Virus record (IMG/VR): IMGVR_UViG_3300020180_000011
Source: an uncultured virus (IMG/VR IMGVR_UViG_3300020180_000011)
Taxonomy: Duplodnaviria > Heunggongvirae > Uroviricota > Caudoviricetes
Length of the DNA: 59,909 nucleotides
Direction: 5' to 3' (one strand)
Under the pieces are notes generated by a model, which did no database searches, was not told the origin of the DNA, and was given only the letters and a program-made list of their open reading frames with translations. Below are positions 1 through 59,909 of this stretch, piece after piece. A program made the position numbers and the translations under genes. How positions within the stretch are numbered: the stretch's first letter is position 1; each line of letters opens with the position of its first letter.

Positions 1-413
1 TCTTTAGGGGTACTATAGCTAATGAACACTGTCTCATCGTGACCGACACCGCATAATCTACCTGTACCCTCATTTACCCTTAGGTCGTAGCAAACTATAT
101 CAGACCTAGTATACAAATCTGAGCGCAAGTAGCTACTTATTACTGTAAATTCTATATCTGCAAAATAGGGCGAACCCTTTACTTTAGTACCGAGTAAATG
201 AGAGACATGTATACCAGACTTACTAGCTAGCTCATCTGGCACTAAAGTTGCTGCTATAGAGATATCAATGCTCTTTTGTTTGGTGTCTGTCTTTTGTATA
301 CTAGTATCGTACTCAGAAATTAGATAGTAGTCTTTACTTATTTGTACTACTTTGTAAGTCTTAGAGTTTGCTAGCCAGGTAACTATCTCACCTAGCGAGA
401 ATTGTTTGTACAT
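1..413 (-). CDS. Hypothetical protein, partial (runs off window)
   Basis: Manually translated frame from ATG at 413 (MYKQFSLGEIVTW...) is open to the window edge; lies downstream of the promoter at 505-533. Confidence 0.75.
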   Translation of the reverse strand, partial: MYKQFSLGEIVTWLANSKTYKVVQISKDYYLISEYDTSIQKTDTKQKSIDISIAATLVPDELASKSGIHVSHLLGTKVKGSPYFADIEFTVISSYLRSDLYTRSDIVCYDLRVNEGTGRLCGVGHDETVFISYSTPK

Positions 414-504
414 GATAGAACCTAGACGAGTGTTGCTTCGCAGTTAATTTATCTATGTATCACTAGCGCTCCGTTTCAGACTGTGCTAGATGCCTGCTTA
501 TGGC

Positions 505-533
505 AGTTTAAGGCGAATCCGGTGTCTTGTCAA
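505..533 (-). promoter_or_regulatory. Sigma70-type promoter
   Basis: TTGACA-N17-TAAACT on the minus strand. Confidence 0.7.
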
Positions 534-729
534 GTGCCGTGTTATACCGTTTGTAAAATAATCCTAAAGATACGTCATTTTCATATCGAATAGAAAGCTC
601 ATCTAAGGGACTAAGCTCGGTAGAAAACAGTTTGTACAATGCATGACCATCCATATCGGTGTAGACATTGATTATTTTGTAGACTACACCAAAAATCTGA
701 AACTCTTGACCTATCTTAAAAGCAGGCAT
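508..729 (-). CDS. Hypothetical protein
   Basis: ORF track; GGAGG RBS upstream; MPAFKIGQ start resembles the neighbouring F-x-[IL]-G-[EQ] start. Confidence 0.7.
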   Translation of the reverse strand: MPAFKIGQEFQIFGVVYKIINVYTDMDGHALYKLFSTELSPLDELSIRYENDVSLGLFYKRYNTALDKTPDSP

Positions 730-731
730 AT

Positions 732-911
732 CTAATCCTCCAAATACTCTACTGAACCTACGGTATTGCCGTTATAATCTTTTAACTTAGTAGGCTTATA
801 TCCCTGTCCAATGTCTTTAGCAAGACAACGTAAAATCCTAGCTACCTCACTATCTAAGTCATCTTCATAAAAAGCTTCATTGTTGGTGTTAATACTTACA
901 TCTATCCGCAT
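732..911 (-). CDS. Small conserved phage protein (59 aa, missed by ORF track)
   Basis: MRIDVSINTNNEAFYEDDLDSEVARILR...LKDYNGNTVG; pattern recognised from small phage early proteins. Confidence 0.7.
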   Translation of the reverse strand: MRIDVSINTNNEAFYEDDLDSEVARILRCLAKDIGQGYKPTKLKDYNGNTVGSVEYLED

Positions 912-925
912 GTTTTCTACCGTGG

Positions 926-1171
926 TTACTCCTGTATTGGTGAACGCATGTTTCTATACTGCTGCATCTCTTTAGCCCATTTAACACCTAAAGCGTACGG
1001 TACAAAACTAATAGGTTTATCGTCATAGTTTGTAGGGACACATCGAAACTTAGCCATTCCACCAAGCTCTAGCTCATCATGGGAACTGATAATATTCTGA
1101 ATATTTCTTTTATGCCTAATTTGTCTATACCCGTGTATCCACTTCAAGTTTTTTCTAGTAGAGCGAGACAT
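926..1171 (-). CDS. Hypothetical basic protein
   Basis: ORF track; AGGA RBS. Confidence 0.6.
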   Translation of the reverse strand: MSRSTRKNLKWIHGYRQIRHKRNIQNIISSHDELELGGMAKFRCVPTNYDDKPISFVPYALGVKWAKEMQQYRNMRSPIQE

Positions 1172-1266
1172 GGCTTCCTGTGAATTACTTAGTTAACTTA
1201 AGCTTAACTAACGCCAACGGGCTCTATGTTAATATGTAGATAGAATTTTTAACTATAAACTTAGAG

Positions 1267-2145
1267 ATGACTGCATTAGCTAAACTCAATGATTATCTAG
1301 CTTTAATTGATACTCAGATAGTAGCAACTGAGGATATCTCTAAGTTAGAGTACTTAGTGGCGCATAGGGCCAATGTCCAGAGCGCTATCGCTGCACCTAC
1401 TCCTGTAACTATTGCTGGAGGAGTAAGTATTGACCTGTCTGTAGTATCAGAGGAAATTCAGCAAGCTACTAACCTACAAAATGTAGGAACTAATTTAGGT
1501 AATATATCCACTAACACTACAGGACTTATTGATGCAGTCACTTCTGCCAAAGGAGCAGGAGTAACAAACGCTACTACACTGCGTACCGTACTAGCTGATA
1601 ACACTTTTTTGTATACTCTGCTAGGTGAGCTAGCTGATGCTGCAAGTGTCACTGGAAGTCATAACGCTAAACTACGATTTATTGGTGAGCGACTAGCTGC
1701 TATCCTTGCTACTCCGTTACCTGTAGCCTCTGTAAGCGATAGTAATCTACTAAATGCGCTATCTGGCATCAATACTCAAACCCAGGCTGTAAAGACTGCG
1801 GTAGATGCCACTGTAAGACCCATTCCTTTAACGTACCGAGCACTGGGAACTGCGGTTACTGCGACTATCAAATCAGGAAGTACTCAACTACATGCTCTGT
1901 CAGCTACTAACCTAGCTACAGCAACTAGATACTTGATGCTATTTAATTCAACTGGAAGTACTAGTACTCCTGTAATGTCGTATCCTGTGTTTGGTAATAA
2001 CGGCTTCACTGTTTTAGATAATGAATATTTTGCAGCTACCTATCAGCTTTTTTCTACCGGGTTGACTTACGCTTTCTCTGTGCAACCTCTAGTGTATGAA
2101 GCAGCTACGTCAACAGAATGTATTATCGAGGCTAGATATATCTAA
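1267..2145 (+). CDS. Putative virion structural protein
   Basis: Thr/Ala/Ser-rich with beta-rich C-terminus; first gene of a tightly coupled + operon; extended -10 TGtTAATAT upstream. Confidence 0.6.
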   Translation: MTALAKLNDYLALIDTQIVATEDISKLEYLVAHRANVQSAIAAPTPVTIAGGVSIDLSVVSEEIQQATNLQNVGTNLGNISTNTTGLIDAVTSAKGAGVTNATTLRTVLADNTFLYTLLGELADAASVTGSHNAKLRFIGERLAAILATPLPVASVSDSNLLNALSGINTQTQAVKTAVDATVRPIPLTYRALGTAVTATIKSGSTQLHALSATNLATATRYLMLFNSTGSTSTPVMSYPVFGNNGFTVLDNEYFAATYQLFSTGLTYAFSVQPLVYEAATSTECIIEARYI

Positions 2146-2408
2146 TGTCAGGCGCATTCAAACAAGATAGCGGTACAGTTACTCCTCCTTATCAAGCTAC
2201 GTTTACTCAGGCAGATATTACTGTAGCAAATATCTATCCTCTCATTCATGGATTAGATGGGTATCCTTCAGGCATTACTGTCTGGGATAGCTTTGGTCAA
2301 GTAATGGGGCCAGACAATATTGAGAATGTGTCCATCAATACCGCTAGTGTTTACTTAACGTCATTTGTACCTATTGTAGGAACATGGACAGTCTCTGCTA
2401 CTCTGTAA
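2145..2408 (+). CDS. Small virion/tail-fibre-associated protein
   Basis: HGL...ITVWD...G.W.V module also present at the C-terminus of the next gene. Confidence 0.6.
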   Translation: MSGAFKQDSGTVTPPYQATFTQADITVANIYPLIHGLDGYPSGITVWDSFGQVMGPDNIENVSINTASVYLTSFVPIVGTWTVSATL

Positions 2409-2424
2409 TAAATAGGTAATTAAA

Positions 2425-3462
2425 ATGCGTGAAGGTTTAAAAGAGTTTTTAGGTTTAGGTGTAAGGTATTTTAGAAATGCTACAGCTAGTACTTTTGTAG
2501 GTCTAAGAGGGCCTCAAGCAGGCGACCCCGCTACTAGCTTTAATATCACATTGCCTCAAGCACTGCCTGCAGGAAGCCCTGAGGCTATGTTTATAAGTAG
2601 CTCTGGTGTAATCACTACCGCTGCCGCAGGTGGTGGTGGAAGCGTCACCAGTGTAGCTTTGAGTGTGCCTAGCATCTTATCAGTATCAGGAAGTCCTATT
2701 ACTTCTACAGGTACGCTAGCAGTGTCGTTAGCTACTCAAACAGCTAACACGGTATTTGCTGGGGCTGTATCTGACGGTGCAGCTACTCCTGCATTTAGGT
2801 CTTTGGTATATGCTGATATCTCTGCACTAGCTGGAGTAACGTCTACTACATTTGCAGTAGGTAACGATAGCAGATTTCACACTCGTAACGCAGACACAGG
2901 CACAACTAATGTGACCTTTGCTGTAGATAGTGGTGGAACTGGCCTACTCCTAAAAAATAATGCTGGAGCACTACAATTACGTAACCTAGCTGATAATGCT
3001 TTTGCCGATATTGAAGTGAATAACCTCTTAGTTAGAGGCACTACTACTACAATCAACTCAGAAACTCTTACAGTTGATGACAACATAATTGTCTTAAATA
3101 ACAATGTATCTTCAGGAACTCCTACAGAAAATGGAGGAATTGAAGTTCGTAGAGGAGCATCTACTTCAGCTACGGTATTGTGGAACGAATCTACCGACAT
3201 CTGGGAAGCTGGATTAGTTGGCGCTACTGCACCTGTTGCTCGTACTCACAGACGTACTTTAGTGAATGGTGATTTAACTGCAGGAACAGTAGCAATCACT
3301 CATGGGTTAGGTCAACAATATCTAGATGTTACAGTAGTGGATAACACGGGTAAGAAAGTAATCCCTGACGAGATTACTTACACCAATAGCACATCTTATT
3401 CGTTAGATGTCACATCTTTCGGTGCTATTACAGGAACTTGGAACATTTTAACTGTAGGCTAA
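2425..3462 (+). CDS. Tail fibre-like protein
   Basis: GSVTSVALS..GSPITSTGTL repeat and GTTTTINS..LTVDDNIIVLN..GGIEVRRG..WNES.D.W motifs typical of phage fibres. Confidence 0.75.
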   Translation: MREGLKEFLGLGVRYFRNATASTFVGLRGPQAGDPATSFNITLPQALPAGSPEAMFISSSGVITTAAAGGGGSVTSVALSVPSILSVSGSPITSTGTLAVSLATQTANTVFAGAVSDGAATPAFRSLVYADISALAGVTSTTFAVGNDSRFHTRNADTGTTNVTFAVDSGGTGLLLKNNAGALQLRNLADNAFADIEVNNLLVRGTTTTINSETLTVDDNIIVLNNNVSSGTPTENGGIEVRRGASTSATVLWNESTDIWEAGLVGATAPVARTHRRTLVNGDLTAGTVAITHGLGQQYLDVTVVDNTGKKVIPDEITYTNSTSYSLDVTSFGAITGTWNILTVG

Positions 3463-3466
3463 TTTA

Positions 3467-3892
3467 ATGAGACAAGGTACACCTAGTTTTACGGTAGTAT
3501 CCGCAGCAAGAGCAGCATTAGATGCTCAACAGGCTCTTGTAAATATCACTGCGGCACAAGGACTAAACGACCAAGGACTGCAGCGATACTCTATAGTCTC
3601 GGAAGAAGTTACCACAACTACGTATACTTTCGTAGCTGCAGATAACGGTAAACAAAAAATATTTACTGCTGCAACTGCAATCACTGCAACACTCCCTAGC
3701 GGATTACCTGCGGGGTTTAATTGTTTGGTCGCACAGTCTGCCGCTGGTCAAGTTACGGTGGCTGCTGGCGGTAGTGTCACTGTGGTCAATCGTCAATCTC
3801 AGTTCAAAACAGCAGGACAACATGCTGTTATTTCTATTCTTCCTAGACTTACCACTAACGATTATCGAATACTCGGGGATACTGCAGCATAA
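3467..3892 (+). CDS. Tail fibre-associated protein
   Basis: TYTFVAADNGK...ITATLP..LPAGF...Q..AGQVT fibre module. Confidence 0.65.
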   Translation: MRQGTPSFTVVSAARAALDAQQALVNITAAQGLNDQGLQRYSIVSEEVTTTTYTFVAADNGKQKIFTAATAITATLPSGLPAGFNCLVAQSAAGQVTVAAGGSVTVVNRQSQFKTAGQHAVISILPRLTTNDYRILGDTAA

Positions 3893-3893
3893 C

Positions 3894-4214
3894 ATGTCAC
3901 TAACACAAGAGCAACAAGACCAGAATCAGCAAGCATTGCTCAATGACCAAAGAGAGCATTTTAGGGAAGCATCTAGGTTAGCTAGAGCAGCTACAGATTT
4001 GTTAGGTGATGTGGATAAGTATTTGCTAGTTTCAAGTAAGAAAGGATATTTGCTTACAGGTATTAATCAAGTTACAAACGATAGTTTGGTGGGGTTTGCT
4101 TTTGATGCTGCCGCCTATCATACCTTCATATCTGCTATTGCAGCTATTGCAGAAATGGCTAAATCTGCAGAAGTTGATTGGACTAGTAAAATTGCTCCTC
4201 TTGTGAAAGTATAA
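3894..4214 (+). CDS. Hypothetical protein (start revised to MSLTQEQQ)
   Basis: ATG directly after the upstream stop; avoids a long overlap. Confidence 0.65.
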   Translation: MSLTQEQQDQNQQALLNDQREHFREASRLARAATDLLGDVDKYLLVSSKKGYLLTGINQVTNDSLVGFAFDAAAYHTFISAIAAIAEMAKSAEVDWTSKIAPLVKV

Positions 4215-4216
4215 TA

Positions 4217-5035
4217 ATGTTACCAGCGTTTCGCGCAGCTTTAATATATCCCACTACAGCCAGCTACAGGGCGGATACCCAAGCATGGTTAGACGTGGCA
4301 ACGGGCAACTATAGCACGGCTGAACGGCAGGCTCTTGACGCGCTGCTAGGGGGGTTTGCCACTGATGGGATATTGTCCTTTGATAGGCTGTACCTACTTC
4401 AGTTTGGAGATAATGCAGCGGATTCTCTGCGATGTATTGTGAGCCTGCAAAGTGCTACTAGCTCGGGTTCAACTCCGCCTGTATTCACTAGGCGACAGGG
4501 ATGGCGGGGAAATACTTCCACAGGCTTTATAAATACAAATTGGGCACCGTCTACCGGAGTTAATTTTACTCAGAACAATGCTTCTATTGGGTGTTATTTG
4601 CGTGAGAACTCGACATCTCTAAACACATTTAGGGCTTTAATGGGATGCGTCAATGCATCCAACACAAACGGTTGCTCTCTTAACATTCAGTCCGGGAACG
4701 TCGATACAGCGTTTCGACTCAATCTAACGGGCACCCTTAACCAGGTAGCGTCTACGATTGTTCCTGCGGCAGGTAGCTACAGTTCAATTAGCCGCGCCTC
4801 AAGCTCTGAAATGATTGGGCGCAGAGACAGCACTGAGCTAGCCATTGCATCAACGTCGTCAGGTTTGTGTACCTTAAATATGTTCCTAGTCGCACGGAAT
4901 GCCAACGGTACGAGAGACGGGCAAGGGAACCATCAGATGTCAATGGCTCATGCAGGTGCCGCTCAAACAACAGCCCAGAACGCCAGCTTCAGAAGCCGAA
5001 TGAATACGTTTCACACTGCTATCGGGTTTAGCTAG
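4217..5035 (+). CDS. Putative tail tip/receptor-binding (lectin-like) protein
   Basis: GWRGN.STGFINTNWAP...FTQNNASIGCY beta-sandwich-like pattern; elevated GC. Confidence 0.55.
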   Translation: MLPAFRAALIYPTTASYRADTQAWLDVATGNYSTAERQALDALLGGFATDGILSFDRLYLLQFGDNAADSLRCIVSLQSATSSGSTPPVFTRRQGWRGNTSTGFINTNWAPSTGVNFTQNNASIGCYLRENSTSLNTFRALMGCVNASNTNGCSLNIQSGNVDTAFRLNLTGTLNQVASTIVPAAGSYSSISRASSSEMIGRRDSTELAIASTSSGLCTLNMFLVARNANGTRDGQGNHQMSMAHAGAAQTTAQNASFRSRMNTFHTAIGFS

Positions 5036-5933
5036 GTTTTTGTAATAAAGTAGCTACTCTATACACTCCCTCTTTGTGCGCAATAGCTACGGGCACAATA
5101 GTTTTTTCTGTCTGAATACTAGATAGCATTAAGTGGGGGTTAAAGTTAGTTAAAAAATCATAACTGTCTTTGGATATATACTTGTCACCTACTTGTATTA
5201 CTTCGGCATTGTCAGGCATCGCTACTACTTCCAGTGATGCGGTGTTGTATATGCTGATAGTTTTGTTAAATACATAATCATCTGTCCTATTTTCTGGGAT
5301 ACTATACATTAGGCAGTTAACGACTACATCAAACTCTTTGGTTATGCTACTAACAAAACTAATAGTGTCCTCAGATGTTCGTACCTCTGTCTTATCTTTT
5401 ACAAACTTAGCTACAAAGGACATGTAGCTTTTATTGCATAGGATATCCATACTACCTATCAAAGTATCCGAGGTGTATTGGATTTGGTCACACTCAATAT
5501 TTGAAGAGAAAGTTTTACCGCTAGACGATACTTCTGTATAAGGAAATCGCCTAAAGTTTAACGCAGTAATAAAGTTATGTAGCAAGGAGTAGTCAGGATT
5601 TACAGAACGCACAGTTGTTTGCGGAAACATAAAACTACCAATGCTCCTATCCACACTAAAGCCATCAGAAGACTCCGGTAGAAAAAAGCCTATCTCTCGT
5701 ATAGCGCCGAGAGTAGAGTCTTTGAGACTTTTAATTAGGTCAACATCTAGCTTGTATGTTTTTCTAGCGGTATGTCCTATGTGTAACTCATCCCAACGAT
5801 AGTAAATCTCTCTGTCTGTGTCTGTAACTACACTAAGCTCGGTAGCGTCTGATGTGTTGGTAATGTAGTACTCAGCAGTATTGATATTGGTAAAATTCTT
5901 AACTACTCTGTAAAGCTTTTCTGCATCGTACAT
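5028..5933 (-). CDS. Hypothetical protein
   Basis: 301-aa ORF coupled to the upstream gene. Confidence 0.7.
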   Translation of the reverse strand: MYDAEKLYRVVKNFTNINTAEYYITNTSDATELSVVTDTDREIYYRWDELHIGHTARKTYKLDVDLIKSLKDSTLGAIREIGFFLPESSDGFSVDRSIGSFMFPQTTVRSVNPDYSLLHNFITALNFRRFPYTEVSSSGKTFSSNIECDQIQYTSDTLIGSMDILCNKSYMSFVAKFVKDKTEVRTSEDTISFVSSITKEFDVVVNCLMYSIPENRTDDYVFNKTISIYNTASLEVVAMPDNAEVIQVGDKYISKDSYDFLTNFNPHLMLSSIQTEKTIVPVAIAHKEGVYRVATLLQKPS

Positions 5934-5941
5934 ACTATTAC

Positions 5942-6673
5942 CTAAAAAGGAATGTTCTCGTAAAGCTGAGCGTACTTAAGACTAGATAACTTGTTACCCA
6001 AAATGTTGCTACCACTAAAAGATGTAGTAGATATTCCCCAGTAACTATCCTCCTCGCTGTTTCCAAATAACGACACACCATACACATCTGTAAACAATAC
6101 ACCAATATAAGGCAGCTTGACTACATCAAAACTAGCATCACCTTGTAAGAACTGCAATCCTTTATCCATTACAGTATCTCGTACAGATAACCAGTTAGGT
6201 CTAATATACTCCTCCATACCTTCCCAGTGCCTCAGAGACGAGAACGGACTTAGCTGGGCGATAGTAGAACGAGTAGAGTAGTCTTGCGTCTTCATGGCGC
6301 TGTAGTAGTTGGCTAGGGACATATACTCCACACCGTCTGAAGTAACTAGAGGCTCTTTAAATTTGGTAATAAGAATATCTTGAATAGAGAACTTATTGCC
6401 ATATCCTAGATAGGTGGACAAATACATCAAATAATTATAATCAATCTCTATCTGACCCTTGTTAACAAAGTAAATGTCTTCGTCAGTTAGATAATAATCA
6501 AAGTCTTTAAGTCTATCCGTAATCACATAATCTTTGTCATTCCAATTTAGATAGATGTCCGACCATTTAGCCCTAACCTCTAGTAAACTGTCGTCAGAAG
6601 ATATATCCGATAGCTTGTCTAGCGTCTTGTAATGAGCTTTTTCTAATGTAATGCTTTTGCTGATTTTAGCCAT
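5942..6673 (-). CDS. NADAR-domain protein with N-terminal extension
   Basis: YYSAMKT, RPNW..VRD.VM, D.YWG...G.N.LG..L NADAR motifs. Confidence 0.7.
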   Translation of the reverse strand: MAKISKSITLEKAHYKTLDKLSDISSDDSLLEVRAKWSDIYLNWNDKDYVITDRLKDFDYYLTDEDIYFVNKGQIEIDYNYLMYLSTYLGYGNKFSIQDILITKFKEPLVTSDGVEYMSLANYYSAMKTQDYSTRSTIAQLSPFSSLRHWEGMEEYIRPNWLSVRDTVMDKGLQFLQGDASFDVVKLPYIGVLFTDVYGVSLFGNSEEDSYWGISTTSFSGSNILGNKLSSLKYAQLYENIPF

Positions 6674-6686
6674 AATTAGTAGTGGA

Positions 6687-6714
6687 GATAGGTAGAGTAA
6701 TGTCTACCTATCTA
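6687..6714. terminator. Hairpin downstream of rlpA
   Basis: agataggtaga-gtaatg-tctacctatct, 11-bp stem. Confidence 0.5.
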
Positions 6715-6730
6715 ATAAGGTGTACAGTTC

Positions 6731-7081
6731 TTATCGCAAACGAGTTAAAGTCACTCTAACTACTCCTGCGCTACGGCCACGCAAGACATCCATAGCTGCC
6801 CTAGACATATCAACAATGCGTCCCCCAACAAAAGGGCCTCTATCATTAATACGAACCACCACAGACCTTCCTGCACTAGTAGTTACCCTAACTCTTGTTC
6901 CGCAAGGTAACGTTCTATGTGCTGCAGTCAGTGCATGCATATTAAAAGTCTCGCCACAAGCAGTTCGTCTTCCATGATAAGGATTTCCGTACCAAGAAGC
7001 AAGTCCAGTTTGTGCCGATACAGGCAAAGCAAAGGCTAACGTAGATAGTAAAGTAACCGTAACCAATCGTAGATTAATCAT
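6731..7081 (-). CDS. rlpA: RlpA-family lytic transglycosylase (DPBB) with signal peptide
   Basis: [36 protein letters not shown]...[18 protein letters not shown]. Confidence 0.92.
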
Positions 7082-7439
7082 AGAAAAACCTCGGTATGTG
7101 GGAAACTCAGTCTCTTTAGAGCTGAGAGGGAAACGGCACGGCGAATTTATTCGCCTACCCCCTTTCGGGGTGGAGGGGTATGGTTGCCCCTCCGTGGAGA
7201 TATGGTTGTCTCCGCCTCTTTCGAGGTGATGTTGGCTTTGACCTGTTATAAGAGCTTGTTAGACCTGCAACACTGTCTCAGTGACCTTAAGACTGTTTAA
7301 TTGCAGATGACAGAGCAGGGAACTAGCTTGATTCCAGGGTGTCGTGACTCAAATAACGTTTACTCTTTCAAGTGGTCTGGTCAGATTAGCTTGTTTGATT
7401 ACTCTTCCAAGCTCAGTCCTTTAGGGCTGGGTATCTGAC
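7082..7439 (-). mobile_element. Non-autonomous IS200/IS605 (IscB/HEARO-type) element with no ORF
   Basis: Begins GTCAGATACCCAGCCCTAAAGGACTGAGCTTG; near-identical subterminal hairpins at 7412-7431 and 7106-7126; right end abuts ATGA. Confidence 0.8.
7208..7439 (-). ncRNA. HEARO/omega RNA scaffold (stand-alone)
   Basis: HEARO-like blocks in order: GTCA..ACCC..CTAAAG..GCTT, TGACCAGAC, ACGTT, ACACCCTGGAAT..CTAGTTCC..GCTCTG, TTAAACAG..CAGTG, ATAAC..GTC.AAG..AACATCACC..GAAAG. Confidence 0.75.
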
Positions 7440-7516
7440 GTGTCCTATAGGTAACAACTTTAGCTAAACCAAAGTATACCGCAAAATGTCTTGCGTTAGA
7501 CTTAGATAAGCCGTAA

Positions 7517-7876
7517 ATGGTAACAAAAATGGAACAAGATAAGATATTAGAGGCTATAGAAAAACAAATATCAGCCATATCTAAGCAGATATCTGATTTA
7601 GCCTTGACCGAAAAAACTAACAACAACAAACAAAATAGAACTATACGAAGTCTCCGTAGCGCACAGCAAGCAATCAAATCCCTTGTAAACGTAGTAATTG
7701 CTATAGGCTCAGTCTTTGGTTTGCTTTATTATTTTAATACTACTACGCCTTTGAGTGAGCAGCAAAAAGACTTAGTTAATACAGTCATTACTGCACTTGT
7801 AGGAGGCATTGGAGTAACCAGCGCAACCAAGATAGTAGGAGGCAAATCTAGTGACGAGGACGACGAGGAAGATTAA
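7517..7876 (+). CDS. Membrane protein with coiled-coil N-terminus (possible holin-like)
   Basis: Two hydrophobic helices, acidic tail, divergent from rlpA. Confidence 0.5.
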   Translation: MVTKMEQDKILEAIEKQISAISKQISDLALTEKTNNNKQNRTIRSLRSAQQAIKSLVNVVIAIGSVFGLLYYFNTTTPLSEQQKDLVNTVITALVGGIGVTSATKIVGGKSSDEDDEED

Positions 7877-8600
7877 TTTTATTGCGGAAAATACTGTGGT
7901 CATCAGCTATATGATGCTGTGCTGCACCTATTAACCAAGAAGTAATATTGATGCTGTTAACCGTTTCTTCCCAACTTCCAGTTACTCCATCTTTCCAAAT
8001 AGTTGATACACAATTAATGTACTCTAATACAACTGCTCTAGCTTGAGTATTGGTGTATAGATTTATAGTATTAAATCCCTGTAAATCTAGTACAAAGTTG
8101 TTACGTAAAGTTAGCCTGTAATCTGATACCATTTTACCTGCAACTTTAGTAAAGCTGGATTTCTCTTTAGATACCCATAAATCAATAAATATATGAGTAC
8201 ATCTAAGAGTTTTGCTCTCTGCTATTGATTTTTCTAGCACCTTTTCAAATTGTTGCTCCCATGCAAATTGGGAAGAAGACTTATATTTGACTTCTCCTTT
8301 AGCGGTCTTTAGCTCTGCTATGTTTAATAGCAATACAAAATACAGAGATTTGGATTTAGGGGAATCAAACACCCATACTCCCCTCAAAGGAAGTTTTAGA
8401 GATTCATCACTTACCTTTTTTCTAAGGGAAGCTGACCAGTCCACCATTCCAGGATAATCAAATCTAAGAAGAGATACCATGCCAAACTCTTGCTTCTCGC
8501 TATGAAGAACTAGATTTGATTTAGCTGAAGGATTGCCTTCTAAAAGGCTAGTTATCCAGGTGTATAAATCAGTAAAGAACTTCTTTAGTCCGGTCAGCAT
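7848..8600 (-). CDS. Hypothetical protein
   Basis: 250-aa ORF. Confidence 0.65.
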   Translation of the reverse strand: MLTGLKKFFTDLYTWITSLLEGNPSAKSNLVLHSEKQEFGMVSLLRFDYPGMVDWSASLRKKVSDESLKLPLRGVWVFDSPKSKSLYFVLLLNIAELKTAKGEVKYKSSSQFAWEQQFEKVLEKSIAESKTLRCTHIFIDLWVSKEKSSFTKVAGKMVSDYRLTLRNNFVLDLQGFNTINLYTNTQARAVVLEYINCVSTIWKDGVTGSWEETVNSINITSWLIGAAQHHIADDHSIFRNKINLPRRPRH

Positions 8601-8639
8601 GGTATCTCGTCTTAGGTAGGGGCTGACATAGATTATAAC

Positions 8640-9203
8640 TTAGATGCTATGCAGTCTATTACCTCCCTGATAATGGCCGTCATACAAAGTGTCAGGAGCT
8701 TTGTCTACCTTGATAAAGTTAGCTTGTATAGCTCCTTCTAGCAAATAGAACTTAATGGGATTGGGAGTAGGGTTACTTACACCAAAAGTCAGTCGTCCCT
8801 CGTATCCTGGCTCTACTTGAGTAGAATGAGTCTTACCTCCCTGTCGAATCTCACATGTGCTCTTACCCGTAAAATTCAAGATAGTCACATCTGCTGGCAT
8901 CTTGACTAATTCTACGGTCTTCAGTAGTAAGTACTCGCCTGAGCCAATCCAGAGGTAAGTACGGCCATCTCCGTCTTGTTTGCATTGGCTCTCAATAGAA
9001 GCAGTCTCTTCGGGAGTTTGAAGTTCCCCATCTAAAGAACTTCGGAAAGTATATCCTAAAGGCTCTAGCCCATATGACCAGACTTTAGTTGTTTTGCAAG
9101 TTACGGCGTTTGTTTCAGTAGCTACTTTGATATTAATGAACGGAGTAATCAATGCAGAATCAATCGCTAGCTGTGTAATTTCTACGTCAGTTAATAGGCG
9201 CAT
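8640..9203 (-). CDS. dcd: dCTP deaminase / trimeric dUTPase-family protein
   Basis: SYGL...GY, T.E.VKMP, GKST, EPGYEGRLT, Y.GHYQ motifs. Confidence 0.8.
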   Translation of the reverse strand: MRLLTDVEITQLAIDSALITPFINIKVATETNAVTCKTTKVWSYGLEPLGYTFRSSLDGELQTPEETASIESQCKQDGDGRTYLWIGSGEYLLLKTVELVKMPADVTILNFTGKSTCEIRQGGKTHSTQVEPGYEGRLTFGVSNPTPNPIKFYLLEGAIQANFIKVDKAPDTLYDGHYQGGNRLHSI

Positions 9204-9642
9204 ACAGTTTAATCTCTACTTGTAAGTTTTCTAGACCACTGGTAATAATCTGCTTGACTTTTGACCAATCTAACGTACCCAGTCCACATCCTAGGGCAGG
9301 AATAGCAACAGACTCTAGCTTGTGGTAAATAATGGCTTTGGCTAGCTCTTTAATTCCTTTTTCTACATACTCATATTTACTAGGGTCTCTCCATGTATCT
9401 TTAGTTGCCAGCGCTATTAAAGTAACTGCACCAAGATAATCGTAGTACACAATTACTGGACGTGTAGGTACATTTAATAGACCTACCGCACATTGAGCTT
9501 TATAGTATTCGTAAAACTTAGGGTACTCCCTTTTGAATACCTTAGCTAGTCCGGCTCCCATTACTCCTTCACAATTTACTGGGCATACTAAAGCATCGCA
9601 TCCGCTTCTAAAAATATCTCCAGTTGTCTCAATGATTGGCAT
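9187..9642 (-). CDS. Macrodomain ADP-ribosylhydrolase (DarG/Poa1p-like)
   Basis: GDIF..ALVCPVNCEGVMGAGLA..FK; TK..WR.PS; AIPALGCGLG.LDW. Confidence 0.88.
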   Translation of the reverse strand: MPIIETTGDIFRSGCDALVCPVNCEGVMGAGLAKVFKREYPKFYEYYKAQCAVGLLNVPTRPVIVYYDYLGAVTLIALATKDTWRDPSKYEYVEKGIKELAKAIIYHKLESVAIPALGCGLGTLDWSKVKQIITSGLENLQVEIKLYAPIN

Positions 9643-10102
9643 ACCTAATAACCTGAGAGTGTTCTTTAATTAGAGAAACAGGGACTTTGTATCCTTCAGC
9701 TCGTAGGATTTTACCGCTACTGCTGTTATTTTTGATTTCTACAATAGGGTAGTCTTTGTAGTAAATGCGGTCAAAGTAAACTCTGGGCATAATAATTAGT
9801 TCATCATTGATTACCCAAATATAGAGCAGGTCATGAATTACTTCATCTGGCACCTCCTTTAGAGCCCATCCAGGCTTGTTACTAACCATAGTTTCCCAGA
9901 AGATGTTACCCGTCTGTTCTGCCTTACGGTCAGTTTTTACCTCTACATACAAAAACAAATCCTTACCTTCAACTATGAAATCGTAAGGTAAGTTTTTTTC
10001 TACTTTAGTTACGGTGCAATGCTTAGATTCTAGATACTCTCGTACAATTTGCTCTCCCACTAACCCAACTTGGTTACTAGCAATGAAATTATGTATCACC
10101 AT
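9629..10102 (-). CDS. PD-(D/E)XK nuclease-like protein
   Basis: G..GE..V..YL...YDF...VEVKTD. Confidence 0.7.
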   Translation of the reverse strand: MVIHNFIASNQVGLVGEQIVREYLESKHCTVTKVEKNLPYDFIVEGKDLFLYVEVKTDRKAEQTGNIFWETMVSNKPGWALKEVPDEVIHDLLYIWVINDELIIMPRVYFDRIYYKDYPIVEIKNNSSSGKILRAEGYKVPVSLIKEHSQVIRYANH

Positions 10103-10299
10103 TGATTGTTACCGAAGATTGTACAGTAGTAGATTTTTTAGTCTTAGCAACACCAGTAGTGACTAAATAAGCTAAAGACAGACCGTATTTAGAGGGGACT
10201 TCTACCCAGATATCCTCTTTAGCGTAGTCTAGGTGGTTAGTGTGTACAAAAGTAGGCATGGTGTGACTGATATAGTTCTCTAGATAGTATCACACCTGG

Positions 10300-11288
10300 C
10301 TAAAAAGCTCCTACTCTGTCTGGCTCTGTAGTTACTAATCCCTGGGAGTGAAAACATTCTACATTCTCTTCTGATAAGAACTGTAGTCTAAAGAACATCT
10401 CCCATCGGTTTACAGAAGACTTAGGAAACCCGTTGTTTAGGCTAAAGTTAGAAGTAATCGTACCTTTAGATAAGGCCAATGCCTGTAGAAGTGCGGTGCA
10501 GTTTTTCTGACTAAGAGTACATCCGTAGTCTCGATAGATATAAGCAAGTTGCATTTTAGTCTTTCCTTGAACGATGAATAATGTAATCGCCTTTTAGTAG
10601 CATCTGTTTGTACATCATGTCGTACACAACAAGCGCCATATCTACGCCATCTCCAGACCTAATCTGACTTTCAATCTCTTCTTTGTAGTCTTGCTCCTTA
10701 TACCGCTTTAGAAAAACTTTACCAGGTCGTACATCATGCTTGTAGTTCAGGTCTCCACAATACATGTACGTCATCTTGTCGTGCAAAGTATCTGTATCTA
10801 TTGCGTAGATTAATGTGAGGTCTTCTGTAGGTACTTTCATTTACGTTTCAAGTTAACTGCAACTAGTTGGTTGTCAATCCACAGAGAATAATAAATTCCT
10901 CTGTAAGGAATGTCTTTGTACTCGCTATTTATTTTGTAATTGTTTCCTTTGTACTCAGTGTACTTACCCTCAGGTTGTGTAGATGACCAACTATCGTCAT
11001 AGAGAGATTCACCGAAACTTACATATATCGACATGGCTACTTAGATTTGTGTATTTTTACTGTGCCTCTCTCCAATATACCGCTACAACCACCTGCTACG
11101 CCTGGGCAAGCTGCGTATTTATCAGAAACCGTACCTGATATAGTTTGTCCTACTACAATGCCCTTCTCAGCCATCTCTAAGCTATCTAAAGCGATACCCC
11201 GATTATCAATCCACAAATGTACTCTAGTAATTTTTCTATCGGCATCTGGTTTGCAGACAACACCTGTAACATTTTGAGTTTCTGACAT
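10300..11288 (-). other. Four small hypothetical genes (10300-10554, 10556-10840, 10837-11034, 11037-11288)
   Basis: Abutting co-directional ORFs. Confidence 0.6.
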
Positions 11289-11478
11289 ATTATTTCAGTA
11301 AGAATACGACAAAAAAGAACAGAGAAGTAAACAACAAAGTCAAGTCTTGAGCACTAACATACCCGTCAGAAGTGGATGCTAGGATTCTTTCAGATATACC
11401 AAAGGCGAATCCTAGCATCCCGATAATCGTACAAACTAATCTAACTGACATTTTTCCTCCATACGATAGCCAATACGC

Positions 11479-11548
11479 GAGGCTAAAGCCTCTCTCTGGT
11501 TTTCACCCTCCACTTGAAAGATGGAGGCTCTCAACTCCGTTCAGGTAG
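11479..11548 (+). mobile_element. Probable solo IS200/IS605 end remnant
   Basis: Small hairpin gaggc-taaa-gcctc, then TTTC, then hairpin cctcca-cttgaaaga-tggagg, ending GGTAG; same architecture as the right end at 7082-7155. Confidence 0.45.
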
Positions 11549-11875
11549 TCATTCTAAAACCCTCAATACTTTTACGTGGTTACAAACTTTGAGCTCTTCT
11601 GGGTTGCATTCAGGTGTATCTGAAGCATACGCAGCCAGAAAATTCTCAGGGGTAGAAAAACATAGATGCACATAATAGTGTTCTGCAGGGCCAGGACTAT
11701 TGTTAAGCGCCAGCAAAGCAGGACACAAAGTAGCTACTTTTCCGATAACAGTAATGTACTGCATAGCCGCTTGTTGGGTCTTAAATGCCCGGTTTGTATG
11801 AAGATTGCCCTCTGCATCTTGCAGAATGTAGACATCTCTAATTTGCTCGGAATCAATCAGAATCGCCGCTGTCAT
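11549..11875 (-). CDS. Hypothetical protein
   Basis: ORF overlapping the end of the ligase gene. Confidence 0.6.
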   Translation of the reverse strand: MTAAILIDSEQIRDVYILQDAEGNLHTNRAFKTQQAAMQYITVIGKVATLCPALLALNNSPGPAEHYYVHLCFSTPENFLAAYASDTPECNPEELKVCNHVKVLRVLE

Positions 11876-14081
11876 AGTATTGCTCCAGGTATATTGATAC
11901 TTCCTTGATTCTCTCTTGCTCAGATAAGTTTAACCAAGCACTCTCATTGGTCGTAATTGCGATATGCTTAATAACATCCCTGTATCTAGACATATCTGAA
12001 TCTAGCTGGCTAATAAACTTCTCAGTATTGCTGAACATTAAAGCAACTTTGGAGTCACTCATCCTGCCAAAATACTTGCTAGCTAGATACCAGATAGTTT
12101 TTAACTTGAATAAAGGTGTGCCATCGTTAGCGCAAACCATCCATCCTTCAAAATTAGATACAGTGTATGTGCCCCATAGTATAGTATCTGGGCGTAAAAG
12201 CGTAGCTGGCGAGTACCAGCTAGAGAACAAGCCTGCTAAAAACATTGTACCGAGCCCAAGTAGACATTTTCCGTTATATCCAATAAGATACAAACCTTGC
12301 TGTTTTTCTGTGTAGCTAACAATATGAGGGTCTAGTAAATCCACACATTCAAAATGTAGCGTACTCGCGTAAGGCTTGTCTTGTAGCCAATCTTTAACTG
12401 CCTTGTACCTACCTTCTTTGTACAGCCATTTCTTAGCCATGTCCACATGCTCTCCTTCAAAGGAGCCACTACAGGTAACTAGTAACTCATCACAATAAGG
12501 ATGCAAGCAAATATTGACCAGGAAGCCATTGATTTTTTCTACCGCCCAGTATTCTTGCTCCACATCATATTGGTTATGCTCTTTGATTTCCATGTAGTTA
12601 AATACCCGGTCAAACACAGTATTACATGGATTGCCGTCTAAACCAAGTACAATACCTCTAGCCTCTTTTAACACCGGAAATTCCATAAAGTTACCGCTCT
12701 TAGCAAACGCTTTTTGAGTATATTTGTGCAGAGTAAGATGTCCTGTACTGTCCCTAACGCTGGACACTAACTTTTTAGGTAACTCCGCTAGCCTAGATTT
12801 GAAAGTATAAGGCTTAGATACAGAATAATCAAAGTCATCTTTCTGTTCATGTGTCTCACCTGTACGTAGGTCGTTCATACACATGTATCCTCCAAACCCT
12901 ATTCCTTTCTCAAGAACTGTAACCTGGTCAGCATTAGGGCTAGTAGGTAAGATATGTCCTCGGTAAAGATGAAAAGATGTAGAGTCGGCCTGTGGTACAC
13001 CGCTTTTTATCTGCGCCCTTGCCATACCTTCAACCCACGCATAAAATCTACCGTCTGTATCAGTCATGGAGTGATACTTAGACTCACCTCTAACTCTCTC
13101 TAGGGGCGGTTGGTTAAACAAATCAAAGTGCTCAATATCCGCATGACAAAAGATACTAACATCCGTACCAAAAGATGTAGTTTCAATCCTTACATAATGG
13201 TCAGGCAACGACTTAAAGAACTTAATTACTTTGTCAGTGTAAGCTTTGCCTTTAAGCAAGATTTGATGTGCTGTAATTTTACTGCTGTCACTATTTACCT
13301 CTTGGCCTAATAAGATACGAAGTACATTGTATTCGTGATTACCTAGAATTACATAGTGGCCCTCGCTATGTAACTGCATAACCATATCTAGACATTCAAT
13401 AGATTTAAATCCTCGGTCTACATAATCCCCTAAAAACAATGCAGTAGCCTTGAACTTAATAAAGCTCTCATACATGTCTAGAAACGTATCGTAACAGCCG
13501 TGAATATCTCCTACAACTACAATATTCTCACCATTAGGAAGTACGTAAGGAAAATCTAACTCCAGCACAACCGGAGCATTCACGACTGTATAGTTAGGAC
13601 AGACTTTAGATGTTTTTTCTAGCTGGCTATGAAATTTATCAACTACCTTGTCTGGTACGGGGGAAGTCCTCCATTCTGACCTATTGTTTAAGTGCAGTTG
13701 CTCTAAAGAAATATCAAAGATAACCAATAATACAGGCACATCGTACTTGTTAGCAATCTCTACCCACCAGTTACGTTTACCCTCTGTGGTATTAGTGGAA
13801 TCTACTACAGTAGTCAGCCCTTTGCTTAGTCGGGCATTTACTACTTGAGACATGATATCAAAGACAAAGTTATCATCCGTAGCATACGGCACCATAGCGC
13901 ATACTATCTCTTCGTTAACAGAATCTACAGGTGCTCTAGACTCACCAAAGAAGATTTTTCTATAGAAGTCAGAGCTTACTACTACTCCTGAAGGCAACCC
14001 TTTAACTGCAGAAGATTTACCAGAAGCAGGAGCACCTGAAAGAATAGTTAAACCGCCGTAAGGAATACTGATTTTTTGCAT
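11853..14081 (-). CDS. Trifunctional polynucleotide kinase / metallophosphoesterase / Rnl1-type RNA ligase
   Basis: P-loop GAPASGKS; GDIHG, GDYVDRG, GNHE; ligase motifs EKINGF, FE, EGWMV, FKLK. Confidence 0.9.
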   Translation of the reverse strand: MQKISIPYGGLTILSGAPASGKSSAVKGLPSGVVVSSDFYRKIFFGESRAPVDSVNEEIVCAMVPYATDDNFVFDIMSQVVNARLSKGLTTVVDSTNTTEGKRNWWVEIANKYDVPVLLVIFDISLEQLHLNNRSEWRTSPVPDKVVDKFHSQLEKTSKVCPNYTVVNAPVVLELDFPYVLPNGENIVVVGDIHGCYDTFLDMYESFIKFKATALFLGDYVDRGFKSIECLDMVMQLHSEGHYVILGNHEYNVLRILLGQEVNSDSSKITAHQILLKGKAYTDKVIKFFKSLPDHYVRIETTSFGTDVSIFCHADIEHFDLFNQPPLERVRGESKYHSMTDTDGRFYAWVEGMARAQIKSGVPQADSTSFHLYRGHILPTSPNADQVTVLEKGIGFGGYMCMNDLRTGETHEQKDDFDYSVSKPYTFKSRLAELPKKLVSSVRDSTGHLTLHKYTQKAFAKSGNFMEFPVLKEARGIVLGLDGNPCNTVFDRVFNYMEIKEHNQYDVEQEYWAVEKINGFLVNICLHPYCDELLVTCSGSFEGEHVDMAKKWLYKEGRYKAVKDWLQDKPYASTLHFECVDLLDPHIVSYTEKQQGLYLIGYNGKCLLGLGTMFLAGLFSSWYSPATLLRPDTILWGTYTVSNFEGWMVCANDGTPLFKLKTIWYLASKYFGRMSDSKVALMFSNTEKFISQLDSDMSRYRDVIKHIAITTNESAWLNLSEQERIKEVSIYLEQYYDSGDSD

Positions 14082-14104
14082 GGGGAGTTAGCCAGAGTAT
14101 AGAT

Positions 14105-14305
14105 TTAGCCGTCGTTGCAAGTGAGTACATGTACATTCTCACCCGTTGTTTCATCGTACATTAGGCATTCAGAACAAGTACGAGGAGGAGCGTTTTGCTG
14201 CTCTACATAAAAATATCTACAGTTGTTACTGCATCCTGTAAAAAACATAGCTACCATAGCCGTAGTAAGCCATCCAGCTAGAACTAATCTGCCTTTAGTA
14301 GTCAT
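14105..14305 (-). CDS. Small lipoprotein-like Cys-rich protein
   Basis: Hydrophobic signal plus FTGC lipobox; GGAGG RBS. Confidence 0.6.
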   Translation of the reverse strand: MTTKGRLVLAGWLTTAMVAMFFTGCSNNCRYFYVEQQNAPPRTCSECLMYDETTGENVHVLTCNDG

Positions 14306-14372
14306 ACAAACCTCCTAGTTTGTTGGATAGTGTACTGACGCCCTGTTATTGAGCGCCAGTACTTTAGCGGTA

Positions 14373-14768
14373 TTAGTCTACAAACTCTTCTACTGCTGTA
14401 GAGCTAAGCCCTTCCCGCTCTGCTAGCTCCATAAAGCCTTCTTTCCATTCTCGTACCGGGAACCCGTCATGAATAGCCTGAAAATTTCTAATCAGATTAG
14501 AATGCGCTGCAGGTACTCGCTCAGAGTTCACTAAACCTGTCCAAGAGTTGTTCTCTAGTCTATAACTGTACTCTTCATCACTAATAAAACAACCTCCCCC
14601 ACATTTAAGAATTTTACCATCTTTGTTTGCCGTTCGATACCTGCAATCACCTGCCCCATCCCTGTCTTCAGGAGTAATTGAAGTCTCATTCTGAGTTAGC
14701 AAAAAAGTTACAGCATAGTCAAATACTTCTTGGGCTGAATGACTTGCCAGTGTTGCTAAAGTAATCAT
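14373..14768 (-). CDS. Paralog family A member (C-x-YR / C-x-x-GC / Q-x-x-HD)
   Basis: MITL..QEVFD..CRYR..CGGGC..QAIHD. Confidence 0.8.
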   Translation of the reverse strand: MITLATLASHSAQEVFDYAVTFLLTQNETSITPEDRDGAGDCRYRTANKDGKILKCGGGCFISDEEYSYRLENNSWTGLVNSERVPAAHSNLIRNFQAIHDGFPVREWKEGFMELAEREGLSSTAVEEFVD

Positions 14769-14772
14769 ATCG

Positions 14773-15150
14773 CTATGCTCCTTTAAAGATTAAATTACGT
14801 TCATATGCTACTAGCTCTAAACGTGCAGCCCAGTCATCTGGCTCTGTAAAATCATGCACTTTCTGCAGGTCTCGCAGTAGCGGCACAAAAGCAGAATTCT
14901 TTTGTATGTTGAATAACTCTGTGATTGTGTATATACCCTTACCCTCAAAGTTGGGGGTATACATAGAATCAGACATAAAACATCCTAATGCACACCTAGT
15001 AATTACACCGTCTTCGTCTACGTGCCTGTACGAACACGTATCTTCTGAGCTATTCCGTAGGCATTTTTTATCCTGTGACAGCAGGTGAGTTACACACTGG
15101 TCAAACACTTCTTGAAGAGTGAAGTCGTTAATGTTTTCTAGAGTAATCAT
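14773..15150 (-). CDS. Paralog family A member
   Basis: QEVFDQ..CSYR..CALGC..LQKVHD. Confidence 0.8.
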   Translation of the reverse strand: MITLENINDFTLQEVFDQCVTHLLSQDKKCLRNSSEDTCSYRHVDEDGVITRCALGCFMSDSMYTPNFEGKGIYTITELFNIQKNSAFVPLLRDLQKVHDFTEPDDWAARLELVAYERNLIFKGA

Positions 15151-15527
15151 GCTGCTAATACCTCGGTTGTAAGATTGTTAGTTTTAGCGACTGTATACAG
15201 TAAACTAGCCCACATACCAGGAGCATTTAAATCATGTACCCACTGCAGTTCGGTAATAAGAACAGAATGCTTTCCTGGTACTTTGTTCTCGTTCACCAAT
15301 GATGCCCAGGAATCAGACAAACCTACTTTATATGCCTCTTCATCGGACATTAAACACCCGCCTGCACACATTAATACGGTGCCATTATCTTTTTCAAAGC
15401 GATAAAGACATGCCATGTGTCCATTAATATTTCCTCGGGACATCTCGTTTTGGTGCAGCAAGTGTGTTGCAACTTGATTGAACACCTCTTGGGCTGTAGC
15501 ACTGTCTAAAGTTTCTAGAGTAATCAT
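15147..15527 (-). CDS. Paralog family A member
   Basis: QEVFNQ..CLYR..CAGGC..LQWVHD. Confidence 0.8.
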   Translation of the reverse strand: MITLETLDSATAQEVFNQVATHLLHQNEMSRGNINGHMACLYRFEKDNGTVLMCAGGCLMSDEEAYKVGLSDSWASLVNENKVPGKHSVLITELQWVHDLNAPGMWASLLYTVAKTNNLTTEVLAA

Positions 15528-15907
15528 GCGCTCAGTACCTCAGTTGTAAAGTTATTATCTAGTGCTACTTTGGACAACTCATACATCCAATCTTTAGGAG
15601 CACAGACATCATGTATATTTTGTAACGTAAAAATAAGTGGGGAGTGCGCAAGGGCAACTTTTCCTTTGTATACTAGTAAAGGCCAAGAATCTGACGCAGA
15701 AAACTTAGTAGACTCTTCATCTGACATTAAGCATCCAGCTGCACACTTTAATAGAGTGCCATCTTCTTTTGTATGGCGATATAGGCACCTAGGATGCCCC
15801 TCAATATATACTTGAGATGTCTCGTTTTGTGTAAGAAGATGTGTGGCAACCTGGTTAAATACTTCTTGAGCTGTAGCGGTCTCTAAGGTAGCTAGAGTAA
15901 TTGGCAT
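15524..15907 (-). CDS. Paralog family A member (start revised to MPITL)
   Basis: QEVFNQ..CLYR..CAAGC..LQNIHD. Confidence 0.8.
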   Translation of the reverse strand: MPITLATLETATAQEVFNQVATHLLTQNETSQVYIEGHPRCLYRHTKEDGTLLKCAAGCLMSDEESTKFSASDSWPLLVYKGKVALAHSPLIFTLQNIHDVCAPKDWMYELSKVALDNNFTTEVLSA

Positions 15908-15908
15908 C

Positions 15909-17342
15909 TTACTTATCCTGTGCGTAGGTGTCAAACTGAAAAGTAGCTCTACTAATCTGCTCTCCTAGATAGGCGGCATGACTAGCCATAATAGCAGGAT
16001 TATCTGCAATAATTTCTTGAAGCAATTTACTAGCCTGAGCAACTCCTGAAATGTATTCTTTCAGCAACAAGTTAGTCTTGCTACTTACTAACTGTACCTG
16101 AAGTAAGTTACCCTCTTCCAAATACTTAATTAGGAAATGTCCGATAGGGTCAAGAATTAAGGTAGTAGATGGTTGATGTTTTTCTATAGTTTCATCTGCT
16201 TTGTTCCAGACAGCCTCATAGATGTGAGCACTTTGACTGACGATAACTAGAGGCCCTAAGCCAACGTTGTCCAACCTATCTTGTACATGTACCTGTAAAG
16301 CACGTAAAGCACATGCATTATTAGGCCAAGCACCAAACATATCATTGCTACGAAAAGTAGCTGTCAAAGATAGCTTATTGTCTAGAATTCTTAGCCAGAT
16401 GTTTACCAGACAAGGAGGAAATGGCGACTCAAAATCTGATGTAGAGTCCCATAGGTTCAAAGTAACTCTCCTGCTAGCTGTATCGTAGTTCAGAGCCTCA
16501 ATAGCCCTATCAATCTGGTCTTCACCAAAGTAACTACGTAATCTTTTGCCATAGGTGTAAGAGCCATCCTGAGCGTCCTCAGAATCATAAATTACTTGAG
16601 AAACATACTCCGATAGAAAACCTTTATCTACTGGAAAATACTCAGGCAAATAATTGTCCTGCGGCTCATTGTTAATTACAGCTACAAAGTCAGCAAGTTC
16701 CTGTGTTTGTCCGTAACTCGATGAAGAGATGTAGCCGTACTTACGAATACCCCTAATAATCTGTAACCATGCTTCAGCAATAGTTTCAGTAATTACTGTA
16801 TGACCGTAGATGTTGCTATCCCTGACAGGACTAACCTGTTTGCGCATAGGAAACTCTAGCCTGCTGCTATCGCCAAGAAAATATACACGGCTACTACGGT
16901 GATTTATTGCGGACACTAGTGAATCTACACTAGTAAATACGTCATAGTCCATGCGAGATATCCTGCCCAGCGAAACTATATCAATCTCCCCGTCAATATA
17001 TCCCTCTATATCAGATTTGATTTTGTATGCTTTTTCTGTCTCTAAATAATCAAACGCATACTCAAAGAAATCAATTAGACATTGTATGCTACCTGATACC
17101 TTATCGTTCTTAGATGCGTTAAGGATAAACACCTTAGTAACCTGCGGATTGTAGAGTAGATTACGTACTAAATAATTAATCCCCATACCAGGACTGTAGA
17201 GCTGGCCGATAGCCGCATACTTATTGGGGTCAAGTCGCTTCTCCACAACGTGATACGGCGTCCATCCGGTAACTACTATGGCAGTGCTGTGATTATCCTG
17301 TACTTTTATCTGTCCTTGACTGTACAGAGGGATGTACTTCAT
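15909..17342 (-). CDS. thyA: Thymidylate synthase with N-terminal extension and C-terminal DUF4346-like domain (cyanobacterial type)
   Basis: YTYG.RLR, PPCL catalytic Cys, FRSNDMF..N, SAHIY; C-terminal DP.G.F.I..HAAYLG. Confidence 0.88.
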   Translation of the reverse strand: MKYIPLYSQGQIKVQDNHSTAIVVTGWTPYHVVEKRLDPNKYAAIGQLYSPGMGINYLVRNLLYNPQVTKVFILNASKNDKVSGSIQCLIDFFEYAFDYLETEKAYKIKSDIEGYIDGEIDIVSLGRISRMDYDVFTSVDSLVSAINHRSSRVYFLGDSSRLEFPMRKQVSPVRDSNIYGHTVITETIAEAWLQIIRGIRKYGYISSSSYGQTQELADFVAVINNEPQDNYLPEYFPVDKGFLSEYVSQVIYDSEDAQDGSYTYGKRLRSYFGEDQIDRAIEALNYDTASRRVTLNLWDSTSDFESPFPPCLVNIWLRILDNKLSLTATFRSNDMFGAWPNNACALRALQVHVQDRLDNVGLGPLVIVSQSAHIYEAVWNKADETIEKHQPSTTLILDPIGHFLIKYLEEGNLLQVQLVSSKTNLLLKEYISGVAQASKLLQEIIADNPAIMASHAAYLGEQISRATFQFDTYAQDK

Positions 17343-17737
17343 ACTAGTGACTCCGCTGTAAATACCTGATTATTTTTAACTACTAGAAATGTGCAAGAAG
17401 CTGCAACTAACTGACTGCCTACTTCTACAAACGCACCTGTTTTGTAGGGATTGTATGTAATTCTTGTCAATTTCCGGTGCCCAGAGTAACTATCTGCAAT
17501 TAGGCGACCTTTGCAGTAAGCGTGTACGTTTTTGCTATGTTGACTAATTACTCTTTGCCTAGCTGCCTCTGATATATGAAACGTAACATCCTGTAAAACT
17601 ATATCGGTAACATGACCAGCAAGTCGCCATCCTTTTCCTTTTACATGAGACTGAACAGACAAGGTATTGTTTGTTAAGTTCTTGTAAATTCTTACTTGCT
17701 GACCATACAGTGCTTCCCAATCAAGAAGTTTGGTCAT
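17339..17737 (-). CDS. Conserved phage protein
   Basis: VRIYKNL...SEAARQRV...KNVHA...YNPYK. Confidence 0.75.
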   Translation of the reverse strand: MTKLLDWEALYGQQVRIYKNLTNNTLSVQSHVKGKGWRLAGHVTDIVLQDVTFHISEAARQRVISQHSKNVHAYCKGRLIADSYSGHRKLTRITYNPYKTGAFVEVGSQLVAASCTFLVVKNNQVFTAESLV

Positions 17738-17738
17738 A

Positions 17739-18436
17739 TTAATGCAGCATAGATTTTAGTCCTAATGAGATAAATTCCTGTTTAATGTTATCCATGCACA
17801 TACAGTCAATATGCACATCACTATGACCGCACTCTTGCTCTCCTTGGTTTAAGTTTTGTAAATACTTTACGAATTCGTCTTTTGTGTCAAAAGTAATGAG
17901 AGTAGTATTTCCCTCACAATACCTAAACACATGCAACTTAAAAGGATTAGCCCAAGTGCCGTAATCATCATCGTCTTGCTGAGTATCTACCTGTGCCCAA
18001 CCCTTAGCATAGTGACATGCATCTAGGTCAAATTTGTATCTATCAGCAAGGTCAAATCCATCAAAACGGTTCATGATTACTCCAATTGTGCTAGGCGCTC
18101 TTTTAGGTCTTTGAGCTTGTCTGATAAATTCTCAATAGCTAAAGACTCCATATCTGAATAACAATCACAAGATAAGAGTTGCTCCTCATCATCATAGCTA
18201 CAAGCGCCCATGGCGGCTGTGCCAAATACCTCTGTAATGTTTTCCGGCATAGCCAATACTTGAACAAATGCCCAAGCCCAGATATCCCCTCTATTAAGCC
18301 GCTTTTCTATATCTTTTTTGTCTTGTTCCTCATACATGTCTATTTCTAAATCATCTTCTTCTACTTGTAGGTAAATATCTACTCTACCAATTCCAAGAAC
18401 TGTGATAGTTTTGAGAAACTTGTAATCTGCCAACAT
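17739..18436 (-). other. Two hypothetical genes (17739-18074, 18077-18436)
   Basis: Abutting ORFs; DRY.FD..GWAQVDT..YG.WANP..YCEG motif in the first. Confidence 0.7.
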
Positions 18437-18440
18437 AGAA

Positions 18441-18821
18441 CTATGCTCCTTTGAAGATTAATTTATGCTTGTTGGACAGCACTTCAAGAGCCTCAGGCCA
18501 TTCAGGAGGCTCCTTAAAATCATGCACTGTTTGCAAATCTCTCAATAATTCGTAAGTAGTATGAGCCATCTTGCCACCCATTAGCTCCTCTGCAATATTG
18601 CCAAAACATTTATCCTCAAAATTAGTCTTGTAGATAGAATCGGGGATAAAGCAGCCTACAGCACATCGAGTCACTGAGCCATCAGCATTGACAAGCCTAA
18701 ACACACAGTTACCCTCGTCAGTATCGTAGCACTGCCGATTCTGGGATAGAAGGTGAGTAACGCATTGGTCAAATACTTCTTGACAACTGAAATTGCCAAT
18801 GTTTTTTAGAGTGATTACCAT
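18441..18821 (-). CDS. Paralog family A member
   Basis: QEVFDQCVTHLLSQ..CAVGC..LQTVHD..LIFKGA; closest to 14773-15150. Confidence 0.8.
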   Translation of the reverse strand: MVITLKNIGNFSCQEVFDQCVTHLLSQNRQCYDTDEGNCVFRLVNADGSVTRCAVGCFIPDSIYKTNFEDKCFGNIAEELMGGKMAHTTYELLRDLQTVHDFKEPPEWPEALEVLSNKHKLIFKGA

Positions 18822-21800
18822 TAGTCTAGAACCTCTTTGTTAGTGATAGTACACAAAATCTTAACGTCCGGGCTCTGCTCGTTCAACCACACCCTTTGAA
18901 GAGCGTCTGATGCATATCTCAGGCCATAGCTAGTATTCTCATAGTCACTGGAAATATACGTAATAAAAGCAACAAGTAGTGGTGCTATAGAAAACTCCAT
19001 CAACAAGGAATCTTCGGCAGTCATTCTAATCCAAACGTATCCGTTGTAGTAATTGCTCACTTCATATTGCAAGAAATGTAACAAACCCTTTCCCATATTA
19101 TCGCTGTCGATTGTGAGATACTCCTGCCAAACACCGTCTAGATTTAACTTAGTGAATCTAATTTGAGTCATAGCTCAATATCCTCCCAATCATTTTTATA
19201 CTGCGTCACCGATACCGAGTAATACGCCACCTCACTTAACTTTCTGCCTGAAAATACCTGGCTGTCGTAGACAATATTTTCTTCTTCGTCGTAGTAAATA
19301 ATCTTAACCGGGCTATCTACGTACATGGTGGAAATTAGTATTGAATACTCTCTAGATTCGTGTAACTCCAATAACTTTTCTTGGAGTTTTAGGTTCATGC
19401 TAAGGATTCCAAGCTAAGGGATTGTACCGCAATGTCCAATACGCCCCAATTAATGCCTACATTTGCATCGTGCGTCTCATCTACATGTGCTAGGACTTGC
19501 CTAGCTTCATCATCACTAAGGTAAGGTGCAAGCTCAAAAACATCGTCAATATGCCAATACCGGACTAAGTAGTCACGTAAACTAACGGCTAAAATTATCT
19601 CCGCAGTTTTAGCGTCACCTTCACGTAATAGCTCCTCGTCTATTAGTGCCCTAACAATTAGTGCAATAGGATATGACATACTTAATTTCTCGCAATTAGT
19701 TTACGTCGAATATCATCAGAAGTAGGAGGCCATTTTTTCATGACTTTTAGTTTGTATCCTATCTGTTTTTCTAGCTCATCATGCAGAGGTTGATATTGCT
19801 CAGGTGTAGCTAATTTTGTAAATTGAACAATTCCCTTGTCTGTACTAGCATGTTGACCTACATGCATGTAAGAGCAGCAAGTCCACCAATCGTTAGTTCC
19901 TGGGTAATCGGGGAAGATAGCAATTACCTCCCCTTCTAGTACCCGGAATATTACTCTAGTTACTTCAGTATCTTGCTCGTCCATTAGTACTCTCCTTGTA
20001 AATAAATTACGCCTGAAAATACTTCTAGATAAGATTCACCTACGTCATCGCAGTACGTATCTAGAATTTCTCCTATCTCTTCTGGGTAGTCTCCATCCCA
20101 GAAGCCTGCCCCATGACCATTACAGTTAAGCCAGAAGTCATGCATAATCCGACTCATCTGGTGGTCATGAGAAGTCAGATAATTAATAATGCCCACATTA
20201 TCATCTAAGAACTCTTGACAAGTCTCTATCATCTTGTCTAAAGTTTTTTCATCGATGTCATGTCTATCATAGTTATTTTCTAACGAGTCATCCCCATCAT
20301 TGCTGCTCCGCAACGCTGCAATGATGTAGTCGTACAGCATACAGTCCGTTAATCTAATGTGCTTTTTAGTGCTCACGAGTAAACAACTTCCCCTAACAGA
20401 ACTTCTTGAATAATCCTATCTAAATCAATAGCATCACATCTACCATCCACAAAAGCTATCCCATATGTCAGCAGACCTAGCGCTACGACTCGTAGACCGA
20501 GGTTACGGTCAATAACGTAGTATTGTTCAGGAAGTTGCTTACCCTTCTTAAATGCCGCCACAGCTTCCCAATCTGAATCAAATGTCTCATCTAAACTTTC
20601 ACCTTGGTCGTGATGTGCTAGATGAGAGGTCATGGTGGTAGTTACTGTCTCTAGCCAAGTACCAGAGATATCACCAGAAAAGATGTCAGGTGTACCGCTA
20701 AAATAGAAACCCAGAAACTCGTTGACCATTTCTTCTACTTCGGGAGTCAGCTCTAAACTAATAATCATAATAATCCTCGTAAGTCTCAGTCAACGTAGCT
20801 TTGTACTTAGATAGCGTCACATGCAAAACTGCTCTGTCTTCTAATTCACCATGCTTAAGCCATTTGTCTGTAATCTTAGATATTTCCTTAAACAACCCAT
20901 GAGACATGTTATAAGAATCTAAGTCTCTATACCTCTTAGCCGCTCTCTGATATCCCTCCACAATCCATGAACGTACATTAGAGCGACTCCAGCAGATAGA
21001 TTGGCTATGCTCCGCGTAGTAGTCTCCCCGTACCTTATCTAGTGCAGACTCGATAGTCTCCATAGCCCAGTTTTCATGGCATAAGTGTTTAGCACCTGAG
21101 TTAGTTTCTACAAATTTACTGCCCTCGTAGTAATTAGCTAGGCTTACAATATCTGAAGCAACATCTAGCTCGGAAACATTGCGATAAGGATTAGTGCTAT
21201 AGCCCGTATCCAATCTCATCCACAGAACACCGCCTATCGCCATTAGCTCATCGGTGTACCCACAGTTATGTGCTCGTACAGGATGCTCTAGCAAGTCATG
21301 TGCTATTTGACTACCCCGAAGAGCCGGGTCAAAGTAATCTCGTTTGCCGTCAAGAATTACAATGCCATTCTCCCCGTAGTCCTCGTGTTCGCGGATAACT
21401 AAGTTGTACTTCATGAAAACCTCCTAGATAAACCCCAGACTATACAAATCTGGGGTACTGTTTTCTACTGTTAGCCCAAGATGCTTGCAGAAATCTGAAT
21501 CTCTACAACTTTGCGGTCTTCTTCAATCTCTAAACGCTCAACTAGCTGGTTGACTTGATATACTCGCAAACGATTTTCAGCAGTAGCATAGGTTTTAAAC
21601 TGATATGCTTTTGCTGGATTTGTAGTATAGGACAAGGTGTAGTTACCTCGTCGGTATACCTTCTCCCCATTAACCGTACCCAACTGAACCACGAACACGC
21701 TTGAGTTATTCATTGATTGACTCTTTGTTAATTTGTTCTAGCAAAATCAAAGCTTTCTGAGCTAGTAGATTCTTTCCTTGAGCCACGCCCATACCAAAGG

Positions 21801-21933
21801 CATCTACTGAGCTGTACCCAACCAATTCATCCGCATGTTTTTCTATTTCTGTAGGATGATACATGTGCGTAGGGTCAGTAGAGTTAACCAGTAATTTGAT
21901 TAAATCCAGGTAATAGTTGTTTAATCTTTCCAT
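18821..21933 (-). other. Run of small early phage genes (18821-19171, 19168-19398, 19395-19679, 19682-19984, 19984-20376, 20373-20768, 20758-21414, 21471-21713, 21706-21933)
   Basis: Overlapping start/stop codons; motifs HDANVGINW, SYMHVGQH, HDFWL..NGHGAGFWD, AHDLLEH. Confidence 0.7.
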
Positions 21934-21941
21934 AAAATCCT

Positions 21942-22070
21942 CTAGTTAATGTGAGCGCAAGCGTAACCCTTTTTAATCAAGTTACCGCATTTAGGACACT
22001 GTACCAAGTCTGGCGGGTCTGTAAAGACCGGAGAAGGAGGTTTCTCTTTCTTTTCTTTTTTATCTGACAT
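21942..22070 (-). CDS. 42-aa zinc-ribbon microprotein
   Basis: MSDKKEKKEKPPSPVFTDPPDLVQCPKCGNLIKKGYACAHIN (CxxC...CxH). Confidence 0.55.
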   Translation of the reverse strand: MSDKKEKKEKPPSPVFTDPPDLVQCPKCGNLIKKGYACAHIN

Positions 22071-22116
22071 AGCTTACTGGCTTTTAGTTAATGTGTTTGC
22101 ATTGCTACTACCCCTC

Positions 22117-22262
22117 GCCCATTGTGTAGTCCGATTCCCAACAACTGATTGGGTCATACTGGTAACTCCTGCTTGGGTGGCACAGGAGGGAGTGTAAGGC
22201 TACACAACTAATTGGGCTATTCAACTGTTTAGTCCCGGATTCAGTGTTCCGAGCCCTGACTA
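22117..22262. ncRNA. Candidate structured RNA
   Basis: Multi-stem pairing in an intergenic gap (see findings). Confidence 0.4.
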
Positions 22263-22417
22263 TAATCAGATATCTGATGTAGTGCTGGGTAGTTGATTAT
22301 TGACTAGTTCTTCTATTTTGTCCTTAACTACTGAAGGGATGGGAAATTGTTCAGACATGAGATACCTAGATACATTAGAAAAACTTACTCAGATAGGTAG
22401 ACCAACTAAATCACTAC

Positions 22418-23003
22418 CTATCTATCCCACAAACACATTAATACCTCTGCGTCATCTGGAAAATCTACAATGTCTTCCTTAATCATCTCAGCAAACTCCT
22501 CACACGCCAGGTACTCAAATATCATGCTGTCTAGAACTTCTTTGAATCTATTTACAGTGCAACAAAATACTGAGTCGTCAAATCGGTCATGCTGAAACAA
22601 TTCTTTAGGTAATCTGTAAATGAATGCTTCTGGCACATGCAGCATATGATGCAGATGTCTAGTATCTCCTGATTGTATATTCAGCATTAGTCTGGGCATA
22701 TTAGTTTTTTCTACCTATTTATATCTAATCCCACAAAGATATCATCACTTCAGCATTGTCAGGCAAATCTTTAATCTCTGCCATAGTTAGCCTAGTAACC
22801 TCCTCACTTCCTAAGTGCTTAAACGTCATACTACTCAGCACTTCTTTAAACCTAGCTACAGTACAACAAAATACTGGCTCGTCAAAGCGGTCATACTCAA
22901 ACAATTCTTTAGGTAATTGATTAATGAACGTCTCTGGAACATGCATTATCTGACGAAGATGTCTAATGTCCCCCAGCGTCACACTTACGTTTAGTTCAGG
23001 CAT
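22418..23003 (-). other. Tandem paralog pair (22418-22699, 22725-23003)
   Basis: Shared HVPE.FI..LPKELF..DRFD..VFCCTV.RFKEVL...AEV...LWD. Confidence 0.85.
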
Positions 23004-24281
23004 CTAGTTTTCTACCTAGGATGTGCTCAACAGTCACAGTCTGTACATAACCATTTACTTCTATCAAAGTAATTAGGTCATTCTTTAGTTCTTCGTGAAA
23101 TGTAGGGTTACCAAAGAAGAAAGCTTTTTGATTCTGTGGTTTAGCTAGAATCTTCTCAGCTAAAGAGATAAACAAATCAATGTCTAACTCTACTACTTTA
23201 GAAGTACTAGTAGTGACGAGATGAACATCAAATCTTTCTACATCAAATGCCTCATCAATCAATTGCTGCATAAACATCTGTTGCTCATGAGCCTCCGAGA
23301 TACTGACTACAATTTTTAGCATGGTGATTAATCTTCCTACTTATTAAGCTCTACTTTAATCCATCGCTCAACTGTAATCATGTCGTCTAACCCCAAAAGG
23401 ACTAGATTCTCTTCTTTAATTACAGGATAATGACTTAACTTATACAAGACCTCTATAAGTATCTTTGTGCCACTAAGAGGTATAAAGGTATCTACGGGAG
23501 TGTACAGTAAGCCACTAGCTGTCTGTATTAGATAACTGAAAGCCACTACTCCATCACCTGAAGCTTCTAGTAAGTCATTTGCTAGATAGTCCAGAGACAG
23601 CTCATTAGTGTAAGTACATAATGCTTGGTCTTGATACTTGAAAATAACTTTACTGTCTGGCATGCTTGTCACTCCTTAAGAACGTTAGAAAACAACTCAG
23701 ATAAATCTCTAATATCTCCAATCTCTAAATCGCTCTAATAGTGACCTCACACATGTCTGAGAACTCCTTACAGCTATCTAATAACTCCTTAGCCTTAGCC
23801 CAAGTTAGTATGTACTCTTGGTTAGGTAACGAGTGTGCGTAATGCTCAACTATTCCCTCAAGCAGTCCTCTAAATCTATAAAGACTGGTGTTAAACCCTT
23901 GATTAAATTTATTACCGTAAAAATCATTGTCAGGTAAGCATCTAACAAACGTATTAGTAAGAGCTGTATATTCTACATGTAGATAGCCATCTTCAGGGTG
24001 AAGCGCCTGTACTTTAATAGTTACCTCAATCATTTGTACTCCTTAGATAGGTGAACCAACTAAATCACTACTAATCAAATATCCGTCTACTAAAAACTAT
24101 TAGGTGTTTCTCCAAACTTAATAGTTTCCCAACTGACTGCGTATTCTTCAAAAGGATAACCATTATCCAATGATTCTAGTCTTAGATTGTCACAGGTCAG
24201 ATATCCTGTACTATTTAAGTCAGACAATAATGGTAGGTCTTCCACTGTAATTTCAACTAGAACGTATATAGTCTTGCGCAT
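22996..24281 (-). other. Four hypothetical genes (22996-23322, 23337-23672, 23725-24033, 24090-24281)
   Basis: Co-directional ORFs with RBSs. Confidence 0.65.
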
Positions 24282-24305
24282 GTGTTTTGTCCTATATAGC
24301 CTACT

Positions 24306-24337
24306 AAAAGCCACCTATCTGAGTTGTATAGGTGGCT
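24306..24337 (-). terminator. Intrinsic terminator
   Basis: agccacctat/ataggtggct 10-bp stem followed by a short U-tract on the minus strand. Confidence 0.6.
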
Positions 24338-24670
24338 ATATTTGTTTATCCTTGATACTGTTTTCTACCGTTGACTATTTAGTAGTCTTAGTTACATCTT
24401 TTTAAGTCTGTGTATCTCTTCTTGTCTAAGATACCTTACAGTCTATTTAGTTGTATCTTTTTTTAGTCTATTTACTATCTGTCTGAATGAGCTGCTAGCA
24501 GCTCTCTTTGCTTTACCTAGTCTGAAATCTATCTCAGTCTAAGAGGCGTATCCGAGCTAAATGTGTAAACGTTAAACCATTTTAAGGTAGCACTTCTCCT
24601 CGTCCTAGACTTCCTAAGTTCCTATCTTGGGCATCATCTAGTGAACTAACTAAATTTAACTTATAAGATA

Positions 24671-24698
24671 AGAATACCATACTTTTAGTCCTTGTCAA
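24671..24698 (-). promoter_or_regulatory. Sigma70-type promoter
   Basis: TTGACA-N16-TATTCT with extended TG. Confidence 0.6.
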
Positions 24699-25026
24699 GC
24701 GTTTTTAGAAAAGATTTTAAATTTAATATTACTCCTACTGTAGAGCGAGTTACAGCCTTGTTAGAGTATCGAATGAGATTATACCCATGTCGGTGTAGTA
24801 CCGTAGTCCTAACGCTGTCGTAGTCCTTCTGGGGAGAACTATTGTGATAAGACCCATCTATCTCGATAACTAAGTTATGACTAGGTAGAAAAAAGTCTGC
24901 TACATATCCCGTAGGAGATAACTTATATTGTCTCTTGTAGATAATATTAGCAGCAGTCAATGCTCTAGCAAAGACATTCTCAGTATTAGTAACTCTCACG
25001 GAAGGATTAGCTAAGTGTAGTGACAT
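24685..25026 (-). CDS. DUF559 / Vsr-like endonuclease
   Basis: KRQY...YVADF...LVIEIDG.YH...D..RT..L...GY..IRYSN. Confidence 0.88.
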   Translation of the reverse strand: MSLHLANPSVRVTNTENVFARALTAANIIYKRQYKLSPTGYVADFFLPSHNLVIEIDGSYHNSSPQKDYDSVRTTVLHRHGYNLIRYSNKAVTRSTVGVILNLKSFLKTLDKD

Positions 25027-25182
25027 AAGTATATAAGGGATTAACCGTAATTGTCAATGGAGTAATTTCCCAACAACCAAAAATGAAGACACGTCTGACC
25101 AGTTGCCATAGGCGTAGTAATTAAAAAACTGCCTATCTAAATAAATAGACAGGCAGAAGTTACTTCCAATTAGATGTAAGCC

Positions 25183-25329
25183 TTAGGTAGAAGCTACCTG
25201 ACCAGAACCGCTACAAGTAGAACAAACTGTAGAGGTTTGACGAATAAAAACATATTCACCATCTACCCAGTCAGATATATCAGTAAAAATCCACCCGTTA
25301 GTGCATTCCCCACATTTCTTTTTAGTCAT
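25183..25329 (-). CDS. DnaJ-type zinc-finger microprotein (48 aa)
   Basis: MTKKKCGECTNGW...VCSTCSGSGQVAST. Confidence 0.75.
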   Translation of the reverse strand: MTKKKCGECTNGWIFTDISDWVDGEYVFIRQTSTVCSTCSGSGQVAST

Positions 25330-25459
25330 CGTCGTCTACTTTGCCTGTACCATTGCAGTCTGAGCATTTTTCTAGATGAGAGCCTACATAATTACCCTCG
25401 TTGTCATACTCAGAAACTGATACTTCTTTAGCCCCATCACAGTTGCCACATGTAGCCAT
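25322..25459 (-). CDS. DnaJ-type zinc-finger microprotein (45 aa)
   Basis: MATCGNCDGAKEV...KCSDCNGTGKVDDDD. Confidence 0.8.
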   Translation of the reverse strand: MATCGNCDGAKEVSVSEYDNEGNYVGSHLEKCSDCNGTGKVDDDD

Positions 25460-25545
25460 AAAATTCTCTTTAATACTTGTCTACTAAGTATACCTATTTA
25501 TTTGATACAATAGTAATCAAATGAAACAAGCAGATAGGAGTCAAT

Positions 25546-25692
25546 ATGCCGTGTAATGGTAGTAGATGGAACGGAGACGTAGCATGTGAAGGATGTCCTA
25601 GATGCACAGGACGAAGTAACGATGCCAAAGAAGATAAAAAGCTACAAGAAGAAAGAGCACAAGAAGGAAAAGAAAAAAATAAGAAAAAGTAG
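25546..25692 (+). CDS. Cys-rich basic microprotein (48 aa)
   Basis: AGGAG RBS; TGaTACAAT extended -10 at 25503-25511; MPCNGSRWNGDVACEGCPRCTG...KKK. Confidence 0.6.
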   Translation: MPCNGSRWNGDVACEGCPRCTGRSNDAKEDKKLQEERAQEGKEKNKKK

Positions 25693-25722
25693 CTGCACCT
25701 TGTTAGGTTACGCCTTGTAGGG

Positions 25723-25881
25723 CTACGCCTTACCAGAACCGCCACAAGAGTTACATCTGATGTATTCCGTATACTGATATTCCAACTTCCCAGTCTCAGG
25801 GTTTATTAGATGTAGCTCTCTAGGCACTTCTCCCTCTCCATCACACGTACTACAATCTTTTTCTTCTTTTTCTTCAGACAT
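25723..25881 (-). CDS. DnaJ-type zinc-finger microprotein (52 aa)
   Basis: DCSTCDGEGEV...RCNSCGGSGKA. Confidence 0.8.
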   Translation of the reverse strand: MSEEKEEKDCSTCDGEGEVPRELHLINPETGKLEYQYTEYIRCNSCGGSGKA

Positions 25882-26023
25882 AACCAGAACCTCTACAAGG
25901 TTTACACAGACTCATTTCAGACTTTAAATTTACTCTTTCTCCATCAACTGTTTTCCAAATGTCTTTGGATATCCAACCTGTACCTCCACAAGAAGTACAG
26001 GTATCTTTAGCGGTGCTAGTCAT
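25874..26023 (-). CDS. DnaJ-type zinc-finger microprotein (49 aa)
   Basis: TCTSCGGTGWI...LCKPCRGSGYV. Confidence 0.8.
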   Translation of the reverse strand: MTSTAKDTCTSCGGTGWISKDIWKTVDGERVNLKSEMSLCKPCRGSGYV

Positions 26024-27201
26024 TAGTTAACCATGCAAAAAAGATAGCACCCCCAACAGCTGCTAAACCTAGCCAGTTAAACCAATGCACTGTATTACCT
26101 TCAAGTAAAGATGCAACTATAAACGGGATGTTAAAGAAAGCTAGCGTTACTACAGCTACAACACACACTATAGCTACTAAAGCTAAAAAGTCCTGTGTTT
26201 TACTGTGCTGCAAAAATCTATTAGCCATCTTGAGTACGTTAACCTGCACTTTGGTTAGCCAAGAATCATATACATACAAAGAAACTATGTATCTGTTAGG
26301 GTTTGTGTAACAATCTACAAACTTAAACTGGCTAAATCTAGTTAAAGATATGGCAATGTCCGTAACTTTAGAGCTCAATACATCTCTCTCTTTTCTAGAT
26401 AAATCCTGATAATCATCCGGCCACGCTAACACATCTTCAAAGAGTACAATAGCCTCATACTGCTCCACAGCACCCTCATGATTAACAATATGCTCGTTGA
26501 TAGCCCCAGCAATTCTAGACTTAGCATTAGGAGCTAGAGTCACCAAATGCTTCCTATCCTCTTTGATGTCAGCTATAACTCTAAGCTTGGGAATTTTAAC
26601 TAATCTAGTCATGTGTAAATAACCCACAATACCGCAGTGAACAAGCTAACTAGCGCAACGAAACAAACAGACATTTCTAGTAAACCAAAGGTAGAAACAC
26701 TAGCAGCATAGACAGCAATAGTTAGAAAACATAGTGCGCAAGTATTTAACACTAAACTGTTTCGATTAGACATAGTTTTGGGATACCCGTGTTTAGTTTG
26801 AAAATCAGCTAGAGTTTTCACTTAGTTCTCCAGTTCATTAGGTAGAAATAGTTGTCGGGATATGCGCCAAGTCCAGACTCAAGCCTAGAACTAACAAAGT
26901 GCCACTCTGTATTGTCAAACAAGCGGTTAACTATAAAATCCAAGCACTCCTTAGTATTTAACTCGTGAGGCCATTCTATGCTGCCTATCTCACCCTCAGC
27001 AATGCGCTGTCCTTCTAACACCATAGGAACAACCAAAGAATAATTAAGAGGGTTTCTCTTGACCCATGTGAGCTGATTATCAAATTCTTTTGCTAATGTA
27101 TCAATAGTCTGTTGTTTCCACTTAGAACTTACATCTACTACATTCATCCAATTTGAAGGTAGCATAACATCAGACAATTTAAGAATCTTAGGAATTTTCA
27201 T
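26016..27201 (-). other. Three genes: membrane protein 26016-26612, membrane protein 26609-26821, hypothetical 26818-27201 (start revised to MKIPK)
   Basis: Hydrophobic helices; the revised start avoids overlap with the tRNA. Confidence 0.65.
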
Positions 27202-27222
27202 GATTACCTTATGTGGTTGAAA

Positions 27223-27310
27223 TACGGGTGGGCGGTAACGCTCCGCCTCAAAGCCTCTAATCGGGAGGAAAGAATTTATAAGATTCCTCTGACTGCTTAG
27301 TCTCACCCGC
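27223..27310 (-). tRNA. tRNA with UAU anticodon (Ile-type) and long variable arm, 88 nt, CCA not encoded
   Basis: Acceptor GCGGGTG/CACCCGT+A; anticodon arm GGAAT-CTTATAA-ATTCT; V-arm CCTC-CCGATTA-GAGG; T-arm GGCGG-AGCGTTA-CCGCC. Confidence 0.8.
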
Positions 27311-27344
27311 TAGTAAGGGAGTATAATAACTCCCTATTGCCAGC

Positions 27345-29124
27345 CTACCCTTCCCCAACTAAAGCAAGCTTCCAAGTCTTTTCCGTAGTCCTACTGTAGA
27401 CTCCCTCTCCACTACTAAACGCACTGTGTACAAGAGTAATACTCCCGTCTTTTCCTACAAATAACTGCAACTCATCTGAACGGTCATATCCTCCATTGAT
27501 TCCCGAATATAAAGTCAGTACGTTATCTTCTGGATTATCTACATCTAAGTAAACCTCGTCCACAATAGCCTTAAGGTCAGCTAAAAATTCATCCATGAGA
27601 ATGCTCCTTATAAGTAATACAGTTTACGTAAAATCCCTAATAATTGCTAGTAATGCGTCTTCTGTGAACATGTATGCCTTGCACAGCTCACCTAGATGTG
27701 GCTGTATTGATTTTGTAAGGACTGTGGACAAAGGTAAACCTGATTTAGCAACCAACTCCTCAATAAGAGTACAAACCGTCTGTAGATTGCTAACCCTAGT
27801 TAGATACACAGCATCATTGGGAAGAACACAACTGTCCTCAGGATTACCGTAAGAAGACTCAGCTCCGGCCTGTAAACTTTCTACGTGATTAAACAATTGA
27901 GTACTGATAGACATCCTTAATCCTCTAAAATATTGACAATAGACTTTACAACATTTGTGGTATTACCAAAGACCATTACCGCCCAAAAAGCAGATGCTCC
28001 CCATTTACTCTCTTCGATGGCGAATTGACCGCCCATAAGAGATACTACTAGTAGCCAAACTGATAAACCACCAATAGCCAGATTAACAATTTCTTTCACT
28101 TAGTTTGTTCCTCTTGTTTAGCTAAATTAGGTTTAAGCACAGTCTCTAAGACATATTCAGAAAACTGCTGTCTCTCTTCAGGGCTAGTAGTTTTAGTACT
28201 GCTATTTTTAGCTGGCTCAATGCGGTCTGTAGGCATGAAATAACTCCTAGACTATCTTTTCTCGTTGCTTGACAGACCTTAATAATTCCTATTAGGAAAC
28301 ATTGACAATTTACATCCTTGTCCTGCCCAAGTAGAACACTGAAACGACCGTAGTTCACTGGTTAGTCTGTCCTGTGCTGTACAGCTAATGTAGCCGTCTG
28401 CGTCCGTATCTCGACCCGTACAGTTAAAGTTAATAAGATTGTACTGAGAAGCAGTCTGAGTCATGTTGTCATAGGCATTGTAGTACCCGCCATTAACCAG
28501 TTGGTCAACTTCAGCATCCGAGCAACTGGTCAACAAAAAACAAGCAATAACCACACCGGATGTAACCAAACGACTAAATTTCATAATTCTCCTAGTTTGT
28601 GTACGCAGTAAAGTAGATGCACCCCGTAGCTTACTTAAATTTCTTAGCTGAGATTTTCTCTTCTGCTTTAACTACTGCCTCAGTAATATCTGATTTGGAG
28701 AGTGTAGATGCCTTAAACAAACATTGACACAATAGCGACAAATAAAGAGCAGACCAAAAAGTTAGTTCAGACAATCCAAACATAGAGGGAATCACTGCGT
28801 TCCATAGAACCATTACAGGGAATGCAGTACAAACTGCAATAAGCATAGCAATGCCTCCCACTGCTACTACAGAAGTTACAATGACTCCTACAAAAGAAAT
28901 AACAGCATCTAGAACTGATTCAGAGTTACGATTAGACATGAGTTTTACCTAGATAATGTTAGTTAGTTAGAACACTGAGATTGAGCTTGCAATTCAGCCA
29001 TCCGTTGTGTATGTAAAAGCTGTCTGTCTGTACGGATTACAAACGTTACCAAACTCCATAAACCCAGCATAACTACAGAAAGCATAGCTCGGTTAATAAG
29101 TTCAGCTCGCAATTCTTGATTCAT
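27345..29124 (-). other. Small genes: 27345-27596, 27624-27914, 27917-28099 (TM), 28279-28584 (lipoprotein), 28631-28939 (TM), 28963-29124 (TM)
   Basis: RBSs; LTSC lipobox and C.GRDTD.DGYISCT in 28279-28584. Confidence 0.65.
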
Positions 29125-29745
29125 TGAGATTCTCCGGTACTTTTTCCAACTCAACAACCAAAAACTCTTCCTGCATATGAGGAAAAGTTACCGTCAGGTA
29201 ATCTACCGCTGCATCAAAAGTGTAGCGATATCGTAACAGCCTAACAGCGCTAGGAGAAAGCTCCGTAGCCATGACAGCAGAATAACCTAACCACTTACCC
29301 GATGCATATCCAATAAACTTCCAACCCTCGCCCTCTTCTAGCTTTAGCATGGCTAGATAAAACGTATCTCTTTTACGGCTCAGTGCAATCTTAAATTCTG
29401 CGTAAGCTGCCTCGACTTGAGAATCACAAAAAGATGAAGAGTACTGCATGTAAATCAAAGCTCCACAACAAGGTAATCATCCGGGTCTAAAATACCCGTG
29501 GTCAAGTACTCCAAAATACTTGACCATTTAGCTGTTTGCCAACAGCCGTTAGCTACTTGAGGTAGTGTTTGAGCATGAAATGATAACCCCAACCATCGCC
29601 CAGAAGGATACGATAGAAAAACCCACCCCTTTTCCTCCAGCTTCTTTTTGTGGTCACTAAAACGAGACACTCGCAAAAGTAGCTCACTGTTCAGTTGGTT
29701 CCTAAGTAGGGCAATAGCCCTATTCTCTACATCAATGTAATTCAT
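29102..29745 (-). other. Tandem paralog pair (29102-29458, 29455-29745)
   Basis: KLEE..GW.F..Y.SG.WLG.S...YLT...LVVEL. Confidence 0.8.
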
Positions 29746-31399
29746 CTAGTTCCTCGTCTAAAGATACATAACCCAATTCCAAGCCTGTGTACATTACGCC
29801 GTCTAGTAAAGCTTTAGCTATCCTTTCTTTAAATTGATGAATATAACTCGCACCATCATGAAGCAATTGAACTGCTCTCAAAGCAACTAAAGAATACTTA
29901 CTTCTAAGTCCGTCTAGCTCCGTAATATTATCACCCCAAATATTGTTAATTGAGTAATCCCCACTAATCTCACACTTAGCTTGCAAAGATATCCTATCCT
30001 CTAAGCTAAGAAGGCAACCTACGGCGCAGCCCTCAGGATACGTAATACGGTTGTAATAAGCGCCCTTGATGCCCACTTCGCCATCTCTATGCTCAAACTT
30101 AGCCTGCACATCCTCAAATAGCTGTCTAGATGTCGTCATTAGTCAGTTCCTCATCTAAGTACAAATCAGATAGTCCTGAAACCGTAGCTACCCCTGTAAC
30201 CAGCGCCAAATCAACTTTACGCTTAAACTCTCCCACAGTGTTGCACTTATCGTGCATTCGTTGCAGTAAAAGTAAAGCAAAGATAGGATACTCCCTTAAA
30301 AACTCTACCTCAGGAACTACCTCTTGAACAGGGTCTTTTAAAATGTCCTGAATTGCATAAGGCAACCGTGTATTTTCGCATTTGTTCTGCAAAGATTTAC
30401 GGTCTTCTTTGGGCATTAAACCGCCTATTGCACAACCTCCAGGAACTTTAATACGGTCATAGTATTTACCTACAGTAGACTTATCATTGTGCCTACCTCT
30501 AAACTTCTCTTTGACCAGTTGAAACAATTCTCTAGATGTTTTCATGACTAGCCTCCTCATCTAAGTAGAATGTAAACATACCGCTACTATTCTTAATGCA
30601 TCCTGTAGCCAGCGCATCATCAAGCTGACTTTTGAAATTACCGATAGTACGACTCTCATCATGCATGTCTTGCAACTGCACCAGAGCCTCCACAGAGTAC
30701 TCTCTTAAAGACTCGACTTCAGGGACATCATTGTATTGTGTATCCTCTAAAATCTTTCCAATTCTATAAGGCAATCTAGTGTTTAGACACTTGTACTGTA
30801 ATGACCTACGTTCTTCTTTGGTTAGTAAAGCTCCTACAGCACATCCTAATGGATATTTGCTGTGATAGTACTTAGATACAATTTCTGTCGCATTGTGCCT
30901 ACCCTTAAACTTAGTCTGAACTTGCTCAAACAACTCTCGGTTAGTCTTCATCTCAATATTCTCCATCACAAAAATCTGAGGCATCATCAAACTCTACAAC
31001 AGGTGTCTCATCCATAAAGACTCTTTTAGCGGCATAGCCAAAGCCTCTACCTGGCTCGGCGTATCCTGCTTCCAGCGCAGCAACCACAAGTCCTCTAAAC
31101 ACGGCAATAGTCCCACTTCTATCATGAAGGGCCTGAATACTAGCAAGTCCCTCTACAGAATACTCTCTGAGAGAGTCTAGCTCAGGAATGTCTAGCTTCA
31201 TAAGAGAGCTAATAAGATAACAAAGCTTACCCTCAGCCGAAGCTTGTATTGCTTTCCTATCTTCCAAACTTACAAGACAACCTACAGCACATCCTCCTGG
31301 CGTTGATTCTGAATAGTACAAAGGAATAGCTTTATCAGAGCCATATCTACCCTCAAAATTCTCTAGTACTTGCTCAAACAACTCTCGGTTAGTATACAT
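29732..31399 (-). other. Four tandem paralogs, family B (29732-30139, 30126-30545, 30532-30951, 30953-31399)
   Basis: T.R.LF..V..KF..R; YY..P.GCA[VI]G.L...[DE]R.SLQ; Q..HD; LDE. Confidence 0.85.
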
Positions 31400-34300
31400 C
31401 TCTAAACTCCACTAAGATTGTGCCTGTCGTTGTAACCGTAGCTTTGGCATCCAGCGCATTTTTAATCTTGCGCATCAAGACAATAAACTTCTCCAATGCG
31501 ATAGCAATAGACTCAGGAGTAGCAGGCTGCTGTACTTTTAGACTAGTTGCCTCTTCCCTGGTTATAACATCCGCTATACTCAGAGTAAATTCCTCTAAAT
31601 TACCTTGGGAATCTACGCTACATGCTCTGAACGATTCTCTCCAGTATGGGTATCCGTCAGGATGAAATATATCAGATAAAGTACATGAGCTATCACTGTG
31701 ATAGTCCATATTGGAAACTAGATAAACACCTAACTTACCTAACAACTGTTGTAAAGTAATTGGACACAGGTGCAAGTAAGTCTCATAATACACTTGCCCA
31801 TTCTCCAATCTAATAGACAAGGATAGTTGTCCCTCTTCTCCCTCGTCCTCTGTTTTAGGATAGATAGTTTCGTCTTCAATTACTTCGTGCAAAGACTGAA
31901 AAGTTTTATCAGTAGCAAAACAATCTAGTCTTTGTTGCTCAAGATTACCATCGTAAAGAGGCATAACTATTCTCCTACTAATTTCTCACAAATCGTTCCC
32001 AGTAGAACAAACCCATTAGCCACCCAGGTGTAGCAAGACACTTTGTATGGGGCAGCTTTGTTTCGCAATGTCCATACATTGGTGGACACGCAGAAAGTCA
32101 AGTATGACCTATCAGACAATGCAGTGTACATAGTGTATTGCTCGTAATAGTCGTACTCTGCATCTATGGATAGCCCGAACCCTACTTCGGCTACCAAAGA
32201 AAAACTATCCATAGAAAACATATCCGCATCTACTCCTCTAGTAAACCATCAGCTTCCCACTGAGCAGCATCCCCAGCAAAATCTTTTAATGCTGAATCTA
32301 TGTCATCAATCGTACTGTCCAACTCTGCGTCAGAACAATTAGTCACATCTTCGTCATCCATGAATCTCCTAATGTAAAACAGCCAGCTAAAATTCAACAG
32401 CCAATAGACTCGTCATTACCCTCATCTACTTCACAGTCGTCATCACTATCCTCTTCATCTAAAGAAGAGTCTTCACCATCACCTGTATCACCCCCAAAAA
32501 CCCAAAAATCTACTTCAAACTCTGAGTCATCCCCATAATTATAGTCATGAAAATCAAACTGCATCCCTTCTGTATCCATCTCGCTATTTTTCTTTTCTTC
32601 TGGAGTCAGTTCATCCTCATCAGGGTCTACATAGTAGTCGTCAGGCAACTCATCCTCATCATCCTCATCGTCCTCTTCTTCTTTCATAAAAGTTGTTAAG
32701 GCTAGGTCAATAGACGCAATCAACTCGTAAGCGTTCTGTTTCCATACACTAGCCGCATGAGCAATGCTAGTATCCTCAGCAATGTCTGCCAAAGCGTCAT
32801 GCTTGGCCTGTAGTGTATCTTGAGTCAAAGCAATTTGTGGGGACATGTAAGCCTTTAAGTAGTGTGTGTAGACTTGTTCTTTTCTAGATAAAACCTAGTT
32901 AAACTCTGTTGCGTAGAACGAAACTTTGACGGGTCTTTACCGTTAGCAATCCATAGCTCTAAAAGAAAGTCTTGAGCAAAATATCCTTTGCCCAAGTATC
33001 GGTACTTGTCGATAGGGTAATGAAGACTTTTATCGTCTGGTTGGCAGACATCATACTCTACAATCACAAAGTCAATTACAGCACGTTTGGTCATCACAAA
33101 TTCCTAGTCAGATAGGTGGAACCGATTCAAAAACACAAACTACTACAACTCGATTGAACCCTGCAAAGAAATATCTGGGAATCGGGCCTCTAGTCTGCTC
33201 TTCAATGTCTGCACAAGAGTTTTAAACGCTTCAAGAGCACCTATAATGTCATGCTCTTTTGCACCCAATCTAATACGCATATCGTCAGCAAAAAATTGAG
33301 CTCCTTCTGGGCTCAATAACTCACTCAACAGCACTCGGGGATAAAAAGAAGATGTAGAATCTCCTCTACACTCAATATATACGTTAGACAACACAAAGCA
33401 TAGCTCCCTAGAGTCATTCTCCAAAGGAAAGACGTTAGCCCAAGTAAAGCTGTAATTAATATCCACTACAGCAATACCCAGACCGAAGTAATTAAACAAA
33501 GTATAAACCGTGTGCTCTTTGTCATCGACTCGCACAGAATACTTAGCATTGCTGGGTACAGTACCCCAAGGGCACTGAATATCCAGAGACATACGAACAG
33601 GTTGTACAGTAGGTTCTGCAGGAGTCGAATTGTTAAGCATCTTTTCTGTGTCCAAATTGTCAGAAATATTTACACTACTAGGATGAGCAGTATACATAGC
33701 GTCCCATGCGCCATAAGACTCATACTCATCTAAGGCAACTGAGTAATCTTTTTTGTTGGCGTATTTGGACATGTCAATATACACCATGTCCTGAGCATCC
33801 TCTTGTTTCACAGGCAACTCTGCAATAAATTCCATAGTGGCGGTATTTCTCCATAAATTAGCGCAACTAGCGGACTGAAATCCCTCGCATACAACAATCG
33901 CAATATTGTCTTCTTGATTAGAGTCAGAACTGCTCCATTCCCACTGAACCTCCAATACTGGCTCATACCCTTTATTAGTCGCCTCCCACCAGGCATAAGC
34001 AAGATGTAAGTAGTACAAATTGATTTGATTTACTGCACCCTCTCCACGATACTGAGAAATAGTCATGTTTCAATCTCCTCTGTTGCAATTTCTACCGCAT
34101 CCCCAGACATGTCCACCTCAATCCCAGACATATCCACCTCTACACTTTCCTCTTCTATATTCTCACCAGACACATCGACTTCACCAGAATAGGTCATAAA
34201 ACTCCTGTCAGAAAAACTAGTAAACAATCCAGTGTGTACCTACTCTCACTGTGGGTGGGAGTAACTACCTGCCAGCTCTCGGTGTTCAAACTGTAGCTAA

Positions 34301-37300
34301 CATGCACTGAATAGTCAGCATAATAAGCGTTAAGCATATTACCTGATTGAAACGGGGAGATAGGTGAGCCTAGGGCTTTTCCCAATATCCTACTAAACGT
34401 AGCCAGTGACATCATTTATACAACCAAACAATACTCTGAACAAGCGCAGTCACTACCGCACCTGATGCCCAAACTGCGCCCCAAGCTAGACTATCCCCAG
34501 TTAGCCACCAATAGACTAAGCAGAATATCTGAGAAGTTGCCCACCCTAGAAGTACTGCACCTACCATGAACAACAGAACTAAAGCGCTAAGCACTAGCAC
34601 CGTAGACGGATTTAGTTGTCGAATGTTGTCCTTAAATTCTTGCCAGGTCATTTTACTCTCCTTCTTTTTCTTCAGTATCATCGTCATCATCGCTATCTTC
34701 TTCGTCATCATTAGAGCTAATTTGAACTTAGTTGTAGTGCAGCCCTAGCAGCAGCCCTAGCAGCAGCCTGTGCAGCAAGATATCGTGCCATTACTGCGTA
34801 TCTTACATTGTAGGCATCATCATCTGACTCATTCAAATCCGGCTCAGTATCGTCTTCACTGTTGTCTTTTCCTGGGCAATTTAAGCACATACCACAAAAC
34901 TCCTTAGATAGGTGAAACCAATTAAACAAACTATCCCTTTAGTAAATCCTCCAAACTATTATATTTAACAGTAGTCTGATAGTGCCATGAACCTTTGGAA
35001 AACTTGACAATGGTATTGCTTGCAGACTCTGTACATACTAACTCCAGTGCGTGTCTATCAGAGCCAGTAACCACCGTTCTTTCAAGATTAGGCAACCGTA
35101 CCCCTACTTGAAGCCACGCAAATTGTATAGCTGTCATCGCCTGCACGTATGCTGCAGGATAATTAGCCGGATAATCTAGAACTCCTTGATATGGAAAATT
35201 AGTCATAAGTCTCCTGAGGTAAAGTATCATCCAAATTGTCCAAATCCTCATCTACCACGTGGTCTACATACTCCTTGGTAGACCACTCTTGCACTACAAA
35301 CTTAATCCAATCAGCAACGCTAACCGGGTCTAGAGTGTGCCCATGAAACCTCAAAGCCTTCAAGTACTCAGACACGATAGAAAAACTCAGATAGGTGAAA
35401 CCAATTTACCGTCTGCATCAAACAAACTACTGTAGGCTTCAAATGCAGAGTCAAACGTAAATGCTACTCCTGCTACACCTCTAGACTCATATAGCCATTC
35501 CCTAGTTTGAAGATACTGAATTTCTACATCGCCATGACCCGCCTCATACAAAACAATAGTACTACCCGGAAACTCCTTCATTGTCCAGTTACGCGCCCTA
35601 CTATCAAAGTCATCCCTAGGCACTTCAAATACTGCTTCGCATTGTCTCAAAAATTCGTACCACGACACTAGCCCGTGCTTAGTGCAAATCTCCATCTAAA
35701 CCTCCTAGATAGGTGAACCGATACAGCAACTGACCCTTGTCAATCCCTACTCCATCCACAAACCCAAACATACGCTGATTAATGTATCTCCAATTCCTTC
35801 AACTCCCTGATAAATATACCTCCATCGTTCATCTTTTCCGAAAGAGATAACTACCGCCCAAGCAGATGCAATGTAAAGAATATCTGTAGGCTCAGACAAC
35901 TTAATACAACCAGGCATATCAGCTTGAGGACATTCTAGCTCCTTCTCACACTGCTCTACAAATTCGTCCCATGTAACAGTCATGACAAATTACCTCAATT
36001 GAATTTCAACATATTCGGGTTAAAGTCTAGACTTCCTGATGCAGAAAAAGAGTTAGCGAGACTCTGTAAGGATGTTACTAACTCCTCACAAAACTCCTTA
36101 AAAACTCCCAATATTAACGTTGCTGTAGCATCACTAGGAGTTTCTCCCATCCTTAAATCCTGCGCATAATAATCATAGTTCTTGTAGCTAAGTAACTCTC
36201 CTACAGTTCGGCTAACTACAAACGTTCCATCGCCTGTAACCAAACTAACTACCATTGCAGAGAGGTTAAAATTACATCTAGCATAGGTATCGTAGTCGTA
36301 CCCGGCAAAAAACAAATCACCAGGCTCACAATGTAACTTTAGTCCAAAAATCCCACAAACTTGATTGAAGCTGCTGACGTTAGAGTTGATTGCAAAGATG
36401 TACCCTACATCTGATAATACGTCACCTTCATCTTTACTTATGGCCATAGAAAGCGTAGTCACGGTAGAAAAACTCCATTTAAATCAATATGTACTGACCC
36501 AGAACTCTTGGTTACAGGATACATAGACAACAAGATTGCTCTAACCTTACATGCCCATACATGAAGATTCAATGACCAAGCCTCGATACTCTCAGGTAGC
36601 CGCTCAAATGAAAGGCGCATACTTTCCTTCTCAGAGATAAGTAGCACCTCTCTTAGATAAACTATATCTTCTAGCTCTGTTCTATCTGTTAGAGCAACCG
36701 TGCTATGGTCAAACGTCTTTAAGAACACGTCTACCGCATCACACAGTACACACTCGGTCTGTGTAGCGTCTCTCTGAATACTAATACCGTAGTACTTACC
36801 CAAAAAAGAAGAAAAAGAAATTTTACTGTCTATAACACGTCCAGAGTCATGAAAAGCAGTAAACACCGGGACAGTAGGACTAGTAAACGTAACAGTCAAA
36901 TTATCTTTCATCTCTAAACTCCTTAGATATGTGAAACCGAACTAACAGGACTCAATACTCTAACTCTGTAACGCCCTCATCATCCACATCATCATAATTC
37001 TCATACTCCTCCTCAGAATCATCGTCAATAGACCATTCACCGACACAAGAAGACAACCTAGCCTGCTGCTCACTCTTAGCAGCAAGATGCTCCTTCCAGG
37101 ACTCATAAGGTGCGTAACCGTGTGGAATCAGGATGCTGTCATAGATAAATTTACGCTCTAGATGTGCATACTCAAACTCATCTTCATCATCAATCCTGTG
37201 AAGATTCTCGTATCTGTCCAACTGAGCAGCATTCAGTCCAGCTAGCACTAACAAAATAATTCGGTGATGAAATCCCCCAAGTCTACCGATAGGCAACGAG

Positions 37301-37623
37301 ATTATGTGGTCATCGTACAAATCTCTGGTCAATACAGTCCCAGATGTTGTCTCATACATCAATAAATCTTCGTCTACGTAGGACGCACAACACCCATAAG
37401 CCAATTCTCCATCGTTAGCGCTAGCTTCTGCAAATAGCCTGTCGTCTCTATCTGTAAAAAACTTGATTGCATCTGCACGACTACCAGATGTACTACTACC
37501 AGAAATTAGCGGCTCAATAGTCTGATATTGTTCTGGTGTCACATAAAAATGATGGTACTCATGATATCCATCTGCAACTTTATGAACCAAGGAAAAAGCA
37601 TTGGAGGCAAACTTGGTCAACAT
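31389..37623 (-). other. Run of early hypothetical genes including very acidic proteins and a loose family (31389-31964, 33143-34066, 35995-36462, 36459-36911)
   Basis: Co-directional ORFs with AAGGAG RBSs; also unlisted microORFs 32230-32361 and 34063-34197. Confidence 0.65.
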
Positions 37624-37661
37624 TAGAAAAACTCCTTAGATAGGTAAAACCAAACCAATTA

Positions 37662-38516
37662 TCATACTTTGTTCTGAAGCCATTGCAAAGCTGTTGCCTC
37701 GTCGCAGTAGAAAAACGCCTCTGCTCCCCGGAGCAAAATAGACGCAGTTAAGTGAGGCCCAAATTCGGCCACCAATCCTTGTCCCCGTGGGTCTAGAAAA
37801 TTTATCCACCCTCCTAAACAATGCACCGTGTCGCAGGTGTCCCACTCCTGCATATTAAAACAAGCTGTGTTTTTTGTAATTTCTGCAAGGACTCTTTTGG
37901 GTAGCGTTGGGTCGGGGACTAAGCCCTCCCAGTCCAGCAAAGTAACAGCGGATTCAAGCTGTGTTCGACTGAGATACGAATCTGTGAGAGTAGCACCAGA
38001 AAGATTAGCACCCTCAAAGTTTGCCCATTTCATATACGCACCTGTAAGTATTGCACTCTCCAGACTTGCGCCTGTAAAATTTGCGTAAGTATATACTCCA
38101 TCAGCAAGATTAGCCCCCGAAAGGTCGGCATCCTTAAAGTCTGCCCATACAAGGATAGAGTCTATAAATACCGCATCTTCGAGATTCGCAGTAGTAAATA
38201 TAGCGCCATCAAGGTTAACATCTACAAACGTAGCCCTCATGAGATTCGCGCTTTGAAAGTCTGCGCCCTCAAGGTTAACCTCTGTAAAATCTGCACCTTC
38301 TAGATTGGCACCTCTAAAGTCTGCTTCTTTGAGGTTCAGTCCTCTGAAACAATCAGCAGCATCTCGCAAATCCGCGTTCCTAAAATCCGCAATTGTCCCC
38401 TCTTCTCCCGAGGTTCTACGGTACAGCTTGTTAGAGTCAATCTGTTGTTGAATTAATGACATGTCTAAACCTTTGGAAGTTAGTACTCCCGTAACGCCGG
38501 AATCATACTTAGTCAC
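37662..38516 (-). CDS. Pentapeptide-repeat protein with C-terminal Cys/His domain
   Basis: Long run of A[DN][LF]xx repeats; C-terminal FNM.EW..C.T.HCLGGW. Confidence 0.92.
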   Translation of the reverse strand: MTKYDSGVTGVLTSKGLDMSLIQQQIDSNKLYRRTSGEEGTIADFRNADLRDAADCFRGLNLKEADFRGANLEGADFTEVNLEGADFQSANLMRATFVDVNLDGAIFTTANLEDAVFIDSILVWADFKDADLSGANLADGVYTYANFTGASLESAILTGAYMKWANFEGANLSGATLTDSYLSRTQLESAVTLLDWEGLVPDPTLPKRVLAEITKNTACFNMQEWDTCDTVHCLGGWINFLDPRGQGLVAEFGPHLTASILLRGAEAFFYCDEATALQWLQNKV

Positions 38517-40541
38517 GATAGAAAAACTCCAGATAATTTACAAAAACACATCACTAGCAGCAATCTTTTGAGCACTTTCAACGAGGTCTCTCTGTGCCAC
38601 TAGCCAGCTGTTGACCAACCTTGTAAGGCTAGACAAGCTGACAGCTTCAAAGCCCTCTACAAGCTTACCAGAGCGGCATACTCTGGCACTATACGAATAG
38701 ACTAGGTTAGAGGTAGTATCAGATACTACCAATAGCTTCTTAAGCTGCACCGCGTAACCAGAGGACGTACATCCTTCCCAGTACTGCTGTGAACTACTGC
38801 TAGCCCGATGATATAGATTGGTGCCCATAACCTTAGGGTTACAGTACTTATCAGCCAAAATCTCCTCGGATACGTCTGCAACAATATGCCTAATACCCTT
38901 GCCGCTACCATGTAGCTGAAGCACTGAGTGTTTAGTTTGGAGTTTCCATGTGTCCAGGGCCAGCTGTTTGTCAGTGCCCTTATATTGGGGCTTCCGGGAA
39001 TTGTACTCTGTATCCCATATAGTGAATACTTCACCTTTCTTAGATACCGTCACTGTGAAGTAAATCTGAGGAGAAGTACCTTTGAATATCTTCTCGCCAT
39101 ACAGATAGGTAGCACCACCAAAAGTACCGTCTATGTGAACCTTGACAACCTCATCTACAGTAGTAGTCTTAGCGCTCTTCTTTTTACTCTTTTGAGTAGA
39201 CAAAGACAAAACAAAATCAGATAGAGACATATCCAAACCTCAAGTTAAAAAATTCAGTAATGCACTCTAGTAGAAATAATAGATACCGTCATCCCCTATA
39301 CGCAAGTGAATAGAACCCTGTGCAGATACAAACGTAGCTAGTTCAGTAGCTAGAGTGTATTCCCAGAAACTACCATCTAGGTCATTCCTAGTCTTTATGT
39401 AGACTTCTGCAAACTTGTCTACCGACATACCCAAAGTAAAAGACCAATAATCAACGTCACAAGCGTTAAACTCTGACTCTACCAATGAACCGGATGCTTT
39501 AGATTCTAGTAGTACACCGTAATCCTCCCAGTATTCATTACAGCCACGTAACCCTGTTAGTTCTGGTGTACCATCGTTCGATAGCATAAAGGCTAGCGCT
39601 TGATACAATTCTTTATTGAACATGATAACCCCCTAAAAGTTCAAAAAATCGCCCCGGCCAGCCTAAAATAAAATTTACTGCGTAGCAAAATATCCTACCT
39701 AGATTTCTCTAAGCAGGATGAATTAGAGTTGAGCAACTTTTAGCGGTACTGTACTTTAGGACGATTGCTATGTGTACCCTTCCCCTCTCTCAGTTCCTTG
39801 CGGTGCTGTTGAGTAGCAGTATCCAAGCCCCATACCTCGCTACGCTTAGCGTTACGCTTACTACCCATAGACCAAGGAACGGTTCTAGGAACGACTGGCA
39901 ACACTTCAGCAAGTGCTATCAGGGAATCTACTACATAATGCCCTAGTTTCTCATAGCTAACCCTAGGTGAGTTAGCCAAAGTATTGAGTTTGGCGATATC
40001 CAACACGTCATAAGCGTGCTTAGTGATATCGTATGAACCATCTACAAACTTAAATAAGCATATAAATTTATACTCGTAATTAGTATCAACAGTATTGTGC
40101 AGATGAGTGTAAACTTGTCCATCATTCAACCTTGCGTTAGTACCAAGCTCAACCCGTCTAGAAACTATCTGGCTATTTCTCTCTAGCCTCAGATAAATGT
40201 CCCTAGATTCTTTATCCACCATGATGACAGTATCACGGTATCCTATGCCCTTGTCACTACCCTTGTTATACTTCCCTTGCGCGTTAATTACACGTGCTTT
40301 CAAGCCGCTTACCTTAGTTCCTTCAACTAAGAACGCCCCTAATTCTTCTACGGTCAATCTAGCCTCAAAAGAGTAGCGTTCAGACTCGCTAACTATCCCA
40401 TAATGACTAGGATTAGTGGCTATTCTGTCGGTGATAGCACTTTCCTTAAGTACCAATGATTGTTCTGCTACTTGAACATTAGAGCCGTCGCTAGTCTTAG
40501 TAATTCTAGGCATGGTGTCAGATAGGTGAGTTAGCAACTGA

Positions 40542-40568
40542 TAGGGGACTACATCACATAGTCCCCTA
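40542..40568. terminator. Intergenic hairpin (terminator or processing site)
   Basis: taggggacta-catcaca-tagtccccta, perfect 10-bp stem. Confidence 0.55.
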
Positions 40569-41901
40569 GATAACGCTACTTAAGAATCTTAGTAGCCATC
40601 TGGTTAACCAAGTCAGCCTGTAAATGTCCTGTATCCCGTGATGCTAGCTTGACCCGTTGCGCTACTTCAACTTCCTTAGAAGGGATAGCCAGACGAAACA
40701 CGCTACCGGATGTAGTGGTAATCGTCACAGACTTAGATGATAGAGTCTGTACAACTGCCGCCATAGCGTTCTGTACGTCAAATGAGACTAACCACTTGCT
40801 CAAAGTGTCTACGGCTTCCGCATCAATCCCTAGCGCGGTTGTAGGTACTTCTGTATCGAATCCGGTAACGATACCGCTATCATCTACCGTCAACGTACCT
40901 AGAGCAATCTTGATAGCCGAACCAAATTGCTGAAACAAGATAGCGTTAGAGTTGTCAACAATCACGATACCGCCTAATGCTTTGTTAGCTTTGAAATACA
41001 TGAGAGTTACCTTGTGAAGTGAGTTTTGTTTTACCCGATAGACTTACATCTACGACAGTTAGACTGTAAAGGATGTTAGGTAAGTAACACCCTATGCAAT
41101 CTACTTCAGCAATCCTGCTAGTCTATCTGATGTTTTGCCCTCACCGTGCCATAAGCCATCTTGGAACGTATACATGACTTCACGACGGCTAAACATATCA
41201 GTTTTGACCAAGCTAATGACATAATCCCCATCCCTAATAAACTTGGTGATACTGTAGTCATCCTCAGCATCCTCTACGAAAGCTTCTGCTGAATTCCAAG
41301 CGCTCTCAGCTAGTCTCAGAGCTTTATAGTGCTCTAGCACTAAGGGGCTACGTGTATTCTCTTTCACTGCATCCAGCGTGTCTATCCAAGGGAACGTAGT
41401 CATGATAGTTAGTCTCTCTTTATGGTTTGTGGGATGAATGTGGCAAGTTGTTAGAGTTTATCAGGTAACAAACTAACTAGATGATTCACTGTATCCTGAG
41501 CAATATATCCCAGTTCTCTAAACGGCACTCTAACAGTGTTACTCACTAAACTCTTACCTTGAGCGGTTAAATCCCATTCACCCCCATTATCCTGTTTTAG
41601 AACTGGGAAGTATTTGAATGTAGTAGTTTTTGAATGCGTTGCGCACATCCCACAGACTACAGATTTAGCCGTGCGGCTGTAAAACAACTTTACAGGTTTG
41701 TATGTACTACTATCTACCGTTGCGGTGTACTTGCCCGCAGAATACACTTTATGCAACCAAGGAGGCTTACCTGTAACTAAGAAGTCTATCAACTCCCTCT
41801 CATCTAAGATAGGTTTGTCTGATTTCACCGTTAGGGTAGTCATGATGATTAGTCTCTTTAGGGTGAGTAGCAGTCTTACAAGACTGTAGGGAGCATACAC
41901 T

Positions 41902-42018
41902 TACATAACTCAGATGGTGAGATATTACCATCAACCGCTAGAACTAAGCTGTGCCTTAATGTACTTACAGCGCTAGTTTTAGCGGTTGTTCAGAATATCT
42001 CCTGAACTGAGTTATGTA
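41902..42018. ncRNA. Candidate four-way-junction RNA with complementary loops
   Basis: Four contiguous helices; loops GAGATATT and AATATCTC are complementary. Confidence 0.7.
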
Positions 42019-42476
42019 GCGATAGTAACTTTGTACTAGGTGTACAGTCTTTATATAACTTTACGGATGATACGTAACAGTTAATGACAGCTAACTATCT
42101 ATGTATGCTCTTTACAAGCTTGTAGTCAAGCGCTTACTTAGTGGCTAGTGCATATTCTAGGTACTGTATGGCGCTGTATCCATATTCTTCTAAGATTGCG
42201 TCATCATCCAAGCTATCCAACATAGCATCGTACAAATCACGCTGTAACGATGGCATATTGATACTTGAGTACATTTGTACCATTTCTGAAAACGTGATGT
42301 TCGAGATACTGAATTTACCGCTTTTCTGTGTTTGAGTAATTTTCATTTGGTATTTAGGCAAGTGGATATAGCAGCTAGGGAGAATATTCTCTCCCGGAAC
42401 TAATAGTCGTCTATGGTCGGTGAGTGATGGCTAGAGCTAGGTGATAGGCAGTGTCTCTTTCGTTGCTTGTCTCCCA

Positions 42477-42505
42477 AGTATAACCCTTCTAACCCGCATG
42501 TGCCA
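42477..42505 (-). promoter_or_regulatory. Possible promoter for the leftward early arm
   Basis: TGGCAC-N17-TATACT. Confidence 0.4.
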
Positions 42506-42791
42506 TACATTCCAGCTCTTTTACTATCAGGGTTATGGGGTGTTCTAGCCTAGTCCGATAGTCTCAGCTTATCTATGGGACATAGCCTTACAGGCATCTA
42601 GGGGACGATTCTAGGCTAGGTTATAGGGTCAAGGTACTAGATATCATAACAGGGTGTAGCCTAGCTTGGGGATAGCGTTAGCAGGGCATACAGGCAACAT
42701 ACAGCCGTAAACATGTGTAGTGCTAGCAGGTATCAGACATTAGGATAGTTCTGTAGGTAGCCTAGGGGATATTCCTAGGGGCTAGCAGGCG

Positions 42792-42852
42792 GGTATTGGT
42801 AGGGGATATTTAGCAGGGTATTGGTAGGGTGTTTACCCAGGTATTGGTAGGG
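42792..42852 (+). repeat. Three direct repeats of GGTATTGGTAGGG
   Basis: Copies start at 42792, 42817 and 42840. Confidence 0.9.
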
Positions 42853-43142
42853 GATTCTATGGCGCTGGCAGGTGTTAAACCTATAGCGTTAGCAGGGGTT
42901 AATCGTGGGCATTCATAGCCTGGTATCGGATATTTTGAAGACTGGTAACATCATAATATTTATCTATGGTTACCATAGATAGGTAGGTATGCCAGTAACA
43001 CAACGTAGTATGCCAGTAGTATAAGTATTTGAGGTATAGAGTGTAGTCTATGATTGGTATAGAGAGGGGGATGTGACAGTTGTTGTGCCAGTTGAGGGGG
43101 TGGTTTGGACACGGTGCTAAATACGTCTGGAAAATGTCACTT

Positions 43143-43171
43143 TTGCATAACACTCCCAAGTCTGTTATCAT
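43143..43171 (+). promoter_or_regulatory. Sigma70-type promoter for the rightward arm
   Basis: TTGCAT-N17-TATCAT with extended TG. Confidence 0.65.
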
Positions 43172-43201
43172 GAACCTACCACATAGTCATCACACCTTAA
43201 C

Positions 43202-43782
43202 ATGGCCCTACATCCCACAGACTTCCTCCAATCGCATCTAGGCGTGTCTCCAGCAGAGTTTGTAGAAGGTTCCGGAGTAATCTCCAACTTCAGGGATAAG
43301 TTCACCAGGGAGCCCTACAAGGTACGTAACGAGAGCATCACCAATCTAACTCCCATTCCAGATAAATCATTCAAGAGCATGGATGATAGTGAGGAGTTTC
43401 AAGCTAAGCAAAAGAAGAAAAGAGTAGGAAAGATTTCCAATGAGCTAACCCCTCCTATCCCTGCCGCTCTTGCCAAACAGGCAAAAGTCAAATTAGTTAA
43501 TTCCTTTAGTCCCTTAGTATAAAAATCATGAAAACCTCCTATACAATGCTCACCAAAGGTGAAGACGGCCTCAAACAATATGAGAAAATCATTGCAGTAA
43601 CCTTAGAGCTACAAAAACTGATTGATGAAATGCTAACTCCTTCTGGTCTAATGTTACCTACACAGATAATCATTAACTTGCCATCTACTAGCGAAACAGT
43701 ATCTAAGTTTATTACAGACACCAATCCAAGTACTGAGTGTCAACTAATAGTAACCACCCCTAGCACAATGAAGGTTTTATGA
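43202..43782 (+). other. Two hypothetical genes (43202-43522, 43528-43782)
   Basis: First ORFs of the + arm. Confidence 0.6.
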
Positions 43783-44087
43783 ACTACACCAACGACAACA
43801 TTGCTGAACTATTTTCATATCATCCTGCTACCCCCGAAACTACCGCCAAGTACGAAGCCATCAACAATGCAGTCATTGAGCTAGCCTATCTAGTAAATGA
43901 GTTTATTGAACAGGGTGATGGTAAACAAAACGCCATGTACCAATTGAATATTGCTCGTATGTCGATTAATTCGGCTATTGCTAACGATGTAGTTTTCGAG
44001 CATAAACTAAACGAGATGTATGCTTCTGAAGAGTACCGTGCTAAAGTTGCAGCTGACCATGCACGATATGCTTTGCTTCGTACATAA
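43779..44087 (+). CDS. Acb2/Tad1-like helical-hairpin protein (possible cyclic-nucleotide sponge)
   Basis: F.YH.......YEAI.....LA........K..A...L..A.M..N.AIA pattern. Confidence 0.6.
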   Translation: MNYTNDNIAELFSYHPATPETTAKYEAINNAVIELAYLVNEFIEQGDGKQNAMYQLNIARMSINSAIANDVVFEHKLNEMYASEEYRAKVAADHARYALLRT

Positions 44088-44106
44088 GAACTAGCTCTGC
44101 CTATCT

Positions 44107-44646
44107 ATGCGAAACAAACCTATTAAGATGAGCAGCGCAGCTGGCGCAGGGAACGCAGTGACCAAGCTAAAAGAGAGACAGTATGGCAATGCATTCCTTT
44201 CTCTCAATCAAGTAGGCACTCTACAAAGAGAAGTAGTCACTCCGGTAGGCAACATAGACTTCATCTGGCATCACCCCGCTAGAGGTACGGGTATAGTAGA
44301 ACTCAAGCACTACAAAAGTATCAAACATGCTATAGGACAAGTGTTGGCCTATCGGCCCTTTGTACCTAACTGTAGTTTCTTAGAGATTGTTTACTTCGAG
44401 TACTGCGTAGCAAAGAACGTTTCCTTGCCCAAGGTGGATGCTTCATATGCTAGCCTATCTCGCAACAACAACATACCCCTAATGTTTTCTAACGTTCTTC
44501 AGTATGTTCCTCTGAATTATTTATTAGAGCTATCAAAACCGTGCGAAGAAGAGCAGATTTCAGAAGCAAATATAACTTACACCATGATATCAACAATCCC
44601 CATCTCAAGCATGGAAGACCCCAACCAGAGGCATATGCAATGGTAA
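44107..44646 (+). CDS. PD-(D/E)XK nuclease-like protein
   Basis: REV.TPVGNID...IVELK...KHAIGQVLAY. Confidence 0.7.
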   Translation: MRNKPIKMSSAAGAGNAVTKLKERQYGNAFLSLNQVGTLQREVVTPVGNIDFIWHHPARGTGIVELKHYKSIKHAIGQVLAYRPFVPNCSFLEIVYFEYCVAKNVSLPKVDASYASLSRNNNIPLMFSNVLQYVPLNYLLELSKPCEEEQISEANITYTMISTIPISSMEDPNQRHMQW

Positions 44647-45434
44647 ACAACTATGATGAAGTTCCTGCTCAACCGGAGAACCTACCTATTGAACTATCAG
44701 GTAGCATTGCTCCTAAGTATGTAGAAGAGCCTGAAGATACGAATAGTGAGCATCTTTTCAGCCACTTATCTGTCAATCCTGTAGTCAGAGTTAACCCTAC
44801 AGATAGCATCAACCACAGCTCTTGGACTGAAATTAAGCAGGCATACATCCTAGGAGAAAGAGGAGTATCAGATTCTGGTGCAATCATCTCCAATGACATT
44901 TCCTTGCGGCAGATTTCATTTCTTTACAGGGTGAGCTACAAGACTATTAGAGGCAGAGCTAAATCTGAAGGATGGTTGAAGCATAGGCAAGCCTATCTAA
45001 CTCGCATCAACGATATCAATGCAGGTATGTTGCTTGACTATCACAACCAAGAAGCACTAGACTCAGAAGCTGCATCAGCCAACGCACTAACCAAGATTCT
45101 AGTAGTACTGGATACCTTCATAGACAGTAAGTATGGAGATATACTAGCTACTATGGATGACCCTACTAAACAATTGACTTCATCTGACAAAGAAGCTATT
45201 GTAGGTCAGACCTCAGTAACAGAGCTAAAAGAGTTAACCAATATGCTTGGTAACATCTACAAAACTCAAAGAACCATCTACGATAACTCCCCTACGGGAC
45301 AACAGGCTAAGATACAACTAGAGCAACAGAAATCTGGTAAGTTTACAGGTGAAGGTGACACCGCCCTGACTGACAAACAAAGAAGCGCTTTGATTAACTC
45401 TGTTAGAGCTAAATTGGATAACCTATCGTCCTAG
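44640..45434 (+). CDS. Putative terminase small subunit (start revised to MVNN)
   Basis: W.EIK.AY..G...SLRQI...VS..TIR.RAK.EGW HTH; directly upstream of TerL. Confidence 0.65.
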   Translation: MVNNYDEVPAQPENLPIELSGSIAPKYVEEPEDTNSEHLFSHLSVNPVVRVNPTDSINHSSWTEIKQAYILGERGVSDSGAIISNDISLRQISFLYRVSYKTIRGRAKSEGWLKHRQAYLTRINDINAGMLLDYHNQEALDSEAASANALTKILVVLDTFIDSKYGDILATMDDPTKQLTSSDKEAIVGQTSVTELKELTNMLGNIYKTQRTIYDNSPTGQQAKIQLEQQKSGKFTGEGDTALTDKQRSALINSVRAKLDNLSS

Positions 45435-45635
45435 ATAGGTTGTACGATTGACCAAACTAGACAACTTGAGCTCTTAGCGAGAGTTGCATAGTTCCCCAAA
45501 TTGGATAACCTATGAACGTATCTACTAGACTGGTGATTTTAAAATGGTTAGTATCATCCTCTATTGCTATATTGCTGATTAGTATAGTGGTGAGCACAGT
45601 TTATAAACCTGCACCTGTACTGGGAGTAACTACCA

Positions 45636-47297
45636 TTGACTAAGAGCATAGGCGGTACGTCTGACACATATTCTCACCTATCTGACTATGAGCTACTACA
45701 ACTAAACAAAGCTCTAGTAGAAGAGATGTATGAGGCTAGTGAGAAATCACTGTACTCATTTTTTATTAACTTTTGGAACACGTTTGACCCTAGTGTGTTG
45801 GTAAGTAACTGGCACCTAGAATGTCTATGTGAGCATGCTGAAGCAGCCGCTAACCGAGAGATACGTAGGCTCACAGTAACCATTCCGCCTCGGATGAGCA
45901 AGTCTACAGTGCATTCTATGTGCTTACCTGCATGGCAGTTGTTGAGACAACCAGACGAAGAGTTCTGGCTAATGAGTCATACGTTAGACCTATGTATTCA
46001 GAACATTAGATACACCAGACGTATCTTTGACCATCCTCTATACAAAGACAGATGGTTAGATGTCAATAGTCCTAACTACCGCTTCTCATTAGCTAGTGAC
46101 CAGAATACTAAGACTCGTATTGATACCAGTAAAGGTGGAGGTATTAAGAGCGGTGCTCCTAGGTCATCTGTCTTAGGAAAAGGCTATACCATAGCAGTCT
46201 TAGATGACATGCTTGACTCCCAGGACTGGAATAACCCAGCAGGTATACAAGAGGTCAATGACTGGTATTCACAGACTTTCATGAACCGTTCTAATGACAA
46301 CAACAACGATGTAGTCATCAATGTACAACAGAGACTAGCAGCATCTGACTTACATTCATATGTCATGGATTCTTACAAAGAACAAGGATGGTTTCATCTC
46401 AACTTACCTGCTAGGTACGATAGCAAGAAGACATTTTTTAGTCCTATAGGATTTAACGACAAGCGCAGCAAAGAACGAGAATTACTTGATGGCGTTCGCC
46501 TATCTGACAGCTTCCTGATAGAGCAAGAAAAGAACCCTATCATCTATCAGACTAGGTATCAACAAGACCCTGACCTATCTAACGACACTAACTTTTTTCT
46601 AGCGGATTATTGGCAGACAACTCCCTTCAAGAATATATCTAGAGAACAGCAAGTTATTGTATGGGATTTGTCATTTACAGATAGTCCTAAGTCTACATAC
46701 ACAGTTGGATTGGTAATGGAGCTATACCAAGATAATTACTATGTTGTAGATATGTACCGCAAACTGGCTGACCCTACTATGCAGGTAGAAGCAGTTGAAA
46801 GGATGTATAGGAAATATCCGTATGCTATCACAGCTATTGAGCTGAAAGCCAATGGTCACTCTGTAGTTAACACACTAGAAACTAGGGTACCTAAGATACT
46901 CAAACTAGAGCCTAGACATTATGGTGGTAGCAAGTCCCAAAGATTTGGTTCAATCATGCATCTATGCAAATCCAAAAAGGTATGGTTCTATGCACCTAAC
47001 ATGATTGACAGCAAGCTAGAGCCTGATTACTATGTGGAAGACATCCAGAAGGAGTTAACTGGCTTTCCTTTGTTCCAGCACAACGACATAGTAGATTGTT
47101 TTTCTTACGGTCTTCAGGTTCTTCAACAGTTCTCAGGAGATAATACTCTAATGGTTACTGGAGGAGAGCAGATGAAAGTATCAGATGCTGACTGGGATAG
47201 GAAGCCTACTATCTATGATGTATCTCAAGACCATATGCTAGATGTTTATGTAGATGCACTATCTAGCAGACAAGATATTTTGGACATGCAATGGTAA
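45636..47297 (+). CDS. terL: Terminase large subunit
   Basis: NWHL..LC; IPPRMSKST Walker A; AVLDD Walker B; YQQ.P; nuclease motifs WDLS and HNDIVD. Confidence 0.92.
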   Translation: MTKSIGGTSDTYSHLSDYELLQLNKALVEEMYEASEKSLYSFFINFWNTFDPSVLVSNWHLECLCEHAEAAANREIRRLTVTIPPRMSKSTVHSMCLPAWQLLRQPDEEFWLMSHTLDLCIQNIRYTRRIFDHPLYKDRWLDVNSPNYRFSLASDQNTKTRIDTSKGGGIKSGAPRSSVLGKGYTIAVLDDMLDSQDWNNPAGIQEVNDWYSQTFMNRSNDNNNDVVINVQQRLAASDLHSYVMDSYKEQGWFHLNLPARYDSKKTFFSPIGFNDKRSKERELLDGVRLSDSFLIEQEKNPIIYQTRYQQDPDLSNDTNFFLADYWQTTPFKNISREQQVIVWDLSFTDSPKSTYTVGLVMELYQDNYYVVDMYRKLADPTMQVEAVERMYRKYPYAITAIELKANGHSVVNTLETRVPKILKLEPRHYGGSKSQRFGSIMHLCKSKKVWFYAPNMIDSKLEPDYYVEDIQKELTGFPLFQHNDIVDCFSYGLQVLQQFSGDNTLMVTGGEQMKVSDADWDRKPTIYDVSQDHMLDVYVDALSSRQDILDMQW

Positions 47298-47301
47298 TTA
47301 C

Positions 47302-49176
47302 ATGAGCAACATAGTCAAACATAGCTTCGGAGCTAATATACCTACAGCATCAGAGCTTAGCTTGGGTGAGATAGCGCTATGGATACAGTCCGGTAAAGCT
47401 AGGTTGTTCACCAAAACTTTAACTAACGAGGTATTGGAGATATCCCCATCGGTTGAGTACCTATCTCAGTTACTAGATGTAGACCTAACTGCAGCCAAAG
47501 AAGGTAGCTATCTAGTTAAACAAGGGGACAAGTTTGTAGCATCCAATGTAGTAGGAAACATTGGCGACTTGACTAACGTAGAGCTTATAGGAACTGTAGC
47601 AGACAGACAGTACTTAAGATACGACAGTCTGTATGAGGCATTCATAAATGTTTATCCTTCATACAACCTACATGAACTATCTGATGTGGATGTGGCTCTG
47701 CCTACCAACAGCGTAGCATCCCTGGCACAAGAAAATCAAAGCCTATATTATGAGCACTCCTCTGGTACATTCAAGACTAGAGACAGACGTAACCTACTAG
47801 ACCAATTAGATGATGTAAATATTGTACCGGAAGAGTTTCCCTCCAATAAATTGTTGGTAGAGAACTCCTTAGGTATCTGGAGTCCTCAAACATTAGATAT
47901 CTCGAATGATACCACTCCCGACTTAGGAGGAAACCTAGATTGCAATAACTTTTTTGTGTTGAACCAGGGCTATGCAGTCAACTACATTGATGTGTCGTTG
48001 CCTATACATCAAGTTAACTATGACTTAGGTGATTATTGGATTGTCAATGGTGTTAGCTCCTCTACCGTATCAAGCACTGTCATCAACATAAACGCTACTC
48101 CTTTACTGGACAGCGCCTTTGTCTTGATGTTAGAGATACGACAGAATACTGGTCAAATACTAATAGGTGGATTGACTAACGTTAGGTACGAAGACGGTAA
48201 ACCTATCTTACTATCCGGCAATGGAAAGACTGACCTAGTATCTATCCTAATCACCAATGAGACAGGTATAGGTATAACCAGTACAGTAACATCCTCTGCA
48301 CTTAACCTAGCAGCCTCAGGAGCAGGTGGTACAGTAGCAGAACGATATTCAGGTAGTGGAGGAGGTGCAGGAGGCTCTGTCAGTGCTCAGGTGTTTACTG
48401 AAGGTAGTTTGTATGATGACTACTATGAGTATGTTCAGCTGTTGCTCAACTTTGAAGATGAAGTAGCTACAGGCAAGGCGTGGAACTTAGACAAAAGTAC
48501 CTCTAGTCATCCATGTACTACTACAGCTACTCAGGCATCTACTAACTACCTGACTTTTGGTATCCGCGAATATGTAGCTAACTTCCCTACGCTAAGCTCT
48601 GAGATAGTAGTTAACCCGGTTGTACCTATCTTAATGGAAGGTGACTTCACTCTAGAGTTTTATGTTAACTATGCTAATAATGCTTTGTTTGCTGGTGTAT
48701 CAGGTATCTTTCATAGGTATTTTGATAGTACCAATTTGAGAATGCAGTATAGATTGACAGCAGGATATGCAGACTTTGAAGTTGTCTTACTTGGTTCTAC
48801 CTATCTGTTTTCTAATGCTGTTCGTTCATTCCGTAACCAGAACAATAGATATGTACATGTAGCTTTAGTTAGGTCAGGTAACACCTTATCTCTGTTTGTA
48901 GATGGATACATCTATGATTGCAATATAGATTTATCGCCTGTATCTATTGCAAATGTAAGTATCTCTAGTGCAACTATTAACCTGCAAGGAAACCTTAATA
49001 GCGTGAGATTGACGAGCATAGCTAGGTATCCTATAGCTGCAGTAGAGTTTGCTGTACCTAACATGAGGTTTGGTCTGACAGGTGGAGCAGAAGAGCTACT
49101 AGAAGACTATATCTTCAATACTTCTCACTACTTAGGAGAGATGGAGATTGAGCATGAGATGTTTGATATATGCTAA
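47302..49176 (+). CDS. Virion/tail protein with L.DL.DV repeats and C-terminal LamG-like domain
   Basis: L.EL.DV repeats, DTTP.LGGNLD, LLLNFE..DFTLEFYV..HVALVRSG..LFVDG. Confidence 0.75.
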   Translation: MSNIVKHSFGANIPTASELSLGEIALWIQSGKARLFTKTLTNEVLEISPSVEYLSQLLDVDLTAAKEGSYLVKQGDKFVASNVVGNIGDLTNVELIGTVADRQYLRYDSLYEAFINVYPSYNLHELSDVDVALPTNSVASLAQENQSLYYEHSSGTFKTRDRRNLLDQLDDVNIVPEEFPSNKLLVENSLGIWSPQTLDISNDTTPDLGGNLDCNNFFVLNQGYAVNYIDVSLPIHQVNYDLGDYWIVNGVSSSTVSSTVININATPLLDSAFVLMLEIRQNTGQILIGGLTNVRYEDGKPILLSGNGKTDLVSILITNETGIGITSTVTSSALNLAASGAGGTVAERYSGSGGGAGGSVSAQVFTEGSLYDDYYEYVQLLLNFEDEVATGKAWNLDKSTSSHPCTTTATQASTNYLTFGIREYVANFPTLSSEIVVNPVVPILMEGDFTLEFYVNYANNALFAGVSGIFHRYFDSTNLRMQYRLTAGYADFEVVLLGSTYLFSNAVRSFRNQNNRYVHVALVRSGNTLSLFVDGYIYDCNIDLSPVSIANVSISSATINLQGNLNSVRLTSIARYPIAAVEFAVPNMRFGLTGGAEELLEDYIFNTSHYLGEMEIEHEMFDIC

Positions 49177-50228
49177 TAAAAAGTTCAACTGGCATACCTA
49201 TCTCCTCAGACATTAGGTATGGTGAGGTAGTACTCAATCTAGATGAAGCAAGACTATACACTCTAGATTTAAATAACAATGCAGTTATTGCAGACTATCC
49301 TAGGTATCTAGCAGAATTCAAAGACTTTGTACCTACTACTTATGCTGATGGTTATCTAATATCTACTAATGGCAATACTTTTTCCTTGCAGAGCTTGCCT
49401 TTCATAGGTATAGCTGAGTTAGGAGGTACAGCAAATATAGATATTAGTTCAGGTAAGTACTTAGCCCTAATGTCTGGTAAAGTTACTACAGATGCTACGC
49501 CTATCTTTTCAGTGTTTGACTTAGGTGATGTCAAAACTTTGAGTGCGCTAGAAAAAAGCTTATTCGATGGTTTTGTATTAACCTATGCAAACATTCCTGC
49601 AGTATCTACTAAGGATTACTTCACAGATAATTACTTGGGTCAATGGACATTGAGACCTGAGCTTAAGTCAGTTAGGTTAGCTCAAGACATTCAATATACC
49701 CCTAATGCAATAAGCGATACACAGTTAGCTGTAAGTAACTACAGAATACTCAGGCAACTGTCTAAGCAACAAGTTACTGCTACAGGTAAACAATTAACTA
49801 CAGACACTCTGCACGTCTCTGCAGACCCTTCACCTACATTGGGAGGCAATCTATCATCTAACAAGCGTAACCTCATTAAGAGAGCTTACAGCGTACATAC
49901 AGAGAATGTTAGTAACGAGTTGTCTGCTGTAACTATAAGTTTGGCTAAAGACATTACAAGTATCTACTGTACTATAGATGTACTACAGCTAACTATAAGT
50001 TTTTCTAACGTGCCTACTTCCCTAGATAGGCAGAGAATTGGAGCTATAAATGTCTACAATCTTACTGGTTCTATAGTATTTAGTGGCAGTAACGTAGTGT
50101 ACGAGAATGGCTTTGCCTTACCTGCTAGCTTTCCTACTAACATCTATACTTATTGTGTAAGCAACAGCTCTATACAGCTATTGCACAGAGCCTCTAACCT
50201 AACTAAGACTAACTATGCGCCTGTTTAA
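49170..50228 (+). CDS. Virion/tail protein related to the previous gene
   Basis: Shared D..P.LGGNL and YE.G motifs. Confidence 0.65.
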   Translation: MLIKSSTGIPISSDIRYGEVVLNLDEARLYTLDLNNNAVIADYPRYLAEFKDFVPTTYADGYLISTNGNTFSLQSLPFIGIAELGGTANIDISSGKYLALMSGKVTTDATPIFSVFDLGDVKTLSALEKSLFDGFVLTYANIPAVSTKDYFTDNYLGQWTLRPELKSVRLAQDIQYTPNAISDTQLAVSNYRILRQLSKQQVTATGKQLTTDTLHVSADPSPTLGGNLSSNKRNLIKRAYSVHTENVSNELSAVTISLAKDITSIYCTIDVLQLTISFSNVPTSLDRQRIGAINVYNLTGSIVFSGSNVVYENGFALPASFPTNIYTYCVSNSSIQLLHRASNLTKTNYAPV

Positions 50229-53200
50229 CAGCTATGCTAGGACATTTTCTAAGGGATACACAATCACTCCAGAGGTGTACGGGTTAGCTAAAACATATCC
50301 ATCTTTGAATGGTCTGTATCTAGCTTTACCTGACTATGTGCAAGATAGTAAGATAGGTGTCTTTGGTGCAAGTAAGGTGCTAACTTGGTACAACTCTTTG
50401 CAAGATACCAATTACCTTTATTCTGTTACAGACAATCCTGCAACATCTCCTACTCTAATTGAGTCAGATGCTCAGTTCAATAATCAGCCTTGTATAGACT
50501 TTCCTGATGAAGGTAATACTTCACTAAGGTTTAAGTTTCCTGTAGTAATTGGTACTATGTTTGTTGTTTACATGACTAGAGATAGCTCAGCCTATCTTGT
50601 GTATGCCCCTAGAGAAACTAATCCACCTAGTCAAAATGATAAATTGTATTACGATGCTTTTCCTCCTGGCCCTAATGGTACTTTGTGGGGTGATGAAGTT
50701 CTGAACAATAACAATAGTAGTGTGTTCTTATCTAATACCCGCATTAACAAGAACCCTGTAACTAACAATGTGTTTGTAGTAGAAGGTTCTGCTAGATTAC
50801 TTACTGTTTACGGCTTTAACAGACCTGATGGTAGAGAATCTATCTCAGGGTTTGGAGGAAGAAGCGGTGATATAGGAGGTAGAGAGAACAAGTATGCTGT
50901 AGACGGTTCTAAAAGTGTAGCTGGTAAGATTGCCGCTATAGTTACATTTGAAGATGTGTTGACTGTAGAACAGATTAGGTCTATTGAAGATATATTGAGT
51001 GATTTGTACATTAACTACTCAGGCATTGTACTAACTACCACACCTGCCCTAAAAGCTATTGTCAATGAGGTATTTGCCTTTGATTTTACTCCGGTTACGT
51101 TAGATGAGTTTTATCCTATAGACTCATGGAACCTAATAGGTGATGCATCAGATATTGGTTTATCTTTTATTGGTGGAGTATTACAAGGAACTCCTACTTA
51201 CATATATGAATCCGATGTAATTATACGTATAACCAACACCAATGGGGATGTAAGAGACTTTAATGTGCCTCTGTTAGTCTGTCACAAAGACCCTATAGTT
51301 CCCATACTGCCTCAACTAGGCAATATTGTGTTAGTTTTGTCTAGCTCTAAAGATGCTATTGATGGAGGCTCTTACGGCATTAAGTCTGCGCCATCAAATG
51401 AGCTAATCTACTGGGATGATGCTAGACGATTAGCTAATAAAACATTGAATAGAGTTACAGTATCAGACATAGTACAGCCTGCACCTACATACCTCGCTAG
51501 TGATGCTTTGTTTGCTGGACAGCCTGTAGTTATCTTTGCGTTCAACAATAGGCTAGAGCTTGCCCAAGAGGTGACAGGGAGAACATTCTTGTGGGTATAC
51601 CTGCAAACTGCCAATACACCAAGACAGATGCTAGATACCTTCCCAGACATAAAAGGTAATGGGGAGCTATGGACAGTACCTAACACTGCTACAGTACATG
51701 GCACTACTCCAGTAACTTCATTGGTTACTAAAGTACATAAAGTCCCTGTCAATACTTTGAGTTACAAGCTGCCTATTGGTACAGCCTATTTTATTACCGC
51801 CAAGGCTGAGTCGGGTAGTGTTAACTTCAAAGGATTTAGATACGGTGTAGGTAAGTTAGCTTTTTTCTGCAGTTGGTCTACCTTAGTTACTGATAGTGAC
51901 TTAGCCATACTAATAGCATCTTTGACTGAAAGATATTACACAGATTTTAGACCTTTTATCTTCTCTACCTTGACTGAATACAAGTACGCTACGCCTATTC
52001 AAGTAGATTTATCTACTAAAGTGATTGATTTACGTAATCAAACTCTTAGCTACAATATTCTAACGAACCATAATAGTGCAGTAATTACTAACAACCTGCT
52101 TGACTTCAGCGCAAGTACTGATGAGACATTGCCTTTTTCTATACAGGCTACCAATACTTCTTTACTTAGTTCTACACTAAACTTCAATGTAGAAGTTATT
52201 CTAAGAACCAATCCTTTGTATTTGTTTTTTAGAAATAACTTTACAGACTTCTCTGCGTTCTTTATTACTTTGAATGAGAGTATTGTATATAGCCTCACAA
52301 TAGTAAATACTTGGATGGATTATAGAGGAGCACCTACTACTTTTGGGTCTAGCAATGTCTCTGTAGCTACCAGGTATGAGCTAGACAACAAACCTGGTAT
52401 GGACTTTGATGTAGATGGCTCAGACTTCTTTACAGGAAGCGCTGCAGTGTCCGGTAGATGCTTTGTGTTTGGATACATACGTAATCCCTTAGCTACAGGC
52501 AGAGCTTTGTTACTAGGTCAAGATAGTACTGGAGACTTTTTATCTGGTACTGCAGGCACACTATGGGATGCTGCAGCTACGTCTAGCTCAGTACTTAATG
52601 GGTCTAGCTATGTGAATGGTAGAGTAGTCTCCAATAGCTACGTACTGCCTTCTGGAGTACTAGATGTATTAGTTATAAACACCACCGCTACTATGAGTTT
52701 TACAAGCATAGCCAAGGACAGGGCTTTTACAGATAGAAGTGTTAAAGGTCAGATAGCTTTTATGTGTGTTCTGCAAGACAATGTAACCGCACAGCAAGCT
52801 AACTCTATCAATGCAGGCGTTAGAGACTACTATGATTCACAAAAAAAAGTCGTTCAGCTAGCTTTTGATGGTACCCTAAATGATTCAGGAGATAGGTCTA
52901 AAGTACCTACAGGGCCACTATCTTTTGATACTATATTTAAGTTTGGAGGTAACTCTAGGCTACTGTTTAGCAACAACACGATAAATCCTGTAACAATACC
53001 AAACAGTACAGACTTTGCGTTTCTTATGGAAGATTTTACTATTAGTTTGTGGCTGTATATCAACAATGTTATTGTTACTGGAAACAAAGCTGTATTGTAC
53101 AATCAAACTAACTTAGTAATATTTATAGAGGCAGGTATTTTGTATGTGTCTAGAGTTGCGTTTACTTCAGGCAGTATATTGTCATACACATTGCCCGGAA

Positions 53201-53457
53201 GTATTTATAGCTCTAATATCTTTCATCAAATACAGTTAGGTAGAAAAAATAATGTATTGTACCTGTTCTTTAACGGTACTTTAGTAGGTAGTACACCAGA
53301 CAATATTGAATACATAGACTACAATACCCCTGTAGTACTTGGTCAAGGAGACCTATCTAACACAGGGGCAATTAAACTCTTAATAGACGACTTCGTGGTA
53401 TTTAGACGTAACTGTTTAAATACTACAAACTTTATTCTTCCGACAAGTCCTTACTAA
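50215..53457 (+). CDS. Large virion protein with repeated lectin/Ig-like modules and C-terminal LamG domain
   Basis: Three internal repeats (FNNQPCIDF / FAGQPVVIF / LDNKPGMDF); DFTISLW..IDDFVV. Confidence 0.75.
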   Translation: MRLFNSYARTFSKGYTITPEVYGLAKTYPSLNGLYLALPDYVQDSKIGVFGASKVLTWYNSLQDTNYLYSVTDNPATSPTLIESDAQFNNQPCIDFPDEGNTSLRFKFPVVIGTMFVVYMTRDSSAYLVYAPRETNPPSQNDKLYYDAFPPGPNGTLWGDEVLNNNNSSVFLSNTRINKNPVTNNVFVVEGSARLLTVYGFNRPDGRESISGFGGRSGDIGGRENKYAVDGSKSVAGKIAAIVTFEDVLTVEQIRSIEDILSDLYINYSGIVLTTTPALKAIVNEVFAFDFTPVTLDEFYPIDSWNLIGDASDIGLSFIGGVLQGTPTYIYESDVIIRITNTNGDVRDFNVPLLVCHKDPIVPILPQLGNIVLVLSSSKDAIDGGSYGIKSAPSNELIYWDDARRLANKTLNRVTVSDIVQPAPTYLASDALFAGQPVVIFAFNNRLELAQEVTGRTFLWVYLQTANTPRQMLDTFPDIKGNGELWTVPNTATVHGTTPVTSLVTKVHKVPVNTLSYKLPIGTAYFITAKAESGSVNFKGFRYGVGKLAFFCSWSTLVTDSDLAILIASLTERYYTDFRPFIFSTLTEYKYATPIQVDLSTKVIDLRNQTLSYNILTNHNSAVITNNLLDFSASTDETLPFSIQATNTSLLSSTLNFNVEVILRTNPLYLFFRNNFTDFSAFFITLNESIVYSLTIVNTWMDYRGAPTTFGSSNVSVATRYELDNKPGMDFDVDGSDFFTGSAAVSGRCFVFGYIRNPLATGRALLLGQDSTGDFLSGTAGTLWDAAATSSSVLNGSSYVNGRVVSNSYVLPSGVLDVLVINTTATMSFTSIAKDRAFTDRSVKGQIAFMCVLQDNVTAQQANSINAGVRDYYDSQKKVVQLAFDGTLNDSGDRSKVPTGPLSFDTIFKFGGNSRLLFSNNTINPVTIPNSTDFAFLMEDFTISLWLYINNVIVTGNKAVLYNQTNLVIFIEAGILYVSRVAFTSGSILSYTLPGSIYSSNIFHQIQLGRKNNVLYLFFNGTLVGSTPDNIEYIDYNTPVVLGQGDLSNTGAIKLLIDDFVVFRRNCLNTTNFILPTSPY

Positions 53458-54025
53458 TCTGTTCAACCGGAGCATGTCCCATAGCTAGATACTCTTTGTA
53501 GTTAGCTGCACCTGATTCTTTAAGTAGCTTAGCAATTGTGGGCTCAGTGTCAGGAAACTCCTGATTGAGCGCATCTAACGCAGGACTAATCTTACGGTTC
53601 TGTTTAGTTAACATCATGTGCTTGCGCTTACGCCACATCTCTTCAATGAACTTCTTACGCATTAAGATGGAGTTTTTGTTAGCTGTAGTTAGCGTACCTT
53701 TTTTTTCTCTAATCCTAATAACTAAAGCTTGACTCCATGTCATTTTAGGGTAGTATTGGACATACCTATCTTTCTCAGGTATGGGCTTTCCTTTGAATGC
53801 TGTGGTTACTTCTTTGTTGGTAGTGAAGAACTTACAAAAACCATAGATTGTTAAAGGTTCTTCATTGGCTAAACAATCTTCTACATAATCCCAGAAATAA
53901 TTAACTGTGTAATATACTTGAAAGTCAGATGGAGTACTGTCTGGGTAAGTCTTTTCAAACCTATCTCTAATTCCTTCTACATAATGAGGAATAGGTATTC
54001 TACCAATGTTTAATCGTCTGTCCAT
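53432..54025 (-). CDS. HU/IHF-like DNA-binding protein (start revised to MDRR)
   Basis: FWDYVEDCLANEEPLTIYGFCKF...PKMTWS..L resembles the HU fold signature. Confidence 0.5.
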   Translation of the reverse strand: MDRRLNIGRIPIPHYVEGIRDRFEKTYPDSTPSDFQVYYTVNYFWDYVEDCLANEEPLTIYGFCKFFTTNKEVTTAFKGKPIPEKDRYVQYYPKMTWSQALVIRIREKKGTLTTANKNSILMRKKFIEEMWRKRKHMMLTKQNRKISPALDALNQEFPDTEPTIAKLLKESGAANYKEYLAMGHAPVEQISKDLSEE

Positions 54026-54073
54026 ACTTGTCCTAGTTATACTGGGTATATACAGTGTAGCCCATAACAGTTT

Positions 54074-55597
54074 ATGAATATAGCCAAACTTAAGAAAGTC
54101 CATCAAGCTCAGTACTTTAAGTTGCTTGCACAGAATATTGTGAAGCTAGACGATACCTCTGGCGCTACTATTATTGCTGAGGGCATATATAAGCAGATAG
54201 TAGATAGAACTAGTGAGCTAAATATCCAACAAGCAATGCTGTTTACTTCATTGCCTGAGAGTTATTTACAGGTACAATTTGGGGATATATTTAACAAGTC
54301 AGCTCTGCAGTTTGGCTCTAAGTATAGACTACAATTACTGTCCATATGGAAGGATACTTTGGATATGGGAAGAAGGCATCAAGTAGAAGAGATTCTATGG
54401 CAGTTCCCGGTATTTAGACCGTCTTTGTTAAAGGATGAGTCTACTCGCATTGCAGGTTTTTCTACCGCTTCTTTAGCATCTAGCGTACTTGAGCAACTAG
54501 ATAGTTCTGTAGCAGAGTTCTCTCCTCAAGATGATAGGAACATAGCTTTAGCCAAACGTAAGCAGTTAGAACTAGCCGCTAACATAGACCTGTTAAAGGC
54601 TGAAGGAGTATACAGACGAGTAGATACCTCAGACAAGTTAGTTGCTCGGATGAGCATCAATGAGAAGTATAGATTCTTAAGCAACTTAGATTACATAGCT
54701 AATTACAGCCGCAAAGCTGAGGCGGCTAACAAGTATTTCTTAGGACGAAACTATCTGAGTAATAGAGCTAGTGTTCTTAGTACTCAATACTCTTTTGCAC
54801 AGAATAACTCAGTAAGAAGTAACGTTGCAGATTATCTAAAAAATGACAGCACCAGTCTAGGTAACCTAAGAAACAAGTCTCAAAGTGTACAGACTTTAAT
54901 AGCTAAAGTCGAAGCTAAACTCAAGAAACCCGTGCTAGGCAAGAGTCTAGAACCTGAAAAAGCCAATGCTCAAGCAAAGACTGTGATTAGGACAGAGCTT
55001 GCATTAGCATACAATTTTGGTAAGATTGCTGGATTTATGGCACCAGAAGACAGGGAACAAGAGTTTAAGTGGAACGCATCCTTTGAGCTGGAAGGTAAAA
55101 AGATAGGTTACAGAGTATGTACTTTCTGTGAGCGTCAAGACGGGATTATAAGAACTGCTGGCGAGATTATGGCAGCAGGTCAGTCTACTGATACTGACAT
55201 TCTTAACTATGATAGTAAGTCAAATACTACCAAATGGAAAGATGAAAGTAATCCTCAAATAGTAGCTCACCCAAATTGCTCATGCTTTTGGGAGCTTGTA
55301 CCTAACCGGGATATGGAAGAACTATTGCCTATAGCTGCCGCTGTACCTACGCCTACACCTACTGTAGTTACAGAAGAGTCTAGCTTGTTACCTCAAGTAA
55401 TTGCTGGAGGACTACTAGTTGCCGGAGGTTTTCTATTGAGTAGAAGCAATGCATGGAAATCTTTTGCATCTATTGCAGATGACTTACCTGCTGATGTGTT
55501 TGACCCAATAGATAACGTAATTGAGGTAGTTAATAGTGTCGATGAGGATGTAGCTAATACAGTACGTAAAGTAGTTAGTTCTATTGCAAATAGCTAG
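54074..55597 (+). CDS. Head morphogenesis protein (SPP1 gp7 / Mu F-like)
   Basis: A..VIRTEL..AYN.G; W; VC..C...DG; HPNC.C. Confidence 0.8.
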   Translation: MNIAKLKKVHQAQYFKLLAQNIVKLDDTSGATIIAEGIYKQIVDRTSELNIQQAMLFTSLPESYLQVQFGDIFNKSALQFGSKYRLQLLSIWKDTLDMGRRHQVEEILWQFPVFRPSLLKDESTRIAGFSTASLASSVLEQLDSSVAEFSPQDDRNIALAKRKQLELAANIDLLKAEGVYRRVDTSDKLVARMSINEKYRFLSNLDYIANYSRKAEAANKYFLGRNYLSNRASVLSTQYSFAQNNSVRSNVADYLKNDSTSLGNLRNKSQSVQTLIAKVEAKLKKPVLGKSLEPEKANAQAKTVIRTELALAYNFGKIAGFMAPEDREQEFKWNASFELEGKKIGYRVCTFCERQDGIIRTAGEIMAAGQSTDTDILNYDSKSNTTKWKDESNPQIVAHPNCSCFWELVPNRDMEELLPIAAAVPTPTPTVVTEESSLLPQVIAGGLLVAGGFLLSRSNAWKSFASIADDLPADVFDPIDNVIEVVNSVDEDVANTVRKVVSSIANS

Positions 55598-55598
55598 T

Positions 55599-55835
55599 CT
55601 ACTTACTTGAAAGTGCCGTAGACATAAAGAAAAAGCTTACGGGTCTATCGTACAGCTTACTGAACTGCAATACTCTAGGAGCAGGTACAGAAGCTAGACC
55701 TCGTTCGTACTTAGAAATAGTATCTTGAGACATATTAAAATGCACTGCTGCCTCACTCTGAGTTAGATTAGAGGCTTTACGAGCATTTTGTAGACGTTTA
55801 CCGAGCTGCTTATTGAAATCTGCTTCAGAAAACAT
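55599..55835 (-). CDS. XRE-family HTH regulator
   Basis: LG.RL..ARK..LTQ.E.A....SQ.TISKYERG. Confidence 0.9.
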   Translation of the reverse strand: MFSEADFNKQLGKRLQNARKASNLTQSEAAVHFNMSQDTISKYERGLASVPAPRVLQFSKLYDRPVSFFFMSTALSSK

Positions 55836-55895
55836 GTATTAATATTATTTGATACTATAGAAGTACTATTATTCTTACATTAGCACACAAGCTTT

Positions 55896-56837
55896 ATGGC
55901 AATCAGAACATTTTTGTATAGTGGTGCATTTGGGGCTGACTTCTTTCAAGAAAGTGAAGACCATGCACAAGGCTTAGTACGCAAAGCATTGGTTGCTGTA
56001 GAAGGCGCTTTTAAGGATAGTAAAGGCACCGAGCATGTATTTAGTCAAGAACGTCTTAACACTATTGCAGAGCACACTAACCGAGCATTAGGTAGTGGTG
56101 TAGATATTCCGGTATGTACTGACCACCAGAAAACAGTTGCTAACACCGTAGGTAACTTTGGTGAAGGTGCAGAAGCATTTACTAAGATGATTACTGCAGA
56201 AGATTTACCTAATGCCAAAGCTACTCATTTGATTGGCAAGATGGGATTGTTTGTCAACAATGTTGTATTAAGCAGTCTTGATGCAATTGAAAAGGTTAAA
56301 AACAAAGTTGTTACCTCAGTCAGCATGGGGTTAAACTTAGACAAGAACGACCATCGCATTATGGAATTAAGTCTTGTTCCTATTCCTGCTATCCCTAACA
56401 TGGGTTTGTTCAGTGTTGGTAACAACGGACAAGCATTTACTTGGGAAGAGCTAGAGCGTAACGAACAAAGTATTGAAGACCTTAAAGAAGACTATACCAA
56501 GCTAACCGACCAGCTATGGACATTGATTAACAATGTTTATACGGATGAGTCTATCGACATTGCAAATATGGAAGTGCTTAAACAGTACTTGTATACTGCA
56601 TTGAATGGATTCAGTGTTCGGGCATTGGATTTGCTAGGTGTAAAAGAAGAAGAGGTGTCTGGTACTCCTGAAGAAGATGCGGCTACGCAGACTGCAGATG
56701 CCGCTGTTCAACAAGCCAGCACTCAACGTCAAGATATGGCAAGCCCTAGTGCAGCTAGCTACAGTAAGTACACTCGTCAAGTAGCTATGTTCTCCAGAGC
56801 TAAAAAGTATAGTCGTGCACGCAATGCATCTATTTAG
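55896..56837 (+). CDS. Prohead protease / scaffold-like protein (Mu I-like)
   Basis: G.F.D..G, IPV..DH, SVS.G, ELSLV..PA..M; extended -10 TGaTACTAT at 55850-55858. Confidence 0.65.
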   Translation: MAIRTFLYSGAFGADFFQESEDHAQGLVRKALVAVEGAFKDSKGTEHVFSQERLNTIAEHTNRALGSGVDIPVCTDHQKTVANTVGNFGEGAEAFTKMITAEDLPNAKATHLIGKMGLFVNNVVLSSLDAIEKVKNKVVTSVSMGLNLDKNDHRIMELSLVPIPAIPNMGLFSVGNNGQAFTWEELERNEQSIEDLKEDYTKLTDQLWTLINNVYTDESIDIANMEVLKQYLYTALNGFSVRALDLLGVKEEEVSGTPEEDAATQTADAAVQQASTQRQDMASPSAASYSKYTRQVAMFSRAKKYSRARNASI

Positions 56838-57756
56838 TACTGATATATCAGAAATTATTGACTTTGCTCCTAGCCTCTCAGTTAACGGGGAGGAAGAAAA
56901 TGCTGCAAATATTGCTAAACAGTTGCAAGGGCCGTATAAAAGAGACCCGCGTATTAAGTCGGGTCAAATGACTACTCGACAATTAAATGATGAGAGATTG
57001 CTATTAGCTAAAGAATATCCTGCTGACGCAAGAAATCAGGCGGCAACTAAACGTAAATTACGTGCAGAAGCACTTGGCTTAACACCTGAAAAACAGCAAG
57101 CATTTGATGAGGCTAGAAAAACTTTAGGAAGTAGCACTAGTCAACGTGCTGCTATACGTAAACATTTAGCAACGATTAATGATAGTACTGTATCCGCAGA
57201 AGCTAGAGATGAAGCTACTCGACAATTAAATAAAGTTGTTAAATCTCCTGATGAATTACGTAAGATTACAAAGGCGTATGAAACTGTAGCAGAGACTCGT
57301 AAAGGTGCTAAGTCTGTAGCTCCCAAAGGTAAATCAAAAGGATACAATGTAACACCTGTAGTTGCAGGCAAAAGTACGGCATCAGAAAGAGCATTACAAG
57401 CTATTAAGGGAGCTGAAGAAGAGTTTATTGGTACTGGTCTAGGTCAATCTACTAGTGTGCCTGCTGTTCCTAAGGTAAGCTCTAAAGCGGATATTAAGAA
57501 GCAGGTTAGAACTGCTACAAGTTTACTAAATCCTGAAAATATCAATGTCAATCAACCTGCGTATCGCATGGGAATAAAAGACAGGTATTTAAAATACAAA
57601 TTTAATCTCAATCCTAAAGCTACCGCTAGCAAAGTAATTAATACTATTAAGAACAATAATGCAGCTAAGATAGGGCTAGCTGCTGGTGGTGTAGCTGGGG
57701 CTAGATTGCTGTACAAGCAGGCTACTAAGAAACGGGGTAACGATGAATATTCTTAG
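56824..57756 (+). CDS. Lys/Ala-rich protein with C-terminal Gly-rich helix (putative internal virion protein)
   Basis: Composition; position after the protease. Confidence 0.6.
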   Translation: MHLFSTDISEIIDFAPSLSVNGEEENAANIAKQLQGPYKRDPRIKSGQMTTRQLNDERLLLAKEYPADARNQAATKRKLRAEALGLTPEKQQAFDEARKTLGSSTSQRAAIRKHLATINDSTVSAEARDEATRQLNKVVKSPDELRKITKAYETVAETRKGAKSVAPKGKSKGYNVTPVVAGKSTASERALQAIKGAEEEFIGTGLGQSTSVPAVPKVSSKADIKKQVRTATSLLNPENINVNQPAYRMGIKDRYLKYKFNLNPKATASKVINTIKNNNAAKIGLAAGGVAGARLLYKQATKKRGNDEYS

Positions 57757-58672
57757 ACCTTTAATTCATAAAATTAGAAAGCATCCTAGAGAAGCTGCCC
57801 TATTAGGAGGGGGTGTGTTACTAGGAACTTTATTACCTCAGCCTGTACAAACGGGTGTAAAGACTGTAGGAGCGGTTGGTGGCGGATACCTTGTAGGTAG
57901 GACTATACAAGCTCCAAAATCTGTAGGTGCTTCGGCATCTTTTGCTATTCCGTATGACCAAGAACTTATGGCCGCTAGGCTTAAAGGCAAAGCAAGTCCT
58001 GAAAAAGATATTAAGCTAACCTCTACAGAAAAAGGAGAATCTGCCAAAGTAGCCAAAGCTAAGGGTATATCTAGCTCTGACCAAGAGAAATTGGTTCAGC
58101 AAAACCTACGTAAGAAGCTATCTACATCCCCCAAAGATTATGCAACTACTAAGCAGGTTAATAGGGCAGCAAGTAAGAGAATTACTAGAGAAAAAGCTTT
58201 AGGTTTTGATAAGTCCGGTGGATGGAACAAAACTAGAGGCAACGTGTTCAACGAATCTAGGAATGCTTTATTGGAGACTAGAGAACTTAGAAAGCATATG
58301 CGATTAGCTACCTCAGACAAGAGTTCTCCTGAAGTCAAAGCAAAGGCAGCAGAAGCTCTCAAACGTTTTTCTACCGATGACATTAAGAAGGTGGAGAAAA
58401 CTTATAAGAACTTGGGAGATATTGTAAGTCAAGGAACTGCTACTGATACTTTTAGACCTACTACCGTAAGTAAAAACTTATCAAAAGCGGCAGAAAAAAC
58501 TAAGCAATTAATAGTTCCAGGAAAACTTAAAAAAGGTCATTTGTTAGGAGGTATTGCCGCTACTGCATTAGGTGGGGGAATACTTTTAAATAGCTTAGCA
58601 TCTAAAAAATCAGACAAGACTACTGCGGCACCTACTTCTTTGCCTGATGATGATTACCGGAGATACCTATAA
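57743..58672 (+). CDS. Lys/Ala-rich protein with Gly-rich helices (putative internal virion protein)
   Basis: Composition; partial similarity to the previous gene (RKH....D...S.E....A...L). Confidence 0.6.
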   Translation: MNILRPLIHKIRKHPREAALLGGGVLLGTLLPQPVQTGVKTVGAVGGGYLVGRTIQAPKSVGASASFAIPYDQELMAARLKGKASPEKDIKLTSTEKGESAKVAKAKGISSSDQEKLVQQNLRKKLSTSPKDYATTKQVNRAASKRITREKALGFDKSGGWNKTRGNVFNESRNALLETRELRKHMRLATSDKSSPEVKAKAAEALKRFSTDDIKKVEKTYKNLGDIVSQGTATDTFRPTTVSKNLSKAAEKTKQLIVPGKLKKGHLLGGIAATALGGGILLNSLASKKSDKTTAAPTSLPDDDYRRYL

Positions 58673-59704
58673 TGTTTACTAGAGTTAAGAAAGGCTTTAC
58701 TCGTTTAGGTGACGTAGCTGAGGTAGCTGCAGATGCATCTACTAAAGTAGGCTATTCTTCGGAGCAAGTAGGTCAAGCAGCTGAGAGAGTTGGTAGTGCT
58801 GCAGCTAAAGCAGAAGAAGTAATAGCAGGACTAGGTAGTCCCTCCAAAGAAATTGCAGACAACTTAGCTTCCGCTAAAGACTGCTAGCGGGTTGTTAGTA
58901 GGTGGAGGTGTTCTTGCCGTAGGTGCAGGAGGACTAGGACTAACTAGACAGGCGTACAATCTAAATAAGGATATTAACAACAACAGAGCTATGAAAAACA
59001 AACAATCGTCTTTCTCTTATATGTCAGGTATTGGGGCTACAGCAGATTTTGCTCCCGGTGCTGCTTTACGTAAAAAACTAGAGACTGTAGGACGCAAAGT
59101 TAAAAATATCTCCGAAGCAGTTATTGGTGCAGGTAAGAAAACCCGTAGAGCTGTTGATACTATTAGTCAGGGAGCTGCTATTCAAGTTTCTACTCGCAAA
59201 GCCACTAAAGACGCAATTAAGAAAGTTACGTCAGAGCAAGTTCCGACATTAGCTAAAGCAGTAACCGTACCGCAAGCTAGTCCTTCTGTTGTTGCCCCTC
59301 TTAGAAATGTAACACCTAAAGCTAGTGCTCCTGCAGTATCGTACAAGACAATCACCCCTAAAAAGAAAGTAAGTAACTCTACTATCCTCAAAGGCGTGGC
59401 GGCTATTGGAGTAGGTGGAGCAGCTACTGGGGCGGGTGTTGCGTACGCCAAACGCAAAGATAAAAGAAGTAATTTTGCTGCAGTCGAACAACCTAAAGGA
59501 TTAAGTAATACAGACAAAGCGTTGCTGGTAGGTACTGGTTTAGGTAGCGCGGCTATCTTAGGATATAAAGGTCGTAAATTCCTAAGGAACAGAGGCGCTA
59601 TTAATTACGGAATGGGAGCCACTCAGCAAGCAGGGCAGGCTACCGAAGACTTGTTTAACCGCTACAATCCGGCAGCGGGTATGGGATTTAAGGGCCCAAT
59701 GTAA
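58672..59704 (+). CDS. Lys/Ala-rich protein split by a single-base frameshift near 58876
   Basis: Removing one A in GCTAAAGACT joins 58672-58887 to 58892-59704. Confidence 0.55.
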
Positions 59705-59707
59705 TAA

Positions 59708-59909
59708 ATGAATATCTTAAAGAAAATAGGCGAACGTTTCCCTCAAAAACTACAGCATCTACCAATTGAAAAATTTGTAGATGCTGAGGGTGTTATTGAT
59801 ACTACCGGATACGTCAGAGCTTTGTCTCGCAGGCAAACTGGCTTAGGTGCCCTAGCTGTAGGCGGGGTAGGTGTAGGAGGAGGTCTTGCTTATAGAAAAC
59901 TACAAAGCA
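59708..59909 (+). CDS. Partial protein of the same Gly-helix/basic type
   Basis: MNILKKIG...GLGALAVGGVGVGGGLAYRKL; open to the window end. Confidence 0.65.
   Translation, partial: MNILKKIGERFPQKLQHLPIEKFVDAEGVIDTTGYVRALSRRQTGLGALAVGGVGVGGGLAYRKLQS

What the first reader, a model, noticed from the sequence alone, without database searches (positions are those of the whole stretch)
7082..7478. Stand-alone IscB-type omega/HEARO RNA element inserted exactly at the rlpA start codon
Seen: a 358-bp element with matched CTAAAG-loop terminal hairpins, a HEARO-like scaffold and no IscB/TnpA ORF. Its right end abuts ATGA, which is the rlpA start. Removing it gives ...TATAGGACAC|ATGA with a native AGGA RBS, and the element supplies a new RBS (GAGGtttttctATG). 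A TATACT box at 7473-7478 would give a ~25-nt 5' leader ending AAGTTGTTACCTATAGGACAC. Known: HEARO elements insert at ATGA/GTGA, and IscB omega-RNA guides lie 5' of the scaffold. Inference: a phage-borne guide RNA that could load IscB in trans to cut element-free rlpA alleles (homing or inter-phage competition) while leaving rlpA expressed.
Basis: partly seen in the sequence, partly recalled or inferred. Interest (0 to 1): 0.72.

Follow-up and report, generated by a model that had tools for sequence, protein, structure and literature searches.

The report
Guide-RNA-only mini-transposon in a cyanophage
A 358-base jumping element that carries only the guide-RNA gene of a Cas9-like nuclease (IscB), and not the nuclease, sits exactly in front of the start codon of a phage cell-wall gene; it is a real, recently mobile member of a known transposon family, and whether its guide RNA is used is untested.

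Summary
Window 7439..7226 (minus strand) is a full-length HEARO/IscB omega-RNA scaffold (128.7 bits, threshold 83). The element is exactly 7082-7439 (358 bp). One contig from another public run, about 2% diverged, joins 7081 directly to 7440 with no duplicated letters. That is the predicted empty site ...GGACAC|ATGA at the rlpA start.

The element is not special to this phage. Complete copies 94-100% identical lie at unrelated sites in metagenome contigs, each before ATGA. More diverged copies with the same build occur in Microseira wollei (10 nuclease-less copies) and in 63 of 201 related genomes. At least five distinct nuclease-less copies sit in other viral contigs.

The family begins 5'-GTCA and inserts at N|ATGA or N|GTGA without duplication, often exactly at gene start codons. 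It ends in a purine-rich RBS-like stretch. These are the published traits of cyanobacterial ISC (IscB) transposons and their PATE-like derivatives.

No IscB or TnpA is encoded in the window. An IscB element with the same ends exists in metagenomes.

Trans-loading by host IscB and homing between phages fits the geometry but is untested. This is a new member of a known kind. This scan has noted a solo IscB guide in another phage before.

The parts
7082..7439 (-). Whole non-autonomous ISC (IscB-family, IS200/IS605 superfamily) element, 358 bp. It starts 5'-GTCAG and has no protein gene.
   Evidence: An empty-site contig in run X2 joins 7081 to 7440 with no duplication. Copies 94-100% identical with other flanks are L164, L165, L169 and L167.
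7226..7439 (-). Omega-RNA scaffold (HEARO), full length. Model position 1 coincides with the element's first base.
   Evidence: cmscan 128.7 bits against a gathering score of 83, model 1-211 of 211.
7440..7459 (-). Flanking rlpA 5' leader that would form the guide of the omega RNA (about 16-20 nt ending ...CCTATAGGACAC). This is inferred.
   Evidence: IscB guides lie 5' of the scaffold, outside the transposon end (Meers 2023 passages). The 16-mer has only this exact site in the window.
7473..7478 (-). TATACT, a possible -10 box of the rlpA promoter that would also drive the omega RNA. It is unverified.
   Evidence: Present in the sequence, but the consensus scan did not call it a promoter.
7411..7432 (.). 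Subterminal hairpin with a CTAAAG loop at the omega-RNA end. It is a likely TnpA recognition hairpin (transposon RE) and the first stem-loop of the scaffold.
   Evidence: DNA fold. Compensatory stem changes between the window and L164/L165/L169.
7157..7225 (-). Hairpin module that stands where iscB lies in full-length elements. It holds CCTCGAAAGAGG, two hairpins with CAACCATA loops, and ACCCCGAAAGGGG.
   Evidence: RNA fold -60.1 kcal/mol, z -5.3. The module follows 10 of 10 nuclease-less HEARO copies found with it in Microseira wollei. 9 of 19 predicted pairs show compensatory changes.
7082..7156 (-). 3' terminal region shared with full-length IscB elements: the GGCGAATAAATTCGCC hairpin, the subterminal CTAAAG hairpin (7106-7126), TTTCCCAC, and GAGG (7089-7092) 7 nt before the junction.
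   Evidence: The same order follows the iscB stop codon in G001 elements L131, L133, L138 and L142 and in L173 (96% identical). Loose ends at 7156 in runs X1, X2 and X4.
7077..7081 (-). Target site / predicted TAM, ATGAT. Its ATG is the rlpA start codon.
   Evidence: All aligned copies are followed by ATGA or GTGA. The N|ATGA target of cyanobacterial ISC elements is published (Kapitonov 2016, PMC4810608, passages). The GstIscB TAM TTCAT is the complement of ATGAA.
6731..7081 (-). rlpA-like gene (116 aa, signal peptide plus DPBB_1 domain) directly downstream of the element.
   Evidence: ORF list, Pfam DPBB_1 7.6e-27, phrog_7930 7.5e-30. Homologues in viral contigs align from residue 1.

Best explanation
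The feature is a protein-less, PATE/MITE-like derivative of a cyanobacterial ISC (IscB) transposon. It keeps three things. The first is the complete omega-RNA gene. The second is a structured spacer in place of iscB. The third is the two terminal hairpin regions that a Y1 transposase (TnpA) recognises.

Most likely a host-encoded TnpA moved it as single-stranded DNA from a host copy into replicating phage DNA. It landed at the family's target N|ATGA, which here is the rlpA start codon. Insertion and loss are both scarless, which explains the filled and empty alleles in related phages.

The element has no outward promoter for its guide. The omega RNA would therefore be made from the rlpA promoter, with the last 16-20 nt of the rlpA leader as its guide. 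rlpA would be translated from the read-through transcript using the element's own GAGG.

If the infected host makes a compatible IscB, that RNA would direct cutting of element-free copies (guide match plus ATGAT). Repair from a filled copy would then restore or spread the element.

Shown here: identity, boundaries, target site, empty allele, family membership, recent mobility, and an IscB element with the same ends elsewhere.

Inferred: TnpA mobilisation, transcription, IscB loading, cutting and homing. I put the identity and transposition part at about 0.9. I put actual use of the RNA by a host IscB at about 0.3-0.4.
For: - Scaffold: full HEARO match at 128.7 bits. IscB-linked copies in Microseira wollei score 91.6-152.3 bits.
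- Empty site: a precise, duplication-free empty site in an X2 contig. The filled junction is also seen in X3 (record 18 spans 7340-7782).
- Copy number: depth over the element is hundreds to thousands, against 6-60 on the flanks. Loose ends sit exactly at 7078/7081 and 7439.
- Near-identical copies: complete copies 94-100% identical at unrelated flanks, each before ATGA.
- Ends: 5'-GTCA terminus, N|ATGA target and no duplication, as published for cyanobacterial ISC elements (PMC4810608 passages).
- 3' end: the 75 nt at the 3' end equal the region after the iscB stop in full-length elements.
- Candidate nuclease: L173 carries a 440-aa RRXRR+HNH IscB between the same 5' hairpin and a 96%-identical 3' end.
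- Host-like genome: Microseira wollei has 63 HEARO matches (39 at or above threshold), 37 RRXRR matches and 49 Y1 transposase matches.
- Docking at start codons: the junction ATG/GTG opens an ORF of 83 aa or more in 7 of 12 M. wollei copies, including SHMT and an acyl carrier protein whose Pfam domains start at residues 9 and 8.
- Literature: PATEs that encode omega RNAs needing a nuclease in trans are mentioned in the Meers 2023 preprint discussion.
Against: - No expression data exist; no RNA run holds the region.
- No IscB or TnpA is in the window. No host genome is held. So no cognate nuclease is tied to this phage's host.
- The only IscB element found with the same ends (L173) has a scaffold only about 81% identical, so compatibility is unknown.
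- The TATACT promoter was not called by the scan. A weak terminator-like hairpin (7495-7480) lies just upstream.
- GAGG is GAGT in 3 of the 5 closest copies, so the RBS reading is not universal.
- Mini-derivatives that lost most of the scaffold also persist (L163, L171). Transposition alone can therefore maintain such elements.
- The empty allele rests on one low-depth contig (depth 5.8) of one run. Contigs, not reads, were laid.
Confidence: 0.8

Rival explanations
1. Inert passenger. The element transposed into the phage, and its omega RNA is never loaded or never matters. Presence and absence among phages reflect only TnpA insertion or excision and drift.
For: No nuclease is in the window. 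Derivatives without most of the scaffold also persist (L163, L171). The closest IscB-linked scaffold is only 81% identical. No RNA evidence exists.
Against: The scaffold is intact and scores as well as IscB-linked copies. Stems keep pairing through compensatory changes. The 358-bp form with the whole scaffold is kept at 94-100% identity across several loci. That fits either very recent spread or selection on the RNA.
Confidence: 0.45
2. Phage-adaptive weapon or drive. The phage keeps the guide-only element because host IscB then destroys or converts co-infecting element-free relatives (non-restorative homing or marker exclusion).
For: The guide and TAM geometry matches the empty allele that exists in nature. 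Nuclease-less HEARO elements recur in viral contigs: 6 of the 14 HEARO-bearing loci found, 5 of them distinct. The filled allele occurs in two diverged backgrounds (the window/X1, and X3 record 18). The empty X2 contig is closer to the window in 7440-7782, differing at 1 listed site against 4. This is a weak hint. Homing into co-infecting phages is discussed as a theoretical case in PMC13565253 (passages).
Against: Nothing here is phage-specific. The same element and the same docking habit occur at cellular genes. The allele pattern rests on a handful of sites in short contigs. It is equally explained by precise excision. IMG/VR contigs may include host or prophage DNA.
Confidence: 0.2
3. Assembly artefact. 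A repeat that is abundant in the metagenome was wrongly joined into the phage contig.
For: The element is a high-copy repeat in the same samples (depth up to thousands). The short contigs break inside it.
Against: X1 record 2 (depth 58, like the phage) runs 38 nt into the element from rlpA with 0 differences. X3 record 18, from another study, bridges 7439/7440 with 100 nt on the element side. The boundaries equal the family's ends and target.
Confidence: 0.03

Closest known systems
ISC transposons of cyanobacteria, such as ISC1-1_MA of Microcystis aeruginosa (Kapitonov, Makarova & Koonin 2016, PMC4810608; passages read)
   Same: 5'-GTCA terminus, insertion at N|ATGA, no target-site duplication, subterminal imperfect hairpins, no own transposase, and ends defined through empty orthologous sites.
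   Different: Those elements encode IscB or IsrB (1.3-1.7 kb). This one has lost the gene and carries a 69-nt hairpin module in its place.
PATE-like protein-less IS200/IS605 derivatives that encode omega RNAs (mentioned in the Meers et al. 2023 preprint, 10.1101/2023.03.14.532601; passages read)
   Same: It has no protein gene and keeps the transposon ends and a guide-RNA gene. It would need both nuclease and transposase in trans.
   Different: The cases discussed there are TnpB-type elements in the Geobacillus chromosome. This is an IscB-type element, in a phage, with a natural filled/empty polymorphism.
[quoted passage not shown] 2023; passages read)
   Same: The omega RNA (HEARO) sits at the transposon end upstream of iscB. 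The guide comes from the flank. The TAM TTCAT (complement ATGAA) equals the TnpA target. The window has ATCAT (complement ATGAT).
   Different: The nuclease is encoded in cis there and its activity was shown. Here there is no nuclease gene and no test.
Full-length HEARO + IscB element in Microcoleus phage My-WqHQDG (OR578707.1; locus L001)
   Same: Phage-borne. The HEARO match is 129.1 bits, 74% identical to the window's scaffold.
   Different: It is followed by a 425-aa RRXRR+HNH IscB. The record annotates that protein as hypothetical and does not annotate the RNA.
Free-standing and intron-borne homing endonucleases of T-even phages (as reviewed in PMC13565253; passages read)
   Same: Only by analogy: a selfish element in a phage whose cutting of element-free relatives would bias inheritance during co-infection.
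   Different: Those encode their own protein nuclease. Here recognition would be by RNA, and the nuclease would be borrowed from the host.

Membership tests
HEARO RNA (Rfam RF02033) = IscB omega-RNA scaffold | Covariance-model score at or above the curated gathering score, over the whole model | tested here: met
   128.7 bits against 83, model 1-211 of 211, E 2.3e-26.
HEARO RNA (Rfam RF02033) = IscB omega-RNA scaffold | Lies directly upstream of an IscB (RRXRR + HNH) ORF | tested here: not met
   After the scaffold there are 144 nt to the element's end. No IscB is in the window by tblastn or Pfam. Nuclease-less copies are common in this family.
HEARO RNA (Rfam RF02033) = IscB omega-RNA scaffold | 5' end of the scaffold coincides with the transposon end, so the guide comes from flanking DNA | tested here: met
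   Model position 1 is 7439, which is the last base of the element as defined by the empty site.
HEARO RNA (Rfam RF02033) = IscB omega-RNA scaffold | The RNA is made and binds IscB | not testable with these tools
   No RNA holder was listed, and no host genome is held.
ISC / IS200-IS605 superfamily, non-autonomous (PATE-like) element | Scarless insertion: no target-site duplication and no terminal inverted repeats | tested here: met
   The joint 7081->7440 shows 'both = 0'. The ends are 5'-GTCAG ... TTTTTCT-3'.
ISC / IS200-IS605 superfamily, non-autonomous (PATE-like) element | Specific 4-nt target, N|ATGA or N|GTGA for this clade | tested here: met
   The window has C|ATGA. ATGA or GTGA follows every aligned copy. 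This is published for cyanobacterial ISC elements.
ISC / IS200-IS605 superfamily, non-autonomous (PATE-like) element | Subterminal imperfect hairpins at both ends on one strand | tested here: inconclusive
   Hairpins at 7106-7126 and 7411-7432 have like loops. Their energies are not better than shuffles. Compensatory changes across copies support them.
ISC / IS200-IS605 superfamily, non-autonomous (PATE-like) element | Several copies at unrelated loci, plus a polymorphic empty site | tested here: met
   L164, L165, L169 and L167 are 94-100% identical with other flanks. The empty allele is in X2.
ISC / IS200-IS605 superfamily, non-autonomous (PATE-like) element | Mobilised by a Y1 (HUH) TnpA supplied in trans | not testable with these tools
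   There is no TnpA in the window. Y1_Tnp is abundant in a genome that holds related copies: 49 matches in G001.
Homing element / gene drive between phages | Element-dependent cutting of the empty allele and biased inheritance | not testable with these tools
   Only the geometry (guide match plus ATGAT) and the natural presence of both alleles are shown.

The most novel reading that the evidence does not exclude
The phage carries a 'guide-only gene drive'. The element encodes no nuclease. It borrows the IscB of whichever cyanobacterium the phage infects. It uses the rlpA leader as its guide to cut element-free sibling phages at the rlpA start during co-infection, and it is copied into them by recombinational repair. 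The conserved CAACCATA double-hairpin module that replaces iscB would then be a functional part of the trans-acting RNA, serving 3'-end formation, stability or IscB recruitment. The recurrence of nuclease-less HEARO elements in viral contigs would reflect this way of life.
Probability: 0.2. Interest if true: 0.8.

Novelty: new member of a known kind. Interest (0 to 1): 0.45.

Why it matters
This is a clean natural example for a question so far addressed mainly in the laboratory: can guide-RNA-only derivatives of IscB/TnpB transposons act through nucleases encoded elsewhere, and can such elements home between viral genomes? Both the filled and the empty allele exist in related wild phages. The guide, the TAM and a candidate IscB family can be read from sequence. 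The idea could therefore be tested directly with a plasmid-interference assay and mixed infections. The finding also documents a conserved 358-bp nuclease-less omega-RNA transposon family with an unexplained double-hairpin module. It further shows that these elements habitually dock at start codons while bringing an RBS-like end. As it stands, though, the element itself is an ordinary non-autonomous ISC derivative.

Tried and rejected
- No whole genome is held for the window.
- Megablast of 6000-8700 against GenBank phages found no match.
- Relatives of the neighbouring 250-aa protein in viral contigs: none.
- rlpA relatives in viral contigs reach only 50-67% identity. No close phage relative could be fetched as sequence.
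- The 21-nt left flank had no exact match in metagenome contigs or viral contigs. The empty site is therefore known only from the laid X2 contig, not as a readable locus.
- No RNA holder was listed among the 18 runs, so nothing can be said on expression.
- The promoter scan found no sigma-70-type site at TATACT. It found only a site overlapping the rlpA ATG and a weak terminator-like hairpin at 7495-7480.
- DNA folds of the two terminal hairpins are not more stable than shuffles.
- The permissive Rfam scan of 7040-7520 gave nothing besides HEARO, so the hairpin module matches no described RNA family.
- A second site resembling the guide (5772-5787, 3 mismatches) is at chance level and is followed by ACCGC, not ATGA.
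- Weinberg et al. 2009 (the original HEARO paper) is not held. What I remember of it on ATGA/GTGA and start codons is recalled only. The paper search 'HEARO' + 'ATGA' returned only irrelevant hits. Altae-Tran et al. 2021 was not seen; I cite it only from recall, via the Meers text.
- The order-level search found no copy above 84% identity in 201 genomes, so the host remains unidentified.
- I considered and dropped the idea that the 7157-7225 module is an unrelated nested repeat. All 10 of its matches in M. wollei directly follow a HEARO match, and none of those 10 contigs has an RRXRR match.

Full report
**What is there**

On the minus strand, window 7439..7226 matches the Rfam HEARO model (RF02033) end to end. 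The score is 128.7 bits against a gathering score of 83 (E 2.3e-26). It is the only Rfam match in the window, and a permissive rescan of 7040-7520 adds nothing. HEARO is the scaffold of the IscB omega RNA (Meers et al. 2023 preprint, passages read).

Read 5'->3' on the minus strand, the locus runs ...GGTATACTTTGGTTTAGCTAAAGTTGTTACCTATAGGACAC | GTCAGATACCC... through the scaffold. Then come 144 nt of stacked hairpins ending ...CCGAGGTTTTTCT | ATGATTAATC.... That ATG opens a 116-aa ORF (6731-7081) with a signal-peptide-like N-terminus and a DPBB_1/RlpA domain.

The window is a phage-like contig. It has a terminase, large Laminin_G_3 proteins, a thymidylate-synthase-like gene, a PNK/RNA-ligase gene, a Macro domain and pentapeptide repeats. 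It has no close relative in GenBank phages, and no host genome is held.

**Boundaries and the empty site**

I laid the contigs of four public runs on 6300-8300. In run X2, one 1,238-nt contig (depth 5.8) covers 6803-7081 with 15 differences and then continues at 7440-8300 with 9 differences. The tool reports 'skips 358' with no letters shared by the two sides.

The element is therefore exactly 7082-7439.

The filled junctions are seen at phage-like depth in X1, which has 0 differences and is probably the source sample, so it is not independent. They are also seen in X3, a different study, where a 443-nt contig spans 7340-7782.

Depth over 7082-7156 and 7244-7439 is in the hundreds to thousands, against 6-60 on the flanks. 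Many contigs break off exactly at 7078/7081 and at 7439. The element is thus a high-copy repeat in these communities, and ATGA is shared by its copies.

These are contigs, not reads. The empty allele rests on one contig.

**It is one member of a family, not a phage invention**

*Near-identical copies in metagenomes.* An exact 31-nt stretch of the 3' end found 12 metagenome loci.
- L164, L165 and L169 are complete copies: scaffold 94-95%, middle 97-100%, 3' end 96-100% identical.
- L167 and L170 are copies cut by contig ends.
- All have unrelated flanks on both sides, and each is followed by ATGA.

*Diverged copies in a cyanobacterial genome.* A 22-nt stretch found Microseira wollei NIES-4236 and a cyanobacterial MAG. 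M. wollei has 63 HEARO matches (39 at or above threshold), 37 RRXRR/IscB matches (16 in open frames of 370 aa or more) and 49 Y1-transposase matches.

Ten of its HEARO copies are directly followed by the same hairpin module as in the window. None of those ten contigs has an RRXRR match. Five of them, aligned in full, share the whole build:
- flank | GTCAG, then the scaffold;
- a small hairpin;
- two hairpins with CAACCATA loops;
- ACCCC...GGGG;
- GGCA...TGCC;
- a terminal hairpin;
- TTTCCAC...GAGGTTTTAG | ATGA or GTGA.

*Spread among relatives.* In 201 genomes of the same order, 63 have a match. Whole nuclease-less copies of 72-78% identity occur in four of them, and no copy exceeds 84%.

**Relation to full-length IscB elements**

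In M. wollei elements that encode IscB, the iscB stop codon is followed by a GGCGAATAAATTCGCC-type hairpin, a terminal hairpin, TTTCCA, a purine-rich stretch and then ATGA/GTGA/GTGG. This equals window 7156->7082.

Metagenome locus L173 holds a 440-aa RRXRR+HNH IscB. It lies between a 5' end that starts GTCAAGATACCCAGCCCTAAA and a 3' end 96% identical to the window's. Its scaffold is only about 81% identical.

The loose-end consensus at 7156 in runs X1 and X2 ends, when read on the minus strand, in the same TAAGATTGA that links the L173 iscB stop to the shared 3' end. I compared this by eye. Full-length elements with these ends therefore probably live in the same samples as the phage.

The window's element is thus a deletion derivative in which a 69-nt hairpin module (7157-7225) stands where iscB was. 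Smaller derivatives that also lost most of the scaffold exist too (L163, L171).

**The hairpin module**

As RNA, 7230->7082 folds at -60.1 kcal/mol (z -5.3; 0 of 200 shuffles fold as well). In an alignment of ten copies, 9 of 19 predicted pairs keep pairing through changes on both sides. The CAACCATA loops are nearly invariant. It matches no Rfam family. I cannot say what it does. Possible roles are 3'-end formation or stabilisation of a trans-acting omega RNA, or a protein-binding site.

**Docking at start codons**

Translating from the junction ATG/GTG gives an ORF of 83 aa or more in 7 of 12 M. wollei copies whose junction I could place. Among them are serine hydroxymethyltransferase (Pfam domain from residue 9), an acyl carrier protein (from residue 8) and a TPR protein. 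I left out four full-length copies whose junction I could not place.

The same holds for 4 of 5 distinct nuclease-less copies in viral contigs, with ORFs of 68-234 aa. A purine-rich GAGG-like stretch sits 6-9 nt before the junction in most copies, but it is GAGT in 3 of the 5 closest relatives.

The rlpA position and the 'new RBS' are therefore family habits. A plausible reason is that the guide of an IscB omega RNA lies outside the element, so it must be transcribed from an outside promoter. A 5' leader offers exactly that.

**Other viral contigs**

A degenerate HEARO-core pattern found 15 viral-contig loci, and 14 carry a full HEARO match. Eight are followed by IscB. Six are nuclease-less, with the family's 3' end 57-195 nt behind the scaffold (L151, L150 = L152, L157, L144, L148; five distinct).

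L151 shares the window's first 13 bases and a 96%-identical 3' end. Microcoleus phage My-WqHQDG carries a full HEARO + IscB element, annotated only as a hypothetical protein.

The pattern search samples only one HEARO clade. IMG/VR contigs can also include host or prophage DNA, so these are counts of what was found, not frequencies.

**Comparison with what is known**

Kapitonov et al. 2016 (PMC4810608, passages read) describe cyanobacterial ISC elements with 5'-GTCA termini and insertion at N|ATGA without duplication. They also describe subterminal hairpins, mobilisation by Y1 transposases in trans, and protein-less PATE relatives.

Meers et al. 2023 (preprint, passages read) place HEARO at the transposon's right end upstream of iscB. 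They show that the IscB TAM (TTCAT, the complement of ATGAA) equals the TnpA target, and that IscB cuts the scarless donor joint to restore the element. They remark that PATEs often encode omega RNAs that would need a nuclease in trans.

A 2026 review (PMC13565253, passages read) lists homing into co-infecting phages or plasmids as a theoretical 'non-restorative' mode. I found no paper reporting a nuclease-less IscB omega-RNA element in a phage, in searches. These cover open-access papers and bioRxiv only.

Earlier notes of this scan report a solo IscB guide in another phage (e1-5762017) and an IscB element docked between an RBS and a start codon that brings its own RBS (e1-2470111). I used these as leads only.

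**Function**

Everything needed for the published cut-and-copy logic is laid out in the sequence:
- a guide-donor flank (7459-7440);
- an intact scaffold;
- the self site protected by GTCAG in place of the TAM;
- an empty allele in nature that carries guide match plus ATGAT.

What is missing is any evidence that the RNA is made, that a compatible IscB is present in the host, or that cutting occurs. No RNA run holds the region.

One hint comes from the flanks. Within 7440-7782, the filled X3 variant differs from the window at four listed sites, while the empty X2 contig differs at one. Presence of the element therefore does not follow flank similarity. That fits homing or precise excision equally well, and it rests on very few sites.

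**Verdict**

The element is a new member of a known kind: a PATE-like, omega-RNA-bearing ISC derivative. Its phage location and natural filled/empty polymorphism make it a good test case. The homing or competition reading is possible but untested.

Noticed in passing
window 7157-7225 (minus strand); also L164, L165, L169, L090, L092, L094, L095: Two adjacent hairpins with nearly invariant CAACCATA loops and co-varying stems stand where iscB lies in full-length elements. They match no Rfam family, and their role is unknown.
   Followed up: partly
L163 and L171 (metagenome contigs): An element of roughly 230 bp keeps only the first 63 nt of the scaffold plus the 3' end. It sits before the same 72-aa ORF in two contigs. 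It is a derivative that has lost the omega RNA.
   Followed up: no
L166, L168 (metagenome contigs): The family's 3' end (93-97% identical) occurs before ATGA with no HEARO scaffold or IscB upstream in the fetched DNA. It may belong to another cargo, such as a TnpB-type partner sharing the end, as Kapitonov 2016 describes for ISC/IS605B pairs.
   Followed up: no
L150 / L152 (viral contigs), junction at oriented position 2487: A nuclease-less HEARO element is followed by ATGAGGGTTCGACTCCC..., which looks like the 3' part of a tRNA (T-arm). ARAGORN calls only a tRNA-Met elsewhere in the locus. This may be an insertion into a tRNA gene.
   Followed up: partly
L001 2983-3192 and 3217-4494 (Microcoleus phage My-WqHQDG, OR578707.1): A GenBank phage carries a full HEARO RNA (129.1 bits) and a 425-aa RRXRR+HNH IscB. 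The record annotates only a 'hypothetical protein' there, with tRNA-like sequences around it.
   Followed up: partly
L143 (195-kb viral contig), 2303-3569: The IscB behind this HEARO copy matches in two pieces that abut at 2803/2805 in different frames, so it is probably frameshifted.
   Followed up: no
window 5942-6673, 8640-9203, 9187-9642, 11853-14081 (all minus strand): Near the element lie a NADAR-like protein, a dCTP-deaminase-like protein, a Macro-domain protein and a 742-aa kinase + phosphoesterase + RNA-ligase fusion (Pnkp-like). This set looks like reversal of ADP-ribosylation plus RNA repair, which could be counter-defence.
   Followed up: no
window 24685-25026 (minus strand): A 113-aa ORF with a DUF559 / REase_MTES_1575 endonuclease-like domain. 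It is the only nuclease-like domain I saw in the scanned ORFs and is unrelated to IscB.
   Followed up: no
window 6414-6625: In run X3 a related phage contig replaces 210 letters of the 243-aa NADAR-like gene region with 195 other letters. This is a local mosaic difference between phage variants.
   Followed up: no

Follow-up and report, generated by a model that had tools for sequence, protein, structure and literature searches.

The 117 nt at positions 41902–42018 of this uncultured phage form a real and statistically exceptional structured element, and the reading we favor, with a probability of roughly 40%, is that they belong to a new structured phage RNA that sits at the switch of the early region and is expressed at least from the + strand. 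The evidence bearing on expression and conservation is modest and indirect, and we infer the production of RNA, the strand used and the regulatory role of the element from the observations set out below. Within the window, by which we mean the whole 59,909-nt stretch of DNA that was analyzed, the element and the module around it are made up of the following parts:

41877–41899, + strand: 5' arm of the outer closing stem, pairing with 42102–42124 (inverted repeat I2, 23 nt, 83% complementary)
41902–41912, + strand: 5' arm of P1 of the 117-nt domain, partner 42008–42018
41913–41932, + strand: P2 hairpin, stem GATGGT/ACCATC (41913–41918 with 41927–41932), loop GAGATATT (41919–41926)
41933–41987, + strand: P3 long hairpin, 14 bp (41933–41946 with 41974–41987)
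41948–41953 with 41966–41971, + strand: P3 extension, 6 bp, apical loop 41954–41965
41988–42007, + strand: P4 hairpin, stem GTTCAG/CTGAAC (41988–41993 with 42002–42007), loop AATATCTC (41994–42001)
42008–42018, + strand: 3' arm of P1, partner 41902–41912
42020–42100, + strand: domain 2, three short hairpins, branched, inside the same outer stem
42102–42124, + strand: 3' arm of the outer closing stem

An index check placed all helices and both loops where a preliminary description of this DNA had put them, and agreed with it that the P2 and P4 loops are exact reverse complements (8 of 8 bases) and that P3 holds two G-U pairs on the + strand (G41941–U41979 and G41953–U41966). The four-way junction without linker bases proposed there is the MFE structure of the + strand, in which the P2 stem lengthens to 8 bp and its loop is reduced to 4 nt. 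The span originally drawn, 41902–42018, stands as a real domain, but it is only the left-hand domain of a stem-closed module of ~250 nt (41877–42124), in which the 23-nt inverted repeat closes a three-branch structure with the 117-nt domain and domain 2. Both strands form this outer stem, in the MFE fold and in the centroid alike.

The predicted fold is extreme on either strand. The + strand of the 117-nt domain folds at −56.1 kcal/mol (z −10.12), a stability reached by none of 200 dinucleotide shuffles, and the − strand at −52.4 kcal/mol (z −9.71), so that the advantage of the + strand is 3.7 kcal/mol over 117 nt; over 261 nt it is 7.6 kcal/mol (−103.0 versus −95.4 kcal/mol). For the 290-nt gap between genes in which the module lies, the values are −108.1 kcal/mol (z −7.21) on the + strand and −98.7 kcal/mol (z −7.44) on the − strand. 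When the whole window was scanned in sliding frames of 120 nt with normalization for GC content, the element ranked second on each strand, and the sites that outranked it were a HEARO RNA region on the + strand and 20071–20190 on the − strand, with no others. The architecture itself, defined as two hairpins whose loops share 6 or more complementary bases, closed flush by a stem of 6 bp or longer and combined with a middle helix of 5 bp or longer, was searched for in ~343 kb on both strands; the element is the sole match in the window, and two related phage genomes (146,347 and 137,012 bases, both strands) hold no match. The element is thus a non-chance feature.

Each of the P2 and P4 stems is self-complementary at 6 of 6 positions, and cross-comparison of the P2 and P4 arms gives 2 of 6 Watson-Crick pairs each. 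Because the two stems are mutually unrelated, the element is not a long (perfect) palindrome that has decayed. The side hairpins and the 8/8 match between their loops are separate features, each of which is unlikely to have arisen by chance, and two independent hairpins with loops matched in this way are improbable without selection.

On both strands the centroid differs from the junction: it is one extended hairpin, and the two 8-nt "loops" are paired with each other as a helix within it. In this hairpin P1, the 8-nt loop-loop helix and P3 are stacked, and the bases of the P2 and P4 stems lie in internal loops. Shares of the two folds in the ensemble of the + strand RNA were calculated from constrained partition functions, and the junction and the extended hairpin were found to take 0.85 and 0.13 at 15 °C, 0.68 and 0.29 at 25 °C, 0.39 and 0.53 at 37 °C, and 0.15 and 0.70 at 50 °C. 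As the shares of the junction and the extended hairpin are near equal at 37 °C, the 117-nt domain is predicted to be bistable. The junction with kissing loops is a possible third form, which pseudoknot-free folding does not score. The preliminary description had gone further and read the matched loops as kissing or self-oligomerizing in the manner of a pRNA; this is not required, since the same 8 bases pair as an ordinary helix in the near-isoenergetic extended hairpin. As readings of the loop complementarity, kissing loops and this helix are equally good.

The pRNA of phage phi29 (RF00044) is an early-region phage RNA of ~117–120 nt with two mutually complementary loops on one molecule. The element is like it in size, in its place in a phage early region and in its complementary loops, and differs from it in geometry: pRNA has a three-way junction and 4-nt loops that pair between molecules, whereas the junction predicted here joins four helices perfectly, and its 8-nt loops are also able to pair intramolecularly as an ordinary helix. 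The packaging context differs as well, as this phage carries a TerL/TerS-type packaging module and not one of the phi29 type. By analogy with pRNA, the P2 loop of one molecule might pair with the P4 loop of another, and the resulting dimers or rings might serve as a scaffold or as part of a motor; we regard this as a very slight chance. Such self-assembly would make use of the exact 8-nt complementarity on opposite arms of the junction, whose duplex by itself is worth −6.7 kcal/mol, and of the P2 and P4 stems having been kept distinct, with the hairpins not merged into one helix. On the other side stand a packaging system (TerL with a weak TerS-like match) that needs no pRNA, the partial closing of the P2 loop to 4 nt in the MFE fold, the extended hairpin, which satisfies the loop complementarity within one molecule, and searches that found no pRNA model or other Rfam match even at E up to 10.

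These searches agree with the earlier statement that the element belongs to no recognized family. A search of the whole window at Rfam gathering thresholds returned HEARO only, cmscan of 41600–42500 at E up to 10 returned four chance-level matches, none of them pRNA, and the best Rfam match overlapping the element scored 16.4 bits against a gathering threshold of 91 (E 9.5, Rfam 15), so that families such as 6S, Y RNA, SRP, the riboswitches and ribozymes of the twister-sister or hairpin kind gave no match near threshold. ARAGORN found 0 tRNA or tmRNA genes in the window, Rfam likewise gave no match to tRNA or TLS, and a single literature search on the non-coding RNAs of Pseudanabaena-type cyanophages returned nothing relevant. 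The element is unclassified and matches no known RNA family. We also rejected a ribozyme, given the perfect helices, no internal-loop core and no Rfam match, and a retron or DGR, as the Pfam scan found no RT domain among 91 ORFs and the neighbors are family-less proteins of 130 and 75 aa. The tRNA cloverleaf shares with the element a junction of four helices in which opposite side loops are able to touch (D and T in tRNA, P2 and P4 here), but the helices of the element are longer (11, 6–8, 14+6 and 6 bp) and it is without junction linkers, CCA and the conserved tRNA bases. In its boldest form, which we consider improbable, the RNA reading would make the element a new class of phage RNA fold, a linker-free four-way junction with opposite arms locked by an 8-bp loop-loop helix, either within one molecule (as a giant tRNA-like elbow) or between molecules (as dimers or rings), that could flip to the extended hairpin as a switch driven by temperature or a factor and that would be made early from the strand opposite the early genes.

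The module lies close to the point at which the two gene arms of the phage diverge, in the following setting:

41451–41843, − strand: downstream flanking gene, 130 aa, codon score 0.21 bits per codon
42134–42361, − strand: upstream flanking gene, 75 aa, no family, codon score ~+0.21 bits per codon
42362–43201, no strand: repeat-rich non-coding region of 840 nt between the leftward and rightward gene arms, with iteron-like direct repeats; a probable promoter or origin region

The gap at 41844–42133 (290 nt) holds short shadow ORFs and nothing beyond them, in keeping with the earlier description of it as ORF-free. ORFs on the + strand at 41698–41889 and 42141–42335 were rejected as genes on codon scores at or below 0, and a 90-aa ORF at 42899–43171 also scores at or below 0. 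No family was found for the 130-aa protein in PHROG and Pfam searches, and the flanking proteins have no relatives in IMG/VR; indeed, few of the window proteins scanned with PHROGs or Pfam belong to any family. The gene plan is that of a tailed phage, with a long leftward array of small genes up to 42361 and rightward genes from 43202, which include TerL (45636–47297; phrog_38, E 3.6e-62). A weak match of small-terminase type lies at 44541–45434. By TerL, the nearest named phages are the Pseudanabaena phages PA-SR01 (36.5%) and Pam2 (35.9%), and the TerL of one IMG/VR contig stands at 52%. With coding-like genes on the − strand to either side, transcription of that strand probably runs through the element too.

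The DNA of this phage was found in three public runs, from a microbial mat (its probable source), a second mat and freshwater, and the variant contigs in two of the sets (X2 and X3) allow part of the module to be compared. The X3 contigs, which leave 41444–41927 uncovered, span 41957–42124, and the differences listed for them begin no further left than 42054, which leaves the 3' half of the 117-nt domain (62 nt, 41957–42018) without a listed change. Domain 2 in X2 and X3 and the non-coding DNA further to the right differ at ~10% of positions. The X3 variant contig diverges from the window just 5' of 41957, because of which we take the tip of P3 to be variable. The X2 contig, which covers nothing left of 42016, retains 42017–42132 with 14 differences, and the X2 relative has exchanged 42133–42461, including the 75-aa gene, for 126 other bases, so that the element was kept while the adjoining gene was exchanged.

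The differences listed were mapped onto the + strand fold, an exercise that is not a proper covariation test. Domain 2 has one compensatory pair (T42061C with A42077G, in both X2 and X3), two changes that turn a Watson-Crick pair into a G-U pair on the + strand only (C42091T and A42094G) and at least three that break predicted pairs (T42048G, T42054G and A42087C), and two of the mapped changes fall on unpaired bases. In the outer stem, the pairs that work only on the − strand are as many as those that work only on the + strand. Relatives in X2 and X3 keep part of the module and show a compensatory pair; the 117-nt domain is without covariation, because no variation was seen within it. Searches further afield returned no homolog. 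We found no match to 41400–42400 by blastn among 50,697 phage records and no copy of the P4 20-mer in IMG/VR, and the one place in the JGI metagenome contigs where a 22-mer of the module turned up is a CRISPR spacer. The covariance model R1, built from the single sequence, recovered the element alone when run over the window (141.9 bits on the + strand and 90.5 on the − strand) and, at E up to 10, hit neither of the two phage records tried, which were PA-SR01 (137 kb) and the 146-kb relative from IMG/VR. When the module was compared by blastn-short with the window and with a relative (L001), chance 11–13-mers were the only matches, and the window holds no second copy.

These comparisons bear on whether the element might be a functionless leftover, such as the remnant of a small palindromic mobile element between two genes. 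Terminal inverted repeats (41877–41899 and 42102–42124) do bound a compact non-coding unit, and the adjoining DNA is mosaic among relatives, as such an origin would allow. Nevertheless, we judge it very unlikely: the element is single-copy in the window, absent from IMG/VR (as judged by the 20-mer), from the JGI contigs apart from the spacer (22-mer) and from the two related phages, and in X3 it is better conserved than its surroundings among the differences listed, quite apart from the improbability of two independent hairpins with 8/8 matched loops arising without selection. A MITE or an element resembling the end of an insertion sequence was rejected on the same lack of a second copy in the window, of the 20-mer in IMG/VR and of the 22-mer in the JGI contigs other than as a spacer.

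In the metagenome contig scan, the 22-mer, which is conserved in the three runs, was found in one metagenome contig (L002), and this contig is a CRISPR array with 58 repeats and 57 spacers. Its spacer 33 corresponds to the following site:

42019–42059, + strand: protospacer of L002 spacer 33, matching at 39 of 41 positions, the spacer having the letters of the + strand

This spacer shares the T42054G variant with X2 and X3. Ten spacers of the array match the window at E below 1e-3, nine of them at 33.5–47.2 kb, around the divergent region. With the array read in one orientation, eight of the nine gene-borne spacers have sense letters (sp1, sp11, sp37 and sp47 in − strand genes; sp4, sp29, sp30 and sp42 in + strand genes), and the antisense exception is sp2, in TerL. 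No PAM or other conserved flank is present on either side of the protospacers. A further 273 distinct spacers from cyanobacterial genomes with the same repeat gave no credible match to the window.

The 36-nt repeat of the array is shared by Phormidesmis priestleyi, two Myxacorys species, Coleofasciculus, an Elainellaceae MAG and others, and the repeat family belongs to thin filamentous cyanobacteria. In all five examined loci with effector genes (L003, L004, L009, L014 and L015), cmr genes lie beside the repeat; the five loci encode Cas10/Cmr2, Cmr4 and a Csm6-like protein, and L015 adds Cmr3 and Cmr6/Cmr1. Cas1 is present in L003, L004, L009 and L014, and L006 has a Cas1 fragment only. The repeat family is a type III-B system, which recognizes RNA. 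In the orientation that gives the sense letters, the repeat reads ...ATGGAAAC at its end, and the flanking cas genes point in that direction in all six genomic loci examined; in L004 and L006 a degenerate terminal repeat lies distal to cas1. From the direction of the cas genes and the position of the degenerate repeat, the orientation of the array is set independently of the sense bias alone. With a type III-B system and a fixed orientation, the crRNAs of the array would be complementary to mRNA, and that of spacer 33 to a + strand RNA at 42019–42059.

The site has the features of a type III-B target, with a matching spacer, a cmr-linked repeat, no PAM and a sense bias, and the orientation of this one spacer suggests that a + strand RNA exists there. 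The coding-strand bias of type III spacers is reported as 65% (mean) and, for one III-B set, as 88% (PMC8482600), and another study reportedly places the peak of type III acquisition just downstream of early phage promoters, with more acquisition when translation is abolished (PMC13575424). The strand assignment comes from a single spacer, in an array where one of nine gene-borne spacers runs the wrong way, and with a cautious prior we hold transcription of the + strand at the element to be somewhat better than an even bet. The + strand had initially been favored on the two G-U pairs of P3, and that guess has now gained independent support from the orientation of a spacer of the type III-B family, alongside the slightly greater stability of the + strand fold.

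Signals for the start and end of transcription are sparse around the element. No convincing sigma-70-type promoter lies upstream of it on the + strand, the best candidate being TACACT at 41743 with a −35 box matching at three of six positions, and sigma-70-like sites occur at chance level (6 found versus 5.6 expected). The best promoter-like site of the region is on the − strand (ATGGCA-18-TATACT, 42506–42477), upstream of the 75-aa gene. A k-mer search for a phage-specific promoter motif found only the ribosome-binding cassette common to the leftward genes. There are 0 terminator-like sites in 41000–43600 on both strands and no T run after the outer stem on either strand, on which grounds an intrinsic terminator was rejected.

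The element might instead have a role in cis. It would then be a structure carried by the early polycistronic mRNA of the leftward (− strand) arm, immediately behind the first small gene, and would act, by analogy with known phages, as an RNase III-type processing or stability signal or as an antitermination RNA that modifies the polymerase. The early mRNA of phage T7 has intergenic RNase III sites, and nutR of lambda and putR of HK022 follow cro. The position is alike in these cases (in an early operon, after the first small gene), whereas the known structures are single or double hairpins of ~60–70 nt on the sense strand and the element is part of a branched module of ~250 nt whose strand clue is opposite. 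We consider a cis-acting structure in the mRNA a serious alternative, if rather unlikely. Both flanking genes are coding-like and on the − strand, downstream of the best promoter-like site and with no terminator between them; the − strand fold is extreme in its own right (z −9.7 over 117 nt and −7.4 over 290 nt); and the replacement of the small gene in X2 would put the element in a 5' leader. Set against this are the orientation of spacer 33, which points to a + strand RNA in an array where eight of nine spacers read sense, the lower stability of the − strand (by 3.7 to 9.4 kcal/mol), the G-U pairs of P3, which become C-A mismatches on that strand, and the two side hairpins with matched loops, which would be superfluous in a processing hairpin.

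For an RNA gene the greatest problem, and the main argument against our reading, is that the two strands are almost equally stable, which is more typical of a DNA palindrome; by contrast, a structured region in a relative (L001:2780–3260) folds at −162.7 versus −108.7 kcal/mol on its two strands, a difference of 54 kcal/mol. The element could instead act at the DNA level as a nested palindrome, either through a cruciform or single-stranded fold in an origin, recombination or packaging signal, or as two 20-bp palindromes that serve as protein-binding sites, and we hold this to be unlikely. Its stems are almost purely Watson-Crick, it lies 0.35–1.3 kb from the 840-nt non-coding region with the iteron-like direct repeats, and the cumulative GC skew turns at ~40–44 kb, although such a turn is equally expected from the switch in gene orientation. 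In X2 the boundary of the swapped segment is 8 nt from the outer stem, and in X3 the lack of any listed difference at 41957–42018, against ~10% nearby, suggests constraint on the sequence itself. The T-shaped terminal hairpins of AAV type show a comparable design, a nested palindrome in the style A-B-B'-C-C'-A' that forms a branched junction in ssDNA, but they have three arms and lie at the ends of ssDNA genomes, whereas the element has four arms and is internal in the dsDNA genome of a tailed phage. The Pfam scan of 91 window ORFs found no replication initiator, integrase, protelomerase, resolvase, nickase or Rep protein, although most proteins of this phage are family-less. A telomere-resolution site was rejected because the center of the large palindrome is asymmetric, with 27 nt between the arms, and the retention of a type III spacer against the site argues for transcription.

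For the favored reading, a new structured RNA expressed at least from the + strand, the following mechanism may be envisaged. In a phage of thin filamentous cyanobacteria, a + strand RNA antisense to the flanking genes would be made from the 290 nt that separate the first gene of the leftward arm from the second, and would exist in two states, a four-way junction of P1–P4 that presents the two 8-nt loops, and an extended hairpin in which the two 8-nt segments are paired and the P2 and P4 stems are open. As the helices are nearly all Watson-Crick, the leftward early transcript would bear the mirror-image fold with complementary loops. Pairing of sense and antisense RNA would start at these loops, at the early-region switch, and could cause the leftward early mRNA to be processed or shut off downstream of the first small gene. 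Of the two partners in such a cis-antisense pair, one spacer implies the + strand RNA through its orientation, and the flanking genes imply the − strand RNA. The most economical mechanism is loop-initiated pairing of the two RNAs, after which the early mRNA would be processed or shut off, but its probability is low at best.

Antisense RNAs with kissing hairpins, RNA I/RNA II of ColE1 and CopA/CopT of R1, control plasmid copy number from defined promoters and terminators. The likeness, for which we claim no homology, is that of a structured RNA opposite a transcript with mirror-image hairpins, with pairing that starts loop to loop; unlike the element, these systems have no four-way junction with mutually complementary loops.

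Should the RNA exist, a nearly uncharacterized group of cyanophages would supply a compact, fully paired four-way junction with loop complementarity, a type of fold that is of interest as a bistable switch found in nature and as a component for RNA self-assembly. If the action of the element is instead on the DNA, it would point to the core of replication or recombination in this group of phages. For an uncultured phage, the orientation of type III CRISPR spacers has served here as a stand-in for transcript data, and the same approach is applicable to other candidate non-coding RNAs in metagenomic viruses.

The two gene arms, with leftward genes ending at 42361 and rightward genes starting at 43202, are separated by 840 nt without coding sequence (42362-43201), in which the cumulative GC skew turns and a 90-aa ORF has a codon score typical of non-coding DNA. 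Several families of direct repeats occur within this region:

GGTATTGGTAGGGGAT, three copies at a spacing of 23-25 nt
TAGCGTTAGCAGG, three copies
GCCTTACAGGCA, three copies

Part of the region (~42375-42700) is retained at roughly 90% in contigs of related phages from two public DNA sequencing runs, X2 and X3. We consider 42362-43201 likely to be a promoter or origin core.

In the relative from run X2, 126 unrelated bases stand in place of window positions 42133-42461 (329 bases, including the 75-aa gene), and the four-way-junction element has its outer stem 8 nt away from the left breakpoint of this replacement. The replacement looks like a mosaic gene exchange at the edge of the element. On the leftward arm, two adjacent genes share a 22-nt start cassette with 91% identity (41396-41417 and 41836-41857), consisting of a leader plus ATGACTAC, and a leader motif with TAAGGAG is common to many other leftward genes.

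The IMG/VR relative L001, whose TerL is 52% identical to that of the window phage, carries a strongly strand-asymmetric structured region between leftward genes (2780-3260; the - strand has a predicted folding energy of -162.7 kcal/mol with z -4.84, the + strand one of -108.7 kcal/mol with z -1.14). This region had no match in Rfam and did not resemble the window's element in sequence; its - strand may represent a different, so far unrecognised phage RNA. An Rfam search of the window itself returned a full-length match to HEARO (omega-RNA-like) at 7226-7439 (-), scoring 128.7 bits where the gathering score is 83. This match is not followed by an ORF of IscB/IsrB size, and the next - strand ORF (6731-7081, 116 aa) encodes a DPBB_1 lytic-transglycosylase-like protein. 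The match may represent a phage-borne orphan element resembling a guide RNA.

Four genes look like counter-defence genes:

43779-44087 (+), Acb2/Tad1-hairpin-domain protein
9187-9642 (-), Macro-domain protein
5942-6673 (-), NADAR, a weak match below Pfam's cut-off
11853-14081 (-), polynucleotide kinase-phosphatase/RNA ligase fusion of 742 aa

A host assignment for the phage comes from spacer matches in a metagenome contig (L002, 4388 nt) that is a CRISPR array over its whole length, and whose repeats belong to a type III-B-linked family of thin filamentous cyanobacteria. Ten of its 57 spacers match the window phage, nine of these within 33.5-47.2 kb, and one matches TerL perfectly (41/41; 47099-47139).
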